64,000 bases of DNA. Origin: an uncultured Bacteroidales bacterium. Its GTDB lineage: Bacteria; Bacteroidota; Bacteroidia; Bacteroidales; Paludibacteraceae. The notes beneath the pieces were generated by a model that was not told the origin of the DNA, ran no database searches, and saw only the letters and a program-made list of their open reading frames with translations. The position numbers and the translations under genes are program-made. The stretch lies in assembly GCA_902765485.1 (NCBI GenBank), contig CACWZZ010000016.1:41991-105990 (forward strand), in the 5' to 3' direction. This document shows positions 1 through 64,000 of this stretch, piece after piece (position 1 is the first letter of the stretch; every line of letters begins with the position of its first letter).

Positions 1-2
1 AA

Positions 3-251
3 TTGTTCCGTAGAGTCTTTTATTATCAAGATATATTGCGATATCGTAAAACAGGAACTTCTTCTTACCTTATAGATGACAATAATAATTTCATTTCTAT
101 GGAGCCAATATGGAGAAAATATGCTTTAAGGTACAATATTGAGCCGATATTTCTCTTACAGATGAGTTGTATGGATGAGGATAGGATGAGAAAAAATTCA
201 GTCAATGTTAATAACTATGAAACATTCAAGCCAATACAAGCACTTGAATGA
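3..251 (+). CDS. hypothetical protein, C-terminal part (may continue left of window)
   Basis: ORF track; AT-rich, co-directional with the next three ORFs; no motif recognised. Confidence 0.3.
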   Translation: MFRRVFYYQDILRYRKTGTSSYLIDDNNNFISMEPIWRKYALRYNIEPIFLLQMSCMDEDRMRKNSVNVNNYETFKPIQALE

Positions 252-296
252 CAAATTTTCGAAAGTCACGCTGTATTTTTTTTATATTGAAAGATT

Positions 297-563
297 ATGA
301 CACCACAAGAAATCAACGACCAGCTTGAATTGCTGCGTCTTAAAGAACTCTTTATGTCGGATATTAAGATCCGAAGCAAAATGGCTCATCTCTTGAGTGA
401 AGAATGTGCCGCAGAAATTCCACCTTACAAGGAATTTTGTGAGTTTGCTCATTGCACTCCAGAGGTAGCCACAATGCTTACAAAAGTCACGCTCTATGAT
501 GTGATTCTTACTCCGGAAGAAATCGCAGCTGAACGAGAAAGATTAGAAAGGATGAAACAATGA
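297..563 (+). CDS. hypothetical protein (88 aa)
   Basis: ORF track; stop overlaps next start (ATGA at 560-563). Confidence 0.4.
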   Translation: MTPQEINDQLELLRLKELFMSDIKIRSKMAHLLSEECAAEIPPYKEFCEFAHCTPEVATMLTKVTLYDVILTPEEIAAERERLERMKQ

Positions 564-1213
564 TACACTACAATGACAAATATCTTCGATATATAGAATG
601 GGAGATACGGACTACTCATGATAATAGAATGGATATTGAGGATTATACCCAATGTGAGTGTCTACTTGAATTGCGCCAAGATATTCTTAATGAGCAAGCG
701 TTGGCAAACCAAAAATGTCTTATGCAGGATATTATAGCCTTTAATGATGCTCTGTATCTCGCTTTGCAAAAGATGTATGATCATGCGCATGAACTATACT
801 CTCGAATGTCCGCATTTCAGCCAAATGTGGAATTAGTAGCCAATTGTTTTTTGTCAAAAGAGTATCCTTCTCTTCACCCATTTCAAAATGATAGCAGGCA
901 AGAATTATGGGAGGCATTGTGTGATACCGGTTGGAACTCATTGTATGATACCGGTGTGACGCGCAGTTTATACCTTCCTCAAAACTTGGAGGTCTCTTTC
1001 GAAGAGTTCATCGGCATGGACTGTAAACCGGATAATTGGAATGAGCGGTTGGATCAAAACCTCACAAAGGACCTGCATCTTATCAATGCCTTCCATAATC
1101 TCTTCGACCATACCAACTTTGCACTAACAGATTTTATCTTCTGTCGAGAGTTTGACCTTGAGTACAGCATAAATTACACAGAAAAAACAACACATAAAAA
1201 TGAACAGTTATGA
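560..1213 (+). CDS. hypothetical protein (217 aa)
   Basis: ORF track; 4-nt overlaps with both neighbours suggest an operon; no motif recognised. Confidence 0.5.
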   Translation: MIHYNDKYLRYIEWEIRTTHDNRMDIEDYTQCECLLELRQDILNEQALANQKCLMQDIIAFNDALYLALQKMYDHAHELYSRMSAFQPNVELVANCFLSKEYPSLHPFQNDSRQELWEALCDTGWNSLYDTGVTRSLYLPQNLEVSFEEFIGMDCKPDNWNERLDQNLTKDLHLINAFHNLFDHTNFALTDFIFCREFDLEYSINYTEKTTHKNEQL

Positions 1214-2058
1214 AAACATTTGTAAGAAAACACTTCAAAGATGAGTATGGAGTTGAATTTTCCACTTGTGGCGACATTACCACACTCACACGTATGCCAT
1301 CGGGCTTAAAGGGAGAATATCGAATTCCGGATTTTGTGACTGACATCGGCGCATATGCCATAAATGGATGCAATGAGTTGACATCACTAATCATTCCGAA
1401 AACAGTATCGGTGATAGAAAAGAATAATTTTGAGTTGTGTGAACAACTGACTTCACTGGTCGTTGAGCAAGGAAATCCTATGTTTGACTCACGTGACAAC
1501 TGCAATGCTATCATTGTTACTGCGACTAACACACTGGTTCATGGTTGCAATAGTTCATCTATACCTGAAGGCATTGAGGTAATTGCAGACTCTGCCTTTT
1601 CTCAACGGCGTAATTTATCGCACATTTCTATTCCGGATAGCGTTGTGTATATTGGTGAATTCGCTTTTTTAGGATGTTTCTCTCTGGAAAGTGAAATAGC
1701 ATTACAAGGAATACGTCAAGTAACAAGAAGTTGTTTCGACGGGTGCAGCAATCTAAAAAAAATCACAATTGGCAGTGGTATAGAAGCCATAGAAACAAGT
1801 GCTTTTGCCGGTTGCTCTATGCTGTCCGAAGTGGTAATATCTGAGGGCACAAAGTATATAGAGACATGGACCTTTGCTAACTGTAATAACTTGGCGTCAA
1901 TCATCTTGCCGAAATCAATTGAACGCATTGAGCCCACAGCATTTGACAGATGCAATCGTATTGAACGCATACTCATTCCACAGGGCACCGTAGAATATTT
2001 TATGCGCTTCGACGCACTCAAACAATTTCGGCATCGCATATCAACTTTTCTTAAATAA
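1210..2058 (+). CDS. BspA-type leucine-rich repeat protein
   Basis: Repeated ~23-aa units of the form I-IP-sV--Ig--AF--C--L (e.g. ISIPDSVVYIGEFAFLGCFSL, ITIGSGIEAIETSAFAGCSML). Confidence 0.75.
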   Translation: MKTFVRKHFKDEYGVEFSTCGDITTLTRMPSGLKGEYRIPDFVTDIGAYAINGCNELTSLIIPKTVSVIEKNNFELCEQLTSLVVEQGNPMFDSRDNCNAIIVTATNTLVHGCNSSSIPEGIEVIADSAFSQRRNLSHISIPDSVVYIGEFAFLGCFSLESEIALQGIRQVTRSCFDGCSNLKKITIGSGIEAIETSAFAGCSMLSEVVISEGTKYIETWTFANCNNLASIILPKSIERIEPTAFDRCNRIERILIPQGTVEYFMRFDALKQFRHRISTFLK

Positions 2059-2059
2059 G

Positions 2060-2203
2060 GTTGACAGTTATTTAGGAAAAGTCAATCAGTACAACATCTG
2101 TCAAGCAATTTAGGATGGATGTCAACAAATTTAGTACAACTGTAAACTCTTTTAGGAAAGTGTAAACAGATTCCAGAAGAGTGACAAGTAATTTAGTTAA
2201 AAT
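2060..2203. repeat. seven phased ~19-23 bp iteron-like direct repeats (GTyAAC..TTTAGGAAA)
   Basis: Units start at 2060, 2081, 2100, 2121, 2142, 2162, 2181. Positions 2121-2203 recur at 30296-30378 with one mismatch. Confidence 0.8.
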
Positions 2204-2204
2204 A

Positions 2205-2500
2205 TGGCAAAACTGGCAAAACTGACATATAATTTTTTGTTATGACCGTTTTGACCTTTTTGACCGTTTCGCCCCAAACGGTCAATCCGGTCAATCCGGT
2301 CATGTTATTTTTTTGTATTGCACTTTCTGCACTTTTTGCACTTTCTATACTTTTTGACCATCAAAATGCAAATAGTGCAAATAGTGCAATGTCATTTTTT
2401 TGCCACTTTTGCCATTTCTGCCATGTCAAATTTTTTCTTCTTTTACCCCGAATCGGATTCGGGGGCTACTCAAATCGTTATATATTCTTGTATATTCTTA
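2205..2500. repeat. composite non-coding module of six tandem 9-mer word blocks plus hairpin (copy A)
   Basis: GGCAAAACT x2, GACCGTTTT x3, GGTCAATCC x2+, TGCACTTTC x3, TGCAAATAG x3, TGCCACTTT x3; hairpin at 2446-2464; inverted copy at 29967-30242. Confidence 0.85.
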
Positions 2501-2620
2501 ATCATCCGTTACCCATCGCCGACACTCTCTCCTGCCCCTGACCATCCTGTGCCTTGCCCCAAAAGAGCCGACAAATTTATGAAAAACGTAAGAAAACTTG
2601 CATATCTCACAAAAAAGTTG

Positions 2621-2628
2621 TACCTTTG
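2621..2628 (+). promoter_or_regulatory. Bacteroidota -7 promoter box (TACCTTTG)
   Basis: Matches TAnnTTTG; lies upstream of the XRE gene. Confidence 0.55.
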
Positions 2629-2649
2629 CGGCGAATTTTAACTATTATG

Positions 2650-2686
2650 GTATATAAATTAAGTAAAAAAGTACAAATTTATATAC
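2650..2686. promoter_or_regulatory. 11-bp inverted repeat, candidate operator
   Basis: GTATATAAATT ... AATTTATATAC with a 15-nt spacer, between the -7 box and the XRE start. Confidence 0.4.
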
Positions 2687-2742
2687 TATCGTAAGTATAA
2701 CCAGCACAGAAAGCAAGATTATCTACTATAATATATAGTATT

Positions 2743-2955
2743 ATGAGAACGGAAATTGCAACCACTGTCAAAGCCTTGCGGAAACAATATGGCTTAACAC
2801 AAGAGGAGGCGGCTCGCAAAGCAGGAGTAAGTCTGGCGTTCCTCCGAGAATTGGAGCAGGAAAAGACAACTGCCCGTATGGATACGGTTAATCAGTTGCT
2901 CAACCTCTTCAACTATTGTTTAACCGCTCAACCCAAAGATCATGCGCAAAGCTAA
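2743..2955 (+). CDS. XRE-family helix-turn-helix transcriptional regulator (70 aa)
   Basis: LRKQYGLTQEEAARKAGVSLAFLRELEQ is a typical HTH_3 signature. Confidence 0.8.
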   Translation: MRTEIATTVKALRKQYGLTQEEAARKAGVSLAFLRELEQEKTTARMDTVNQLLNLFNYCLTAQPKDHAQS

Positions 2956-2976
2956 ATGGGAAGAGATAATTGACAA

Positions 2977-4719
2977 CTACCACTTTTTCTGGCGGAAGAG
3001 GCCGCCGAGGAGGGAAAGGATAAGGTAGAAAGGATAGAGGAGCTCTAACAAGAGAGCCACGTACCACGCGGTGCGTGGTTCTTTATTTGTGGGTTGTGGT
3101 TGGTGGTTTGTAGTTTCTCTTTTGCGGATAAGACCGTACTCGATCGGGAATTTAATGAGGAGGACGAGGGGGCAGAGGAGTTGGAGAATGTTGGCTGCCA
3201 CGACCAGTGCGCCGCAACGGAGGATGTCCGGGTCGGTGTATTTAGGGGCTTTGCCTGCCCAGCGCATTCTCTGGCGGAAGAAAGCCTTCCACGTGGGAAC
3301 AGGACGAACGACGGCGGTGTAGTCGGGTTCGTCAATGACCGCTATCTTCATGCCTCGACGTTTCATGGCTTCCAAGAGGAACATATCGTCGCCGGACGGG
3401 ATCTCGGGATGCAGGTCGGGTTCGCATTCCAACCATGCTTCCCTGCGCACAATGAGGTTCGCGCCGGAACACATGACGGCATGACCACGTTTGGCAGTAC
3501 GCATGGTCAGTTCCTGTATGGCGGCGTATTCGGCTATTTGTAATTTTTCCAACAAGGAAGGGCTATCGCTTTCGCTCACCATCTTAAGTGGCAGAATTAC
3601 AAGATCGCTTTCAGGTCTGATCAAGACCTCGTGCCAGATGACATCGTCATCGTGGAGCCAGACGTATTCCGTTTGGGCGGCGTGGATGAGTTTGGAGAGG
3701 GCATGTTTCTTGCCCAAATTGTCATCATTGACGCCCCGGATCGGGGTAATATGGGTAACAAACCCGTCTGTAATGTCCGTAGTGGTCACGAAGTGGTCGC
3801 GGTATCGACTGCTAACCAAGTGCCAGAATTCTACAAACCGGGGGTAACTTTTGGCGATACATTCCTGTTCGGATTCAGATACGGGAAAATCTGCAGCCAT
3901 GAGTGCCATCGCCATTCGGTGGTCGGAGCGCACTTCGTGCTTTTGCACCGCCTCGATTCGGTCGGATTCTTTGAACCGCAAGCGCTCTGTGCCGGTGGCT
4001 TGGAGGGTTATGCCGAGGCGTTCGCAGGTCAGCGCGATCGCCGGATATAAATCAGGGCAGTTGGTAAACCCCACCCTAATCCTCCCCTCAAGGGGAGGGG
4101 AAAAGAGGGAGGGAGTTTTGGCTATGCGTGCTCCTTCGGGGGTGAAGGTTGTTTGGACGCCGAAATGGGCGGCGTAGAGGTCGGCTACTATGCGGTCGCC
4201 TTGGAGGCTGTCGGGTTTGAGTCCCTCTAACAGCAACTCGCCGCCATGGATGGCGATGTATTCGTACCAGAAGGCGGCGGAGGACCAGCATGGCTCTATA
4301 TCATCAGCCATGCATGGCTGATACATGGAGACCATGCGGCGGCTCATCGTGATATAGGGAGATTCGTTTTCGGCAACGGGGATATCTTCGCCGTGCAAGA
4401 TAAGAGCAGAAGTGGTTTGGGTTGTGGGTGCCCCTTTGCGCTCCATGAGCCGCGGGTCACCGGTAAGCGTGATCGGTGCGCCCGGGTAACATTTCTGCAG
4501 ATGAACTTCCAGAAAACGAAGGGCGGTACCATTATTCTTCAAATACAGCGTTAACGGCTCACCTTTCTTATACTCCCTCAACTGCTCCAACGCATCGTGG
4601 AGGACGATGACGTCATCCGGCATATCGCGAGAGACCCTCATCAGAGGGTCCCCGTGAATTGCCTGCAATAGAAGAATTCTATTGGCGATGGATTTCGATA
4701 TCGGAAGTTTAATTGACAT
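2977..4719 (-). CDS. EPSP-synthase-like domain (shortened) fused to an N-terminally short family-2 glycosyltransferase with C-terminal TM helices
   Basis: EPSPS motifs: LPISKSIANRILL, GTALRFL, KESDR, DHRMAMAL, KSYPRF. Then GT2 motifs: LHDDDV, GANLIVRR, QRMRWA. Start uncertain (4719 or 4794); the part of the ORF-track model above 4719 overlaps the upstream gene. Confidence 0.6.
   Translation of the reverse strand: MSIKLPISKSIANRILLLQAIHGDPLMRVSRDMPDDVIVLHDALEQLREYKKGEPLTLYLKNNGTALRFLEVHLQKCYPGAPITLTGDPRLMERKGAPTTQTTSALILHGEDIPVAENESPYITMSRRMVSMYQPCMADDIEPCWSSAAFWYEYIAIHGGELLLEGLKPDSLQGDRIVADLYAAHFGVQTTFTPEGARIAKTPSLFSPPLEGRIRVGFTNCPDLYPAIALTCERLGITLQATGTERLRFKESDRIEAVQKHEVRSDHRMAMALMAADFPVSESEQECIAKSYPRFVEFWHLVSSRYRDHFVTTTDITDGFVTHITPIRGVNDDNLGKKHALSKLIHAAQTEYVWLHDDDVIWHEVLIRPESDLVILPLKMVSESDSPSLLEKLQIAEYAAIQELTMRTAKRGHAVMCSGANLIVRREAWLECEPDLHPEIPSGDDMFLLEAMKRRGMKIAVIDEPDYTAVVRPVPTWKAFFRQRMRWAGKAPKYTDPDILRCGALVVAANILQLLCPLVLLIKFPIEYGLIRKRETTNHQPQPTNKEPRTAWYVALLLELLYPFYLILSLLGGLFRQKKW
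4068..4116. repeat. GC-rich hairpin mini-element, copy a (in-frame in a CDS)
   Basis: CCTCCCC-TCAA-GGGGAGG stem-loop at 4081-4098 with C-rich/G-rich flanks; encodes SPPLEGR. Confidence 0.6.
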
Positions 4720-6715
4720 CCGGCAGCGGACTGTAGTCGTGGCTGTAACGGAGATGTTGCTCGATATAGCCTTCCGTGAAATCGATCTTAACATCCGTGA
4801 TATTGCCCTCGGCATCGCGAACGGCAGTATAAACCGGATTGACGAAACCCTTGTACGGCGCAAGATTGAGTTTCTTATAGCGCTCCAGGATCTCTTTATG
4901 CAGGTCCTGGTCCACCTTAACCGCATATTTCTCCACGATCGCTTTGGCAGCAGGATAATCGCCTTCGGAGGTGATGCGCTGGATCTCAGCCAGCAGTTCG
5001 CCATAGAGGCGACGCAGCCCTTCGTAGTCGTTGATTTGCAGATAGTGCTTGCCGTCGCGCTCGATAATCTCCACCTCTTTGTTGGTCGCATGATCATAGA
5101 CCCATCCGGCGATCAGTTGGCGGTTGCGCATGTGCGCTTCCTCAATATCTTTACCCGGTTCGATACGCACAAGTTGGGTCATCAGACCGTTCATCATCTG
5201 CTGGTAATAACCGGCTTTGTACGCCTCCATATTGGGCAGCAGACCGAGTTCCACGAGTTTGGGATCCGCCAAATAATAGAGCCCGAAGAGGTCCGCGCGC
5301 GCTTCCTCGATCGTCGAAGCGTGCTCCTTGAGTGCATCCTTGGTCACACCTGGCAACAGCTTGCCGGAACCGTGTCCGACGCACTCATGGAGGTCCGTAT
5401 GGAGGTCACCGCAGGCCGCTCCGTACTGCTCATAGATAGCGCGGATCTCGTCGTCAATCATGAACTCCTCGTTGAAACCGTTACCCTTCGCAGCCTCGTT
5501 GTACGCGTGCATGAGGTTGTCAATGGTGACGGATTTGGAGCCGTACTCCTTGCGAATCCAGTTGGCGTTCGGCAGGTTGATGCCGATCGGCGTAGCGGGA
5601 TAGCAGTCTCCGGCAAGGATAGCCGCGGTAATAACCTTTGCGGTCACACCTTTGACTTCCTCTTTTTTGTATTTGGGATCGGTGGTCGAGTGGTCCTCAA
5701 ACCACTGCGCGTTGGAGGAGATGAGTTGGGTGCGCTTGGTAGCCGCAAGGTCCTTGAAGTTAACCATGGACTCCCATGTGCCGGTGATTCCGAGCGGGTC
5801 GGTGTACGTCTCCGTAAAACCGTTGACGTAGTCCACGCGGCTGTCGAGGTCGCGCACCCACGCGATACAATATTCATTGAAAGTCTTGAGGTCACCCGTT
5901 TCGTTGAACTCAATCATTTTCTCGATTGCCAGTTTCTGGGCGTCGTTTTCGGCATACTTCAGCGCTTCACGGAGCCAATAAACGATGTGTTCGAGCGCTT
6001 CTCCATAGAGACCACCCACTTTATAAACCTGCTCCTCGATCTCGCCGTTTGCGTTCTTGACAAGTTTGGAGTTCAGACCGATCCAGAGCGGCTCAGAGCT
6101 GTTGTCCTTATGAAGGGCATACCACTCCTCGGCTTCCGCTTGGGTCACGCCTTCGCCGTAGTAGTTGCCGGCAGAGTTGAGCACCAGATCCACGCCGTCC
6201 TGCGCGGTAGTGCGCTTCGCCATGATAGCCGGGTCGAACATCACCGGCAGGATCGCCTCATCGTATTGCACACCCGCTTTCTCGCAAGCGGCAACGAACC
6301 ACTCCTGGCTGAACTCCGGCAGGAACTTATCCTCGGAATAATGATGGTGAATACCATTGGAGAACCAGACGCGCTTGAGGTAACGCTCGAAGGCGGCGAA
6401 CTCGTCCGTATTCTTATCATACGGATAGTTCACATACAGGTTCTCCAACGCACGACGGATACGGAGATTGTAGCGTCCGTTCTGGTCAAACAAGATATCG
6501 CGTCCCCATAGAGCCGCTTCACTCAAGCAATAGATGAGCTGCTTCTGCTGCAGACTCAACGAATCGAACTCCGGCACGTCATAGCGCAGGATCTCCAGGT
6601 CATAAAACTTATCCACGTTGTATTGGAAGGAGGTTGTTTCTTTCGGCTGGCAAGCGGTGAACGCAAGAGACAAAAGAATGAATAATGAATAATGATTAAT
6701 TGATAATTTTTTCAT
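4709..6715 (-). CDS. peptidase family M49 (dipeptidyl-peptidase III-like) lipoprotein
   Basis: HECVGHGSGK plus EEARAD zinc motifs; MKKLSINHYSLFILLSLAFTAC lipobox from the ATG at 6715. Confidence 0.85.
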   Translation of the reverse strand: MKKLSINHYSLFILLSLAFTACQPKETTSFQYNVDKFYDLEILRYDVPEFDSLSLQQKQLIYCLSEAALWGRDILFDQNGRYNLRIRRALENLYVNYPYDKNTDEFAAFERYLKRVWFSNGIHHHYSEDKFLPEFSQEWFVAACEKAGVQYDEAILPVMFDPAIMAKRTTAQDGVDLVLNSAGNYYGEGVTQAEAEEWYALHKDNSSEPLWIGLNSKLVKNANGEIEEQVYKVGGLYGEALEHIVYWLREALKYAENDAQKLAIEKMIEFNETGDLKTFNEYCIAWVRDLDSRVDYVNGFTETYTDPLGITGTWESMVNFKDLAATKRTQLISSNAQWFEDHSTTDPKYKKEEVKGVTAKVITAAILAGDCYPATPIGINLPNANWIRKEYGSKSVTIDNLMHAYNEAAKGNGFNEEFMIDDEIRAIYEQYGAACGDLHTDLHECVGHGSGKLLPGVTKDALKEHASTIEEARADLFGLYYLADPKLVELGLLPNMEAYKAGYYQQMMNGLMTQLVRIEPGKDIEEAHMRNRQLIAGWVYDHATNKEVEIIERDGKHYLQINDYEGLRRLYGELLAEIQRITSEGDYPAAKAIVEKYAVKVDQDLHKEILERYKKLNLAPYKGFVNPVYTAVRDAEGNITDVKIDFTEGYIEQHLRYSHDYSPLPDVN

Positions 6716-6737
6716 ATCTCTAAATATAAATTGTGTG

Positions 6738-6745
6738 CAAAGATA
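6738..6745 (-). promoter_or_regulatory. -7 promoter box (TATCTTTG on minus strand)
   Basis: TAnnTTTG match 23 nt upstream of the M49 peptidase start. Confidence 0.55.
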
Positions 6746-6754
6746 CAACAAATA

Positions 6755-6786
6755 ATTCAAAATTCAAAATTCAAAAGTTCAAAATT
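6755..6786. repeat. tandem 7-mer word array (ATTCAAA x3-4)
   Basis: Read directly; lies just upstream of the -7 box of the M49 peptidase gene. Confidence 0.7.
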
Positions 6787-6850
6787 AAGCAAAACGCAAA
6801 AAAAATCGCCCCTAAGAGCGATTTTTTTGCACTTCGTATGTCCTTCGTAC

Positions 6851-7831
6851 TTATTTTACGCGGGAACCTTGTACATTATACATGATTCCATTGTACATCA
6901 GATAGAGTTGTCCGTTGCGGATCATTTTGGAAGCCTCGCCTGAAGGGAAGGGGGTATTCTCCAGACCCGTGACCAGCATGTCGGGATGCAGGTCTTCCGC
7001 TCCGGTGATCTCGGTACTCGTTTCACCGATCCATCCGCATACCTGTTGCACGGCGGTATAGACTTTGACGAAATGAATAGCCGGCAGGAAAACGGGATTG
7101 CCGCTGTTATCCACCGCCCATCGGATGCAGAACTGACATCCGTCAGTCTTATTGGGATGGTTATCGGCATAGCCGTAGTCATAGGTATAGAGGACGAAGG
7201 AGTGCTGTCCGTTCTCGCCCTCATCCACGGCATTGGGAGCCAGAAGCGAGCCGGTGAAAGTGAGTTCATCGGGTGCCCAAAGGGGGAAATAGTCCTGCTG
7301 ATGAAAACTATTACGCGGCACAACGCCAGATCCTCCCCTGTTGTCGGTCCAAGGGATGTCTGCGAGCCCATCCGGGCGGGTATAAGTGACGGCATAGCGG
7401 TGGACGGTAGCAGGCGAGTTATACTCGCTTCCCGCCAGTTCGTACCACGGGTCATCGGGCAGTCCGTTCCCATTGGCGTCATAGCTGACCATGACGATTC
7501 CGGGTTCGGCAGCTCCCCCTTTGCGGGATGTGTCCTTGGCATAGGAGGCATAAGACGCATTGCCGGTGATGCGGAAGTCATAGTCGTTTAGCGAGTTGGT
7601 AACCGGATGATCAAACCCGAATACGATATAGCCACCCCACGCACCAAGACAGACCATCCCGCCGGCGTTATTAGCGAGAGCCGCTTCGGCTTTGGCAGCC
7701 ATCGTCTCGGGCGTATCGTCCGTTGTAGCAGCCGGCATCGCGTTGGTGAACTGCCCAGGCGCGGGCATATATTCATACACCCGCGCCAAATAGGGCGAAA
7801 CGGCCAATAAGATAGTTAGTAACACATGCAT
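6851..7831 (-). CDS. secreted/cell-surface protein of unknown function with a conserved C-terminal tail
   Basis: N-terminal hydrophobic signal; starts 3 nt after the giant upstream gene; C-terminus MIRNGQLYLMYNGIMYNVQGSRVK. Confidence 0.7.
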   Translation of the reverse strand: MHVLLTILLAVSPYLARVYEYMPAPGQFTNAMPAATTDDTPETMAAKAEAALANNAGGMVCLGAWGGYIVFGFDHPVTNSLNDYDFRITGNASYASYAKDTSRKGGAAEPGIVMVSYDANGNGLPDDPWYELAGSEYNSPATVHRYAVTYTRPDGLADIPWTDNRGGSGVVPRNSFHQQDYFPLWAPDELTFTGSLLAPNAVDEGENGQHSFVLYTYDYGYADNHPNKTDGCQFCIRWAVDNSGNPVFLPAIHFVKVYTAVQQVCGWIGETSTEITGAEDLHPDMLVTGLENTPFPSGEASKMIRNGQLYLMYNGIMYNVQGSRVK

Positions 7832-7834
7832 GGC

Positions 7835-10800
7835 TTATCGTATTACGCGGCCGTTGAGGTCAAACATCCGTTCTCCACGGAGGATGAAGATCTGTCCGTC
7901 AAGGAGGAGTTTAGTGGTGATTGGTGAATGGTCATTGACGACTTGCTCCAAGTCCGTCGCAGGGGACGGTCTGGTACCACCGAAGTTATCGAGACAGAAA
8001 TAGGTCGGCGTAGTAAATCCATAAGCGTCCGACTTGGTAGTGAAGAGTTCAAACTCCAGCCGCGTGATAGCGCCCAGCGAAGAGAGGTCGAACCATCTCC
8101 AGGTATTGAGAGCGAAATGCTCGTCGGCATTCTCGGAGCGGTAGTCCGCGAGATAGAAGACCACCTCACCTGTTTTCTCCGATCCGTTGTATCCCTTCGC
8201 GGTAACAGACATATAGTCGCCTTGCGCAAAAGCGTCGCTGGCATAGTCGCCGTTAAGAATAGCGTCAAGGGTATAGACGGTGTTGGTGATATAGAATCCG
8301 GTGATCGTTTGCGGCTCTGCACTATTGGTGAGCAGAATCGGATCCATATAACCGGCGAACCAAACGGACGGGGCGGAATAATACGCTACGGCGTAGTTAT
8401 TGCCTTCGTACGCGCCTCCCGCAGCCGAGCGGAACTGGTCAATGTTATAATTGCCGGTAGCCTCTGTCGATTGGTCGGAGCAGATGGCATAACCCGTATA
8501 AGCCTTGTATGCCTTGTTCGGCGTGTTGCCAAAGGCGTACGTGCCGCTATAGAGGTTCGTCTCGGTATTATCTACCCAAGCCTCATCCACATCCTTGTGT
8601 CCGTTCTCAGCGAGGGTGTATTCCTCGAAAGTAGCCGCAGCTGCTGCTTTCTCCACCCATACATGAGCAGAAACGATTGCTTGCTGACCGAAGCAGTCGG
8701 TGACGGTACAAATATACTCGGTTGTTTGGCTCGCTGTGAGCGCGAGAGTCGCCTCCGTGCCGATAACGGCATTGCTGAAAGCGGTTCGCCAAGCGTAAGT
8801 GTACGGTTTGGCTTGCTCGTATTCGGTAGCAAGGGACGCGGTGAGCGTGAAAGCGGCTTCGGCTGCTACGGTCTGTTTGCCAATCGGGTTCAGCACTACC
8901 GGACGAAGCGTCCACGCAGTAGTGAAAGCTGTTTCCTGATATGCCGCAGCGGCTTCTCCCAGCGGCGAGAACAAGAGGACATATGCCTTGTAGCCGGTTT
9001 CCTCACTCAGACCGGTAGCGGTAAAGGTCACTTCGCCGTCCTTGACAAGCGAAATCTCCGTCGTAGCAGCTGCCAGCGCCTCGATAGCAGGAGCATCACT
9101 CTCTGCCGGTAGCACAATCACTTTGGCGGTTCCGTAATTATCCGCTTTAATGACGATATCGGCTTTGGTGTCCTGCGTATTGGCGGTCGGATAGCCTTCA
9201 GCCATTACCGGCACACGGAAGAGGTCGGCATCATACTCGTACGCACCGATGGTAGGCGCAGCGGCACGGGTCTTGCCGGTGATATCAGCCGGAACAGAAG
9301 TCATCACTTCGGCTGTAAGGAGATGTCCATCATTAGTCTCCTTCGGGATGAGAAGCGTAGCGGAAGCGAACGTAACGGCTTCGTTGAGGTTGCCGTCCGT
9401 GTCGGTGGCACCCACTGCGGTCTTCCAGTCAGCAAAAGTGCTGACAGTCGCAGTCGGCATACCGAAAGTCGCTTCCGGCGTATAGAGGATGTTATGACGG
9501 TACGCGATATTGGCAATAGCTCCGGCGTTCTTATAGCGCACGGCGTAACCTTTGTTCGTAGCCTGGAAGATATTGTTCACGAATACCGAACCGGCAGCCG
9601 GAGCAGTTTCAATATAGTACGTGGACGAAGCTGTTCCTGCTGAGTTCATCACCATCGTATTATGGGCGAACAAAAGCTTCGGCATATTGCTGCTTGTGTT
9701 GATGCAATACGATGCATATTCGGAACCGTTCTGCACGTTCACTACATTGTTCACCACCTGCAACAGGGTGTTCTCCTTATCCTGATAGTTGTTCGGACGA
9801 ATGTAAATCGCCTTGATGCTTTGGTTATCGGCAGCTGTTCCGGAATAGAAAATATCATTCTCTGCGATAGTGGAAGAGCCACCGAGCAGGATCCAATCAA
9901 TAGCGTTTGCGCTGCTGGATTTAGCTTGTGCGCGGAATGTATTACCGATAATTTGCAGATTGCTGACCGCATCTCCGTAAACCATTTGTTTGCCCTGGTT
10001 GCGGATAGTATTGCGGCTGATAAGCATATTCTGCTGTAACGGATCCGCTGCGGCTTTGTGTCCGGTTACGTGGAGACCCATATAACCGCCCTCCAGCACG
10101 CTGTTGGTGAGCGCAAAATCATTATTGAAATTGTTCTCGCCTGCGTCCACGAAAAGGAGATCCAGACGAGCCGTATATTCCGTCTTGGTCTCAGCATAAA
10201 TGCGGCAGCTGTCAATCGTCACATGCGTAGCGGCGTTGCGTACAACAACCACTGCCGGGTTCTGGTTGGAAGTATAAGTGGAGGTGAAGGAAAGACCTTT
10301 GAGGGTCACATAGTCGGCACCATCAATGGTGAAGACACCCTTCTCAGAGCTCAGCGTGTTGTTGTATTGGTAAGTCACATCGTTGTAGTTGCCGGAAAGC
10401 GAACGGATAGTAATGGTGTTCGCCGAACCGGCTCCGTTAATCTGAGGAATAGTGACTTGCTCGGTGTACGTACCCGGTTCGATAGCTATCTCTACCGCGC
10501 CGTCCATACCAATCGTACTGATAGCCTTGAGTGCTGCGGTCAGCGTAGCGTAATCCGCCATGGCACTTGCGCCGACACGGTAGAAACCATGCGCACCGCT
10601 GACCACGTTGATAGAGACAGCGGCAGCACTTTGCGGAGCAATCTTCTGCTCACCCAGAACAACCTGATCCAGCGTGAGTGACACTACGTTACCCACCTCG
10701 GCTGCTGCATCCACAGAACCGACGAACCAGAAGTAATAAACGCCCTTCTCGTCCATGACATAACTGTCTGTAAACTCATTCGCGGTAGAGAAAGTGGCGG

Positions 10801-13800
10801 AATGGCCGGTTGCGAATATATGGCGGTCAATGAGCAGGTCCGAAACCGTCTGCTCAAAGCCGGTGATGGTAAGCGGAGTGCGGTCACCGGAGACATATAC
10901 AGCTGCTTGCATCAGGCGGAGGTCACCCGTTCCTTTGGTAGCCTCAGCCGGTGCCAGCGGAGTAACGAGCACCGAATCAACCGCAAGATTGGTCAACAAG
11001 TGCTGACGCACCTCTACTTCAAATCCGCTCTTTTGGCTCGTCGGCATCTTGACATATACGGTGATGGATCCGTCTTCGGCACGCGAGATGACACTCTCGT
11101 TCGCCTCGGGTTTGGAGTACATGCCGTATTTTTTATCCGAGGCTGCCTCGGCATCATAGGCGTTGGCATAGTAGATATGGAACGGATCGCCGGAGAGATA
11201 AGCGATATCGAAGTCCTTGAATACCAACTCTACGGCATAGCCTTCGGTAGCCGGCACGAAGGTGATATAGCCCTCGAAATTAGAACTGTAGTTCTCGTCT
11301 GCACCGCCATCGTCATAGAACATCAGACTGTTCTCTCCGATGGTAACGGTGCCGTTATCGCCGGCTTGGAGGTATCGCACGTTCTTCACGGTGCGAGCAC
11401 CTTCTGGGTCACCGGCTGCGACAGCCTGCGTCTCGCCGCTCAGGGTGACGCTTTTCAGGGCGGCATCGACATCGGTCTCTACCATGGCATCGGCTTTGAT
11501 ATCGGCGGCAAGCACAAATGCATTGCCATATTCAGCGAGTGCAAGCGGTGTCTCAAGCGTCAAGGCTACTTGAGATGCTGCCAGAGCCTGTGCCAATACG
11601 TTTTCGCCTTGCAACAGATAGAGGGTTTCGATATTTTCTTCCGTTCCCTTCAGGTCAACCGTCAAAGCATTGAGGTTCAGGGCATTGAGTGTGCCAATTG
11701 TCCGAATATCCAGATTGAGTAGTGCGGCTTTTTGCTCACCCGTCTGCACTAATTTGGTCGAAGCCTGAGCTACAGCAATCGTATCCACCTGCATGGCTTG
11801 CAACTTGTATTCCTTCACCGTTGCGTGCCAGCCGTTGCCGGTATAATAAGAAGACGTGGTGTTCGGGTTGAAGACAATCGTCAAAGCGCCATCCGCTGCC
11901 GTAGAACGAATCTGCGTCGGTTTCTTGCCGTTGGAGTCCAACTCCCATAGTTTGTCGCCGCTCGTACCCTCGCCCGCGTAAACAATATATTTCGCGCGCG
12001 TACTATACGAAGAAGAGGCATAATAGACATCGAAGTCGGTATAGTCAATCTGGATTACATGACCTTCGGTAGCGGGTTTGAAGATTACCGTCTGGTCGCA
12101 TTGCTCCGCCTGATATTTGGAATTATAGTCGCTGACCACGGTGTGGGTATATGCCCAATTGCCAAGGATGGTGAAAGTCTGCGAACCGCAAGCCTGAACA
12201 GCCTTGTTCTCGATTGTCAGTTCGCCGCTCTGGTCTCCGAAATCCGTAACGGACGTGCCGTTGGTAAAAGTTATGCTCGCAATAGTGACGTTCACTTTTT
12301 CGTCGTTCTGTGCTAATCCGTTGATGTCACACACCAGCCAGAGGTAGTTTTCTCCCTCGCGGAAAGCAATGTCAGCGCTCTTGGTAATAGTCACCGCGTC
12401 GCCTGTCACATTCGCTTCGCCGAAGAGGCGGGAAGTGCTAAAACTATTTTCCTTGGTGTAATAGAGTTTAGCCTTCGAGATCTGACCGTAAGTGCCGTTG
12501 GTGTTCAGCGCGAGCGAAGCCATGGTGAGAGCCGGTTCGGTCTCAGCGGTTGTGATTTTAATAGAAGCCACTTGGGCATTCTCCGTTCCGGCAGAAACGG
12601 TGCCAATGTTTTTAGTCAGATTCACTGTGCTGACGGTCATAGCCTGCGGCACAAACTCGCTAACCACAGCCTCCCAACCGTCGCGCAGGTTGGAGTCATA
12701 GGAGATATTATTCTTATGGGTAATCGTCAGTTTGCCATCCGCTGCCGTGCTCTTGAGGACAATCGCGGTAGTGGTACTTGCCTCGGCTTGCGAGAGTTGC
12801 CAGAGCAAATCTGCATCGTTCGTGGAGTTGCCGTTATAGACCTTGATATAATCCACATAGCCGGTCGAGTTGGCGGCATAATCCGTATAGAAGACATTGA
12901 TGCTGTTGAAGGTCAGTTTGACTTTGCTGCCCTCTGTAGCGGGAGTGAACACCACCTTGCCGTCAAAACCCTTAACGACCTTGCCGTCCTTGCCGCCTTC
13001 GTCAAAGAACTGCGTCTCGCCGGAAATCGTGTAAGTAGCATCCTCAGCCATGAGGTACATAGCCTGCACGGTCATCGTAACCGGCGTAGCCGGAGTGAAA
13101 GTCGAGAACCCTCCCGCTGTGCTGAAACCGGTTATATTTACCGCTGCAGTGGCATTAAACGCCGCAGTAGAAAGGATATTGCCGCCGAGCGAGAATGAAT
13201 TATTTCCATTGCTCAGCGCGTAGCCTTCCGACAAAGTATAGGTATAAATCCCTTCGTCCTCCGTGATTGTGCCGGCAATCTCGCCCAGACCAGTTACCGA
13301 AACACCTGTACCGGCGTAGAGTTTTAGTGTTGTGGGATCAATCACAGCGGAGTTGGAGCAGGTGAACGTGATGGTTTGCAGCTTATCAGGCAAAGAATAA
13401 CCGGATGTTGTGATAGTCATACCGCTCATTCCTACATTAGTCTTTCCTGCCCATATTTCGCCATCGACAAAAGTGTTGTCGCCCGCTGCGGACTCAACGG
13501 TCATGGTCTCTAAAAGCACCTCTTCCACCGTAGCTTTCCAATAAGACTCTTTCGGGCTCGGATCTTTCGAATACAAGCAAACGGACAGACAGCCGTCTGC
13601 TGTCCCCGAGATATAGGTCGGCAGCGGATTAACCGCACCATCGCCGGGGATATAGGCAATTTGATTCGCATTTTCCACAAAACTGCCGGTAGGATTTCCA
13701 CTGGTCGGATATGAAATACTCGTCACATCAAACTGACCGTTGTAAATACGCATGTACACATCATACGAAGCGCTGTACTTGGTCAGGTTCAGTTCCTCAA

Positions 13801-14032
13801 AGGTGATTTTGATCGAATAGCCCTCAGTAGCTGGTTGGAAGATCACCGTTGAGAAAGCGGATTGTGTGAAATGTGTGTCTGCTCCCTTGAAATCATAAAA
13901 GGTCAGCGGAGCGTCTTTGGATACTACTTTCGTTTCGTACCCATACTGCGGCATCAGGTAATCCTCTGCCATAGCTGTGCTGCCCAGCCATCCTATGACT
14001 AAGAGCAGCAAAAAGAAGTACTTTTTTTTCAT
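7835..14032 (-). CDS. giant (2065 aa) cell-surface protein: 4 CUB-like modules, parallel beta-helix region, Ig-like region, DUF4465-like C-terminal domain
   Basis: Signal peptide MKKKYFFLLLLVIGWLGSTAMA. Four recurrences of F-P-ATEG--I-I/L-F. Beta-helix-like N--I-N-G repeats. C-terminal YFCLDNFGG region, then a 22-aa tail. Confidence 0.85.
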   Translation of the reverse strand: MKKKYFFLLLLVIGWLGSTAMAEDYLMPQYGYETKVVSKDAPLTFYDFKGADTHFTQSAFSTVIFQPATEGYSIKITFEELNLTKYSASYDVYMRIYNGQFDVTSISYPTSGNPTGSFVENANQIAYIPGDGAVNPLPTYISGTADGCLSVCLYSKDPSPKESYWKATVEEVLLETMTVESAAGDNTFVDGEIWAGKTNVGMSGMTITTSGYSLPDKLQTITFTCSNSAVIDPTTLKLYAGTGVSVTGLGEIAGTITEDEGIYTYTLSEGYALSNGNNSFSLGGNILSTAAFNATAAVNITGFSTAGGFSTFTPATPVTMTVQAMYLMAEDATYTISGETQFFDEGGKDGKVVKGFDGKVVFTPATEGSKVKLTFNSINVFYTDYAANSTGYVDYIKVYNGNSTNDADLLWQLSQAEASTTTAIVLKSTAADGKLTITHKNNISYDSNLRDGWEAVVSEFVPQAMTVSTVNLTKNIGTVSAGTENAQVASIKITTAETEPALTMASLALNTNGTYGQISKAKLYYTKENSFSTSRLFGEANVTGDAVTITKSADIAFREGENYLWLVCDINGLAQNDEKVNVTIASITFTNGTSVTDFGDQSGELTIENKAVQACGSQTFTILGNWAYTHTVVSDYNSKYQAEQCDQTVIFKPATEGHVIQIDYTDFDVYYASSSYSTRAKYIVYAGEGTSGDKLWELDSNGKKPTQIRSTAADGALTIVFNPNTTSSYYTGNGWHATVKEYKLQAMQVDTIAVAQASTKLVQTGEQKAALLNLDIRTIGTLNALNLNALTVDLKGTEENIETLYLLQGENVLAQALAASQVALTLETPLALAEYGNAFVLAADIKADAMVETDVDAALKSVTLSGETQAVAAGDPEGARTVKNVRYLQAGDNGTVTIGENSLMFYDDGGADENYSSNFEGYITFVPATEGYAVELVFKDFDIAYLSGDPFHIYYANAYDAEAASDKKYGMYSKPEANESVISRAEDGSITVYVKMPTSQKSGFEVEVRQHLLTNLAVDSVLVTPLAPAEATKGTGDLRLMQAAVYVSGDRTPLTITGFEQTVSDLLIDRHIFATGHSATFSTANEFTDSYVMDEKGVYYFWFVGSVDAAAEVGNVVSLTLDQVVLGEQKIAPQSAAAVSINVVSGAHGFYRVGASAMADYATLTAALKAISTIGMDGAVEIAIEPGTYTEQVTIPQINGAGSANTITIRSLSGNYNDVTYQYNNTLSSEKGVFTIDGADYVTLKGLSFTSTYTSNQNPAVVVVRNAATHVTIDSCRIYAETKTEYTARLDLLFVDAGENNFNNDFALTNSVLEGGYMGLHVTGHKAAADPLQQNMLISRNTIRNQGKQMVYGDAVSNLQIIGNTFRAQAKSSSANAIDWILLGGSSTIAENDIFYSGTAADNQSIKAIYIRPNNYQDKENTLLQVVNNVVNVQNGSEYASYCINTSSNMPKLLFAHNTMVMNSAGTASSTYYIETAPAAGSVFVNNIFQATNKGYAVRYKNAGAIANIAYRHNILYTPEATFGMPTATVSTFADWKTAVGATDTDGNLNEAVTFASATLLIPKETNDGHLLTAEVMTSVPADITGKTRAAAPTIGAYEYDADLFRVPVMAEGYPTANTQDTKADIVIKADNYGTAKVIVLPAESDAPAIEALAAATTEISLVKDGEVTFTATGLSEETGYKAYVLLFSPLGEAAAAYQETAFTTAWTLRPVVLNPIGKQTVAAEAAFTLTASLATEYEQAKPYTYAWRTAFSNAVIGTEATLALTASQTTEYICTVTDCFGQQAIVSAHVWVEKAAAAATFEEYTLAENGHKDVDEAWVDNTETNLYSGTYAFGNTPNKAYKAYTGYAICSDQSTEATGNYNIDQFRSAAGGAYEGNNYAVAYYSAPSVWFAGYMDPILLTNSAEPQTITGFYITNTVYTLDAILNGDYASDAFAQGDYMSVTAKGYNGSEKTGEVVFYLADYRSENADEHFALNTWRWFDLSSLGAITRLEFELFTTKSDAYGFTTPTYFCLDNFGGTRPSPATDLEQVVNDHSPITTKLLLDGQIFILRGERMFDLNGRVIR

Positions 14033-14119
14033 TGTATATTTTAATTAATTAGTAATAAGGAATATACGCGCATAGGCAAGTGCACCGACTGAAAAGCCGA
14101 TGTACTGCATACAAAACAA

Positions 14120-14335
14120 TATAAACAATAGTGATTGCTTCATCCGGTTCGCACTCTATTCCGCGAGAGTGATATGAACAGGGGAAAGCGGCATGTCTTC
14201 TGACTTGTCTCGTCCGTTAACGCCTTCTCGCCGACGCATCGGCAATGGCATGTTGGTTAAGGGACTGCGATTGAGACTTACAGCAGCGGGTCTGTACAGG
14301 ATTTACACCTGTTTCCATCTTAGCTTATGCGCGCA
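14120..14335 (-). promoter_or_regulatory. cobalamin (B12) riboswitch
   Basis: Minus-strand RNA contains GGAAACAGGTGTAAATCCTGTACAGACCCGCTGCTGTAA ... GCCATTG ... GAAGGC ... AGTCAGAAGACATGCC (B12 box). Lies in the 5' leader of the 2065-aa gene; aptamer ends are approximate. Confidence 0.85.
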
Positions 14336-14389
14336 TTTAAGCGCCATAAGAACCGTTTTCCTTTAGGGCATCCGTGTGGAGGTTCGGAA

Positions 14390-15292
14390 TTAGATTCTCT
14401 CAAGTACGGTGTGTACCAACTCTTTGATACGGGGTTTATAATCGGTGTTGGCAGCTTCGATCTTACGCTGTGCGATGACGCAGCAGACGGTCATAGCGCG
14501 GTGTCCCATGTGGAGTGCGAGTCCGGCGATACAGGAACCTTCCATCTCATAATTGGTGATCCGCTGACCCTCATAACGGAAAGCGGTGATCTTCTCGTTG
14601 ATGTCCGGCACAGCCAGATTCACGCGCAGAACACGACCTTGCGGACCGTAGAAACCGTTCGCAGCGATCGTGCAACCGCGCATCATATCGTCTTTGGCAA
14701 TGCGGTCCACAAGCTCCGGATTAGCGGCTACGACATACGGCACAGCTGCTTTTTTCGGGTAGCCGACGAAATCCACAAACGCTTTCTCGAAACCGAGGTC
14801 AGCGATCTTGTCGCGGTTCTCGTAGAACGCCAAGACGCCGTCGAAACCAATGGATTTCTGGCTTACCAGGAACGTACCCAGAGGAATATCCTCCTGCATA
14901 CCGCCGCACGTACCGATACGAACAATGTCCAACACGCGCTTCTCGGCTTTCTCCGTGCGGGTCGCAAAATCGATGTTTGCGAGCGCGTCGATCTCGTTCA
15001 TAACGATGTCGCAGTTGTCGGTACCGATACCCGTTGAGATACACGAGATACGTTTGCCGTGGAACTTACCGGTGATGGTGTGGAACTCGCGGCTCTGTAC
15101 GTCGCACTCGATCGATCCTTCGTCGAAGAAGGATGCTACCATATTTACTCGGTCCTGGTCACCCACAAGGATCACCTTGTCCGCCAAGAACTCCGGTTTG
15201 AGATGTAAATGAAATGCAGAACCATCCGCATTGATGATTAACTGCGAAGCTGGGAATGTTTTCATAGCAATGAATATTTTGTTGTTTTTCAA
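14390..15292 (-). CDS. nucleoside phosphorylase (PNP/UDP family)
   Basis: LINADGSAFHLHLKPEFLADKVILVGDQDRV and GTCGG/EMEG motifs; start may be the internal M at 15265. Confidence 0.8.
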   Translation of the reverse strand: MKNNKIFIAMKTFPASQLIINADGSAFHLHLKPEFLADKVILVGDQDRVNMVASFFDEGSIECDVQSREFHTITGKFHGKRISCISTGIGTDNCDIVMNEIDALANIDFATRTEKAEKRVLDIVRIGTCGGMQEDIPLGTFLVSQKSIGFDGVLAFYENRDKIADLGFEKAFVDFVGYPKKAAVPYVVAANPELVDRIAKDDMMRGCTIAANGFYGPQGRVLRVNLAVPDINEKITAFRYEGQRITNYEMEGSCIAGLALHMGHRAMTVCCVIAQRKIEAANTDYKPRIKELVHTVLERI

Positions 15293-15343
15293 TAATGGGA
15301 TCCCCGAAAATTTTAATTCTTGCGATCCATTTTCCGAACGCGA

Positions 15344-15655
15344 CTAGGCTTCGCCACCGGTGAAGGTCAGCGGCAGGGTGCTACCGTGTACAGGACCGCC
15401 TACCGGCTTGATCACACCGAATTTCTGCTCGTATTGAGCGATATTGTTTTGCAGAGCGCCTAAGATCTTCTTTGCCTGATCCGGAGTCACTACCACGCGC
15501 GAAACCACAGTAGCCTGCGGAATACCGGGCATGATCTGCGCGAAATCCAATACAAACTCCGTCGGAGTATGTGCTATCAATGCCAAATTGGCAAACACTC
15601 CTTGTGCTTTGTCAGGAGCGATGTTAATGTTCAATTGATTTTTTTCGTTAGCCAT
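15344..15655 (-). CDS. DUF3467-like protein
   Basis: NLALIAHTPTEFVLDFAQIMPG pattern and ~100-aa size. Confidence 0.7.
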   Translation of the reverse strand: MANEKNQLNINIAPDKAQGVFANLALIAHTPTEFVLDFAQIMPGIPQATVVSRVVVTPDQAKKILGALQNNIAQYEQKFGVIKPVGGPVHGSTLPLTFTGGEA

Positions 15656-15665
15656 ATTTGTTTAG

Positions 15666-15695
15666 TTGTTAAATTGTTAAACTGTTAAATTATTA
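15666..15695. repeat. tandem 8-mer word array (TTGTTAAA-like x3-4)
   Basis: Fills the spacer between the GT2 stop and the DUF3467-like start. Confidence 0.6.
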
Positions 15696-16880
15696 CCATT
15701 TAGCGCCGCTGCGTTTGGGCATCGTCAATATCCAAGCCGAGACGAGCGGCAAGGTGATGTCGAACCATAGGACGCTGAACATATTAAACCGCGGCAAGCC
15801 CATTCGCCGGGCAGACACATTCAAGACTGCGGTCTGCAGGATCCATCTCACGAGGAACAGCCCCACTGCCACCATAAACGGGATCGCAGGAAGTTCCGTA
15901 TATGATGTCGGGAAATAGATCACCATCATCAGTAGCGCCGTTGCGTAGAACAGTCCGCGGAGCATCGGCTCTATGCCCAGACGTATTTTCGTACTCTCTT
16001 TGTAAGCCGGAGAGACGGACAGATGGCGCCTCTTCTGCTGCCACCATTCCTTCAGCGTTTTCTTCGGAAGCGACCATGTGAAACTGTCTCTACTCAGCAC
16101 GACCGCTGTATTCGTTTTTGTCGCCACATGGTTGACAAACAGGTCGTCGTCCCCCGCAATCTTATTCATCAGATGGGTGAAACCGCCGGACTCAAAGAAC
16201 AGCCCTTTGCGGTACGCTAAATTCCGTCCCACGCCCATATACGGATGACCGCAAAGCGCTGCTCCCAAGTAATGCAACCCGTTAAATAACGTATCGTATC
16301 GCACCAAGCGGTTCACATGCCCTTTCTCCGCGAAGTAAGGGCTGAAACCCAAAACGATGTCTTTTGATGATTGAAAACCGCGCATCATTTCGCTGATCCA
16401 ACGATTGCTTTCTGGCACGCAGTCAGCATCGGTAAGGAGCAGGTACTCATATTTAGCCGCCTTGGCTGCCAGCGTCAGGGCTAATTTCTTGGTCGAACCC
16501 ACGCGTGCGCCGTACGGCACGAAAGTCAGATGCAGCCGCGGATCGCATACCATATATCGCTCAACCATAGCGCGCGTCTCGTCCTCCGATCCGTCATCCA
16601 CCACAATCACCTCGTACTCCGGATAGTCCTGAGTCAAAAGAACCGGCAGATATTGCGAGATATTATACGCCTCGTTATGCGCACAAAGGATAACCGAGAC
16701 AGGGGGCAACTCACTCTTGGTACTTGGTACTTGGTTCCCTTGTCCCTTCTTCCGGTCTCTCCTCATCTTCCTCGCCGGAGCACACATGTAGCGCGCGTAC
16801 CAATATACTTGCGCGACAAACAGCACTCCCAGCACACCGATGAGCACCCAGTCAACAATATCCAAATTCTCTACTATCAA
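15693..16880 (-). CDS. family-2 glycosyltransferase, membrane-associated
   Basis: VSVILCAHNEAYN, VVDDGSED, LLTDADC, QQKRRH motifs; TM helices at both ends. Confidence 0.8.
   Translation of the reverse strand: MIVENLDIVDWVLIGVLGVLFVAQVYWYARYMCAPARKMRRDRKKGQGNQVPSTKSELPPVSVILCAHNEAYNISQYLPVLLTQDYPEYEVIVVDDGSEDETRAMVERYMVCDPRLHLTFVPYGARVGSTKKLALTLAAKAAKYEYLLLTDADCVPESNRWISEMMRGFQSSKDIVLGFSPYFAEKGHVNRLVRYDTLFNGLHYLGAALCGHPYMGVGRNLAYRKGLFFESGGFTHLMNKIAGDDDLFVNHVATKTNTAVVLSRDSFTWSLPKKTLKEWWQQKRRHLSVSPAYKESTKIRLGIEPMLRGLFYATALLMMVIYFPTSYTELPAIPFMVAVGLFLVRWILQTAVLNVSARRMGLPRFNMFSVLWFDITLPLVSAWILTMPKRSGAKW
16718..16755. repeat. heptamer array GGTACTT-like, in-frame in the GT2 CDS
   Basis: The 17-mer CTTGGTACTTGGTACTT is identical to 27311-27327; encodes QVPSTKS. 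Confidence 0.7.
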
Positions 16881-16895
16881 CGCGATTTGTAATTT

Positions 16896-17984
16896 TTAAT
16901 CTTTAATTTGTACTTTATACACATGCGTACTGCTGCCGTCCTCTGCTTTGACCGTGATCACCCAAGGTGTTCCGTTGATCTCACCGGGTACAACCGTCAT
17001 CTCCTGGCTGTCCAGTCTGCGGCCGTTGAAACGCGCTTTCTCTCCCTTGATATTGGTCAGCGTACCGATGCCGCGGAAACCGGCAATCTGAATATCCGAA
17101 GAAGAAGCGCCGAGAGCGGACAGTTTGCAAACCTGTACTTTCTCTGTATCGGGATTGAATTCCTTCCATTCGTTGCCGTTGATGGTCAGTTTGTCAATCC
17201 GCGACGAGTAGATCAACTCGACATCGTCCACATACAGCGCATTGCCGTCGTACAGACCGTCATTTGCACGGAATGCCGGATAGTTACCCGCCGAGAAAAT
17301 GACATTGCACATCGTCGGCTTGCCGTTGCTCATGTACAGAATCGGCACTTTGATCTGAGTCCACTCGTCGTATTTGGCACGAGCGCGATACCAGCCTTCG
17401 GCAATCTGCTTTGCCGGTTCGTCCACACCGCACTCATTGCCGTCCGTAGCGCGACGGATATCGCTCTCCTCGTTGATGCGCTCCGTAGCCGTACAGCCGC
17501 CTTTCTTATTCTTGTACTGGTGGCTTTTCGACGTGCCCTGCCAAGCATAATAAAGCAAATGAAAATCTTCGTCATTCGTCTTGGGTCCCACGCGTTTCAC
17601 CCACACGCTCATCGTGTCCGGACGGTGTTTCCAAGCGATACCGCCTTCCGTTCCGGCGGTCGCGCCATTCACATTCAGACCCCTCAGATACTGCCATGGC
17701 ACACCCAGCGACAGGTAACCGGGACCCGTGGCGCCGATACCCAGTTTAGGTATTCCCACTGCGCGATCGGTCATATAAGCGCAATGACCCGTACGACCGG
17801 GCTTTTGATATAAAAAGGTAAACTTAAATCCGGCTTGGTTGACATTCGATCCATGCCATTCCGTCAACTGGACATCTCCGTTGAACTTACCTCCCCAACT
17901 CTCGAAATGCGGATCCGGCAACTGCTGTGCGTTCGCCGCACTAAACACCCCGAGAATACTCAACACTACTAATAATTTCTTCAT
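16896..17984 (-). CDS. secreted PCMD-like (putative carbohydrate metabolism domain) protein
   Basis: Signal peptide from M at 17984; family call rests on weak overall resemblance only. Confidence 0.5.
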   Translation of the reverse strand: MKKLLVVLSILGVFSAANAQQLPDPHFESWGGKFNGDVQLTEWHGSNVNQAGFKFTFLYQKPGRTGHCAYMTDRAVGIPKLGIGATGPGYLSLGVPWQYLRGLNVNGATAGTEGGIAWKHRPDTMSVWVKRVGPKTNDEDFHLLYYAWQGTSKSHQYKNKKGGCTATERINEESDIRRATDGNECGVDEPAKQIAEGWYRARAKYDEWTQIKVPILYMSNGKPTMCNVIFSAGNYPAFRANDGLYDGNALYVDDVELIYSSRIDKLTINGNEWKEFNPDTEKVQVCKLSALGASSSDIQIAGFRGIGTLTNIKGEKARFNGRRLDSQEMTVVPGEINGTPWVITVKAEDGSSTHVYKVQIKD

Positions 17985-18003
17985 ACATCGATAAATTTTG
18001 TGC

Positions 18004-18011
18004 AAAGTTAC
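18004..18011 (-). promoter_or_regulatory. -7 promoter box (TAACTTTG on minus strand)
   Basis: TAnnTTTG match 20 nt upstream of the 17984 start. Confidence 0.55.
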
Positions 18012-18042
18012 ACTTTTTTTTGCATATATGCAAACTTTTTAC

Positions 18043-18050
18043 TACTTTTG
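18043..18050 (+). promoter_or_regulatory. -7 promoter box (TACTTTTG)
   Basis: TAnnTTTG match upstream of aroC. Confidence 0.55.
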
Positions 18051-18060
18051 CAGCAAATTA

Positions 18061-18170
18061 TTCAATTATCGTGCCATAGGAATTCAATTATCGTGCCATA
18101 GGAATTCAATTATCGTGCCATAGGAATTCAATTATGGTGCCATAGGAATTCAATTATCATGCCATAGATA
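18061..18170 (+). repeat. 5 x 22-bp tandem repeat forming the whole aroC leader
   Basis: TTCAATTATCGTGCCATAGGAA repeated head-to-tail; copies 4 and 5 carry 1-3 substitutions; the last copy runs into the ATG. Confidence 0.9.
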
Positions 18171-19144
18171 TGAATGTATTCGGAGATAAATGGACATTTA
18201 CGAGCTTCGGCGAATCGCACGGAGCGGCAATAGGCGGCGTGCTGGACGGCGTTCCCGCAGGGCTGCATATTGATCTGGATCTGATCAACTACGAGTTAGA
18301 CCGCCGTGCAGCACGTAAACGACACGTAAACGACACGGAAACGACACGTAAACGAGACGTAAACGACACAGTAACGGAAGCAGCTTCTTACGGCACATCT
18401 ACCAGAGCTTTTCGTGAACCCGATGAGGTGGAATGGCTCTCCGGTGTCATGGATGGTGTCACTCTCGGCACTCCGATTGCTTTTATAATAAGAAACAAAG
18501 ATGCGCGGCCCGAAGACTACGAGTTTCTCAAACACTCGTACCGCGTCGGGCATGCCGATAAGACGTACGAACAGAAATACGGTATTCGTGACTACCGCGG
18601 AGGAGGCAGAGCCTCAGCCCGAGAGACCGCAGCAAGAGTGGTAGCCGGATGTATAGCAAAACAGCAACTGGCGGCTAAAGGAATCTCCATACAGGCTAAA
18701 CTCATTCAGGTAGGAGCAGAGACAGACCCCGCCAAATTCGCAGACACCATCGAGGCGTACCGGCAAGAAGGAGACTCTATCGGAGGCATCGTGGAATGCG
18801 TCATCGAAGGGCTTCCTGCCGGCACAGGTGAACCGATTTTCAATAAGTTACAAGCCGAACTCGCTTTTGCTATAATGTCCATCAATGCCTGCAAAGGATT
18901 CGAATACGGAACCGGTTTCGGCGGAGTGACGCAACCCGGTTCGGCTATCAACCATATCTCCGGCGGCATCGCAGGAGGAATCGCAGATGGTACTCCGGTC
19001 ACTTTCCGCTGCGTCTTCAAACCCACGCCTTCTACTCCCAAAGCAGGCGTAAAAGGAAGACACGACGCGTGTGTTGCCACTCGCGCCGTGCCTGTCGTGG
19101 AAGCGATGACCGCTATGGCTCTCGCTAACCTGGTTCTCTCTTAA
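18170..19144 (+). CDS. aroC: chorismate synthase (short form with a repeat-derived insertion)
   Basis: FGESHG, GIRDYRGGGRASARETAARV, GRHDACV motifs. Confidence 0.85.
   Translation: MNVFGDKWTFTSFGESHGAAIGGVLDGVPAGLHIDLDLINYELDRRAARKRHVNDTETTRKRDVNDTVTEAASYGTSTRAFREPDEVEWLSGVMDGVTLGTPIAFIIRNKDARPEDYEFLKHSYRVGHADKTYEQKYGIRDYRGGGRASARETAARVVAGCIAKQQLAAKGISIQAKLIQVGAETDPAKFADTIEAYRQEGDSIGGIVECVIEGLPAGTGEPIFNKLQAELAFAIMSINACKGFEYGTGFGGVTQPGSAINHISGGIAGGIADGTPVTFRCVFKPTPSTPKAGVKGRHDACVATRAVPVVEAMTAMALANLVLS
18311..18376 (+). repeat. 6 x 11-bp tandem repeat (ACACGTAAACG) in-frame in aroC
   Basis: 66 nt = 22 codons; encodes ARKRHVNDTETTRKRDVNDTVT after the conserved RR. Confidence 0.9.
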
Positions 19145-19224
19145 CGGACCTTGTTATATTGCTCTTCGCTCACCGGTTCCAACCATTCGTTGGTAGTAAC
19201 GCGGTTCAAAGGGTCGGTTTGGCT

Positions 19225-20604
19225 TTATTTATTTTTTAGGATAGCCACGCACTCTGCCGGATCATCCGTTCCGTTGAGACTTTGGTCCATGGGGCATTGA
19301 CCTGTCTTGTCTCGGTTGAGAATCATCTCCACTTCCTCTGCGGCAAAGACCTGAATACCCGCTTTCTCCAGCATCTCGCGTGCCGGTGTACAGATAAGGT
19401 TGGTATGGACCTGCTTGACGCCACCAACTGCCATGAGCGCCGCAGCCGCCTTGCCGATCATCTTGTCCGCCACTACGGCGCCTTGCAGACGTTGCGGTTC
19501 GTTCTCCAGCAGTTGCAGCAGGTCGTTCACGCCGTGCTGGGTGTATTCGGTCGTCAGTCCGGCGTTGCGGACAATCAGACTGATATGTTGCTCGTTGAGT
19601 CTCGCTAACATGTCTTCGCCATCGATAGAGACGAGTTGGTAATCACGCGAACCCAGACCGATCTTGGCAGCGTGCTCCAGAATATGGATACCATGTCTTG
19701 AGTTGATCCGCTCGATGAGTGCAGCCGCATCATCGCCCTCTTTGGACGGGTAATGGAAAACCAGATCCACGCAGGCTTGGTCAAGCGCCACGGGGTCGAG
19801 AGAGGCAAGAATACCTATATCGTTCATCTCCGGAGCCGCAGGATGGCTATCGCAGTCGCAGTCCACAGAGAGGTTATTGACCACGTTGATATACAAGATC
19901 CGTTCGCCGCAGCCGAAATAGTTATGTACAGCCTGCGCCGCAGCCGCCATGGACTCCAGGAAACCGTCTTGGTTAGCCGTGTGCGACCAGCACTCATTCA
20001 CATCCTCCGTCACGCCGGCAGAGTGGATATACGCCTTGCCCGCCGCCGAAGCCACACCGATAGACTGATTCTTGAGCACACCGCCGAAACCGCCCATGGC
20101 GTGACCCTTGAAATGGGCAAGGTTGATCATGAAGTCATAGTTCGCCAAATGCTTGCCCACGAGGTCATAATGGATCCACGTGCTGTCCTTCACCGGAATA
20201 CGCATGCTTCCCTCCTCGTCCATGAGATCCACGGACGCGATGTCAAGAAAACCATGGTCTTTGATGATTTGCCAATGCGCCTCGAAAGAGTTGCGTTTGC
20301 CCGGATAAGCGGTGTTGCACTCCACGATCGTTCCATTCACCTGATTAACCAACTGGCGAATGAGTTCGGGCTTGAGGTAGTTGTGTCCGCCTGCTTCACC
20401 CGTAGAGATCTTCACCGCCACGCGTCCCTCAGCAGGACGTTCGAGGGCTTCGTAGATACGCACCAAGGCAGCAGGCGAAATCTCCTGCGTCATGTACACA
20501 ACCGATTTGTCATTACCGGCTGTCGGCGGCTCCGCTGTAGCCTTCTTAGCGCAACCGGTAAGAGTGATAAGACTCATAAGAATAAGGATTACTTGTTTTT
20601 TCAT
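19225..20604 (-). CDS. lipoprotein with a DUF362-like domain and a DUF1893-like C-terminal domain
   Basis: Lipobox LTGC; VAVKISTGEAGGHNYLKP (DUF362-like); ADKMIGKAAAALM...NRDKTGQCPMD (DUF1893/TM1506-like). Confidence 0.7.
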   Translation of the reverse strand: MKKQVILILMSLITLTGCAKKATAEPPTAGNDKSVVYMTQEISPAALVRIYEALERPAEGRVAVKISTGEAGGHNYLKPELIRQLVNQVNGTIVECNTAYPGKRNSFEAHWQIIKDHGFLDIASVDLMDEEGSMRIPVKDSTWIHYDLVGKHLANYDFMINLAHFKGHAMGGFGGVLKNQSIGVASAAGKAYIHSAGVTEDVNECWSHTANQDGFLESMAAAAQAVHNYFGCGERILYINVVNNLSVDCDCDSHPAAPEMNDIGILASLDPVALDQACVDLVFHYPSKEGDDAAALIERINSRHGIHILEHAAKIGLGSRDYQLVSIDGEDMLARLNEQHISLIVRNAGLTTEYTQHGVNDLLQLLENEPQRLQGAVVADKMIGKAAAALMAVGGVKQVHTNLICTPAREMLEKAGIQVFAAEEVEMILNRDKTGQCPMDQSLNGTDDPAECVAILKNK

Positions 20605-20626
20605 AAATGTATATTTTTAGAGGTTG

Positions 20627-22528
20627 TTAAAATGCAAATCGAAGTCCTGCCATAACGGTTGTTTTGGGCATAGGGAAACCGGCATTGATCTCGTACTCGG
20701 TTCCCAAGATATTATCCGCCGTGAGGGTCACCCATAGTTCGCGCCATATACGCCCTGCGGCATGGGCGGACCAAAGACAGAAGTTTTGCTGATGCAGGTC
20801 TGACCCGGCTGACGGCTGATTGCTGATTTGGGTATAGAGACCGTGGATATACTGTACGTTCGTGCCTATACGGAAACGGTCATGGTGGTAGGCAAGGGAT
20901 ATATTCAGCTTATGCTCCGGTGCAGCCAGAACGGGGTTCGTCATGTAGAGGTAACTATAGTTGGCGCCAAGCATGAGTCCCTGCCAGACGCGGGCGGAGA
21001 ACTCCACTTCTGCGCCGGCATTCCTCAGTTCGCCGGTGTTCACGTTACGCGGCCTGCCGTCAATAGGTCGCGTCTCAATCATGTTCTTCGCATGCAAATA
21101 GAAAATGTTCGCGCCTATACGTATGCGCCCGTCGAGGAGGTATTGCTTGTAGGACAGCTCGTAGTTCCAGAGGCTGACCGCCTGCAGGCTGTCGTTCGCC
21201 GGTGCGTACATATAGAGTTCGCGGATGGTGGGGTTGCGGAAACCGCGAGAGACCACGGCTTTGAGTTGCGCGTCATGCGGCAGTAGGAAAGAGAGTCCCG
21301 CCTGCGGCGCATAATAGAATCCCGCGACGGAATGCCATCCCAAGCGCACGCCTGCGTCCAGCGAAAACCAAGAGACCACCTGTTGCCGGAAATCCACATA
21401 CCCTGCCAACTCATACTGGGTCTTGCGGATGATCTCTTTGGTGGTACTATTCGCCAGAATACGGTTCCACACATGTCCGCCGAAATGCTGGTAGTCGAAA
21501 CCGAAGGTAGTATGGTTGCCGCGGAAGAGCCGTACGGTCTGGTACGCACTTACGCCAAGCATAAGGTCGGTATGGTTATACTCGGTAGCCGGAGCAGGTT
21601 CAGAAGCCTTGTGCCCGTCGTTGATGCGGTGCTTGCCGCCCGAGTAATAAGCGCGGATGGCTCCTTCCGTTCGGTCATAGCGGTTCTCCGCCGAGAGGGT
21701 CGCCATGCCGCGAAGAATATGCTGGTGGCTGTCAAAGATAGGATCAGTCACCGTGCCTGGATTGGCAGTATTGAAATAGGCGATGTTACCCGTGGCTTGC
21801 AGCATCCAATGGGCGTTGATGTCGTAGCCCAGCCGTGCAAAACCGCTGTACTGCGAGAACGCCGTATTCTCCCTGTGTCCGCTCGTACGGACATAGTTGA
21901 AGCCCGCCGCCTCTGTCCATTTGCCACGACGGAGTTGGTTCGTTATTCCGGCATCCACCGAACCGAACGAACCGCCCTGCGCATGGAGGCGCGTGAGGAT
22001 CGTGTCGGCCTTGGGCCGGTGGGTAACGATATTGATGACGCCTCCCATGGCGTTGGAGCCGTAATAGAGGGACGCCGGACCACGGATGACCTCTACCCGC
22101 TCCGCCATCGAAGTCTGGTAGTTATCGGCTATCGGATGACCGTATAGCCCTGCGTATTGCGGCAGACCGTCAATGAGCACCAACACATCCGTATTAGGCT
22201 GTCCGCCTATGCCACGCACCTTGATGCCACCCGAACCGCCGGTGCTCACGCCGTAGCCTAACACGCCGCGCTGGGTGATAAAGAGTCCCGGTACCTGTTC
22301 GGTCAAGGTCGGCAGAATATTCGGCTGCTGTTTCTCCGTCAGGACTTCTTCGGTGACTACATTAACCGTCACCGGCAGTAACCGCGGATCAGTAGTCGTC
22401 CGTGTCCCGGTAGCCACTACTTCCTGCAACGGAATAGGTGGCAGTGTGTCTTGCACCTCGGTCGCCCAAAGAGGAAATGCAAAGAAGGTCAAAATGATGA
22501 TATGGAGTTTACAGCGTTTCATAGACAA
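20627..22528 (-). CDS. TonB-dependent receptor
   Basis: Plug motifs VEVIRGPASLYYGSNAMGGVINIVT; C-terminal aromatic residue (F). Confidence 0.85.
   Translation of the reverse strand: MSMKRCKLHIIILTFFAFPLWATEVQDTLPPIPLQEVVATGTRTTTDPRLLPVTVNVVTEEVLTEKQQPNILPTLTEQVPGLFITQRGVLGYGVSTGGSGGIKVRGIGGQPNTDVLVLIDGLPQYAGLYGHPIADNYQTSMAERVEVIRGPASLYYGSNAMGGVINIVTHRPKADTILTRLHAQGGSFGSVDAGITNQLRRGKWTEAAGFNYVRTSGHRENTAFSQYSGFARLGYDINAHWMLQATGNIAYFNTANPGTVTDPIFDSHQHILRGMATLSAENRYDRTEGAIRAYYSGGKHRINDGHKASEPAPATEYNHTDLMLGVSAYQTVRLFRGNHTTFGFDYQHFGGHVWNRILANSTTKEIIRKTQYELAGYVDFRQQVVSWFSLDAGVRLGWHSVAGFYYAPQAGLSFLLPHDAQLKAVVSRGFRNPTIRELYMYAPANDSLQAVSLWNYELSYKQYLLDGRIRIGANIFYLHAKNMIETRPIDGRPRNVNTGELRNAGAEVEFSARVWQGLMLGANYSYLYMTNPVLAAPEHKLNISLAYHHDRFRIGTNVQYIHGLYTQISNQPSAGSDLHQQNFCLWSAHAAGRIWRELWVTLTADNILGTEYEINAGFPMPKTTVMAGLRFAF
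20789..20829. repeat. 41-nt GCTGANN-type element in-frame in the TonB receptor CDS
   Basis: 37/41 identical to 25538-25578; encodes QPSAGSDLHQ. Confidence 0.8.
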
Positions 22529-23278
22529 TTATTTGGGCGTGACCATAATGGATAGTTCGTATAGCAGATAGAGCGGAATAGTGACGAGCATGAGCGTGAA
22601 CGCGTCGCCAGTAGGAGTGATGACTGCCGCGAGGATCATGAGTGTCACGAGTGCATGACGGCGGTATTGTTTGAGCCATGCGGCTTCCAGCAGTCCCGCT
22701 TTGCCCAGCGCCCATGCTACCATCGGCATCTCAAAAAGAATACCCATCAGCAGCGAAAGGATCAACAGCGTGGAGACATAGGAGTCCAGTGCAATCTGGT
22801 TCACTACCTCCGGCTGCACTTGGTATGTAGCCAGAAAACGGAAGGCGAAAGGAAAGATGACCAGATAGTTGAGTGCCACGCCGCAGAGGAAAAGCACCGT
22901 GCCGAAACCGATGATTCGTCCCGCTGCGCGTTTCTCATGAGGGTATAGCGCCGGAGAGAGGAAACCGTATAGTTGCCATAGCAGAAACGGAAAAGCAATC
23001 ACCAGACCTGCCAGCGCCGCCACCTGCATGTGAACCGTGAACTGGGCGGCTAATTGAGTGTTGATGAAGGAGACCAAAACCTCTCCCCAACCCTCCCCAC
23101 AAGGGAGGGAGCATAGCAAGCGATACGTGATAAAATCCGGATGGGCAGGAGCAAATAGAAAAGCAAAGAGTGCATCGCGGAAGCAGAACGCCGCTACCGC
23201 ACAGATACCCCACGCCACTACGCAACGGATTAACACACTGCGCAGTTCGTCCAGATGATCCCAAAACGATTCAGCCAT
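22529..23278 (-). CDS. tatC: twin-arginine translocase subunit TatC
   Basis: FWDHLDELR start, six-TM layout, SPALYPHEKR motif. Confidence 0.85.
   Translation of the reverse strand: MAESFWDHLDELRSVLIRCVVAWGICAVAAFCFRDALFAFLFAPAHPDFITYRLLCSLPCGEGWGEVLVSFINTQLAAQFTVHMQVAALAGLVIAFPFLLWQLYGFLSPALYPHEKRAAGRIIGFGTVLFLCGVALNYLVIFPFAFRFLATYQVQPEVVNQIALDSYVSTLLILSLLMGILFEMPMVAWALGKAGLLEAAWLKQYRRHALVTLMILAAVITPTGDAFTLMLVTIPLYLLYELSIMVTPK
23078..23111. repeat. GC-rich hairpin mini-element, copy b (in-frame in tatC)
   Basis: AACCTCTCCCCAACCCTCCCCACAAGGGAGGGAG; 31/34 identical to the reverse complement of 60421-60454. Confidence 0.8.
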
Positions 23279-23304
23279 CAGCTATCAGCCTTCAGCTTTC
23301 AGTT
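23268..23304. repeat. heptamer array (GCTGANN x5 on minus strand) spanning the tatA stop, spacer and tatC start
   Basis: Minus strand reads AAACTGA AAGCTGA AGGCTGA TAGCTGA TGGCTGA. Confidence 0.7.
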
Positions 23305-23468
23305 TTAGTTTCGTCTTTCTTCTCTTCCTCGTCGCCTTCTTTCATGCCGTCTTTGAAGGACTTAACGCCTTTGCCCAGACCCTTCATCAGTTCAGGAATT
23401 TTCTTGCCGCCGAAGAGCAGCAGAACGATAAGGGCAATAATAATGATTTCTGTAATACCAATATGCAT
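23292..23468 (-). CDS. tatA: twin-arginine translocase subunit TatA (58 aa; below the ORF-track cutoff)
   Basis: My own translation: [58 protein letters not shown]. Confidence 0.8.
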
Positions 23469-23493
23469 ATGATTACGAATTAAAAGTTACAAA

Positions 23494-24912
23494 TTATGAA
23501 TTGGCTTGTCGTAGTTGATCTACAAAGCGGTCGATGCGCTGCATCTCATGGGGGATGTCAATACGTTGCGGGCAGTGGGAGACGCAATGGTCGCAACCGA
23601 TACAATGATCCGCCTGACGGACGGATGGCACGGCGCGGTCATAGCCCACAAGGAAGGCACGGCGGTTGCGTTGGAACTCATTGGACGGACCGTCCGCAGC
23701 CGGCATCGTACCCTCCGCGATACACTTGTTATAGTGTGCAAAGATACCCGGTATATTCAGTCCGTACGGGCAGGGCATGCAATAGTTGCAGGCGGTGCAA
23801 GGGATGGCTTTCAGTTCGTAGATATCTCTGGCGAGCGTAAGAATCCACTGCTCTTCTTCCGCTGTGAGGGGAACCAAAGGCGAATAGGTTGAGACATTTT
23901 CTTTGAGGTGCTCCAGATAGGTCATACCGGAGAGGACGGTCAGTACGCCTTCGGGGTTGCCGGCAAAGCGGAACGCCCACGCGGCAGGCGAATAACGGCT
24001 GTCTTTCTCGCGCATCTTGGCGGTGATTGCGTCCGGCTGTTTGGCAAGACGACCACCTAACAGCGGCTCCATGATCACCACCGGAATACCGCGTTTGTGC
24101 AACTCCGCATAGAGGTAATCCGCATCGGTGTTGCGCTGGTTGATCTCGTTGGCGTAGTGCCAATCGAGGTAGTTCATTTCAATCTGCACGAAGTCCCAAT
24201 GGTACTTGCCTTCGTCGTGCCACTGAAGGAGGGTGTCGAAGACCTTCACATCACCGTGGTACGAGAAACCGAGATTGCGGATGCGCCCTTTCGCTTTCTG
24301 CTCCACCAGCCAATCAAGCATACCGTTCTCCATATACCTTCCGTAGAAAGCACCCATGCCGTCTCTGCCGCCTCCGCTCATGCCTATACCATGTAGCAAG
24401 AGGTAGTCCACGTAGTCGGTTTGCAGGTATTGGAGCGAACGCTCGAACATCGCTTTGGACTCCTTGGAGGACCATGTGTCGGGCGAGAAATTGGATAGTT
24501 TGGTAGCAATGAAATAGCTGTTCCGCGGATGGCGCGCAAGGGCAATACCGGTGCTCTGCTCCGAGAGACCCTGGCAGTACGCAGGCGAGGTGTCGAAATA
24601 ATTGACACCATGCGCGAGGGCGTAATCCACCATCTCATTCACCGCCTCCTGGTCAATCGGGGAATCGGGGTTCTCGCGCGCCGTGCCGCCTGCCTGAACC
24701 GGCAGACGCATCATACCGAAACCGAGTATCGACACGCGGTCACCCGTGTTGGGATTGACGCGTAAAGTCATGGAAGCCCCCTCCGTCTCCCCCACGAGGG
24801 GGAGAGATGCGTTTCGTTGTTCATTATTCTTGCAGGCGGTTGCCAGAACCGATGTAGCCGCTACGGCTGCTGCGCTATGTTTGATAAATTCTCTTCTGTC
24901 CATAATGATCAA
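23494..24912 (-). CDS. aldo/keto reductase with C-terminal 4Fe-4S domain, Tat signal and lipobox
   Basis: MDRREFIKHSAAAVAATSVLATAC twin-arginine signal; AKR core; CTACNYCMPC and CIGCDHCVSHC clusters. Confidence 0.8.
   Translation of the reverse strand: MIIMDRREFIKHSAAAVAATSVLATACKNNEQRNASLPLVGETEGASMTLRVNPNTGDRVSILGFGMMRLPVQAGGTARENPDSPIDQEAVNEMVDYALAHGVNYFDTSPAYCQGLSEQSTGIALARHPRNSYFIATKLSNFSPDTWSSKESKAMFERSLQYLQTDYVDYLLLHGIGMSGGGRDGMGAFYGRYMENGMLDWLVEQKAKGRIRNLGFSYHGDVKVFDTLLQWHDEGKYHWDFVQIEMNYLDWHYANEINQRNTDADYLYAELHKRGIPVVIMEPLLGGRLAKQPDAITAKMREKDSRYSPAAWAFRFAGNPEGVLTVLSGMTYLEHLKENVSTYSPLVPLTAEEEQWILTLARDIYELKAIPCTACNYCMPCPYGLNIPGIFAHYNKCIAEGTMPAADGPSNEFQRNRRAFLVGYDRAVPSVRQADHCIGCDHCVSHCPQRIDIPHEMQRIDRFVDQLRQANS
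24775..24806. repeat. GC-rich hairpin mini-element, copy c (in-frame in the AKR gene)
   Basis: TCTCCCCC-ACGA-GGGGGAGA stem-loop at 24785-24804; encodes LPLVGETEG just after the lipobox. Confidence 0.55.
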
Positions 24913-26393
24913 TTGATTTGGTGCATTTTATTGCCCTCTACATAGATGGCGCTGAACGGCCGTGCGGGGCAGAGGTGCTCGCATTTGCCGCAACCGATAC
25001 ATTTCTCGGTGTCAACGACAGGCACTTCGACTGTACGGCCGTTTATCTCCTTCTCTACCATCTGAATCGCCCAAGCCGGGCAGTGACGCGCACACGCGCC
25101 GCAATGGTCACCGTTGGTGACAGGAATGCAGTTTTGCTCAATCCAAACGGCGTGACCGATATGGATAGCAGTCTTCTCCTCTTTGGTAATGGGTTTGATA
25201 GCACCCGTCGGGCACACATGAGAGCAACGGGTACACTCCGGGCGGCAGTAGCCGCGCTCGAAAGACATCTCCGGTTGCATGAACCGCATCGGGTCGGTAG
25301 AGGGTCGCAACACGTTATTCGGACACGCGCTGACGCATAACTGGCAGGCTGTGCAATGCCGGTTCATGTTATACGCCGAGATAGATCCCGGAGGCGTGAC
25401 AGGCGTCTCGCGGTCGGGCACTTGTTTGTCCTCAATTACCGCCATGCCGCCGTCCACTTTGATCTTCGCTTGCGCCATCGCAGCCGCGCCTGTCGCCAGT
25501 ACTGCGCCCGTCACAAAAGCACGTTTGCTCATATCCGGCTGATGCAGGTCTGACCCGGCTGAATGCTGATGGCTGAATACCGAAGGCTTATAATGCAACG
25601 CATCGAAATGGCATACCTCCAAGCAATCGCCGCAGGCTACGCAACGGCTTGCATCCACTGTTCCTGCCTTGAAATCAATCGCCGATGCCTTACAGTTCTT
25701 CTCACAGAGCGAGCAGTTCTTGCATTTATCCTTATCCATCTGCACGCGCAGGAGTGAGAAACGGCTGAAGAAAGAGAGGATCGTGCCGACAGGACAGATG
25801 GTGTTGCAATAGGTTCGTCCGTTGCGCCATGCCAAGAAACCGAGCACGCCAAGCGTCAGCAACGCTACTATAAACGTAGTCACGCTGCGCATCCAGAGTT
25901 GTACTTCGTTGAATATATAACTGTCGTAATGACTCTCGAAAGCCGCCAGACCGTTGTTGAGCAGGTCGTACAGCGGACGGAAGAGCGAATTGACCACTCT
26001 GCCGTACGCCGAGTATGGCGCTAACAGCGTAGTCACGGGCGCAAAACCGATGATGAGGCAGAGGATGAACACCGCCAACACACCATAACGCAGCCATTTC
26101 TTCTCCGGCGAATGGCTGTAGCGGTTCTTCTTCGCTTTCTTGCCCATCCACCCAAAAATATCCTGCATCACACCCAGCGGACAGATGACCGAACAGTAGA
26201 TGCGTCCGAAAAGGAGCGTCACCACAATGAGGATCAGCAGCATGGCGTAGTCCAACGCCAGCAGAGCCGGAAGGAACTGGATCTTTGCCACCCACGCGAT
26301 GTGTTGGCTGAGCCCCCAACTGACACCAAGGAACAGCAGGTTGATCAGCACAAAACAGACCGTGGCGAGAGTTATTCGAATTTTGCGTAACAT
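24909..26393 (-). CDS. membrane polyferredoxin (NapH/NapG-like 4Fe-4S protein)
   Basis: N-terminal TM helices with CxxC pairs, then several CxxCxxCxxxCP clusters. Confidence 0.8.
   Translation of the reverse strand: MLRKIRITLATVCFVLINLLFLGVSWGLSQHIAWVAKIQFLPALLALDYAMLLILIVVTLLFGRIYCSVICPLGVMQDIFGWMGKKAKKNRYSHSPEKKWLRYGVLAVFILCLIIGFAPVTTLLAPYSAYGRVVNSLFRPLYDLLNNGLAAFESHYDSYIFNEVQLWMRSVTTFIVALLTLGVLGFLAWRNGRTYCNTICPVGTILSFFSRFSLLRVQMDKDKCKNCSLCEKNCKASAIDFKAGTVDASRCVACGDCLEVCHFDALHYKPSVFSHQHSAGSDLHQPDMSKRAFVTGAVLATGAAAMAQAKIKVDGGMAVIEDKQVPDRETPVTPPGSISAYNMNRHCTACQLCVSACPNNVLRPSTDPMRFMQPEMSFERGYCRPECTRCSHVCPTGAIKPITKEEKTAIHIGHAVWIEQNCIPVTNGDHCGACARHCPAWAIQMVEKEINGRTVEVPVVDTEKCIGCGKCEHLCPARPFSAIYVEGNKMHQIN
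25538..25578. repeat. 41-nt GCTGANN-type element in-frame in the polyferredoxin CDS
   Basis: 37/41 identical to 20789-20829; encodes HSAGSDLHQ. Confidence 0.8.
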
Positions 26394-26413
26394 AATTTAC
26401 GTTTCTAATTGGA

Positions 26414-27571
26414 TTATTTCAAGTTCTTACCAAAGAATTCAGCCAACGTGTCCCACGGAATGAGATTCTTTGACTCGCCATGTCCGGCAGGACCTGTAAA
26501 TCCACCATCATAGAGGTCGCAATGCGAGGCTCCGGGAATGATAAGCAGTTCTTTGTTCTCCGGCACTGGATTCGGAGCTACGACAGTTTTGTATCCTTCC
26601 GCCTTGCCGTCCACCATGTAATGGTACGCCGCTTCGCCGAAATAACGGCTGTGCGCCTTTTCGCCGTGCATGATCAGAACCGCGGAACGGATCTCGTTGA
26701 TGTAATAGAGGAAACGGCTGTTGGCGTACGCCTGCGTACCGATGACGCGCCAGCCGTCGTTGGAATTACCGCTGCGGGGATGATAGCCGCGCTCGGTCTT
26801 GTAGTAGTCGTAGTAATCCTTGACGAACTGCGGCGCATCGTCCGGCAGCGGGTCTATCACACCTCCTGCCATGGCTGCGGGGTCTTTCAGACGCTGTGCA
26901 GCCAGAGCTTCACGGGCTGCATGACGGCTTTCTTCTTTGTCCTCGGAATCGAAATAACCGTTTCCGGCGACACGGGTCATGTCATACATCGTGGAAGCCA
27001 CGGTAGCCTTGATACGTGTGTCAGCCGCAGCGGCGTTGAGCGCTATTCCGCCCCATCCGCATATACCGATGATACCAATACGGTTGGCGTCCACTTCCGG
27101 CTGTTTGGACAGAAAATCCACTGCCGCCATGAAATCTTCGGTGTTGATATCCGGCGAAGCCGTTCTGCGGGGTTCGCCGCTACTCTCGCCGGTGAAGGAA
27201 GGGTCAAAAGCAAGGGCAATAAATCCGCACTCCGCCATCTTCATGGCATAGAGACCCGAACTCTGCTCCTTGACTGCGCCGAAAGGACCGGACACCGCGA
27301 TAGCGGCACACTTGGTACTTGGTACTTCTAATCTCCCTTCGGTAGAACGATCTGCTTCGCCGTATGGGTTACTTAGTCCCTTCGGTTGGTATAAATCGCC
27401 GACGAGAGTAATGCCGTATTGGTTCTCAAACGTCACTTTCTTGTGGGTCACTTTTTCGGACAGCGGGAAGGTTTTATCCCATTCTTGAGTCAGTTGCATA
27501 GTTTGTTCATTGGGTTTGTTGCAGCCGATAAGCATAAGCGCAGCTGCAAGGAGTGTGAATAGTTTTCTCAT
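26414..27571 (-). CDS. alpha/beta hydrolase lipoprotein
   Basis: Lipobox LIGC; GICGWGG nucleophile-elbow-like motif; overall alpha/beta fold pattern. Confidence 0.75.
   Translation of the reverse strand: MRKLFTLLAAALMLIGCNKPNEQTMQLTQEWDKTFPLSEKVTHKKVTFENQYGITLVGDLYQPKGLSNPYGEADRSTEGRLEVPSTKCAAIAVSGPFGAVKEQSSGLYAMKMAECGFIALAFDPSFTGESSGEPRRTASPDINTEDFMAAVDFLSKQPEVDANRIGIIGICGWGGIALNAAAADTRIKATVASTMYDMTRVAGNGYFDSEDKEESRHAAREALAAQRLKDPAAMAGGVIDPLPDDAPQFVKDYYDYYKTERGYHPRSGNSNDGWRVIGTQAYANSRFLYYINEIRSAVLIMHGEKAHSRYFGEAAYHYMVDGKAEGYKTVVAPNPVPENKELLIIPGASHCDLYDGGFTGPAGHGESKNLIPWDTLAEFFGKNLK
27311..27388. repeat. low-complexity heptamer-type insertion in the hydrolase CDS
   Basis: Begins with the 17-mer shared with 16718-16734; internal TCCCTTCGG duplicated; encodes GLSNPYGEADRSTEGRLEVPSTK. 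Confidence 0.6.
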
Positions 27572-28083
27572 AACTTTGCTACCAAATCAATGATTTTCTG
27601 CTTGGTGGCATCGGTCTTCTGCTCGTCAATCTTGGCGGTTACGACGCCTGTGTTCTCTGCGTGCCAGTAGTTGCAGATGTCGCGGAACTCAGCTTTGGCT
27701 CCGTCATAGACGTTCGGCGAATAAGAGGAGCAGAGAAGTGCCATCTTCTTTACCTTAGCCGGTGCATTGACGCAGTACATTCGTTGAATAGGCGCTTGGA
27801 TCTGTGCGCAGAGGGTGAAATAATAGATCGGGGCAGCGAGTACCAGCACTTCTGCCTCTGCCATCAGCGGATAAAGCTCCTGCATGTCGTCTTTCTGGAT
27901 GCACGCACCGTTGCCTTTTCCGTGACAGTACTCGCACGCCAGACAGCCTGCGATATGTTTGCGCGACACATTGACGAGGGTTACCTTGTGACCAGCAGCC
28001 TCAGCTGCGTTCTTGTACTCTTCCGCCATCCAGGCGGTGTTGCCGTTCGCTCTCGGCGAAGCTTGAAGAATGAGGATGTTCAT
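27568..28083 (-). CDS. flavodoxin-like / iron-sulfur flavoprotein family protein
   Basis: MNILILQASPRANGNT ... CLACEYC ... APIYYF motifs; ATGA overlap with the next gene. Confidence 0.75.
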   Translation of the reverse strand: MNILILQASPRANGNTAWMAEEYKNAAEAAGHKVTLVNVSRKHIAGCLACEYCHGKGNGACIQKDDMQELYPLMAEAEVLVLAAPIYYFTLCAQIQAPIQRMYCVNAPAKVKKMALLCSSYSPNVYDGAKAEFRDICNYWHAENTGVVTAKIDEQKTDATKQKIIDLVAKL

Positions 28084-28123
28084 ATTGTTTGAAATAGTTT
28101 GATGTGTTTGCATAATTCGGGTG

Positions 28124-28131
28124 CAAAGGTA
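28124..28131 (-). promoter_or_regulatory. -7 promoter box (TACCTTTG on minus strand)
   Basis: Only recognisable promoter ahead of the eight-gene cluster 28083-19225. Confidence 0.55.
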
Positions 28132-28240
28132 CTACTTTTTTTTGAAATATACAAACACAAATTGCTGTTTTATTTGCACAAATTGCAGAAAAGTTTGCCT
28201 GATTTCCTGTAATTGCCGATTATTAAGAATCTTATTACAA

Positions 28241-29419
28241 TTAATATACAAAGCCGAACATCCAAAGTGGAATGATATTGCCTATTGCACGCTCCACATC
28301 ATCCTTCACTATAAACCCTTTCCCTTGTGGCACAGAGACTATTTGGGCTTGACCTTTTTTCCGTCCGCCGACCTCAAAAACATATTCTTCCACCTCAAAA
28401 TCAGCCACTTTGGAGGATGAGATAAAATATCTCTCTTGCAGCCATGCAAAGAAAATTGTCTCCCGGATATTGCCTATGTCTGCGTTATTGGGAGAGAGCG
28501 CATAGGCAAAATTGGGATTTTGCAGGTATATTTTCTCCACCTTTTCCAGAATCTTCATGCCTGCCGCTTTCTCGCGCAACGTAGCAATCAGCCCTGCCTT
28601 TTCCAAATACAACATGTATTGTGGCAAGGTATTCCGGCGGATATCCAAATCAGCCGATAACTTGGAGTAATTAGGTTTGAAAGGCACGCTTTGCGAGAGC
28701 ACATACATCAGTTTGCGCAACTTCTGCACCGAAGCAATCTCCATCTCCGCAAAAATAGGAATGTCTGTTTCTATCGTTTGCTTGATTATACCTTGTATCC
28801 TCAGATGATAATGATCTTCTTGGAAGAAAGGAAAGTAGCCTTCGTGCAAATACTGCGAGAACAACTGTAATGGGCGCAAATCCTTATACGGGAACTGCAC
28901 TTTGCCTGCCAATATGTCTTCCAAACTATATGCCGGAAGATTCAGTCCCTGCGAGATATTCACATATTCGCGGAATGAAAGCCCGGGCAGTTTGTACTCA
29001 ATCTTTCTGCGTGACAAATCGGCTCCGCCTTTCTCCAAGTCCAAGATGGAAGAGCCGGTATAAACCACATGCAGTTCCGGAAACTTGTCATAGATATTCT
29101 TGATCTCTTGTGACCATCCTTTGTATTTATGGATTTCGTCAATATACAGATATTTGCCTCCCTGTTGGTAGAATTGCTGCGCCAAACCGACTAAGGTATT
29201 TCGTGAGAAATACAAATCATCGGCAGTCACATACAAAGAGGACGGAACGGCATCGTTCAGTTTGATATGCTGCAACAGCAAAGTGGTCTTACCCACGCCT
29301 CGCGTACCCAGAATGGCAATCAGGCGGCTGTTCCAGTCGATCTCGTCATGCAGATAGCGAACAAAGCGCGTATCTACTCTGTCAATTAAGTCTCTGAATG
29401 ACAATAACAACTCTTCCAT
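28241..29419 (-). CDS. AAA+ ATPase with DUF4143-like C-terminal domain
   Basis: Walker A GTRGVGKTTLL, Walker B YLYIDEIH. Confidence 0.8.
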   Translation of the reverse strand: MEELLLSFRDLIDRVDTRFVRYLHDEIDWNSRLIAILGTRGVGKTTLLLQHIKLNDAVPSSLYVTADDLYFSRNTLVGLAQQFYQQGGKYLYIDEIHKYKGWSQEIKNIYDKFPELHVVYTGSSILDLEKGGADLSRRKIEYKLPGLSFREYVNISQGLNLPAYSLEDILAGKVQFPYKDLRPLQLFSQYLHEGYFPFFQEDHYHLRIQGIIKQTIETDIPIFAEMEIASVQKLRKLMYVLSQSVPFKPNYSKLSADLDIRRNTLPQYMLYLEKAGLIATLREKAAGMKILEKVEKIYLQNPNFAYALSPNNADIGNIRETIFFAWLQERYFISSSKVADFEVEEYVFEVGGRKKGQAQIVSVPQGKGFIVKDDVERAIGNIIPLWMFGFVY

Positions 29420-29585
29420 ATTGTGCTGTATTTAGATTGTTTTTTAGCATTGGCGTTGGCATTAATGGGGTCCCCGACACAAGCCGAAGCCGTGGGCTGT
29501 TTGTGGTGGGGAGAGCGTAGCGTAAGGCGAGTTTCCATTGAGCGGCAGAGCCGCGAGTCGTAACGAGCCTTAACGTAAGCGAGTG

Positions 29586-29593
29586 CAAAGGTA
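29586..29593 (-). promoter_or_regulatory. -7 promoter box (TACCTTTG on minus strand)
   Basis: TAnnTTTG match ~165 nt upstream of the ATPase start (long leader). Confidence 0.5.
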
Positions 29594-29966
29594 CAACTTT
29601 TTTCTGAATTGCGCAATAGAGTGAGCAATTTTTATGTATTTTTGTGCAATTTAGTGTGCATTTTTGTTCCGATGGCTTATATCTTTCGAGTTCTAATTAC
29701 TTGATACTGTCTATAAATTGTGCCAATATACAGATTAGGACAGGACCATCACGGGACCATGGTCCGAGAACGATTTCAGAAAAGTACAATCAAAACAAAA
29801 GCGACGCGTATTCAGGCAACCTCCCAAATGTTTCCGATTATTAAGATATGGGCGTTATACCAAAGTCAGCCCAAAGGCAGCATAAGGTCTGCTGATAAAG
29901 GGGTATTTGAACCGACATTGGACCGAGATAGGAAGGTAATTGGTTCGGTAATGGATAACTAATCAC

Positions 29967-30242
29967 TAAGAATATACAAGAATAACTAACGGTTTATCCG
30001 CCAAACTTGGCGGATGCAATAAAAAAATAACATGGCAGAAATGGCAAAAGTGGCAAAAAAATGATATTGCACTATTTGCACTATTTGCACTTTGATGAGC
30101 GAAAGTGCAAAAAGTGCAGAAAGTGCAAGACAAAAAAAATATATGACCGGATTGACCGAATTGACCGTTTGGGGTGAAACGGTCAAAAAGGTCAAAACGG
30201 TCAGAAAAAAAATGAATGTCAGTTTTGCCAGTTTTGCCAGTC
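29967..30242. repeat. composite 9-mer word module, copy B (inverted relative to 2205-2500)
   Basis: Its reverse complement reproduces all six 9-mer blocks in the same order, with a different hairpin (29997-30014) at the homologous position. Confidence 0.85.
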
Positions 30243-30295
30243 AAAAATTATCCAAAATTGCCCAAAATTAGAATAATTCTGTTATCAGGAGCGCT

Positions 30296-30418
30296 GTCAA
30301 CAAATTTAGTACAACTGTAAACTCTTTTAGGAAAGTGTAAACAGATTCCAGAAAAGTGACAAGTAATTTAGTTAAAATAAGTAAAAAACTGTCAACACTA
30401 TTTAGGAAAAGTCAGTTG
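30296..30418. repeat. iteron-like ~20-bp repeat array, copy B (direct relative to 2121-2203)
   Basis: 82/83 identity to 2121-2203, plus a further unit sharing TATTTAGGAAAAGTCA with 2068-2083. Confidence 0.85.
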
Positions 30419-30419
30419 T

Positions 30420-30821
30420 TTACTTATACAATACAAATGTCATAGCCTCTTGTTCCGGCATAGCGGTTATCGTGATAGCTATCGAATTCTTCTCTGCATT
30501 ATAGATGCCGTGATAGATTTCCTCTCCGGCCATATTCGTACCGTTTGCAGCCTTGATACAGATATCTTTGCCCGTCATATCCCACACCAAAAGATCACGT
30601 TTGGTGGGCTCAGTTGCCGGCGGAACCAGACTTTCATAGGTACATTTGAAGTTGGTGTGAAACGTGAACTGGGTATAAGCTGTCTTCTCATTTTCGGTAA
30701 CGGTGCAGCGATAAGTGTGACCTGCGATCGGCTGTGTGGCAGGATCGGCCTTCTTCTCACACGAAGTGAAACCCATTGTTACAGCGCAAAGCGCCATCAT
30801 TGCTACTAAAAACTTTTTCAT
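30420..30821 (-). CDS. lipoprotein, unknown function (133 aa)
   Basis: Signal plus lipobox MGFTSC. Confidence 0.6.
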   Translation of the reverse strand: MKKFLVAMMALCAVTMGFTSCEKKADPATQPIAGHTYRCTVTENEKTAYTQFTFHTNFKCTYESLVPPATEPTKRDLLVWDMTGKDICIKAANGTNMAGEEIYHGIYNAEKNSIAITITAMPEQEAMTFVLYK

Positions 30822-30854
30822 AATGATTGTTGTTTTATAGAGTTAATAAATCGA

Positions 30855-31256
30855 TTATTCATTCGGATTTTTGAGATTCAAAGTCAACGGCTTGTTTTTC
30901 TCACCTGTCTTTACCTTGAGAGGTTCAAAAGCTAAGCAATCATCGTTGGCATCAAAAACAGCAAAGTAAACTGTGATCGTTTCGTCAGCACCCACACTGC
31001 TCGGTGCAAAATCATCCGGCGATTTGAGCTCGAAATGAGCTACGCCGGCTGCGTTGGTCTTGACGGGAGCGTCTTTGTAATTCTGCTTGTAATACCCACC
31101 TCCCATATCGCCGTGAGCTACTGCCTTATAAACCTCGACTCCAGCCTGAGTCTTGCCGTCCTTCATCACTGTGACATCTACAGTTGCTTCCGTCTTAAAG
31201 CAACTGGTCATTACTACGGCTACCAAAGCCGCCAAAAGAATTTGAAACTTTTTCAT
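30855..31256 (-). CDS. lipoprotein, unknown function (133 aa)
   Basis: MKKFQILLAALVAVVMTSC from the ATG at 31256; the longer ORF-track model runs over the promoter. Confidence 0.6.
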   Translation of the reverse strand: MKKFQILLAALVAVVMTSCFKTEATVDVTVMKDGKTQAGVEVYKAVAHGDMGGGYYKQNYKDAPVKTNAAGVAHFELKSPDDFAPSSVGADETITVYFAVFDANDDCLAFEPLKVKTGEKNKPLTLNLKNPNE

Positions 31257-31300
31257 ATCAATTAGTTTTTGAGTTAATAGATTTGTCCTAAATCCGAGTG

Positions 31301-31308
31301 CAAAGGTA
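31301..31308 (-). promoter_or_regulatory. -7 promoter box (TACCTTTG on minus strand)
   Basis: TAnnTTTG match 45 nt upstream of 31256. Confidence 0.55.
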
Positions 31309-31598
31309 CAACATTTTTTTGACATACACAAAAAAAATGTGCACTTCGCGAAAAAAGTACACAATTTTTTCAATATTAAGACGTTTTGTCCGATTATTTT
31401 ACCACTACCGGCTCGTATTTCGGTACAAGCGCCTTCATTACACTCCATCCGATCAGGTAAGTGTGTTCTGCTGATAGAAAGAACCAGCCTGCTCGGAGGT
31501 GAAGCAGGCAAGAAAAGGCGTTTTGCTATAGATTCTTGAAGATAAGGGGCATGGCTTCGGGGGCTAAGGGGTTGGTAGGAAGCCTAATCGCGATCTTT

Positions 31599-32198
31599 TT
31601 ATTTATAGGTCACAGTCTCGCTGAGCGGCTTGCGACTGAAATGATTTGCATGGGGCTGCACACCCTCTGCCGCATATCCGCAGGGCATGATAAAGGAGGG
31701 TTTATGGTTTGCCGGCAACTCAAACGCAGCTGCTACTTCTGCCGGGTCGAACCATTTGACCCAGCAGGTGCCCAAGCCCAATTCCGTAGCTTCGAGCATC
31801 ATGTGTGTACCGACGATCGAACAGTCCATATTACCGGAGCTCTCGCCGTCTTTGGTCCAAGCCAGTTCCGTGTCATAGCAAACGAGGAAGACGACGGGTG
31901 CATGGTATGCGCAACGGGTCAGTTCGTTGATCTTGGCGATCGCTTCGGGAGACTGCAACACGTAGATATGTTGCGGCTGCACATTCTTCGCCGTGGGCGC
32001 CAAACGTCCCGCTTCCAGAATAGAGTCGATCTTGGCTTGTTCCACCGGCGTTTGGGCATACTCGCGCACCGCAAAGCGTGCACGCGCCAGGTCCATAAAA
32101 CCGTTTGCCATTTGGTCATTTACCATTTGTTCATTTTGAGGAGCGCAGGCAACGAGCATTGCTGCTGCCATAAAACAGAATAATTTGATTGCTTTCAT
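31599..32198 (-). CDS. nitroreductase family protein
   Basis: RFAVREY, RLAPTAKNVQP, GLGTCWV motifs. Confidence 0.8.
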   Translation of the reverse strand: MKAIKLFCFMAAAMLVACAPQNEQMVNDQMANGFMDLARARFAVREYAQTPVEQAKIDSILEAGRLAPTAKNVQPQHIYVLQSPEAIAKINELTRCAYHAPVVFLVCYDTELAWTKDGESSGNMDCSIVGTHMMLEATELGLGTCWVKWFDPAEVAAAFELPANHKPSFIMPCGYAAEGVQPHANHFSRKPLSETVTYK

Positions 32199-32207
32199 AA
32201 TATCAAT

Positions 32208-32780
32208 TTATTTTATTTCTTGTCCTAGTAAATCGTACGTCTTTCCTTTGTATTGGATATAGACCTGTCCGTTCTCAATGACCTTTGTACATGGTTTTTC
32301 GTCACTTTGTACATTTGGCGTAAGGTCTGTAGTCACCGCTTTCTCAAAACGCACGGAGACATTGCCCGTTCCGAGGGCTTCCGCCAAGCCCGAAGGATCG
32401 TCAATCTTGCCTATACGTGTGTAGGAATAAGAGCTGCTGAACGTCTCGTAGAACAGCACCACGCAGTTATTGCCATACAGCATCAGGTCGCCTGCCTGAA
32501 TCGTGCCGGGCCGGTAGCTGTCAGTCGGCAGGGATGAGTTCAGATAGTGGTATTTCTCGTTGCCGTTCAGTTCGTTCATCGTCACCGTCATCGGCAGCAG
32601 TTGCGCAAAGGCATTGCCTGTCTCGCTGTCCGCCAGCGTGGCGGCAAAGGTCTTTGTTCCAACAATCACATTGATTGACATAGCGGTATTTTCGTCATAA
32701 TACGCCACAAGGGTTTTGGCAGACCCTGTGGTGATGATTGCGCATAGTGCGCAGAGGATAGCTGATATACGTCTCATCAT
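32208..32780 (-). CDS. secreted cyclophilin-like-fold protein with a conserved C-terminal tail
   Basis: LPMTVTMNELNGNEKYHYL...GDLMLYGNNCVVLFY pattern; tail KVIENGQVYIQYKGKTYDLLGQEIK. Confidence 0.6.
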   Translation of the reverse strand: MMRRISAILCALCAIITTGSAKTLVAYYDENTAMSINVIVGTKTFAATLADSETGNAFAQLLPMTVTMNELNGNEKYHYLNSSLPTDSYRPGTIQAGDLMLYGNNCVVLFYETFSSSYSYTRIGKIDDPSGLAEALGTGNVSVRFEKAVTTDLTPNVQSDEKPCTKVIENGQVYIQYKGKTYDLLGQEIK

Positions 32781-32783
32781 CGG

Positions 32784-33329
32784 TCAGATAGCTTTGCCCA
32801 TGTTGTATGCCTCTTGCAGTTTGGCGTTGCCGCTTATCTCGCGCGGGTCGTTGACGCCGCCGCAGAACACGTGCCCTTTGAGGCTGCATTTCTCGTAGCA
32901 ATCAATCCATCCTTGCAGACCGCTCTCAGCGCGTTCGGGTACAAACGGTTCGTCCTCTGCAGCCGTGGTCAGCAGATAGATGTCACGGAACTTATAATCC
33001 TTCGGATACATGGCGTTCATGCGGTCGATGAGAGTCTTCATCTGACCCGACATCTCGTAATAATAGATCGGCGTCGCCCAGCAGATAACATCCGCATTGA
33101 GCACGGATTCCATGATTGCCGGCACGTCGTCCTTGAAGACGCACGCGCCTGTCTCCTGACATTTGAGACAACCGATACAGAACTTGATTTCCTTGCCGCG
33201 AAGCGAGATCAACTCCACTTCATGTCCGGCACTCTTGGCACCTTCCGCAAACTGCTCCGCCAGCGCGTGGCTGTTCGACCCCGCGCGCAGCGAGGTGGAT
33301 AAAATAACGACTTTCATATTGTTCATCAA
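32784..33329 (-). CDS. flavodoxin-like NAD(P)H-dependent oxidoreductase
   Basis: MKVVILSTSLRAGSNS ... CIGCLKC ... ATPIYYYEMSGQMK. Confidence 0.75.
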   Translation of the reverse strand: MMNNMKVVILSTSLRAGSNSHALAEQFAEGAKSAGHEVELISLRGKEIKFCIGCLKCQETGACVFKDDVPAIMESVLNADVICWATPIYYYEMSGQMKTLIDRMNAMYPKDYKFRDIYLLTTAAEDEPFVPERAESGLQGWIDCYEKCSLKGHVFCGGVNDPREISGNAKLQEAYNMGKAI

Positions 33330-33335
33330 TTACAA

Positions 33336-33521
33336 TTAGACAAAGGGATCATAGCGTCCGTCTTCCTCGTCCTTGCGAGGGAGGATGAGCAGATCGCCGA
33401 CGAGCTCATGAAGCGCATTGTAAGTGGCGCATAGATCTTCTAATGAACGCATCTCGCGTGTGTTATTGCGCATCTCCTCCACTAAGGCGACGACACGCTC
33501 TGCTTTTTCTTGGTCTGTCAT
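33336..33521 (-). CDS. hypothetical protein (61 aa)
   Basis: ORF track; 12 nt downstream of the MORN/DUF1963 gene. Confidence 0.35.
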   Translation of the reverse strand: MTDQEKAERVVALVEEMRNNTREMRSLEDLCATYNALHELVGDLLILPRKDEEDGRYDPFV

Positions 33522-33533
33522 CTATTTATTGCA

Positions 33534-34658
33534 TCAGAACGAGTGCAGATAGCACGCGATGTTATTAAACTGTAGCTCTTTCAAATCCTTGGGTCGGATG
33601 AGGAAGTTGAGCGTGCCGCAGTCAAAGAAGTTGAGCTGCCATTCGTCCACTTCGTCGAGTTGCAGGAAATTGATGTACTCCGGCATTTCTTCCCGCACTT
33701 CGTCTATATACGGCATGCCGAGCAGACGAATGCCATCTTCGTATGGGTCGGCACCTTCTTTGAAAGTGACTTGCTCTTCCGGCAGACCATACAACTCCTG
33801 TTGACCGTCCCGCTCCACATAGACTGTATGCGTGTCCAAATGCACACAGGCCTGCGCATCATAGTACATCACATGGAAGTATTTCTGCTCCCACCGACCC
33901 ATGCCGGCGCATTCGGATTCGAGGTGTCCAAGGAAATAATCTATCTCAGCAAAGACATAGATCATTCCCGAATGGGGCAGGAGATTCATCGGGTCATGCG
34001 GTGCCAGTTCTTCGCATCGGATCTGGCAGACGAAGAACATCGGATCCTCGTATGTCTCTCCTTTCTCGTTTGTTATCACGATCATGGGGTATTCCACTCC
34101 TTGCGGCAGGTCGGGTTTACCGCCGAACTTACTATGTCCTGTCAAGTCCCGGTCGGTCTTTTCGTGGATAAGACGGATGGAAGTGTTGCCCGCATGTTTA
34201 ATCTTCTCCCTGACCACCTCCAGAGCCGTAGCGCGAGCACGCGCTATGTCGTTCTTATTGGGGTATTGGTCTTTGTAGTCGCGCTTGGGTTTGACAGGCA
34301 TGTCGTTCTCCCATGTCCCTTCCCAATAGATGCACCAGCCGCGCAGATAGCGTTCATACGAACCCGGTGCGTGAACCGGATGAATCAAACGTCCGCAGCT
34401 GTCGTAGTCGCCTTCGCTATACCATTCATACTGCGTTTTGGAGTTTGGGAAATAACTGTCGCGGCATAGATAGCCTTCACCATGCCGAACTCCATGCACA
34501 AACTCACCCTCATATTTAAGATCCCGCGCGTCCGCGTTCTCGCTTTTGTCCGCGACATAAACCATCGTTCCTTTGCCATGCGGCAGACCTTGTGCGTCCA
34601 CCGGACCCTCGTAAGTACAATAGATAAATTTCAGTTCGTTCATACTTATATCTCCCAT
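33534..34658 (-). CDS. MORN-repeat plus DUF1963 (YwqG-like) domain protein
   Basis: YEGEFVHGVRHGEGY (MORN); SKFGGKPDLPQGVEYP ... FFVCQI ... LNFL (DUF1963-like). Confidence 0.65.
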   Translation of the reverse strand: MGDISMNELKFIYCTYEGPVDAQGLPHGKGTMVYVADKSENADARDLKYEGEFVHGVRHGEGYLCRDSYFPNSKTQYEWYSEGDYDSCGRLIHPVHAPGSYERYLRGWCIYWEGTWENDMPVKPKRDYKDQYPNKNDIARARATALEVVREKIKHAGNTSIRLIHEKTDRDLTGHSKFGGKPDLPQGVEYPMIVITNEKGETYEDPMFFVCQIRCEELAPHDPMNLLPHSGMIYVFAEIDYFLGHLESECAGMGRWEQKYFHVMYYDAQACVHLDTHTVYVERDGQQELYGLPEEQVTFKEGADPYEDGIRLLGMPYIDEVREEMPEYINFLQLDEVDEWQLNFFDCGTLNFLIRPKDLKELQFNNIACYLHSF

Positions 34659-34765
34659 GTTAATTCCAATGAATAATCGTCACCGAATGCGCACGACCTG
34701 ATAGCCATAGAAACCGACGAGTTCTAATTTGTGGCTAAAATGAGTAGTACGGGATACCACACACC

Positions 34766-34799
34766 GTTGCCGCCCTTGCCCATACGGGGTCGGGCGGCA
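34766..34799 (-). terminator. GC-rich stem-loop after the MFS transporter gene
   Basis: TTGCCGCCC / GGGCGGCAA 9-bp stem; no clear U-tract. Confidence 0.45.
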
Positions 34800-34814
34800 A
34801 GGTCTATCGAACGA

Positions 34815-36257
34815 TTATTTTATTTCCACCGGTTTATACCGTGGAACTAAAATCTTCATGACGCTCCAGCCGATCAGGTAAGCCACCGCGCAGATGCAGA
34901 ATACAATCATGTAAGCTGCCGGTTTGCCGGTGAAGCCTGCGAAAGCAAACGCGTCGCCTAATTGGGCTGCATGGTCGAAGAGCATACCCGAACCTTTGTT
35001 AATCAGGAACGAACCTACTCCGCCTGCCATCGCACCGATACCGGTGATTGTAGCGACAGCCGATTTCGGGAACATATCACCCGTGGTGGAGAAGATATTC
35101 GCGCTCCAGCTCTGGTGAGCGGCACCCACGATACCGATGATGATAGCTACTGCCCAAGGACCGTATATACCGCCTAACGGCTGTGCGAACAACGCGAAGA
35201 TCGGGAAGAACGCAAAGATCAGCATAGCACGCATACGACCTGCATACGGCTCCATGCCTTTCTTCTCTACGAAGATCTTAGGCAAGTATCCGCCGAACAG
35301 CGAAATCACTGTTACGATAGCGTACAGCGTGAAGATGAGCGCAATACCCTGCGGGTCGGAAGCCTTGATACCGAACTGGTCCTGGAAATAAGCCGGAGCC
35401 CAAAAGAGGAAGAACCACCAAACGCCGTCGGTCATGAACTTACCAAACGCAAACGACCAGGTCTGTTTGTGCTTGAAAGCCTCAGCGAAGCTCATCTGCT
35501 TCTCTTCCTTAGCCTCCTGCTTCGGAGCGTCTTTCTCGTCTTGGTGGATATACTCCAACTCTGCCTCATTCACATGCTTGCTCTCTTCCGGCTTGTCATA
35601 GACAAAGATCCAGACACCTGCCCAGAGGAAGCCCAGCGCACCGATGATGATGAACGCCCACTCCCAGCCCATGGACTTAGCCAGCAATGGAATAGTAGCC
35701 GGAGCAGCCAACGCACCTACAGACGCGCCTGCGTTGAACAGGGCGGTAGCGAACGCACGGTCTTTCTTCGGGAAATACTCAGCGGTCACTTTGATAGCTG
35801 CAGGGAAGTTACCCGCCTCACCAAGTCCCAAGATCAGACGGCAGGCAAGGAACAGCCATACACTCACCATGGATATTGAACTCACTATCGCACCGGTTGC
35901 ATTCAGCAAAGCAGCCTTGTCAGCAACACCTACGATCTGCTCGGTTACCCAACCGCACCCTGCGTGCATCACAGCGCCTAACGACCATACGATGATGGCA
36001 ATCAGGTAGCCCTTCTTCGTGCCCATCCAGTCGATGAACTTACCGGCAAAGAGGCAGAAGATAGCATACGCGATGGAGAACACACCGGTGATGGTTCCGT
36101 AGTCGGAGTCGGTCCAGTGGAACTCCGGCTGAATAAACTCTTTGAAGGTCAACGACAGAACCTGACGGTCCATGTAGTTAACCGTAGTGGCGAAGAAAAG
36201 CATCGCACACATGACCCAACGCCAGTTGGTCATGACAGCTTTTTTAACGTCATTCAT
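34815..36257 (-). CDS. MFS transporter (hexuronate-transporter-like by context)
   Basis: 12-TM MFS pattern, DRQVLS motif; follows kdgK-eda. Confidence 0.8.
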   Translation of the reverse strand: MNDVKKAVMTNWRWVMCAMLFFATTVNYMDRQVLSLTFKEFIQPEFHWTDSDYGTITGVFSIAYAIFCLFAGKFIDWMGTKKGYLIAIIVWSLGAVMHAGCGWVTEQIVGVADKAALLNATGAIVSSISMVSVWLFLACRLILGLGEAGNFPAAIKVTAEYFPKKDRAFATALFNAGASVGALAAPATIPLLAKSMGWEWAFIIIGALGFLWAGVWIFVYDKPEESKHVNEAELEYIHQDEKDAPKQEAKEEKQMSFAEAFKHKQTWSFAFGKFMTDGVWWFFLFWAPAYFQDQFGIKASDPQGIALIFTLYAIVTVISLFGGYLPKIFVEKKGMEPYAGRMRAMLIFAFFPIFALFAQPLGGIYGPWAVAIIIGIVGAAHQSWSANIFSTTGDMFPKSAVATITGIGAMAGGVGSFLINKGSGMLFDHAAQLGDAFAFAGFTGKPAAYMIVFCICAVAYLIGWSVMKILVPRYKPVEIK

Positions 36258-36275
36258 TCTTGTTTTTCATTAAAA

Positions 36276-36315
36276 GATTCGATATTTCGATAACTCGATT
36301 TCCCGATATATCGGA
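36276..36315. repeat. tandem 8-mer word array (NNNTCGAT x5) filling the eda-MFS spacer
   Basis: GATTCGAT ATTTCGAT AACTCGAT TTCCCGAT ATATCGGA. Confidence 0.8.
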
Positions 36316-36984
36316 TTATTTTTTACAATTAGCGATGATTTCAAAGCACTCTTTGCACTTTGCGGTTATGTAAGCCCAGTCGCCGGCTTTCACCTTGTCG
36401 CTCGGGAAGAGCTTGCTGCCCATGCCCACGCAGTAAACGCCTGCGGCGAACCATTTCTCCAGGTTCTCTTTCTCAGGAGCCACACCACCGGTAACCATGA
36501 TCTTTGACCATGGTATCGGAGCCATCAGACCTTTCACGAGGTTCGGTCCAACTACATCGCCCGGGAACACTTTCGTGAAGTCGCAACCAACCTCCTGAGC
36601 CGCACCGATCTCGCTCGGTGTGAGGCAGCCCGGACAGTAAGTCACGCAACGACGGTTGCAGACAACTGCGATATCTTTGTTGAACAGCGGACCAACTACG
36701 AAGTTAGCACCCAGTTGCAGATAGAGAGCAGCAGTCGGAGCATCTACAACGCTACCGATACCGAGTGCCAACTCCGGGCACTCTTTAGCCACCCACTTGC
36801 TCAACTCACCGAACACCTCGTGTGCGAAATCGCCGCGGTTGGTGAACTCGAAAGCGCGTACACCGCCCTCGTAGCAAGCCTTAATCACGTTCTTACAAAC
36901 TTCTACGTCCTTGTGATAGAACACAGGAACCATCGGTGCAGCGGCAATCTTCGCCATCACCTGAAATTTATCAAACTTTGCCAT
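36316..36984 (-). CDS. eda: KDPG / 4-hydroxy-2-oxoglutarate aldolase
   Basis: Eda-family length and motifs ([21 protein letters not shown]); pathway context. Confidence 0.85.
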
Positions 36985-37004
36985 AATTTTCCTTTCTTGT
37001 TAAA

Positions 37005-37045
37005 ACTTCGGTATATCGATTTATCGAAATATCGATATATCGGAT
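37005..37045. repeat. tandem 8-mer word array (TATCGANN x4-5) filling the kdgK-eda spacer
   Basis: TATCGATT TATCGAAA TATCGATA TATCGGAT. Confidence 0.8.
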
Positions 37046-38071
37046 TTATCTCTGAACACGACCATTCGCATTGCCTCCGGCAAGCGAGAGAACTTCGTCT
37101 TCAGAAACGAGGTTGTAGTCGCCGTTAATGGTGTGCTTCAGAGCCGAAGCAGCTACTGCGAACTCAAGAGCCGATGCCTGGTCGCCCGGATACTTGAGCA
37201 TACCGTGGATCAGACCGCCGGAGAACGAGTCACCACCACCTACGCGGTCGATGATCGGGTTGATCTCGTAACGCTTGGACTGGTAGAACTCCTTACCGTT
37301 GTAGATCATAGCCTTCCAGCCGTTGAAGGTAGCGCTGTAGCTCTCGCGCAGCGTCGAAACAACGTACTTGAAGCCGAACTCCTTCATCATCTGCTCGAAG
37401 ATGCCCTTGTAGCCCTCAGCGTTGGTCTCGCCGCCTTCTACATCTGCATCGGGCTTGAAACCGAGGCACAACTCTGCATCTTCCTCGTTGCCGATACAAA
37501 CATCCACATACTTCATCAACGGACGCATGATCGAGATAGCTTTCTCGCTGGTCCACAGTTTCTTACGGAAGTTCAGGTCAACGGAAACAGTTACACCGTG
37601 ACGTTTTGCAGCCTCGCAAGCCAATTTGGTGATCTCAGCAGCCTTGTCCGAGATAGCCGGAGTGATGCCGCTCCAGTGGAACCATGCTGCGCCTTCCATG
37701 ATCTTATCGAAGTCAAAGTCCTTTGGATCAGCCTCAGCGATAGCGCTGTGTGCACGGTCGTAAATCACTTTCGACGGACGCATCGAAGCACCGGTCTCAC
37801 AATAATACAGACCCACGCGGTCGCCGCCACGAACGATATAATCGTCTTTTACGCCATAACGACGCAGCGAGTTAACGGCAATCTGACCGATCTCGTGCTT
37901 CGGCAGTTTGGTTACCAGATAAGCCTCGTGGCCGTAGTTAGCGCACGAAATAGCCACGTTAGCCTCACCACCACCGGGAATAATTCTAAAGTGATCAGAC
38001 TGGATGAAACGGTCTTGTCCTTCAGGACTCAGGCGGAGCATAATCTCGCCCAACGTAATAATTTTAGCCAT
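37046..38071 (-). CDS. kdgK: 2-dehydro-3-deoxygluconokinase
   Basis: PfkB motifs GGGEANVA and VGGGDSFSGGLIHG. Confidence 0.85.
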   Translation of the reverse strand: MAKIITLGEIMLRLSPEGQDRFIQSDHFRIIPGGGEANVAISCANYGHEAYLVTKLPKHEIGQIAVNSLRRYGVKDDYIVRGGDRVGLYYCETGASMRPSKVIYDRAHSAIAEADPKDFDFDKIMEGAAWFHWSGITPAISDKAAEITKLACEAAKRHGVTVSVDLNFRKKLWTSEKAISIMRPLMKYVDVCIGNEEDAELCLGFKPDADVEGGETNAEGYKGIFEQMMKEFGFKYVVSTLRESYSATFNGWKAMIYNGKEFYQSKRYEINPIIDRVGGGDSFSGGLIHGMLKYPGDQASALEFAVAASALKHTINGDYNLVSEDEVLSLAGGNANGRVQR

Positions 38072-38173
38072 AGGTTAAATGAATTAAATTGGTTAATAAA
38101 TATTGTTAATTAGTTGTTGTTTGCTTTATTTGGTTTCGTTTGGTTTTCTGTTTTTATTTTTTGTGAGGATGAT

Positions 38174-38204
38174 TCTCCGTCTATTAGCCCCGAATTTTAT
38201 TCGG
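38174..38204. repeat. REP-like hairpin element, copy 1 (contains the stop codon of the Y1 gene)
   Basis: CTCCGTCTATTAGC + CCCGAAT-TTT-ATTCGGG. Confidence 0.7.
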
Positions 38205-39231
38205 GTTTGTTCAAAGCCTCGCATATTTCCTCTGCCATTTTATTCATCGCCACACACTCGGCTCTGGTCACATGCGGCTTGTCCGGATCATGCTGCCACG
38301 GCGATAGTATCAACATCCTTCCCTCTGCGACCGCCTCAAACAATCCCTCTGCAGGTTTGTAATACTCGCCAAATCCATTCTCCGCGATATAAATAATGGT
38401 ATGTTTCTCGCGCAGCAACACCTCCAATACCTCTTTCTCTTTCGGACTAATGAACGGCGACACCATCACAGTCCCTTTACGAGCCGCCAGCACACATCCG
38501 TTCATATACTCGCGTAGCCGTGTCGCGTCTCCATGCTGCTCAGCATCTTCCACCCAAATCCTCCGCACATGTACCGGCGAGAACTTCTCTGCCTGCAAAA
38601 TGCCTATATTCCCAATTCCGCTATATTTCTGTCCCGCTATCTCTATATCTCGCTGCACTCTGAAATATCCCGGCATCAACCTTTTCGTTGCTAACCTCTG
38701 CGGGTTCATCTGCACATAGCGGATCATCGTTTGTAGTTGTCCCTTGTGTGACATTGGACGCACAAACGGGCGCTCCGTGAAGATCGGAAATGGGAGGCCT
38801 CCATTCCCTTCTCTCGCATTATTTGCCATTCCCTCTCCGTCCATTAGCCCCGAATTTAATTCGGGATAAATCAACGGAGAATATGCCCGTCCTATTTTCT
38901 TAACGCCCTGCCACAAACTGCGGATTACATTATTTATACTTTGTGTCATCGGCTTGGTGACATAGTATATTACATGCAAGTGATCGGGCATCAAACAATG
39001 CTGTATTACCTTTATCTCCGGATAGTAATGATTGATGCGTAATGCTTCTTCTGTTATCCGGTCCCCAAGTTCTGTCCTTTCCACCGCCGCTTGTTTCGGA
39101 TCATTCTCCGGAATGACAAGCCTCCCCAACAAAGCCTCTCTGCTTGGCACAACCAGCGTAACATGGTAAATGCCGACACCTCTCCATGCCGTTCCCATTT
39201 CTTGCCATTTCCATGTCTCCTGTTCTGCCAT
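38197..39231 (-). CDS. RayT/IS200-like Y1 (HUH) transposase domain fused to a DprA/SLOG-like C-terminal domain
   Basis: HUH motif PDHLHVIYY; Y-motif IRYVQMNPQR. C-terminus aligns by eye to the DprA core (GNIGILQ, VHVRR, GTVMVSPF, TIIYIAENGF, GRMLILSP). Confidence 0.65.
   Translation of the reverse strand: MAEQETWKWQEMGTAWRGVGIYHVTLVVPSREALLGRLVIPENDPKQAAVERTELGDRITEEALRINHYYPEIKVIQHCLMPDHLHVIYYVTKPMTQSINNVIRSLWQGVKKIGRAYSPLIYPELNSGLMDGEGMANNAREGNGGLPFPIFTERPFVRPMSHKGQLQTMIRYVQMNPQRLATKRLMPGYFRVQRDIEIAGQKYSGIGNIGILQAEKFSPVHVRRIWVEDAEQHGDATRLREYMNGCVLAARKGTVMVSPFISPKEKEVLEVLLREKHTIIYIAENGFGEYYKPAEGLFEAVAEGRMLILSPWQHDPDKPHVTRAECVAMNKMAEEICEALNKPE
38835..38865. repeat. REP-like hairpin element, copy 2 (in-frame inside the Y1 gene)
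   Basis: CTCCGTCCATTAGC + CCCGAAT-TTA-ATTCGGG; encodes YPELNSGLMDGE. Confidence 0.7.
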
Positions 39232-39251
39232 TTTCTTTTAGTTTTCGAGTG

Positions 39252-39316
39252 GGGGTACAATTTGTACCCCTCGTCAATCTGTGCTTTTTTCTTAAGGTTG
39301 GGGACAAATTGTCCCC
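39252..39316. repeat. two related perfect palindromes upstream of the Y1 gene
   Basis: GGGGTACAA-T-TTGTACCCC (39252-39270) and GGGGACAA-A-TTGTCCCC (39300-39316). Confidence 0.8.
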
Positions 39317-39380
39317 TGGTCAGTTGGGTAGTAGTACTTAACCACTTCTGTTCCGTTTTTCATTGTTTTTTCTCTACTAC

Positions 39381-39455
39381 CGGCTTACGAGCGGCATACG
39401 AGACGGATACGAGACGATAACTATTAGCGATAACTTAGCGGTCTATCAGCCACTC
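39381..39455. repeat. degenerate 11-bp periodic array
   Basis: GGCTTACGAGC GGCATACGAGA CGGATACGAGA CGATAACTATT AGCGATAACTT AGCGGTCTATC. Confidence 0.55.
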
Positions 39456-39589
39456 TCGCGCCATTTCAATTTATCCTTATTTATGTTCAAACATATACCC
39501 CTCTATATAATAATCAAAATAAAGCCCAAATCTATCACCTCAAATGCAAGTTTTTAAGTTCTTTCATTGATTCTATACTATTCTGCCTA

Positions 39590-40855
39590 TTATTCGATTC
39601 TTCGCAAATAAGCATTGTTACTTTCTTTGAATATTTTGTTAATCTCATCATTTTCAAAGCCTATAATATTGAGCATGCAACATAATAAGATTTTTCTTAA
39701 TTTGTGATTTAAATAATATAATTCTATACCGTCTAAAACATTTTTCTTCTTTCCTGTTGGCAATAAATGTGAATAATGATGTCTTGAATCACAGATACAA
39801 TCTATGTCATGATCTGATAACTCTATAGCGGCAATGTCGGAAAACTTCTCTCTCAATTGAGTTAAAAGCTTTTTAAGACAAGGCTCGTCTTTTATGAAAC
39901 GATAGTAATAACCTTCCACCGCCTGAACCACTACCAGAAAATCCACGCTACTGAACACTCTGCGTCTACTCACACTATCTATCAAATGAGCACGAATTGG
40001 AAACAATTCCTTTTCTGCATACCATTTTTGTATTACCAAGGGAAACTTATCTTTTATAATGTCATACACAAATAAGTAATCCCAAAATCGTTCGCAATTA
40101 TTACTTCTTTCTTTCTCGCTGTCATCAAATATTTCTATAGTGTAGTTCTCTGTTGGATCTGTTTTTTTATCTTTATCAATAAGAAGCAACTTATCACATC
40201 GCACCGAAGTTAGAGTGGCAAAAGATAGAAATTGTTCGAAAAGAAAGACTTTCATATTTGCCTCACGAATCGAAACGGGGTTTGCGAATAAAAAGTTAAG
40301 TGAAGTCTTTTGCTCAAACTCAACTCGCATACCTGTTTTGCCAGTAGTAAAATTGGATTCTCCTGCAATTTTCAAATTACAACCTTCTTCTATCTGTACA
40401 ATTACATTATTTGCTTCTTTGATATCTGCACTACACGAATAACTTTGTTCGTTCCAATGCGCGTGCAGGCAATTCGGTTTAAACCAATATGTTAATTCGT
40501 CAATATATGCAGCAACATCGTAGTTACCTAATTCATTCAAAGACTTAATATGTTTCCCCACCGCAACGATTTGCCCTTTATATTCTGCAACAGCAAAAGG
40601 ACAACTTGTATTTACAGAAATAGACTCATAACAGTTAAATACACTTATTTTCTTCGATTCCGAAGAGACTCCCCAAATAACAGCATAATGAACACTATTT
40701 CTACTCACTAAATGATGTAAAGGATTGCTCTCGCCTAGAGCACCAATTGTCTCAAGGGTGATTTTCCCCTTTTCTACACTTAATGTCCCTGCTACTTGAT
40801 TGTCTGGCGCGTCAGGCAACCACCATAATCCTTTATAGTCGTTGGGCGTCTTCAT
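39590..40855 (-). CDS. ApeA-like protein: N-terminal ApeA-type beta-rich domain plus C-terminal HEPN (predicted RNase)
   Basis: N-terminus YKGLWWLPDAPDNQVAGTLSVEKGKITLETIG; C-terminal Rx4H motif DSRHHYSHL. Confidence 0.6.
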   Translation of the reverse strand: MKTPNDYKGLWWLPDAPDNQVAGTLSVEKGKITLETIGALGESNPLHHLVSRNSVHYAVIWGVSSESKKISVFNCYESISVNTSCPFAVAEYKGQIVAVGKHIKSLNELGNYDVAAYIDELTYWFKPNCLHAHWNEQSYSCSADIKEANNVIVQIEEGCNLKIAGESNFTTGKTGMRVEFEQKTSLNFLFANPVSIREANMKVFLFEQFLSFATLTSVRCDKLLLIDKDKKTDPTENYTIEIFDDSEKERSNNCERFWDYLFVYDIIKDKFPLVIQKWYAEKELFPIRAHLIDSVSRRRVFSSVDFLVVVQAVEGYYYRFIKDEPCLKKLLTQLREKFSDIAAIELSDHDIDCICDSRHHYSHLLPTGKKKNVLDGIELYYLNHKLRKILLCCMLNIIGFENDEINKIFKESNNAYLRRIE

Positions 40856-40955
40856 TAAACTTTATCAATTTTAACAAATCGTTTCCTTATACTTTCTGCA
40901 CATGTATTTAATTCTGATATATTTCGTTTATTTCATCTTTCAACGTGCTTTTAAT

Positions 40956-41750
40956 TTATACTTCTATTTTGTCAACTTTGAGCACCTTATTATACAATAT
41001 TGATTTCTTGAAATTTGCCGCCGGATATGCCTTCAAAATTCTTTCACGAATCAACTTTCTCTCGGCGTCGTATTTTGCTATCTCTATTTTAGAAGCGAGA
41101 TTTTCTTCAGACTTGTTTGCAGGATAATATGTAATGCGTTTTATCATATTAACATCAACCGGTACATTTAACACATTCTTATGTAGATTGTCATTGACTT
41201 TGCCAGGATTTCTAGGGATTATAAAAAATCTTACTTCATTTTCATATTTAAATGCATTTCTTTTTAATGACATAATCTTGATATACTGTTCCTCATTAAA
41301 ATTTTGGAAAAAATCTTGATAATGCGGACTAGATGTCGAATATAGATTGTCTATTTCAGCTTTTTTTAGATTATAATTTACTTTTGCTAGATATACATCA
41401 CACTCCTTTTCTTCTGCAAAAGAAAGTAAACTAGAGATAAAAACTTCTGTTTGAATTACAAGACGTAGCAAGGGGTCGTTATCCCTTTTGTATATTTTCC
41501 AAGAGGCTTCTTCATTTTGCAGATCCATTCTGGCGCAAAAACAATAGATCGTAGGCTGTCTATATCCATTTAACCCAGTGTAATCTGTGTTTAGATATTT
41601 GATCTCATATGGATCATACCAGAGCTCAGGAGAAACAAAACCAATTTGATGTGGCTCTTGTTCTAATATATTCAGTACACGACTTGTACATATATATTTA
41701 TATATGTATGCCGGAACTTTAGGTAAATCAATTAATTTTATCTCTTTCAT
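40956..41750 (-). CDS. DUF2971-like protein
   Basis: IYKYICTSRVLNILEQ..., FVSPELWYDPYE (cf. FNDPFE) and YENEVRFFI motifs. Confidence 0.6.
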   Translation of the reverse strand: MKEIKLIDLPKVPAYIYKYICTSRVLNILEQEPHQIGFVSPELWYDPYEIKYLNTDYTGLNGYRQPTIYCFCARMDLQNEEASWKIYKRDNDPLLRLVIQTEVFISSLLSFAEEKECDVYLAKVNYNLKKAEIDNLYSTSSPHYQDFFQNFNEEQYIKIMSLKRNAFKYENEVRFFIIPRNPGKVNDNLHKNVLNVPVDVNMIKRITYYPANKSEENLASKIEIAKYDAERKLIRERILKAYPAANFKKSILYNKVLKVDKIEV

Positions 41751-41859
41751 ATATATTAAGTTTTTAAGTGTCCTTATATCTTCTCCCTCTCATCCGTCTG
41801 TCTTCCATTAGTCTCCATCGGATGCTCATCGGGTGCTCACTATGACGACGCCGTAACAT

Positions 41860-42182
41860 CTACGGCACGATACCCTGCTTTCTCTTCTCGCTCAACTCAT
41901 GTTTGATATAATCGTACAGCCTCCCTTGTATAGGCTTGTTATATTTCCTTGCCTTCCGCACAGCCTCCTCATATCGTGCCTGCCATTCCGCCTTACGCAC
42001 CTCAGCTCAGCAAAAGCTTTTGCCGTTGGGTGTTCTGCTTTTGCTTTCTTTGTTTTCTTGCTCAACTCCGGCTTCGCGCACACGGCTGCCCATTCCCCGT
42101 TTCCGGGTATCCGCCGTGCATAATGTCTCTGATCCACATTTCCCTGCAAACTATCCACTATATTCACCCACTTCGCTTTCAT
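41860..42182 (-). pseudogene. small conserved-looking gene disrupted by a 5-bp tandem duplication
   Basis: GCTGAGCTGAGG at ~42005-42016 on the coding strand. Removing one GCTGA joins MKAKWVNIVD...AKAFAE to VRKAEWQARYEEAVRKARKYNKPIQGRLYDYIKHELSEKRKQGIVP*. Confidence 0.55.
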
Positions 42183-42193
42183 TTGATTTTCTT

Positions 42194-42784
42194 TTACTCA
42201 AAAAATGTTATGCTATTCATGTAATTCTCATATAACCCTTCTTTTAATTCTAAAATGGAAGGAGACAACTTTTTCACTATTTCTAAGTCATAATTCTTAT
42301 CTACATTTCCGCTTGATTCTAATATTTTATCTATAGCTCGATCAATATCTTCTCTTCCGAGAGATCTGCTTTTCTCCTTAAATGTTAATACTCTTTCCGT
42401 CTTAATCTTTTCTCCAGAAGTATCAAATATATCATACCCGTTTTGAAAAGGGTGTGCAGCACTATCCCTCCGATATATTATATAAATGCATTCATCATCT
42501 GAAAGTGTATCGCATATTTTGTTAAGACATGTAGTTACTTTTAATATATATTTATCCTTACCGAACTTTTGGGATATTTCTTCACTTTTCATTTTTAATA
42601 ATTCAGCAAGTTTAATATAAAATAATTGCTGATACCATCTATCATAGTTGCTACTTAAAGCCTCCGTTACACAAACAAAGTCTAATATCCATTGAATAAA
42701 CAAAAACCTTTCTGTAGGAATCTTACTCGCAACTTGATACTCTTTACCATAGTATATTTCTTCTATAGTTTTTCCTTTAACCAT
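42194..42784 (-). CDS. 196-aa protein with a HEPN-like Rx4H motif
   Basis: IYRRDSAAHPF in a mostly helical-looking protein, AbiV-like size; motif-level evidence only. Confidence 0.4.
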   Translation of the reverse strand: MVKGKTIEEIYYGKEYQVASKIPTERFLFIQWILDFVCVTEALSSNYDRWYQQLFYIKLAELLKMKSEEISQKFGKDKYILKVTTCLNKICDTLSDDECIYIIYRRDSAAHPFQNGYDIFDTSGEKIKTERVLTFKEKSRSLGREDIDRAIDKILESSGNVDKNYDLEIVKKLSPSILELKEGLYENYMNSITFFE

Positions 42785-42799
42785 TTTAACAAACCTTTA

Positions 42800-44704
42800 T
42801 TACACCTTTCTCTTATTGTTTCTTGATTTTTTGAGTATAGAATATCTCATATCTTCCGTTTTTTGCAGAACTCCATTCTTTACTAGATTTGACAAAATTG
42901 TTCTAATACTTTTTTCAGAACTATTGGGACGCAGTATAAGAGCTTTCTTGTAAATTTCTTCTCGTGCTATAGGTTCTTTCTCTTGTTTTAGTACTTCTAT
43001 TACTGCATCTTGAAGAGTACCTTTAAACTGTAATGATTCTTCTATTACATACAGAGATGTCCTTCCTATTGGCTTCAAACGGTTATCTTTACATACGTAG
43101 GTACGTATTTGCTTGCTATTTGAGAATGGATATTGCGGATATTCTTGTTTAAACGCAGCAAACATTTCTTCTATAGAAACAGGTTTGTCTTGTGCTTTAA
43201 CATATTCATACAGAAATTGACGAACATTAACTTTTTCTCCACTTTCCAAATCGCTATACCTTGAATCATCTGAATCTGATATGTTATACAACTTTTTTAA
43301 TAGATAGCCTAAGAACTCTTTTACATCCGGAACGAACTCATGTATTACACCATCTTGCCACAATGAGTTTTTAAAACAGAATCTTTTCCAATCTATGGCG
43401 AAATTTATACCCTTCTTTTCTATTTCTTTTCCTATTTGATATAAAGCTGTATAATAATCAAATTTTGTTAAGACAGAATTACATACAAAGAAGAAAGGAG
43501 TATTATAGTGTATTTCTCCACTTTCTTGATAAGATTGATGAAGCGTAACTATACTATTAGCATCAAGATATAATTCAGAAAAACAAAGTTCTGGATTGAG
43601 TAATCTACATAATATACAGAATCCGTCATACTCATATTGCAACTTTTCTTTTACCGCCAATTTCTCAAATTGTGTATTACTTTCTGTAAAAAAAGAGTTA
43701 TTTAAAAACGGGTAATAGTCCAACACTTCTTGCTTTGTGGTTTCTAACAAGTCATATATGCATGTGTCTAATTTGCAAAAAGTCTGGCGTAACAATTTGT
43801 TGACATATACAGGTAATTTATGAAGTTTGTCTCCTATTTCAGCAACTGACATAGGAGAAGAATAAAACCCAAAATATGAGTAGAATATGTCTAATGCACG
43901 TGGCGTAAAGAACATGAGTAGTATTTTTTCCAATACGAAGAAAACAGGAATTATACCATGTTCCTTTTTATATTTAAAAATAAATTCTATATCGTTAGAA
44001 TTCAGTAGGAAATAATATTTTATAAAAGAAGGGATTTGGTTATCTTCTAATGTAAGAATAAATTCCAACCTTTCAATAAACAATTTCTGAATTCTATACT
44101 CAGGTGAATTCTCTTTGCGAACATCTGTTATTATTGCGTAAATATTGGAATAATATTTCTCTATTCTTTCCAACTCTTTACCTCTTAAATTTTGAACATA
44201 TATATAATGATACAAATTTTTCTCTAGTACATCATCTAGTTGGTCTCCATATTTAGCCTTAATTTTGCATAGTAGAACCTTTTTATTTGCGAGGCTTTCA
44301 CAATTACGAATAAAACGTTCAATCAAATCCCTTGAACGCGGAGCAATTTCATAAGTATTATAAGCTGAAATTAATTGATTATAAGTTCTAATGGAATATT
44401 TTTTCAAAAAAGTCTGGACAGATGATGCCGATGTTCCCTCTATAACTGCTTCATCTAAAAAATATTCCCTGTATTCATTAATATTATCAATAGATAATGG
44501 ATAATTGACAACAATATTTTCCATAAACTCTATTATCTCTGTAGCGGTTTGTTTCCCACAATTAGTAGCAGAAAATATAGTTTCCTTGCTTGTCAAATAA
44601 ACAAGCGTGCAAAAAGCATTATCTAGTTTTAATAATTCAAGAACATTTTTTGCACGAGTAGATAACTGCTTAAATTTTGCTATGTAATATTGCTGCAATG
44701 TCAT
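42800..44704 (-). CDS. 634-aa multi-HTH protein: alpha-CTD-like HhH, sigma-70 region-4-like HTH, two HARE-HTH-like winged helices
   Basis: LSTRAKNVLELL...NCGKQTATEI; RALDIFYSYFGFYSSPMSVAEIGDKLHKLPVYVNKLLRQTFCKL; VSIEEMFAAFKQEYP...; PIAREEIYKKALILRPNSSEKSIRTILSNLVKNGVL. Confidence 0.5.
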   Translation of the reverse strand: MTLQQYYIAKFKQLSTRAKNVLELLKLDNAFCTLVYLTSKETIFSATNCGKQTATEIIEFMENIVVNYPLSIDNINEYREYFLDEAVIEGTSASSVQTFLKKYSIRTYNQLISAYNTYEIAPRSRDLIERFIRNCESLANKKVLLCKIKAKYGDQLDDVLEKNLYHYIYVQNLRGKELERIEKYYSNIYAIITDVRKENSPEYRIQKLFIERLEFILTLEDNQIPSFIKYYFLLNSNDIEFIFKYKKEHGIIPVFFVLEKILLMFFTPRALDIFYSYFGFYSSPMSVAEIGDKLHKLPVYVNKLLRQTFCKLDTCIYDLLETTKQEVLDYYPFLNNSFFTESNTQFEKLAVKEKLQYEYDGFCILCRLLNPELCFSELYLDANSIVTLHQSYQESGEIHYNTPFFFVCNSVLTKFDYYTALYQIGKEIEKKGINFAIDWKRFCFKNSLWQDGVIHEFVPDVKEFLGYLLKKLYNISDSDDSRYSDLESGEKVNVRQFLYEYVKAQDKPVSIEEMFAAFKQEYPQYPFSNSKQIRTYVCKDNRLKPIGRTSLYVIEESLQFKGTLQDAVIEVLKQEKEPIAREEIYKKALILRPNSSEKSIRTILSNLVKNGVLQKTEDMRYSILKKSRNNKRKV

Positions 44705-44904
44705 AAATAGACTTGTAAATCTTTATTTTCTTCAATAATTATTCCTTTCTTCTCTCGTTCTCTCAATACCTCCATCCACAACTCAATCTGTCGTGCGGTG
44801 GTTGTGGTTCTTTTGACAATATCCTTTTCAGTTCCTCCATATCCGGCATGGTCTTGTCGGTTACAACCGCTAAATCTTGATTGTGGCACTATCTGCAATT
44901 GCAA
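44701..44904 (-). CDS. small ORF (67 aa) translationally coupled to the 634-aa gene
   Basis: ATGA overlap at 44701-44704; no motif recognised; true start may be internal. Confidence 0.3.
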   Translation of the reverse strand: MQLQIVPQSRFSGCNRQDHAGYGGTEKDIVKRTTTTARQIELWMEVLREREKKGIIIEENKDLQVYL

Positions 44905-44921
44905 TTGTCGGTCCTTTTTTT

Positions 44922-44949
44922 AGATTTTCCAATCGCGATAGGAAAATCT
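44922..44949. promoter_or_regulatory. 28-bp near-perfect palindrome, candidate operator of the island's first gene
   Basis: AGATTTTCC-A-ATCGCGAT-A-GGAAAATCT, 18 nt upstream of the 67-aa ORF. Confidence 0.4.
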
Positions 44950-45010
44950 ATACTCAAAATATTTATTCAGATCTGCCATAAATAACGTGCAAATCTACAC
45001 GTTAACCACT

Positions 45011-45045
45011 CCCCGCTCACCCCTCGTTTTGAGAGGCAAGCGGGG
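45011..45045 (-). terminator. nested GC-rich stem-loop after uxaC
   Basis: CCCCGCT...AGCGGGG with inner CCTC-GTTTT-GAGG; resembles the in-CDS hairpin family. Confidence 0.45.
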
Positions 45046-45057
45046 ATGCGTAGTCAT

Positions 45058-46476
45058 TTAGAACTTGAAGTAGTTCTTCGCGTTGTTGTAGCAGATGTCT
45101 TCGACCATCTGTTGAACGCGGGCTTTCTCATAACCGGTGTACGGGATCATACCGTTCTCGATGTCGTTACCGAGGACGTTACAGAGTGTGCGGCGGAAGT
45201 ACTCGTGACGCGGGTAGCTCAGGAACGAACGGCTGTCGGTCAGCATACCTACCATGCGGCTCAAGAGACCGAGGTTACTCAAAGCCATCATCTGCTTCTC
45301 CATACCGTCCTTCTGATCGAGGAACCACCAGCCCGAACCGAACTGAATCTTACCAGGAACGGAACCGTCCTGGAAGTTACCCAACATAGTGGCAATCACT
45401 TCGTTTGCGCACGGGTTGAGGTTGTAGAGAATGGTCTTTGCGAGGTGTCCTTCGCTGTTCATCTCGTCGAGGAAATGGCTCATCGCTTTTGCGGTTGTGA
45501 ACTCGCCGATGGAGTCGAAACCGGTGTCTGCGCCGAGTTGAGCGAACATCTTGGAGTTATTGTTACGGATAGCGCCGTAGTGGTATTGCTGGGTCCAACC
45601 TGAAGCGTAGTCCATCTCAGCCTGCGCGTGCAGGTAAGCGTGCTTGTACTGGCGGATCTCATAAACGCTCAACTCCTTGCCGGCGAGAGCTTTCCGGAAG
45701 ATCTCATTGATCTCTGCGTCGGTGTACGGCTCGTCGTAGAACTCCTCGATACCGTGGTCGGAGAGACGGCAACCCATCGACTCAAAGAAGTCATGGCGTT
45801 TCTGGAGAGCGTCCACCATGTCCGCAAAGTTGCGAATCTCAACACCGGCAACCTTAGCCAGTTTCTCGATATAGGCTTTCCAAGTAGCGGCTTCGATGTT
45901 CATACCTGCGTCCGGACGCCAAGTCGGCAACATACGTACCTCTGCGGTCGGGTCTTCTTTCACCATCTTGTGCCACTCGAGGCTGTCAGCCGGGTCGTCA
46001 GTCGTGCAGACAAGTTCTACATGGTAGTGCTTCATCAGTCCGCGCGGACAGAACTTCGGGTCGTTGGCAATCAGGTCGTTACACTTGTCATAGATAGCGC
46101 GTGCAGTCTCCGGGTTCAAACGCTCCTCGATACCGAAAGCGGTCTTGAGCTCCAGATGGGTCCAGTGGTACAACGGGTTGCGGAAAGTGTACGGAACGGT
46201 CTCCGCCCATTTCTCGAACTTCTCCCAGTCGGTAGTATCCTTGCCGGTACAGAAACGCTCGTCCACACCGTTGGAACGCATAGCGCGCCATTTGTAGTGG
46301 TCGCCCATGAGCCAGATCTGTGCAATCGACTCAAAACGTTTGTTTTCGGCAACCATCTGGGGAATAAGGTGACAGTGATAATCGATAATCGGCATCTTAG
46401 CAGCATGCTCGTGATACAGTTCCTGCGCGGTCTCTGTCTGCAGCAGGAAGTCTTTGTCCATGAAAGGCTTGATCAT
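45058..46476 (-). CDS. uxaC: glucuronate isomerase
   Basis: Full-length UxaC pattern (MPIIDYHCHL, NPLYHWTHLEL, SRSFLSYPRHEYFRR). Confidence 0.9.
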   Translation of the reverse strand: MIKPFMDKDFLLQTETAQELYHEHAAKMPIIDYHCHLIPQMVAENKRFESIAQIWLMGDHYKWRAMRSNGVDERFCTGKDTTDWEKFEKWAETVPYTFRNPLYHWTHLELKTAFGIEERLNPETARAIYDKCNDLIANDPKFCPRGLMKHYHVELVCTTDDPADSLEWHKMVKEDPTAEVRMLPTWRPDAGMNIEAATWKAYIEKLAKVAGVEIRNFADMVDALQKRHDFFESMGCRLSDHGIEEFYDEPYTDAEINEIFRKALAGKELSVYEIRQYKHAYLHAQAEMDYASGWTQQYHYGAIRNNNSKMFAQLGADTGFDSIGEFTTAKAMSHFLDEMNSEGHLAKTILYNLNPCANEVIATMLGNFQDGSVPGKIQFGSGWWFLDQKDGMEKQMMALSNLGLLSRMVGMLTDSRSFLSYPRHEYFRRTLCNVLGNDIENGMIPYTGYEKARVQQMVEDICYNNAKNYFKF

Positions 46477-46547
46477 AATTGTTAGATTTTATTATGTTAA
46501 ATGATGTTGTTTTTCGCTCCTTTATGCCTTGCATAAAATTACGGCTG

Positions 46548-46555
46548 CAAAGGTA
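46548..46555 (-). promoter_or_regulatory. -7 promoter box (TACCTTTG on minus strand)
   Basis: TAnnTTTG match 72 nt upstream of uxaC. Confidence 0.55.
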
Positions 46556-46609
46556 CTACTTTTTTTGCAAACAAATGTGGAAAAATTGACATAAAAATTA
46601 CACATTCTC

Positions 46610-48181
46610 TCAACTCTCCGTTACGGAAGTGTGTTGACCTTTATAATGACGCTGCAATTCGGTTAATTCTTCCTCCGGTTTATATTCCTTGTACCCGCAT
46701 TCAGGGCAGTAGTAATTGCGATGGTACAACCGGACATGGTATAGCACGGAGTAGTCGGCATACTGAGTGGTCGTACGGCTATGATTGCGTTCGTCCTCGC
46801 GCCTATGCGTAGTAGAACCGTCGCTCCATTTGGTCGTCACATCCGTCCATGTCTTCCACCGCTCGGTATGCGAACTGATGGCTTTGGACTCCGGACGCCA
46901 TTCGTCGTACTCGCGCTGGAACGTACGGCTGTGGAACTCTATCGTCTCCATCCGTTTGCAATCCGGGCAGCGGGTATGCGGAGCTGTTGACAGCATACGG
47001 ACGGAATACAGATAAGCGCAATATCCGGCAAACGGAATCACCGGCAGGAAGAGCCACAGACATCCCCATACCGCCATCAGCGCAGTCCAGATATAAGTTG
47101 CCACAACTGCTACAACAGCAAAGAGAATCGCTACTATATTATCCGGCAGATGATAATACGTGAACCGCCAATAGAGCGCCGCCTCCATGAGCAAAGTCAC
47201 CAATGTAAAGCCCACGAAGATCCATATCAGACCCAATACGATCCAAAAGAAAAGCCCCACATAGGAGAGAATCGGAATATCGCCCCATTCGATCTCTGCT
47301 TTCGCACTATAATTCTCATCGTCGCCGTGAATCCAGTCATAACGCATCGAGCTCTCAATCATAGCAGCGAAGAAATCCACATCTACGATAGTCCCCAGCA
47401 GCGGCATCCATTTGACTATCCAGCGATTATTGCCTTTGGCATGGCTGTCCTCAAACGCATAAGTGACCGCCACGCTGTCGGCTCCGTAAACCACCATCGG
47501 ATTGCGGAACTTGCCATCCGAATCAATGACCTCGATATTCGGATAATACGCCAGAAAACCTTTCTTGGTCTTGTCTATCAGCCATGCCGGACGATAGCGC
47601 GCGTCGTTCTCCGCCAACTTATGACCGATATAGAGCCGCTCGAATTTGGCTTTGGTCATATAGTAATCGCCTTTCTTATCCAGCCGCTTTTTGCTCAGGC
47701 TGTCCGGCAGCACAGGACGCACCTCGTCCAGATGTACTTTCTTCTTCTCCCCGCGCGCGTTAACTATATTATAATATAAGGTGCCTTTTGCGCCCTTTTT
47801 CTTGCCCTTCTCGCGGAAGAGGCTCTTCACTTGCACCGGCTGACTGTCGCTTCCGTTCTCCATCATCATCGGGAAACCCATCTCCGCCGCAGCCAGCAGT
47901 CCGCGTTCGCCCTCTTTCGTTTGCACCAACAGACCATACGGATGATGTCTCGTTCCGGCTACGACTCCCAGATAATCAACCGTATCACCTTTCTTAATCT
48001 TGCCGATCGTCTCGTCATCGCCGGCAATCATAGATACCAGCGGCACGTTGCGGTCCACCACTATTTTCATGGGTTTATCCGGAAAACTCTTGTTTAGTAA
48101 AATACGCTGTCCGATGAAGATAACAGACAACACAACAATACCTGCGATTGTTGCAGCTTGGGGTAGTTTAAAGCGTTTCAT
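46610..48181 (-). CDS. membrane protein with C-terminal zinc-ribbon pairs, unknown function
   Basis: Start at MKRFKLPQAATIAGIVVLSVIF; central TM block; CPDC...CPEC. Confidence 0.55.
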   Translation of the reverse strand: MKRFKLPQAATIAGIVVLSVIFIGQRILLNKSFPDKPMKIVVDRNVPLVSMIAGDDETIGKIKKGDTVDYLGVVAGTRHHPYGLLVQTKEGERGLLAAAEMGFPMMMENGSDSQPVQVKSLFREKGKKKGAKGTLYYNIVNARGEKKKVHLDEVRPVLPDSLSKKRLDKKGDYYMTKAKFERLYIGHKLAENDARYRPAWLIDKTKKGFLAYYPNIEVIDSDGKFRNPMVVYGADSVAVTYAFEDSHAKGNNRWIVKWMPLLGTIVDVDFFAAMIESSMRYDWIHGDDENYSAKAEIEWGDIPILSYVGLFFWIVLGLIWIFVGFTLVTLLMEAALYWRFTYYHLPDNIVAILFAVVAVVATYIWTALMAVWGCLWLFLPVIPFAGYCAYLYSVRMLSTAPHTRCPDCKRMETIEFHSRTFQREYDEWRPESKAISSHTERWKTWTDVTTKWSDGSTTHRREDERNHSRTTTQYADYSVLYHVRLYHRNYYCPECGYKEYKPEEELTELQRHYKGQHTSVTES

Positions 48182-48206
48182 GTGAGATAAGAATTTAAAT
48201 TTTGGG

Positions 48207-48214
48207 CAAAAGTA
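48207..48214 (-). promoter_or_regulatory. -7 promoter box (TACTTTTG on minus strand)
   Basis: 26 nt upstream of the 48181 start. Confidence 0.5.
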
Positions 48215-48246
48215 GTAAAAAATTTTGATATGTGCAATTTTTTTAG

Positions 48247-48254
48247 TATCTTTG
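48247..48254 (+). promoter_or_regulatory. -7 promoter box (TATCTTTG)
   Basis: 18 nt upstream of the 48272 start. Confidence 0.55.
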
Positions 48255-48271
48255 CGCTCGATTTTCACAAA

Positions 48272-49264
48272 ATGGCGAGTTTATCAGACATACGTCACCC
48301 CGTTGAGGCTGGTTGGAAGCGATACGAGAAGGCGCTCCGCGAGACCATGCAATCGGACGAGCAGATCCAGCAGAAAGTGCTGGATTATATCGTTGCGCGT
48401 GCCGGCAAACAACTGCGTCCGCTGATCGTACTGCTCTCTGCGCAGATATGCAACCCCATTACCGACAAGACCCTTCGTTCGGCTGTCGCTCTGGAGATGT
48501 TGCACAATGCCAGCTTGGTGCATGACGATGTGGTGGATAGTTCGGGCACCCGCCGCGGACAGCCTGCCGTGCATACCCAGTGGAGCAACAAGGTCGCCAT
48601 TCTCACGGGCGACTACATGCTGGCAAAAGTGATCGGGCTGGTAGCCGAAGTGCGCAATATCCGTATTTTGGAACTCGTCTCGCAGTTAGGCCGCAGCCTC
48701 TCCGGCGGCGAGATGCTCCAGCTCCACGTCGGGCAATCAATGTGGATCGACGAAGAGCGATACCTGAAGGTCATCGACCAGAAGACCGCACAACTCTTCC
48801 AAGCCTGCGCTGAGATAGGCGCAGAGTCTGCCGGTTGCACCACGAGGCAACGAACCGCCCTCCGCCAGTTCGGACGATTGCTGGGACTTTGTTTCCAGAT
48901 CAAAGATGATATCTTCGATTATAGCGACTTGGAGGAGATCGGCAAGCCGACCATGAGTGACCTGCGTGATGGCAAAGTGACCCTGCCACTCATCATCGCG
49001 CTCCGCCGTGCGCCGCAACCCGAAGCGGATCACATCCGGTCATTGGGAGAACGGCTGGCAGCTAATGAGTTAGGCTCCGAGACCGAGAAAGCGCTGCAGG
49101 AGATCAAGTCCTTTGTGCTGCGGTTCAAAGGCGACGAATACGCCGTGCAGCAGATGATTGAGTATAAAAAACAAGCCACAGAAGCCTTACAGGTCTTCCG
49201 TGACTCAGCGGAAAAGAAGAGTCTGATTGACTTACTCGACTACTCCATCAATCGCGTTCAGTAA
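48272..49264 (+). CDS. polyprenyl diphosphate synthase
   Basis: LVHDDVVD and KDDIFD aspartate-rich motifs. Confidence 0.85.
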   Translation: MASLSDIRHPVEAGWKRYEKALRETMQSDEQIQQKVLDYIVARAGKQLRPLIVLLSAQICNPITDKTLRSAVALEMLHNASLVHDDVVDSSGTRRGQPAVHTQWSNKVAILTGDYMLAKVIGLVAEVRNIRILELVSQLGRSLSGGEMLQLHVGQSMWIDEERYLKVIDQKTAQLFQACAEIGAESAGCTTRQRTALRQFGRLLGLCFQIKDDIFDYSDLEEIGKPTMSDLRDGKVTLPLIIALRRAPQPEADHIRSLGERLAANELGSETEKALQEIKSFVLRFKGDEYAVQQMIEYKKQATEALQVFRDSAEKKSLIDLLDYSINRVQ

Positions 49265-49897
49265 CTGCTCTCTGACAGCGGAATGTTGCTCTCCGATCGC
49301 TTCAATCACCTCTTTCATAAACGCACCGACCAATAGTTGGCGCGCTTTTTCTTTATCAATACCGCGCTGCTGCATATAGAAAAGCGCACTCTCGTCCAAC
49401 TGACCTGTAGAAGCGCCATGCGTAGCCTGCACATCATCGGCATAGATTTCCAACTGCGGCTGCGTACGCATCTCGGCGGTTTCGGAGAGCAGTAAGTTAC
49501 GGTTAGTCTGGTGCGCCTCCACTTTCTGGGCGTCCGGCGCGATCTTCAGATCGCCGATAAACCGTCCGCGGGCTTGGTCCTCCAGCACGAATTTCAGCAA
49601 CTGGTTCGACTTGCCGCCCCCCACGGCATGCTTCACGTGCGTCTCGGTCGTCACGTGCGCCTCACCCTGCAAATGCGCCAGCGCGTAGATCTCCGTTTCG
49701 CAGCCTTCTCCGATTTGCTCAACAACGATATTATTTGATATCTCAATATCTCGATCTCCCGATGTCCCGTCCGGAATGTTCAGCACATGAATCTTCAGCG
49801 TCGAACCTGCCTCCTGCACGAAATGCAGATCCAGTCCGGGCTCATTCAGATAGACCTGTTCGAACCGCTCACCACTATGAATAATTATCTCACTCAT
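49232..49897 (-). CDS. short SufB/SufD-family Fe-S assembly protein (221 aa)
   Basis: QTNRNLLLS...[23 protein letters not shown] motif; about half the usual SufD length; 33-nt convergent overlap with the preceding gene. Confidence 0.7.
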
Positions 49898-50643
49898 AGG
49901 CTCAACCCTTCATACCCCTTCTCTTCCAGCTCCAACGCCAAACTCTTGTCACCCGTCTTGACGATCTTGCCGTCCGCCAATACATGCACAAAATCCGGCA
50001 CGATATAGTCCAGCAGACGCTGATAGTGGGTGATGACGATGGAGGCGTTCTCGGGTGTCTTGAGACGGTTGACACCTTCCGCTACGATACGCAGCGCATC
50101 GATATCCAAACCGCTATCCGTCTCGTCCAAGATCGACAGACACGGCTCTAACATCGCCATCTGGAAGATCTCGTTTTTCTTCTTCTCGCCGCCGCTGAAA
50201 CCTTCATTGACCGAGCGGTTATTCAGTTTGTCCGGCAACTCCAGCATCTTTTTCTTCTCCCGCATCAATGCAAGGAACTCCCGCGGCGAAAGCGGTTCTT
50301 TGCCTTCGTACTCACGCTTGGCGTTGATTGCCGTACGCATAAAATTGGTCATGCTCACGCCCGGTATCTCCACGGGATACTGAAAACTAAGGAACACACC
50401 TGCGCGTGCGCGAATCTCCGGCTCCATCGCCAGCAAGTTCTGTCCCTTCAGATACACTTTGCCGCGCGTCACCTCGTATGCCGGATTACCCGTCAGTACA
50501 GCGCTCAGCGTCGATTTGCCGGCACCGTTCGGACCCATAATGGCATGCACCTCGCCCTCGTTAATGGTCAGGTTCACACCCTTTAATATCTCCTTGCCGC
50601 CGATGGAGGCATGGAGATCTTTTATCTCTAATAACTTACTCAT
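49894..50643 (-). CDS. sufC: Fe-S cluster assembly ATPase SufC
   Basis: Walker [10 protein letters not shown], signature [11 protein letters not shown], Walker [11 protein letters not shown]. Confidence 0.9.
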
Positions 50644-50645
50644 TC

Positions 50646-50685
50646 TCCTAATTTACTAATTCTCTAATTCACTAACTCTCTGACT
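50646..50685. repeat. tandem 8-mer word array (NNCTAATT x4-5)
   Basis: TCCTAATT TACTAATT CTCTAATT CACTAACT CTCTGACT; overlaps the last codons (ESES*) of the DUF2130-like gene. Confidence 0.75.
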
Positions 50686-51862
50686 CGCCTTTCGCTTCCT
50701 CGAATTTCGCCTGCATAGTGGGGTTGCCTGCGGTCAGACGTTTGATCGTCACTTCCTGCAGTTTCTTATCCGCCAGACTCAAATTGTCACCCGACTTGAC
50801 GAGGTTCTCACGCACTTTCTGCAGATGTGCAATCGTCTTGTCTATCTCGTCGATTGCATCCGCGAAACGCTCATTCGCCAGCCGCACATTGCGACCGAAA
50901 GCGTCCTTGAACGTCATCAGTTTCTCTTCAAAATTGGTTACGTCCACCTGCTGCGCCTTCACGATTGCCAACTCGCGCTTGGCGTCCAGACTCTTCTTGT
51001 TGGTCTGGCAAAGAAGCGTAATAATCGGCACAAAGAACTGCGGACGAATGACGTACATCTTCTCATACCGGTGGCACATATCCACGATGCCGCCGTTGTA
51101 GAGCTCACTGTCCGGCTCCAGCATTGATACCAAGATCGCGTACTCGCATCCTTTCTTTCGTCGGTCGGCATCCAGTTTCGCCAAAAAGTCCTCGTTCTTA
51201 TGCTTCGTCGCCGTCTCGTCGGCTTCGTTCTTCATCTCGAACATAATGGAAATGTACTCCACCTTGTCCTCCGAATAGTCGCGGAAGACGAAATCGCCTT
51301 TCGTGCCTTCTACCACCTCGTTGTCCTTCTCGAAATAGGCGTACGGGAAAAGGGAACGGATCCGTGCGAACTCGGTCGCACAGTGCTGCTCCAGCGTCTC
51401 GCCCACCATCTTCGTGGACATGCGGGTCTTGAGATCCTTGTAGTACTCCACCTGCGCCTGCATCGCTTTCAACTGCGCGTCCATCTGGCTGCGGAGAGTA
51501 GCCAACTCCTGCTCTTTCTTGGCATATTCGGTCAGCGCTTTCTGGCGCAACTCCATCACCGCCAACTGCTTCTGCTGCTCCGCCTGCGCTATCTGCGCCT
51601 GCAGACTCTGTATCTGGGTCTGCAACGCCTGCACCTGTTGTGCAAACTGCTGGTCGCGACGCAACTGCGCCGCCTGTTGCTCCGCTGCCTGACGAGCCTG
51701 ATCCGCCTGCTGTTGCGCCTTGTGACTCTGCTCCAACTCATGTACTCGACGCGCCAGCTCACTCTCGAACTCCGCGTTCTTCACCTGACTCAGCAGCGCT
51801 GCATACTCGCTCTCATCTACCGTAAACACATTCCCGCACTTCGGGCATTTCAATTCTTTCAT
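50672..51862 (-). CDS. DUF2130-like protein (N-terminal zinc ribbon, Q-rich coiled coil)
   Basis: MKELKCPKCGNVFTVDESEY start. Confidence 0.7.
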   Translation of the reverse strand: MKELKCPKCGNVFTVDESEYAALLSQVKNAEFESELARRVHELEQSHKAQQQADQARQAAEQQAAQLRRDQQFAQQVQALQTQIQSLQAQIAQAEQQKQLAVMELRQKALTEYAKKEQELATLRSQMDAQLKAMQAQVEYYKDLKTRMSTKMVGETLEQHCATEFARIRSLFPYAYFEKDNEVVEGTKGDFVFRDYSEDKVEYISIMFEMKNEADETATKHKNEDFLAKLDADRRKKGCEYAILVSMLEPDSELYNGGIVDMCHRYEKMYVIRPQFFVPIITLLCQTNKKSLDAKRELAIVKAQQVDVTNFEEKLMTFKDAFGRNVRLANERFADAIDEIDKTIAHLQKVRENLVKSGDNLSLADKKLQEVTIKRLTAGNPTMQAKFEEAKGESES

Positions 51863-51879
51863 CCTTGCACAGTTTTAAT

Positions 51880-52566
51880 CTATAATAGCCTCAGTTGCTT
51901 GCGTCTCTCTTTCCAGTCCGGGAAGCGTTCGGTCATGAGCGCTTTGAACGCCGGACCGTGGTTCTGCACCGACAGATGGGTCAGCTCATGCACTACCACA
52001 TATTCAACACATTCGCGCGGCACGCGGGCTAACTCCAAATTAAACAGCAACTTCCTCTTGCGTGCGATGCAACTGCCCCATTCGCTTTTCATGCGCCGCG
52101 TGCTCCATTCGACAGGCGCTTCGCCGATGCGGACCAGCCATTCATTGACCATTTGTTCCAAAACCGGATGCAGTTGCGCCCGATACCATTCGTATAAGAT
52201 TGCCTCGCGGCGTTCTGCCGTGGTCTGCGGACGGCAACGCAGAATAATTTGGTCTCCTTCTATCGCCACTTCGTGAGTACCGGACGAGACTGACTCCACC
52301 TGCAGCGTATAACGCTTTCCGAAAAAGAGATGCTGCTCACCGGAGACATATTCGCGGGATTTGTTCCGCGGACGCGCCAGCACTTTCTCGCGACTGCGAC
52401 ATATCCATTGCCATTTCTGCACCAGAAAATCCCGCACTTCGCGTTCGCTGATATAGAACGGTACGCTCATCCGAACACGCCCATCCGGCGGGTACACCGC
52501 CAGCCGCATCCCGCGGATCATTTTCCGCTCCACCTCCACATCAATATCCTCGATCCGGATGGTCAT
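51880..52566 (-). CDS. YgjP-like (DUF45) metal-dependent hydrolase
   Basis: WGSC and HELTHL motifs; ATGA overlap with the upstream peptidase gene supports the 52566 start. Confidence 0.75.
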   Translation of the reverse strand: MTIRIEDIDVEVERKMIRGMRLAVYPPDGRVRMSVPFYISEREVRDFLVQKWQWICRSREKVLARPRNKSREYVSGEQHLFFGKRYTLQVESVSSGTHEVAIEGDQIILRCRPQTTAERREAILYEWYRAQLHPVLEQMVNEWLVRIGEAPVEWSTRRMKSEWGSCIARKRKLLFNLELARVPRECVEYVVVHELTHLSVQNHGPAFKALMTERFPDWKERRKQLRLL

Positions 52567-53546
52567 AGCACGCTCATGACCACTTCGCCGACTGCCTGAA
52601 GGGTCGAGCGGGAGATATTGGACATATCGTCGTTGCGCGTATGCCACCAGTGCGGGAAGCCCGTCGCATTGCGGATGTCATAATGAATCACATCCACGCA
52701 CGGAATACCGGCGATATAATTGATGTAATAATGGTCGTCCGTGATAGGGTACGACTGCTGGTTGGAGAACATCGCGCCGTAACCCAGCTGCTGCGCCGAA
52801 CGCCAGATCTGCTGCTGGTAATTCTGCGCGTAATTGGTGGAATACATCTCCAGCGGGAAGACCGCATCGGGCGCTCCGACCATGTCCAGAACAATACCGA
52901 ATGAATAACTGACAGCTGATGGCTGACGGCTGTAATTGGTAGCCCATAACTGCGAACCGAGACACCAGGTGTCTTCGCGCTCTGCACCGGTATAAACACG
53001 CGGCGTGCCCATATCCTCGCAGTCAAAGAAGATAATATCCACCGGAGTGGTGAAAGTCGAATCCGCTATCTTCATGCCTAATTGGCGCGCCACCTCCAGC
53101 AGCACAGCTACACCCGAAGCACCGTCATTGGCTCCTGGGACATTATAAAAACGATCGTTGTAATCCTCTTCCTCGTCGCACCAAGGACGCGTGTCGTAAT
53201 GTGCACCTAATAATATACGCGGGCGCGTAGCCGTCTCGGGCGTATAGAAATGCCCGATGATATTATAGATCTGCTGGCTCTCTCCGCGGTAATCAGGCAT
53301 GAATCCTTTTTGCAACTCCACCTCTGCGCCGCAAGCTCTCAACTGCTCGATCAGCCACACTGCACATTGCATGTGAGCCGCTCCGTTCGGTACGCGCGGA
53401 CCGAAAGAAAGCTGTTTCTCGACATACGCGTATGCACTGTCGGACGAGAAAGACGGACGGGACACAACGGCTTGCTTTTTGCCGCAAGCAGACAAGAGGC
53501 AGGCAATGCCTGCCACCAGTCCTATGATATATACTTTACCTTTCAA
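52563..53546 (-). CDS. M28-family peptidase / glutaminyl-cyclase-like lipoprotein
   Basis: Lipobox LSAC; GAHYDTR, GANDGASGVA, FFDCED motifs. Confidence 0.8.
   Translation of the reverse strand: MKGKVYIIGLVAGIACLLSACGKKQAVVSRPSFSSDSAYAYVEKQLSFGPRVPNGAAHMQCAVWLIEQLRACGAEVELQKGFMPDYRGESQQIYNIIGHFYTPETATRPRILLGAHYDTRPWCDEEEDYNDRFYNVPGANDGASGVAVLLEVARQLGMKIADSTFTTPVDIIFFDCEDMGTPRVYTGAEREDTWCLGSQLWATNYSRQPSAVSYSFGIVLDMVGAPDAVFPLEMYSTNYAQNYQQQIWRSAQQLGYGAMFSNQQSYPITDDHYYINYIAGIPCVDVIHYDIRNATGFPHWWHTRNDDMSNISRSTLQAVGEVVMSVL
52909..52932. repeat. GCTGANN-type heptamer run in-frame in the M28 CDS
   Basis: CTGACAGCTGATGGCTGACGGCTG; encodes RQPSAVS. Confidence 0.55.
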
Positions 53547-53571
53547 TTTTGAATTTTAAATTTTTAATTTC

Positions 53572-54531
53572 TTACCGTACATTGGTTTCGCTAACAGAGG
53601 TGTGATTTTGAATTGCACGGATGGTGTGAGCGATCGACGAAGCAAGAGAAACGATATGCAACTTGGAGCATTTCGCCGTGTCGATCGGCAGCGAATCGGT
53701 ACATACCAACTCCTCCAGCGGACTATCCTCTATTTTCTCACATGCATTGCCGCTGAGCACACCGTGGGTAACTACCGCGCGAACAGATTTCGCACCTCCT
53801 GCCACCATCACTTCGGCTGCTTTGCACAACGTACCGGCCGTGTCCGCGATGTCGTCAAAAATGACTACATCTTTACCATATATATCACCCAACACACGAA
53901 TCTCGGACACTTTGTTGAAATCCGGACGGTTCTTATAACAAATCACCATCGGCACTTCGCGATCGGTCAGCACGTGCAGTTTCTTCGCAAAATTAGATGC
54001 GCGTTTCGAACCACCCACGTCCGGAGACGCAACAATCAGTTTCTTCAGGTTCATCCCTGCCACATACGGAGCCAGCACATTCGAGCCGTAGATATGGTCC
54101 ACAGGAATATCAAAGAATCCCTGAATCTGGTCGGCATGCAGATCAACGGTGATCACACGGTCTGCGCCTGCCGTCTGCAGCATGTTCGCTACCAGCTTGG
54201 CGCCGATGGACACACGCGGTTTGTCCTTGCGGTCCTGACGTGCCCAACCGAAATAAGGAATCACAGCCACCACCTTGTACGCACTGGCACGCTTCGCCGC
54301 ATCGATCATCAGCAGCAACTCCATCAGATTGTCGCTGGAAGGACAAGTGGGTTGCACCAAATAAACCGACTGACCGCGGACGGACTCCTCAAAATAGGTA
54401 CAGAACTCTCCATCCGAGAAACGATCCAGATGGATTTTACCGAGCTGGCACCCCAGTTCGTCGCAAATACCGCGGGCAAGACTCTCACCCTTGGAACCTG
54501 CAAAGATTTTAAACTGATTAGACTCTTCCAT
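53572..54531 (-). CDS. prs: ribose-phosphate pyrophosphokinase
   Basis: RFSDGE, YFGWARQDRK, VVIFDDIADTAGT motifs. Confidence 0.9.
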   Translation of the reverse strand: MEESNQFKIFAGSKGESLARGICDELGCQLGKIHLDRFSDGEFCTYFEESVRGQSVYLVQPTCPSSDNLMELLLMIDAAKRASAYKVVAVIPYFGWARQDRKDKPRVSIGAKLVANMLQTAGADRVITVDLHADQIQGFFDIPVDHIYGSNVLAPYVAGMNLKKLIVASPDVGGSKRASNFAKKLHVLTDREVPMVICYKNRPDFNKVSEIRVLGDIYGKDVVIFDDIADTAGTLCKAAEVMVAGGAKSVRAVVTHGVLSGNACEKIEDSPLEELVCTDSLPIDTAKCSKLHIVSLASSIAHTIRAIQNHTSVSETNVR

Positions 54532-54826
54532 TTCTTCTCTTGGGTTGCGTATTTTCTGCCGGATTCATTAGCGCCATAAAGGCTGGCGAGTCGCAGGTCA
54601 GTTTGCCGTTCGAAAGGCGAATAATATCCTCGCGAACACGCGCTATACCCGATTCCTGATCCTTATTCCACACCATATTGCGCTGCCGCATGCAGAGAGC
54701 GATATAAATCTCCAATGCCTCACGGTCGCCACCCGCCGGCAGCGAAGATGCGTAAGCCACCATGTCCTGTACGATACGACCGTAATTGCGCATCCGGATA
54801 GGAGCTGAGTTTCGATTTAGTTCCAT
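54518..54826 (-). CDS. DUF4290-like protein
   Basis: RNYGRIVQDMV pattern; TAATG stop/start overlap with the upstream gene supports the 54826 start. Confidence 0.6.
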   Translation of the reverse strand: MELNRNSAPIRMRNYGRIVQDMVAYASSLPAGGDREALEIYIALCMRQRNMVWNKDQESGIARVREDIIRLSNGKLTCDSPAFMALMNPAENTQPKRRNGRV

Positions 54827-55887
54827 TATTTTTGTCGAATTAGATAAATCATTGTGGGATAGTGGTCTCCATAACCGTTCTGCCATACACCACCTTTGGT
54901 CGTACGTAACGGTGTGCCTTTGTCCTTCCCTTCCTGTACAGTCAGGAACGGCTTATTGAAGATCTGAGCCTTCCAATAAGTCCATTTGCCGGACTCCAAC
55001 TTCTCGTTCATCAGCGGCTCGTTGATAATGATCTGGTCAAACAGGTTCCACGAACCGTTGTATGCCAGCGAACCGATTCCGCGGTCCAGCATCTGCCACA
55101 TCGTATTGAAATAGCCTTGCGGCTCCACTTCCTCGCGATACTTGCGAGCTTTCAGCACATCCTTGCAGGAATGGTTATACGGATCGTCATTCAGGTCACC
55201 CATAATCACAATCTTCGCTTTCGGCTCTTTCAAATAGATAGAATCGCAGATCGACTTGCACAGCATAGCGGCTGTGTCACGCCCCGGACGGGAAGATAAC
55301 TCTCCGCCGTAACGGCTCGGCCAGTGGTTAACGATCACATGGATCTTCTCCGGCTTGCCTTCACCCATCAGATAACCCGACACGCACAGCTGCAAACGGG
55401 TCTTGATCTCTCCGCCGTCCGCATAATGGGCTTTCAACTCAAACCCATTTACTTTAGAAGGCTTGAACAGAACCGAGTCATACAGGAATCCCACATCCAC
55501 ACCACGGCGGTCGGGACCTTCTAACAAGATCGGTTTCAGTCTCCGGCCGTACTTGCTGTTCGCCTCCGCACAGAGGTCATACAGACACCCTATATTCTCC
55601 ACCTCGGCTACACCGACGCACGTTGCACCGCGAGGATCGATATCGGTTCCTAACTGAGACACGGCGTAAGCCATGTTCTTGACCTTGTTCTCATATTTGA
55701 GAGAAGTCCATTTCATTCCGCCGTCCGGCAGATACTCGTAGTCATTCTTACCCTCGTCATGAATGGTGTCGAAGAGGTTCTCCAGGTTGTAGAAAGCAAT
55801 ACAGCGAACCATCTGTCCCTCATCTGCGAAAGCTCGGGCGGAAACAAGCATCAACAATGCAGCCACCCAAAGAAGTGTGCGTTTCAT
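54826..55887 (-). CDS. endonuclease/exonuclease/phosphatase family protein (secreted)
   Basis: Signal peptide; FYNLENLFD; NHWPSR; GDLND motifs. Confidence 0.75.
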   Translation of the reverse strand: MKRTLLWVAALLMLVSARAFADEGQMVRCIAFYNLENLFDTIHDEGKNDYEYLPDGGMKWTSLKYENKVKNMAYAVSQLGTDIDPRGATCVGVAEVENIGCLYDLCAEANSKYGRRLKPILLEGPDRRGVDVGFLYDSVLFKPSKVNGFELKAHYADGGEIKTRLQLCVSGYLMGEGKPEKIHVIVNHWPSRYGGELSSRPGRDTAAMLCKSICDSIYLKEPKAKIVIMGDLNDDPYNHSCKDVLKARKYREEVEPQGYFNTMWQMLDRGIGSLAYNGSWNLFDQIIINEPLMNEKLESGKWTYWKAQIFNKPFLTVQEGKDKGTPLRTTKGGVWQNGYGDHYPTMIYLIRQK

Positions 55888-55922
55888 AGAATATATTTTT
55901 TAGTTATTTTCAAAATCCGCCA

Positions 55923-55930
55923 CAAAGGTA
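55923..55930 (-). promoter_or_regulatory. -7 promoter box (TACCTTTG on minus strand)
   Basis: 36 nt upstream of 55887. Confidence 0.55.
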
Positions 55931-56003
55931 CTGCTTTTTTTTAATATACACAATATTTTCAAGAAAATTTTACTAATTTCTTGCGTATTCCAAAAAAATG
56001 TAG

Positions 56004-56011
56004 TACCTTTG
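56004..56011 (+). promoter_or_regulatory. -7 promoter box (TACCTTTG)
   Basis: 21 nt upstream of the tRNA 5' end. Confidence 0.55.
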
Positions 56012-56031
56012 CACCCGATTTCCTGGTGAAA

Positions 56032-56117
56032 GCCGCGATGTTGGAATAGGTAGACAAGAAAGACTTAAAATCTTTTGCCCAGTGATGGGCGTGCCGGTTC
56101 GACCCCGGCTCGCGGTA
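56032..56117 (+). tRNA. tRNA-Leu (anticodon TAA), type II with long variable arm; CCA not encoded
   Basis: Hand fold. Acceptor GCCGCGA/TCGCGGT; D-loop GGAATAGGTAGA; anticodon stem AAAGA/TCTTT with loop CTTAAAA; variable arm GCCCA-GTGA-TGGGC; T-arm GCCGG-TTCGACC-CCGGC. Confidence 0.85.
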
Positions 56118-56173
56118 CCGAGCGGGGTATGACACACGTCATAACCCGCTTTTTGTTTGAAAAACAACACAAT

Positions 56174-57277
56174 ATGAAACGTATTCCTTTTTTATGTATT
56201 GCTGTCAGTCTCATTCTGACGAGTTGCTACCACTCCACCGACACCGCCCGAGGATCATGGGCGAAAGGAGGAGACCTTAGTTGGCTGAGCGAAATGGAGC
56301 ACGACTCCGTCCTCTTCCGAGACGAAACAGGAGCCGAACGCGAGTGCATGCAGCTGCTCCGCGAAGCAGGCATGAACGCCGTACGTCTCCGTGTCTGGGT
56401 AAACCACTCCACCGGATGGAGCAACAAAGAGGACATGCTCACCCTCGCTACTCGTGCCGCCAAACAGGGACTCCGACTCATGATCGATATCCATTATTCG
56501 GATTTCTTCGCCGACCCGCAGCATCAGACGATCCCCGCGGCTTGGCAGAACTACGACTACGACCAACTCTGCGAAGCCGTGCGCGAACACACACTCGACG
56601 TACTCTATGCGCTCAAGGAAAAAGGAATCAAACCCGAATGGGTACAAATAGGAAACGAGACCCCGAACGGAATGCTTTGGCCTGTTGGGCAACTGGTGTT
56701 CGAAGACAACAACGCCAACGGCTGCTGGGACCGCTACGCGGGATTTACAGCCGTCGGATACAAAGCCGCCAAAGAAGCCTTCCCGGACATTCAGGTCATC
56801 GTGCATGTGGACAACGCCTATATGTACCGCGACTGGTTCTGGCGCGCTATGAAAGAACATGGCGGTCTCTGGGACATGATCGGACTCTCACACTACCCGA
56901 TGATGGAAGCGTGGTGCCATAAGTCATGGCCCGAAATGAACGACCTTGCGGAGACCAACGTCCGCCAGCTGATCCGCGAATTCCATTGCCCGGTAATGAT
57001 CAGCGAAGTGGGTATGATGAATTACGGCGAAGGACCGATCTACGACAGCATCGAAACACTCTCCAATACTGTCATGGCCGATTTCGTGCAACGAATGGAG
57101 CGAATCGACTCCTGCATGGGTATCTTCTATTGGGAACCCGAAGTCTATGGTGGCTGGCGGCCGGCGGAATACATCCCTCTCGGATGGGGGGGATACGACA
57201 TGGGATCGTTCACGCCCGAAGGCAAACCCTCCAAAGCCTTCCGCACGCTCCTCAACAGCCAAAGCGAGTATAATTGA
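56174..57277 (+). CDS. GH53 arabinogalactan endo-beta-1,4-galactanase lipoprotein
   Basis: Lipobox LTSC; GGDLSW, RLRVWVN, IGNETPNG, ISEVG motifs; the longer ORF-track model overlaps the tRNA. Confidence 0.85.
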   Translation: MKRIPFLCIAVSLILTSCYHSTDTARGSWAKGGDLSWLSEMEHDSVLFRDETGAERECMQLLREAGMNAVRLRVWVNHSTGWSNKEDMLTLATRAAKQGLRLMIDIHYSDFFADPQHQTIPAAWQNYDYDQLCEAVREHTLDVLYALKEKGIKPEWVQIGNETPNGMLWPVGQLVFEDNNANGCWDRYAGFTAVGYKAAKEAFPDIQVIVHVDNAYMYRDWFWRAMKEHGGLWDMIGLSHYPMMEAWCHKSWPEMNDLAETNVRQLIREFHCPVMISEVGMMNYGEGPIYDSIETLSNTVMADFVQRMERIDSCMGIFYWEPEVYGGWRPAEYIPLGWGGYDMGSFTPEGKPSKAFRTLLNSQSEYN

Positions 57278-57305
57278 CCTACAAACTACAAAACCACCAA
57301 TAATT

Positions 57306-58004
57306 ATGTATTACACTATGATCGCAGCCGCTGTGCTGCCTGCCATCTTCTTAGGGCTGTATATCTGGCGCAAAGACCCGAATCCGGAACCATTCAGCTG
57401 GCTCTTCCGCGCTTTCCTCGCCGGAGTATTCATCTGCCTTCCCGTTGCGTCTATTGAGCAATATATCAGCTATTTGCTCTTCGGAGAAGGAAACCCCACC
57501 ACCCTTTTCGGCTCTACTACGATGGCGTTTTTCGTTGCTGCCGCTCCGGAAGAAGGAGCCAAACTGCTGGCGCTCTGGCTGCTGTTAAGAAAAAACCCGC
57601 ATTTCGACGAAGACTTCGACTGCATCGTCTATTCCGTCTTTATCAGCCTGGGTTTTGCTACGCTGGAGAACATCGGATACGTGCTCATGAGCGGAGAAGC
57701 TTGGATGGGCACAGCAATTATGCGGGCGCTACTCGCTGTCCCGGGACACTATGCCTTCGCTATTATGATGGGATATTACTACGCTATCTACCATTTCGTG
57801 GATCCCTCTCCCAAGAATGCAGCCAAAGTGTTCCTCGTCCCCTTCATAGCACACGGCGTATATGATGCCATCGCCATGAGCGGAGACGTCAACCCTATTG
57901 CCGCATCTGTTTGCACACTGGTGCTGATATATTTCTGTATCAAACTGCAACGCGAAGCGAGCCGCAAAGTAAGTCATCTGATCAGCATCAATAAACAGAG
58001 GTGA
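57306..58004 (+). CDS. PrsW-family intramembrane metalloprotease
   Basis: APEEGAKLL and GFATLENIGY motifs; multi-TM. Confidence 0.8.
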   Translation: MYYTMIAAAVLPAIFLGLYIWRKDPNPEPFSWLFRAFLAGVFICLPVASIEQYISYLLFGEGNPTTLFGSTTMAFFVAAAPEEGAKLLALWLLLRKNPHFDEDFDCIVYSVFISLGFATLENIGYVLMSGEAWMGTAIMRALLAVPGHYAFAIMMGYYYAIYHFVDPSPKNAAKVFLVPFIAHGVYDAIAMSGDVNPIAASVCTLVLIYFCIKLQREASRKVSHLISINKQR

Positions 58005-58759
58005 TCAAAACGCCGGAACAAATAGCATTGGAGAAACAGCGCGAGCGGCTCACCAAACGCTTTCACAAAGCTTGTGCAGACTATGGGCTGATTGCCGACG
58101 GCGACCATATACTGATCGGTCTCAGCGGAGGAAAAGACTCTCTTCTGCTGACCGAATTACTGGGTCGCCGCGCACAGATCTATGTTCCGCGATTCAAAGT
58201 AACAGCCCTTCATGTGCGCGTCAGAGAGCGGGATTACCACACCGACCTCAGTTACCTGCAGTCCTTCTGCGACGAAGCGAAAGTGCCGCTCCTCGTAAGA
58301 GACGTTGAAATTTCCTCTCCCCGAAACGAGTCTCACTCTTCTCCTTGTTTTCTCTGCTCATGGTTTCGACGCAAAGAACTCTTCAACGTGGCGCAAGAGA
58401 TCGGCTGCAACAAGATCGCTTTCGGACACCACCGCGACGACATAGCCCAGACGTTGCTCATGAACCTCATCTTCCAAGGCGCATTTGCCACCATGCCGCC
58501 TATGCTGCAGATGGACAAGATGCCGCTCCAACTCATCCGGCCGCTATGTCTCATTGACGAAGCGGACATCATCTCCTATGCCGCTATGCGCAGCTACCGG
58601 AAGCAGACCAAACTATGTCCGTTCGAACATGTCAGTTCGCGCGAGAAAGTCAAAACGCTGCTCGACCAAATCAAAGCACTCAATCCCGAAGCGCTCGACT
58701 CGATCTACGGCGCTTTGACCAACATCAAAACGGACTACCTTCCGAACTGTAAATTGTAA
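58001..58759 (+). CDS. PP-loop ATPase (TtcA-like tRNA thiolation enzyme)
   Basis: LSGGKDS PP-loop; CxxC pairs; GTG start overlapping the previous stop. Confidence 0.8.
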   Translation: MIKTPEQIALEKQRERLTKRFHKACADYGLIADGDHILIGLSGGKDSLLLTELLGRRAQIYVPRFKVTALHVRVRERDYHTDLSYLQSFCDEAKVPLLVRDVEISSPRNESHSSPCFLCSWFRRKELFNVAQEIGCNKIAFGHHRDDIAQTLLMNLIFQGAFATMPPMLQMDKMPLQLIRPLCLIDEADIISYAAMRSYRKQTKLCPFEHVSSREKVKTLLDQIKALNPEALDSIYGALTNIKTDYLPNCKL

Positions 58760-58818
58760 ATCTTCAAATCCTCAAATCCTCAAATCATCAAATCCTCAAA
58801 TCATCAAATCATCAAATC
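58755..58818. repeat. 8 x 8-bp tandem word array (TCAAATCN)
   Basis: Starts inside the TtcA-like stop codon region and ends 5 nt before the next ATG. Confidence 0.9.
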
Positions 58819-58823
58819 TCTTT

Positions 58824-59195
58824 ATGAACGCATTATACACCATTCTCCTTCTCCTCGCGTCCAATGTATTTATGACGCTTGCCTGGTATGGCCACCTCAA
58901 ACTCCAACAAACAGGTTTCTTCACCAACGCCACACCGCTGATTTTCGTCATTCTCCTCTCGTGGGGAATAGCTTTCTTCGAATACTGTCTCCAAGTGCCC
59001 GCAAACCGCATAGGGTTTGAGGGGAACGGCGGTCCGTTCTCCTTAATGCAACTCAAAGTGATTCAGGAAGTAATCACGCTGATGGTCTTTGTGCTCTTCT
59101 CCGCAGTAGCATTCCACATGCCCCTGCGCTGGAACCATTTCGTAGCCTGCCTGTTCCTAATCGCCGCAGTCTATTTCGTCTTCGGCTTCAAATAA
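58824..59195 (+). CDS. DMT-superfamily small membrane protein (DUF486-like)
   Basis: FMTLAWYGHLK motif; 4 TM; 123 aa. Confidence 0.8.
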   Translation: MNALYTILLLLASNVFMTLAWYGHLKLQQTGFFTNATPLIFVILLSWGIAFFEYCLQVPANRIGFEGNGGPFSLMQLKVIQEVITLMVFVLFSAVAFHMPLRWNHFVACLFLIAAVYFVFGFK

Positions 59196-59228
59196 GCTGT
59201 CAGCCTTCAGCATTCAGCTATCAGTCTC
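59196..59228. repeat. GCTGANN-type heptamer array covering the Sir2 C-terminus
   Basis: Minus strand reads CTGATA GCTGAAT GCTGAAG GCTGACA; encodes ..LIAEC*. Confidence 0.65.
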
Positions 59229-59905
59229 TCAACCAACTCCGGCACACCCTCGGTGGCTTTTTTCCGTATATGCGTGATACGGTCTGCCCACATACCAAAC
59301 TCCGGCTGACCGGGATCTACAAAATAAATCGGACAATTCTTCGGCGCATAGTGAATTAAAGAAGCCGCAGGATAAACATTCAGACTCGTTCCCACAACGA
59401 CCATGATATCTGCTTCCGATGCGATACGACAGGCTTCGTCGAAATAAGGGACACCTTCTCCAAAAAACACAATATACGGTCGCAACAGCGATCCATCCGG
59501 ATGACGATCGCCGTAATGTTGCTCCCATCCCTCCAAAGGAACCGTAGCCGTCTCATTATTCTCCGAACGTAACTTCGTGATCTCCCCATGCAAATGCACT
59601 ACGTCCGTTGCTCCCGCGCGCTCATGCAGATCGTCTATATTCTGCGTAATGATCCGTGTTCCAGGCACAGCCTGCTGCAACTTCGCTATCGCTATATGCG
59701 CCGCATTAGGCTTCGCCGCCAGCGCGTCCTTACGCCGCGCATTATAGAAATCGACACACAGCTGCGGATTGCGAAGCCATGCCTCGTGCGTACACACATC
59801 CTCGATGCGGTATTTCTCCCATAACCCGTCCGAGTCCCTGAACGTACCCAGACCACTCTCGGCGCTCACTCCGGCTCCGGTGAAAACAACGATCTTCTTA
59901 CTCAT
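59207..59905 (-). CDS. cobB: NAD-dependent protein deacylase (Sir2 family)
   Basis: FTGAGVSAESGLGTFR, QNIDDLHE, HG motifs. Confidence 0.85.
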   Translation of the reverse strand: MSKKIVVFTGAGVSAESGLGTFRDSDGLWEKYRIEDVCTHEAWLRNPQLCVDFYNARRKDALAAKPNAAHIAIAKLQQAVPGTRIITQNIDDLHERAGATDVVHLHGEITKLRSENNETATVPLEGWEQHYGDRHPDGSLLRPYIVFFGEGVPYFDEACRIASEADIMVVVGTSLNVYPAASLIHYAPKNCPIYFVDPGQPEFGMWADRITHIRKKATEGVPELVERLIAEC

Positions 59906-59940
59906 AGTATTTATTAACTTTCAACTAGACGACTTCTTTC

Positions 59941-59968
59941 AACTTTCAACTTTCAACTTTCAACTCTC
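59941..59968. repeat. 4 x 7-bp tandem word array (AACTTTC), plus an isolated copy at 59916-59922
   Basis: Contains the stop and last codons (VES*) of the NlpC/P60 gene; lies upstream of the Sir2 start. Confidence 0.85.
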
Positions 59969-60786
59969 CTAATTGCTACTAAATGATGCGAATATGACCC
60001 CGTCTCAGCGTTAAAAATACCGTTGAAATCGAGCTTTTCTACTTTCACGCGCCCAGAGCAATGGATCACCCGCTCGCTATCTATCGCAACCCCCACATGG
60101 CTGATTTTTCCATCCTCATGATCGAAGAAAACCAAATCACCTGCCTTCACATGCTTGAGATCGGAAATCTTCCTGCCTTGCGTTGCTTGCTCACTTGCAT
60201 TACGCTTCAACTCCTTGCCGAAAAGACTCATGACGACCTGCGTAAACCCGGAGCAGTCCATTCCCATCGCATTCTTGCCGCCCCACAGATACGGAATATT
60301 GAGAAAGAAACGTACTGCCTGAAGCAGATTTTGTTCGTTCAAATCGAGACTTTTTGCTATTACCATACCGGGATCGATACGAAAACCGACACCCAGCACT
60401 TCAAACCGCCCGATCTTTATCTCCCTCCCTTGAGCGGAGGGCTGGGGAGAGGTTATAGTATACTTCGCGAGCCTTGTTCCGGCGGTCAGAGGAATGGTCT
60501 GTCCGTTGTTCTCACTCACGGCGTACACCATCGGCATTGCCACTATAGCGGAGGAACCGGTATATGCCTCGTGATAAGACTTATACTCCGCTGGAGACAT
60601 CTTCGTTACCATCTTGGCATCGACCCATCCTTCCTGTCCGTCAATGTGCAATTTCACCCGATTCCATCGGTCTTTTTCTTCCAGCACATCGAATGTCTCG
60701 CCGAACAGAATCTGGGTATTCTGCTCCGCTCCCTCGCTTGCCTCCGCCCGCACAGGAATGACACTATATAACGAAATCGCCTTCAA
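59953..60786 (-). CDS. NlpC/P60 (C40) peptidase with N-terminal SH3-like domains
   Basis: GMDCSGF catalytic Cys, HVGV His; apparent TTG start. Confidence 0.8.
   Translation of the reverse strand: MKAISLYSVIPVRAEASEGAEQNTQILFGETFDVLEEKDRWNRVKLHIDGQEGWVDAKMVTKMSPAEYKSYHEAYTGSSAIVAMPMVYAVSENNGQTIPLTAGTRLAKYTITSPQPSAQGREIKIGRFEVLGVGFRIDPGMVIAKSLDLNEQNLLQAVRFFLNIPYLWGGKNAMGMDCSGFTQVVMSLFGKELKRNASEQATQGRKISDLKHVKAGDLVFFDHEDGKISHVGVAIDSERVIHCSGRVKVEKLDFNGIFNAETGSYSHHLVAIRRVES
60421..60454. repeat. GC-rich hairpin mini-element, copy d (in-frame in the NlpC/P60 gene)
   Basis: Reverse complement AACCTCTCCCCAGCCCTCCGCTCAAGGGAGGGAG is 31/34 identical to 23078-23111; encodes TSPQPSAQGRE. Confidence 0.8.
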
Positions 60787-60855
60787 TGCTCAATTCTCAA
60801 AATTTGACTTGTCAAATAATCGTGCCCTTCGGGCTAAGAATTCTCAACTCTCAAT

Positions 60856-62457
60856 TTACCACACCTCTTGGGGGTGTTCGTTGTTCGTTTTGGGGTAGTC
60901 AATCGAGTAATGCAGACCACGGCTCTCTTTGCGCTCTATCGCCTGACGGGTGATCAGATAGCCCACATTGATCATATTGCGCAACTCGCAAATCTCCTTG
61001 GTCGCCTTCACGCGCTTGAACAGATCCTCGGTCTCTTCATACAGCACATCGAGCCTCTCCCACGCGCGACGCAGACGCACGTCCGAACGCACAATACCGA
61101 CGTATGTGGACATGATCTGTCCCACTTCTTTGACGTCCTGTGCAATCAAAACGCGCTCCTCAATACTCATTGTACCCTCATCGTTCCATGCAGGAATTTT
61201 CTCGTTGAAATCGTAGTTTTCTATCACAGATAGACTATGTTTGGCTGCCGCATCGGCATATACTACCGCCTCAATGAGCGAGTTGGACGCCAAGCGGTTT
61301 CCGCCATGCAGACCCGTGCATGAACATTCGCCTACTGCATACAGCCGACGGATAGATGATTGACCATCCAGATCCACCTTGATACCGCCGCACATATAGT
61401 GCGCACACGGAGCTACCGGGATGTAGTCCTTGGTGATGTCAATGCCTATCGAGAGACACTTGGCATAGATATTGGGGAAATGGTGTTTGGTCTCCTCCGG
61501 ATCCTTATGTGTCACGTCCAGACAGACATGGTCGATGGCATGAATCTTCATCTCGTTATCGATCGCGCGCGCCACAATATCACGCGGCGCAAGACTCAGA
61601 CGCGGATCGTATTTCTGCATAAACTCCTCGCCGTTCGGCAGCCTTAAAATACCTCCGTAACCGCGCATCGCTTCGGTGATCAGATACGCAGGATGGGTCT
61701 CGGCGGGATTGAACAGACTCGTCGGGTGGAACTGCACAAACTCCATATCCTTGACCTGCCCTTTCGCTCGATAAACCATCGCTATTCCGTCGCCCGTAGC
61801 GATCTCCGGATTAGTCGTCGTGGCATAGACAGCTCCCGTTCCGCCGGTCGCCATCAGCGTGATACGGCTCAGATACGTATCGATCTTCTGCGTCTCGGGA
61901 TTCAGGATATACGCGCCGTAGCACTCGATATCCGGTGTCCGTCTCGTCACACGCACACCCAGATGGTGCTGCGTAATGATCTCTACCGCAAAATGGTTCT
62001 CGAGCACTTCGATATACGGATTGTTGCGTACCGCCTCCATCAGTCCGCGCTGAATCTCAAAACCCGTGTCGTCCGCATGGTGCAGAATACGGAACTCCGA
62101 GTGGCCTCCTTCACGGTGAAGGTCAAACGAACCGTCGTCTTTCTTATCGAAATTAACGCCCCAGTTGACGAGTTCTTCTATTCCCCGCGGCGCATTGCGC
62201 ACCACTTGCTCCACTGCCGCCGGATCGCTCAGCCAGTCGCCGGCTACCATCGTGTCATGGATATGTTTGTCGAAATCATCCACCAACAAGTTGGTGACAG
62301 ATGCAATGCCGCCTTGCGCTTTCGCCGTATTGGCTTCATCCAGCGTCGTCTTGCAGCATAGGGCGATGCGGTATTTCTCCGTGCGGGCTACTTTGAGCGC
62401 AAAACTCATTCCCGCTACGCCGCCGCCGATAATTAAAAAATCGTATTTCTTTGTCAT
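60856..62457 (-). CDS. nadB: L-aspartate oxidase
   Basis: FLIIGGGVAGMS FAD fold, HYMCGGI, RGLHY motifs. Confidence 0.9.
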   Translation of the reverse strand: MTKKYDFLIIGGGVAGMSFALKVARTEKYRIALCCKTTLDEANTAKAQGGIASVTNLLVDDFDKHIHDTMVAGDWLSDPAAVEQVVRNAPRGIEELVNWGVNFDKKDDGSFDLHREGGHSEFRILHHADDTGFEIQRGLMEAVRNNPYIEVLENHFAVEIITQHHLGVRVTRRTPDIECYGAYILNPETQKIDTYLSRITLMATGGTGAVYATTTNPEIATGDGIAMVYRAKGQVKDMEFVQFHPTSLFNPAETHPAYLITEAMRGYGGILRLPNGEEFMQKYDPRLSLAPRDIVARAIDNEMKIHAIDHVCLDVTHKDPEETKHHFPNIYAKCLSIGIDITKDYIPVAPCAHYMCGGIKVDLDGQSSIRRLYAVGECSCTGLHGGNRLASNSLIEAVVYADAAAKHSLSVIENYDFNEKIPAWNDEGTMSIEERVLIAQDVKEVGQIMSTYVGIVRSDVRLRRAWERLDVLYEETEDLFKRVKATKEICELRNMINVGYLITRQAIERKESRGLHYSIDYPKTNNEHPQEVW

Positions 62458-62469
62458 AGTATATTTTTT

Positions 62470-62517
62470 ACTAGGATCCTAGGACACTAGAAACCTAGGA
62501 GTCCTAGACCTCTATTG
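62470..62517. repeat. tandem 8-mer word array (CCTAGGNN-like x5-6) filling the comF-nadB spacer
   Basis: ACTAGGAT CCTAGGAC ACTAGAAA CCTAGGAG TCCTAGAC. Confidence 0.8.
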
Positions 62518-63219
62518 CGCCTTGCACAACGCAAAGACACTTATTTTTGCGCCTCGGAAGAGACGCATGGCGCGAATGCAACTTCTCGCGGTTTCACCGG
62601 TAGTAATCAGGTCGTCCACCAGCAAGATATGCTTGTGGTACATCTGCTCCGGATGGTTCACCGCAAAAGCGTCCGCCACATTATGTTTTCGCCCCTCGCC
62701 GCTCTGCAACGCCTGCTTGGGTGTATTCCGGATACGGGTCACATGGCTTGTATCCACCGGAATACCGGTGTAGTCGCTTATCCCTCGGGCGATGTATTCC
62801 GACTGGTTATAGCCCCTCTCTCTCAGTCGCTTCGGATGCAGCGGCATAGGCACAATTACCTCGATTTCATCGAAGAAATCCGTGTCCTGCATCTCCATCG
62901 CAGCCTGCTTTCCCAAGTGGTATCCGATGAGCGGCTGATCCGCATATTTCATCTTATGCACCAGCTGCTGAATCGGATGATCTTTCTCGTAGAAGAGGAA
63001 CGCCGCAGCGCGTTTCAGATGCATGGCTTTGGCAGCAGCAACCATGTCGTGTGTCGCACCAACCAAAGCCATCTCCGTACTATTCTGATAGATCGACGCC
63101 TGCTCCGTCCGAGGCAAAGCCGCGATACACTCCTCGCAGAGACAAACTCCTTGCTCCCCGATGTACCGCTCGCACATAGGGCAGACACGGGGATAGAAGA
63201 GGCTACTAAAGAGTGACAC
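62512..63219 (-). CDS. comF: ComF-family phosphoribosyltransferase-domain protein
   Basis: N-terminal CPMC...CEEC zinc finger; ILLVDDLITTGET PRTase motif. Confidence 0.8.
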   Translation of the reverse strand: MSLFSSLFYPRVCPMCERYIGEQGVCLCEECIAALPRTEQASIYQNSTEMALVGATHDMVAAAKAMHLKRAAAFLFYEKDHPIQQLVHKMKYADQPLIGYHLGKQAAMEMQDTDFFDEIEVIVPMPLHPKRLRERGYNQSEYIARGISDYTGIPVDTSHVTRIRNTPKQALQSGEGRKHNVADAFAVNHPEQMYHKHILLVDDLITTGETARSCIRAMRLFRGAKISVFALCKAQ

Positions 63220-64000
63220 CGTTCTTAAAGATCGCTATCTCGTGGTAGCCGTTCTTCTCGTTGTTCGTCTTCGTGCCGTTTGCCACAGCGATCACGAACT
63301 CCGCAAAGCGTTTAGCCACGTCCTCCATCGGCTCGCCCTCAGCGATCACACCGGCGTTGAAATCGATCCAATTGGGTTTGTTCTTCGCCAGATTCGAATT
63401 GGTGGAGATCTTCATTGTCGGTACATACGTACCGAACGGCGTACCGCGACCGGTGGTAAAGAGCACCATGTGACATCCGGACGAAGCCAAAGCCGTTGAA
63501 GCCACGAGGTCGTTGCCCGGAGCAGAAAGAAGGTTCAAACCCTTTACTTGCAACCGCTCACCGTATGGCAGCACGCCGCGAACGAGCGACTTGCCGCATT
63601 TCTGGGTGCAACCCAGCGCTTTGTCCTCAAGCGTCGATATACCTCCGGCTTTGTTACCCGGACTCGGATTCTCACCCACCGGCTCTCCGTGACTCAGGAA
63701 ATAATCCTTGAAATCGTTGATCAGCGCAACGGTCTGGTCGAACAACTCTCTGTTCGCGCAACGGTCCATCAGGATCGTCTCGGCGCCGAACATCTCCGGC
63801 ACTTCGGTCAGCACGGTCGTACCGCCTTGCGCCACAAGCCAGTCACTCAACATACCCAACAGCGGGTTCGCAGTAATACCGCTGAAACCGTCACTTCCGC
63901 CACATTTGAGACCCACGCGCAACTCGCTCAACGGAACCGCCACACGTTTGTCGTGCTGGGTCTTGGTGTACAACTCGCGCAGGATCGGCATGCAGTACTC
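63206..64000 (-). CDS. uxaA: altronate dehydratase (UxaA), C-terminal part; continues right of the window
   Basis: GGSDGFSGITANP, EVPEMFGAE, FTTGRGTP motifs; reading frame is open to position 64000. Confidence 0.85.
   Translation of the reverse strand, partial: EYCMPILRELYTKTQHDKRVAVPLSELRVGLKCGGSDGFSGITANPLLGMLSDWLVAQGGTTVLTEVPEMFGAETILMDRCANRELFDQTVALINDFKDYFLSHGEPVGENPSPGNKAGGISTLEDKALGCTQKCGKSLVRGVLPYGERLQVKGLNLLSAPGNDLVASTALASSGCHMVLFTTGRGTPFGTYVPTMKISTNSNLAKNKPNWIDFNAGVIAEGEPMEDVAKRFAEFVIAVANGTKTNNEKNGYHEIAIFKNGVTL

Follow-up and report, generated by a model that had tools for sequence, protein, structure and literature searches.

Variable defence hotspots with conserved flanks are known, for example the P2/P4-type hotspots of enterobacteria. 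Among described defence proteins, PglW of type 2 BREX carries in its central region a helical domain resembling the RNA polymerase (RNAP) alpha-CTD, with several winged helices after it (PMC12839542), while HerA/FtsK capture systems and BrxA/DUF4007 use fast-evolving wHTH or DNA-binding ‘sensor’ subunits (PMC10853773, PMC12839542). DUF2971 proteins have been described as Aristaios-type predicted ADP-ribosyltransferases (PMC11381338, PMC12522546).

Here we analyze two adjacent genes, encoding proteins of 634 and 196 aa, in a stretch of 64,000 nucleotides from an uncultured Bacteroidales bacterium (the whole stretch is called the window). A sequence-only reading had proposed that the two proteins form one coupled sensor–effector system behind a palindromic operator. 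We consider it rather probable that the pair is one cargo load of a variable hotspot, composed of two separable, uncharacterised modules and not of one fixed system.

Layout of the locus

The genes lie in an AT-rich island (about 39250-44950) with a GC content of about 0.30, compared with about 0.52 in the flanks, and both share this value (0.30). On the uxaC side the GC content drops from 0.53 to 0.30 at a GC-rich hairpin (Table 1). The tight packing noted earlier was borne out at both joints, a 15-nt gap at 42785-42799 and an ATGA overlap at 44701-44704. Each peptide quoted earlier is present too (LSTRAKNVLE...NCGKQTATEI, YSIRTYNQLI, SVAEIGDKLHKLPVYVNKLLRQTFCKL and RRDSAAH). No intrinsic terminator-like site was found within 41700-45200. 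The 634-aa and 196-aa genes are probably co-transcribed here, from a promoter adjoining the palindrome; this makes a functional link between them possible, without requiring one. The pair as found is plausibly an operon of two uncharacterised genes.

The defence-island setting likewise holds, with ApeA/PDC-S58 and DUF2971/PDC-S31 genes adjoining the pair. Searches for Rfam families in 38000-45200, for tRNAs at the island edges and for integrase or phage genes at the hotspot found none. Two further candidates were rejected: a 21-nt inverted repeat (I4) flanking the 634-aa gene, which is chance-expected in AT-rich DNA, and a spurious weak small-protein match at 48272-48391, inside a polyprenyl synthase gene.

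Table 1. Features of the locus, with positions in the window
Feature	Position	Strand	Remarks
ApeA-type HEPN protein, PDC-S58	39590-40855	minus	PDC-S58 E 1.8e-45; ApeA_NTD1 E 1.3e-34; HEPN_Apea E 7.2e-12
DUF2971-like protein, PADLOC PDC-S31	40956-41750	minus	E 4e-22; extra insertion, not of the pair
Frameshifted copy of 115-aa small basic protein gene, hotspot anchor	41860-42182	minus	11 nt after 196-aa gene
196-aa gene	42194-42784	minus	ORF confirmed
YRRDSAAH motif (Y104 R105 R106 ... H111), HEPN-like R-x4-H	42452-42475	minus	invariant in 11 sequences
Module boundary	42801	none	blastn: L005 2291 and L008 1232 both map here; 17 nt before 196-aa start codon
634-aa gene	42800-44704	minus	ORF confirmed
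Two tandem HARE-HTH/DUF7669-type winged helices, residues ~490-556 and 560-625	42830-43237	minus	DUF7669 and family matches
Sigma-70 region-4-like helix-turn-helix, residues ~268-311	43772-43903	minus	degenerate; aligns to wider family's ...LTxERVRQI block
Second alpha-CTD-like helix-hairpin-helix, residues ~93-133 (YSIRTYNQLI...)	44306-44428	minus	degenerate; aligns to relatives' LSxRA...RNxGxKTIxEL block
First RNAP alpha-CTD-like helix-hairpin-helix, residues ~10-62 (LSTRAKNVL...NCGKQTATEI)	44519-44677	minus	consensus and profile match
67-aa ORF	44701-44904	minus	mechanical ORF, TTG start; read as non-gene
Near-perfect palindrome TAGATTTTCCtATCGCGATtGGAAAATCTA	44921-44950	none	30 bp, 15+15 nt, 14/15 pairs; possible protein-binding site
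GC-rich hairpin (inverted repeat I2)	45010-45046	minus	probable uxaC terminator, just 3' of uxaC-like gene; edge of conserved flank
uxaC-like gene	45058-46476		flank of island

The 634-aa protein and its family

The proposal that the 634-aa protein consists only of RNAP-type DNA-binding modules holds at the level of its family. Among 60 relatives scanned, none carries an enzyme domain, and Pfam matches were obtained for RNA_pol_A_CTD (33 relatives, best E 1.5e-24), Sigma70_r4 (16, best E 1.3e-10), HARE-HTH (5) and DUF7669 (4). The predicted architecture comprises two alpha-CTD-like units, a sigma-70 region-4-like helix-turn-helix (HTH), a central helical region without assigned type and two winged helices.

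The first alpha-CTD-like unit follows the family consensus LSxRAxxV...NCGxKTAxEL. A profile built from the 634-aa protein and 10 relatives, searched against PDB sequences, matched the alpha-CTD chain 8syi_A over positions 13-64 (E 0.014). This match, along with the 33 relatives recognized by PF03118, substantiates the helix-hairpin-helix at family level and in the first unit. The PF03118 profile gave no match to the 634-aa protein alone, and AF2 predicts the unit at pLDDT 63-75 in parts. The second unit was upheld in part: it aligns to a block of its relatives that matches solved alpha-CTD structures (E 4.7e-5) and, in the 33 relatives, Pfam RNA_pol_A_CTD, but it is degenerate in the window protein, the RNxGxKT signature being lost in the subclade of the 634-aa protein and P0002. 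For the sigma-like HTH, the subfamily profile matched rpoD region 4 weakly in the PDB (E 0.13-0.6), and Sigma70_r4 (PF04545) did not match the 634-aa protein alone.

The C-terminal HARE-HTH-like winged helices are well founded, with a DUF7669 match above its curated threshold (residues 563-611, E 1.1e-5, 25.9 bits where the cut-off is 23), HARE-HTH in the five relatives mentioned above and a predicted fold of this kind. This stretch is the only long part of the AF2 model that is well predicted (pLDDT mostly 66-85); the model of the whole protein is poor (pLDDT 44.8, from an alignment of 2 sequences). Foldseek with this model found generic winged-helix proteins only (E 0.02-0.4), and Rok- and BlaI-type winged helices gave weak matches. 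A single-sequence search of the PDB returned noise only, and the protein had no match in PADLOC (E<=1), NCBIfam or PHROG. The module content suggests that the 634-aa protein binds DNA, possibly as a regulator or as a subunit that senses or targets.

An exhaustive profile search recovered 306 relatives at E<=1e-3, a family of about 300 clusters at 50% identity, and every cluster name is ‘hypothetical protein’. Longer members carry added helicase-associated (HA) repeats. Among the contig scans of the analysis as a whole, that of genome contigs gave a single locus (L009) and two of metagenome contigs none; tblastn against plasmids yielded one distant relative per query but no useful match for two further members of the family, and a phage search gave no match.

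We examined gene context in a small sample (about 7 loci for this family, about 11 for that of the 196-aa protein), mostly short metagenomic contigs, with five loci from closely related strains. Relatives of 802-806 aa are the last gene of an operon with a mad8/HerA-like protein, a GHKL ATPase and a radical-SAM protein, the HerA-like assignment being weak (mad8 E 8.7e-8, HerA E 1.5e-4); the 806-aa relative has no PADLOC match at E<=0.01. In some cases, then, relatives of the 634-aa protein would serve a HerA-like/GHKL ATPase/radical-SAM operon. Some others adjoin PDC-S31 genes (DUF2971, ADP-ribosyltransferase-like), and a Segatella copri member has no adjacent same-strand partner gene. The S. 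copri relative, P0013, P0014 and P0021 are all without a 196-aa gene; a 256-aa protein 3' of the P0003 fusion, considered as a relative of the 196-aa protein, proved unrelated. As a defence component, if it is one, the 634-aa family would represent a sizeable unannotated class of non-enzymatic proteins, built entirely from RNAP-derived interaction modules and working with varied partners, and would have a bearing on the way in which phage takeover of transcription is sensed by bacteria.

The 196-aa protein and its upstream partners

The family of the 196-aa protein is small and known so far from Bacteroidales records only, and its genes usually come last after various defence-island genes. The Rx4H motif (RRDSAAH) reported earlier proved robust: all 11 homologues, the most distant at 27% identity, keep R106-x4-H111 unchanged. 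E98, Y101, Q114 and Y117 are also invariant, giving the family signature E-x2-Y-x2-YRR-x4-H-x2-Q-x2-Y. The HEPN motif is R-x4-6-H, usually with N, D or H following the R, and nine of the 11 have D, N or H after R106. In the AF2 model (pLDDT 81.8), which is helical with one beta-hairpin, a helix carries the motif at its C-terminal end.

The HEPN fold proposed for this protein, an up-down arrangement of four helices, was not recovered. No Pfam HEPN profile matched any of the 11 family members at E<=10, and Foldseek with the model returned nothing better than E 0.1, with AbiV (9bj7_H) at rank 42 (E 1.4, TM 0.25-0.31). With neither an HMM nor a fold match to HEPN, the HEPN call is unproven. Neither PADLOC nor NCBIfam matched the protein, PADLOC did not match two distant relatives, a family profile found nothing relevant among PDB sequences, and a scan of viral contigs for the family gave no match.

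Homologues of the 196-aa protein are preceded by at least six unrelated genes. In two loci the upstream protein is a 657-aa T5orf172 protein; these two are 48% identical to each other, and the pair of T5orf172 and 194-aa proteins is preserved over deep divergence. A complete PDC-M24A/B pair stands upstream of one homologue, and unrelated proteins of 204 and 208 aa also serve as upstream partners. Apart from the two T5orf172 proteins, no similarity was found among the upstream partners. Gaps of at most 19 nt or overlaps with the upstream gene occur in the window and in L003, L004, L006, L007, L014 and L016; other copies lie behind gaps of 165-253 nt, and one is solitary behind a 253-nt gap. Since most copies lie 0-19 nt from the upstream gene or overlap it, they have the look of operon members rather than of fully autonomous genes. 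Expression would come by read-through from any upstream gene, or from a promoter of the gene's own. We infer that the 196-aa protein is a self-contained effector, most likely a HEPN-like RNase acting in abortive infection. The family would then represent a small effector of a new kind, moving between loci as a portable 3' module.

Separability of the two genes within the hotspot

Sequence comparison indicates that the uxaC-kdgK interval is a variable defence hotspot, with five different cargos in related strains. Both flanks of L005, the uxaC 3' end and kdgK-eda-480 aa, are in synteny with the window. Homology of L005 ends at 45032 on the uxaC side, RhuM/Fic and lipoprotein genes stand in place of the 634-aa gene, and homology resumes exactly at 42801. 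L008 joins the window homology at the same position, with a PH_gly_zipper membrane protein upstream. The 196-aa homologues at 94% and 87% identity share this junction, 17 nt before the ATG, and have different upstream genes. Window positions 38148-41778, which hold the PDC-S31 gene, are absent from L005.

The 634-aa gene is likewise found apart from its neighbor. L001 encodes P0002, a 641-aa protein with 47% identity and the sole further close homologue of full length. A gap of 8 nt separates its gene from the small anchor gene that comes next, and there is no 196-aa gene. In a co-occurrence test, the pair was found in the window and L006 only, where the identities are 92% and 81% and the 196-aa gene is a mosaic, its N-terminal half identical and its C-terminal half foreign. 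The sequence-only reading itself counted homologues that are never neighbors as a refutation, and the result goes part of the way towards it: the pair recurs in only one, near-identical, locus. Since the two genes are found apart in related strains, we read them as interchangeable cargo rather than as one fixed system, and the idea of one coupled sensor–effector system is not supported, with P0002 lacking a 196-aa gene and 196-aa homologues standing behind unrelated genes.

The start of the small anchor gene follows the cargo in L001, L005, L006 and L008, and the gene may lie on either cargo side. Its GC content is 0.50, against 0.30 in the cargo, and the copy in the window has lost 31 nt by deletion when compared with the intact one of L005. 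The 111-aa protein of L003 has no direct tblastn match to the window and is linked through that intact copy. We note that the uxaC-kdgK locus offers a natural experiment with five cargo combinations, in an order, the Bacteroidales, with few validated defence systems.

Palindrome and leader

The palindrome reported as 28 bp (44922-44949) is real and slightly longer. We estimate a chance expectation of about 0.003 per 64 kb for such a palindrome. Five short-range inverted repeats were found in the whole window, and even the best of them (13-nt arms, 92%; 20-nt arms, 80%) are not comparable to it. Within the window the half-site occurs in the palindrome only, and it was found in none of 17 related loci. 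A role as a conserved operator is not borne out; the palindrome is also absent from L006, the sole other locus with the pair. As an RNA hairpin the palindrome is weak (-11.3 kcal/mol, z -0.8), and it has no match in Rfam. Just upstream lies a AAATATTTTG box that resembles the boxes of a promoter-like element before cargo genes in L001, L005 and L008, and may itself be part of a promoter.

The 67-aa ORF, previously listed as a component of the system, has no family match (PADLOC and NCBIfam included). Because it starts with TTG and its frame is interrupted by stop codons in the leaders of L006 and L002, we do not regard it as a gene. Its 3' part coincides with about 85 nt of DNA (about 44705-44790) conserved 5' of the L006 and L002 homologues, which we interpret as an untranslated leader of the 634-aa gene family. 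In L001, another gene terminates 36 nt upstream of the 634-aa homologue.

Alternative readings

Several other readings have to be weighed against that of separable cargo modules. The 634-aa protein could be a dedicated sensor, mimicking or binding the contacts of the transcription machinery, with the 196-aa protein as its cognate HEPN RNase and the palindrome as a site of autoregulation. The 15-nt spacing without a terminator-like site between the genes and the recurrence in L006 make functional coupling in this lineage possible, and the confirmed RNAP-type domains, the invariant Rx4H and the defence-island setting fit such a pair. We nevertheless judge it quite improbable, given P0002 without the partner, the other neighbors or none of P0013, P0014, P0021 and the S. 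copri protein, the 94% and 87% homologues joined to different genes, the lack of conservation of palindrome and 67-aa ORF, and the unconfirmed HEPN fold. Gene order, spacing, a palindrome by a likely promoter and a DNA-binding upstream protein would suit a classical type II toxin-antitoxin module in which the 634-aa protein represses at the palindrome and the 196-aa protein is the toxin. Type II antitoxins are typically far smaller than 634 aa, the putative toxin is without this partner in most loci and solitary in one, and the palindrome is absent from the only other pair locus; this reading has hardly any probability in our view. An unlikely alternative, if less so, is that the 196-aa family is a shared downstream module (effector, regulator or chaperone) that works physically with any upstream gene. 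The close spacing to unrelated upstream genes in seven loci, the window included, and the preservation of the T5orf172 and 194-aa pair favor it, but among the partners are a lipoprotein, a membrane protein, a nuclease-domain protein and a DNA-binding-only protein, so dissimilar that a common physical interface is unlikely; moreover, PDC-M24A/B is already a complete two-gene candidate, and some copies lie far from any upstream gene.

The remaining readings concern the 634-aa family itself. It might be a non-defence DNA-binding regulator or nucleoid-type protein of AT-rich islands (a silencer, anti-silencer or RNAP recruiter), with the 196-aa protein unrelated to it. Its purely transcription-type DNA-binding modules, the AT-rich DNA around its gene, the weak Rok/BlaI-type matches and the S. 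copri member without a partner are in line with this, but relatives end ATPase/radical-SAM operons and adjoin PDC-S31, contexts that conflict systems fit better than general regulation does, and we hold the regulator reading to be rather doubtful. A more speculative and, in our estimation, very unlikely reading starts from the means by which phages take over transcription, among them AsiA-type anti-sigma proteins, alpha-CTD-binding activators and Alt/ModA-type ADP-ribosyltransferases. The 634-aa family would be an RNAP decoy that displays the very modules such factors seize or modify, alpha-CTD, sigma region 4 and delta-type HARE-HTH, and whose capture or modification would report infection to interchangeable partners encoded with it, be it the 196-aa HEPN-like protein, DUF2971 ADP-ribosyltransferase-like proteins or a GHKL/radical-SAM ATPase operon.

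Comparison with known systems

Like PglW, the 634-aa protein is a candidate defence protein with an alpha-CTD-like and winged-helix nucleic-acid-binding part. The kinase and nuclease domains of PglW are missing from it, as is the inactive STAND module, and it has an additional second alpha-CTD unit and a sigma region-4-like HTH. The 802-806-aa relatives resemble the sensor subunits of HerA/FtsK systems and BrxA/DUF4007 in being non-enzymatic multi-HTH proteins encoded with ATPases in conflict operons; the two groups differ in that there is no sequence match and that the window protein lies outside such an operon. The RNAP alpha-CTD and delta/HARE-HTH, and probably sigma-70 region 4, are homologous domain types according to Pfam and the PDB profile search, yet the 634-aa protein strings these modules together in one polypeptide, without the parts needed for assembly into RNAP (the alpha N-terminal domain, sigma region 2). 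The 196-aa protein has in common with AbiV and other small stand-alone HEPN proteins a length of about 200 aa, a largely helical model, an R-[DNH]-x3-H motif, a place in defence islands and the ability to stand alone, but is without sequence similarity to them. The setting as a whole differs from the P2/P4-type hotspots in being chromosomal, apparently of Bacteroidales, and anchored by a small uncharacterised gene, and shares with them conserved flanks (uxaC on one side, the anchor and kdgK on the other), varying AT-rich cargos and sharp recombination junctions.

A hotspot with variable cargo

The comparison decisive for whether the 634-aa and 196-aa genes form a system was blastn of the related loci against the window. 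The pair recurs in a single locus, L006, with the same 15-nt gap and with proteins 92% and 81% identical, and the L006 196-aa gene is a mosaic whose N-terminal half is identical while its C-terminal half resembles other lineages. L005 matches the window on both flanks, with the 3′ end of uxaC at one edge and kdgK, eda and a 480-aa gene at the other edge; the position of the 634-aa gene is occupied there by a RhuM/Fic gene together with a lipoprotein gene. Homology of L005 to the window picks up again exactly at 42801, which is 17 nt ahead of the start codon of the 196-aa gene, and beyond this point lie an internally deleted 196-aa gene and an intact 115-aa small gene. L008, with a PH_gly_zipper membrane protein upstream, joins the window's homology at the same nucleotide, a recombination junction shared with L005, and its 196-aa gene product is 94% identical to that of the window. 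In L001, a DUF2971 gene lies upstream of a 641-aa homologue of the 634-aa protein (47% identity); no 196-aa gene follows this homologue, and 8 nt past its stop codon the small gene begins, with a stretch of 30 identical nt. These alignments of L001, L005, L006 and L008 with window 38148-45032 therefore reveal five cargo sets in five related strains at one hotspot, between uxaC and kdgK/eda.

The sequence-only reading had proposed the pair as one coupled system; its occurrence elsewhere only in L006, and the other cargos at the hotspot, speak against this. The best-supported explanation is that the two genes are modules that can part from each other, within a defence hotspot that recombines.

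The small gene looks like the anchor of this hotspot. It certainly bounds three of the five cargos at their 3′ side, lies 7-18 nt from AT-rich defence cargo, and is found just downstream of cargo in the window, L001, L005, L006 and L008 and just upstream of it in L003, L004 and L006. The family consists of basic proteins of 111-115 aa with host-like GC (0.44-0.52) and no Pfam or PHROG match; the window copy carries a 31-nt frameshifting deletion. Window 38148-41778, containing the Y1-transposase-like, ApeA and DUF2971 genes, is an extra insertion relative to L005.

The pair itself is held in an AT-rich island (~39250-44950; GC ~0.30 vs ~0.52 in the flanks) starting directly after the terminator-like hairpin of the uxaC-like gene. 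The ApeA-type and DUF2971-like genes in the same island point to a defence-island setting. The ApeA-type protein is also a second HEPN candidate within the island of the 196-aa gene. The ATGA overlap and 15-nt gap between the ORFs, and the peptide motifs quoted from them, are all present as first described.

Features of the locus and of related loci
Feature	Coordinates	Strand	Details
344-aa protein	38197-39231	minus	weak similarity to Y1/REP-associated tyrosine transposases; within the extra insertion
41-nt repeat	38174-38214; 38834-38874		85% identical; contains hairpin CCCGAATTTnATTCGGG; one copy at the 3′ end of the 344-aa gene, the other inside its ORF
ApeA-type protein	39590-40855	minus	ApeA_NTD1 + HEPN_Apea; PDC-S58; in the AT-rich island
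DUF2971-like protein	40956-41750	minus	PADLOC PDC-S31, E 4e-22; in the AT-rich island
Small gene family	41860-42182; L005:2731-3078; L003:7668-8003; L004:1-261	minus (window)
196-aa ORF	42194-42784	minus
634-aa ORF	42800-44704	minus
67-aa ORF	44701-44904	minus	TTG start
Palindrome	44921-44950		15-nt arms, 14/15 pairs
40-nt element GTGCAAAGGTACAACAnTTATTTGGAATACGCAAATATTTTG	L001:3-42; L005:1385-1424; L008:19-58; window 31293-31332, 55981-56017		directly before cargo genes in L001, L005, L008
16-mer CCGATAGTTTGACTTG	L002:15-30; L005:1349-1364; L009:5744-5759		identical; inside a longer conserved stretch
657-aa T5orf172 + 194-aa pair	L003:8022-10585; L007:330-2884		5-nt gap or 1-nt overlap
Four-gene operon	L011:613-8409; L012:622-8421; L013:117-7916
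Island with distant 205-aa relative of the 196-aa protein	L016:1-8618		>20 similar contigs; PARIS-like AAA_15 ATPase + DUF4276, MmeI-type enzyme, 204-aa protein, 205-aa relative, DEAD helicase, DUF3800, T5orf172

RNA polymerase-type modules of the 634-aa family

Searched alone, the 634-aa protein has one match above threshold, to the winged-helix DUF7669 (residues 563-611, E 1.1e-5), and none in PADLOC, NCBIfam, PHROGs or PDB sequences. A word-indexed search returned three relatives only; an exhaustive HMMER search with a two-sequence profile returned 306 at E<=1e-3 and 137 at E<=1e-10. Pfam scanning of 60 relatives detected RNA_pol_A_CTD in 33 (best 1.5e-24), Sigma70_r4 in 16 (best 1.3e-10), HARE-HTH in five, DUF7669 in four and the helicase-associated HA domain in two. 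No enzyme domain was found among these 60; one marginal DsrC match (E 6e-4) fell under the curated cut-off. A profile built from 11 aligned sequences, the window protein and the 10 relatives closest to it, matched alpha-CTD structures in the PDB at E 4.7e-5 and rpoD region 4 marginally (E 0.13-0.6). Given the Pfam matches in relatives and these profile matches, the RNA polymerase-type domains originally called by eye are correct at the family level; the window protein itself has degenerate versions of the second alpha-CTD unit and of the sigma-like HTH.

The alignment of these 11 sequences shows two blocks, LSxRA...NCGxKTAxEL and LSxRA...RNxGxKTIxEL, followed by an HTH block (...LTxERVRQI in the consensus of the wider family). 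Conservation extends to a YPFLN...ENTNF region, whose type is unknown, and to a pair of winged helices (PIGRKSLY...; LRPDS...SIRT). The AF2 model is poor (pLDDT 44.8), its better-modelled parts being portions of the first helix-hairpin-helix and both winged helices at the C terminus, and Foldseek retrieved generic winged-helix proteins only. All named cluster members are "hypothetical protein". As far as we could find, this architecture, in which two alpha-CTD units and a sigma region-4-like HTH precede an unknown central region and a pair of winged helices, is undescribed; neither this family nor the 196-aa family is annotated or present in PADLOC.

An invariant motif in the 196-aa family

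The 196-aa family is small (13 clusters among 5.8 billion proteins), and its few organism-named records are all Bacteroidales, namely Paludibacteraceae, Porphyromonadaceae and Bacteroides finegoldii. Residues E98, Y101, Y104, R105, R106, H111, Q114 and Y117 are invariant in 11 family sequences, down to 27% identity, and the Rx4H motif noticed in the window protein, which across the family takes the HEPN-type form R-[DNH]-x3-H, keeps both R106 and H111 in 11 of 11. The AF2 model is good (pLDDT 81.8) and consists of helices and one beta-hairpin. Searched with Foldseek against PDB and BFVD, it gave nothing under E 0.1; AbiV (9bj7_H) ranked 42nd (E 1.4, TM 0.25-0.31). No Pfam HEPN family matched, even weakly, any member checked, and the family profile had no match among PDB sequences. 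The proposed HEPN-like nature thus found no confirmation in the Foldseek, Pfam and profile searches; judged from the motif, HEPN is a fair hypothesis.

Partners in other genomes

Homologues of the 196-aa protein follow 657-aa T5orf172 proteins in two loci (the latter 48% identical to each other), a complete PDC-M24A/B pair, and unrelated 204-aa and 208-aa proteins. One of the last two settings belongs to a PARIS-like/MmeI/helicase island that over 20 contigs retain, and a further homologue stands alone behind a 253-nt gap. Compared mutually, the upstream partners share no similarity. The 657-aa protein carries a C-terminal T5orf172/MUG113 (GIY-YIG-like) domain, and is paired with a 194-aa family member at tight spacing. 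This pairing persists at 48% identity of the large proteins and is the best conserved in the 196-aa family.

Relatives of the 634-aa protein also vary in setting: one precedes a PDC-S31 gene in L010, another (P0003) is fused to leucine-rich repeats, a Segatella copri relative has no adjacent same-strand partner gene, and others are the last gene of a conserved operon in L011-L013. Its products are a 562-aa protein weakly similar to mad8/HerA, an ATPase of the GHKL type (HATPase_c_3), a radical-SAM protein of 658 aa (phrog_9298, E 1e-36) and, at 802-806 aa, a relative of the 634-aa protein that bears additional HA repeats. The operon may be an undescribed multi-gene system.

DUF2971 genes also adjoin 634-aa relatives in L001 and L010. 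On a speculative reading, for which evidence is thin, the 634-aa family would present decoy copies of RNA polymerase modules and so sense phage takeover factors; that DUF2971 recurs beside family members makes the reading worth testing. DUF2971 is a predicted ADP-ribosyltransferase and a domain of the validated single-gene system Aristaios (PMC11381338, PMC12522546). Aristaios is lactococcal, and its DUF2971 is predicted to be DarT-like.

Upstream elements

The near-perfect palindrome reported upstream is indeed present. Such palindromes are expected by chance at an estimated ~0.003 per 64 kb, and no other inverted repeat in the window matches it in length and complementarity. It lies within a 270-nt stretch (44760-45031) without counterpart in related loci, folds weakly as RNA (-11.3 kcal/mol, z -0.8) and matches no Rfam family. 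A AAATATTTTG box stands immediately upstream, and boxes resembling it form part of a promoter-like element that precedes cargo genes in L001, L005 and L008. It is reasonable to guess at an operator where transcription starts, although comparison with other loci lends this no support. The half-site has no further occurrence in the window and is absent from all 17 loci.

The 40-nt element GTGCAAAGGTACAACAnTTATTTGGAATACGCAAATATTTTG is probably a Bacteroidales-type promoter. The 16-mer CCGATAGTTTGACTTG precedes cargo genes in L002, L005 and L009, in the latter two directly following a gene of the RhuM family, and may mark a cassette boundary.

The 67-aa ORF, initially counted as a component, matches no family. 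The ~85 nt that precede the 634-aa start codon are conserved in L006 (protein 92% identical) and L002 (an N-terminal homologue), where the corresponding frame is broken by stop codons in both, and in L001 another gene stops 36 nt upstream. The ORF is therefore no gene but an untranslated leader joined to unrelated DNA.

Discussion

Two rival readings, a dedicated sensor-effector pair and a toxin-antitoxin pair, would tie the two genes to each other. No terminator-like site was found near the pair and both genes have equal composition, so they are probably on one transcript in the window. A lineage-specific functional link is therefore possible; the comparative data, with each gene occurring beside other partners, do not require it. 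The 196-aa family could instead be a shared module working with every upstream gene, a rival against which both the lack of similarity among those genes and the solitary homologue speak. The DNA-binding modules would fit the 634-aa protein being an island-borne regulator; the relatives that end the L011-L013 operon or adjoin PDC-S31 would fit conflict systems better.

Under the preferred explanation of separable modules, the 634-aa family would bind DNA and serve varied partners as a sensing, targeting or regulatory subunit. The 196-aa proteins would be small, portable effectors acting alone or via read-through expression from whatever gene lies upstream, and HEPN-like RNases are their likeliest identity. 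The parts and likely role of the 634-aa architecture have known parallels: the role suggested here agrees with proposals made for PglW, on its region of alpha-CTD plus winged helices, and for the fast-evolving subunits with winged helices in HerA/FtsK capture systems (PMC12839542, PMC10853773).
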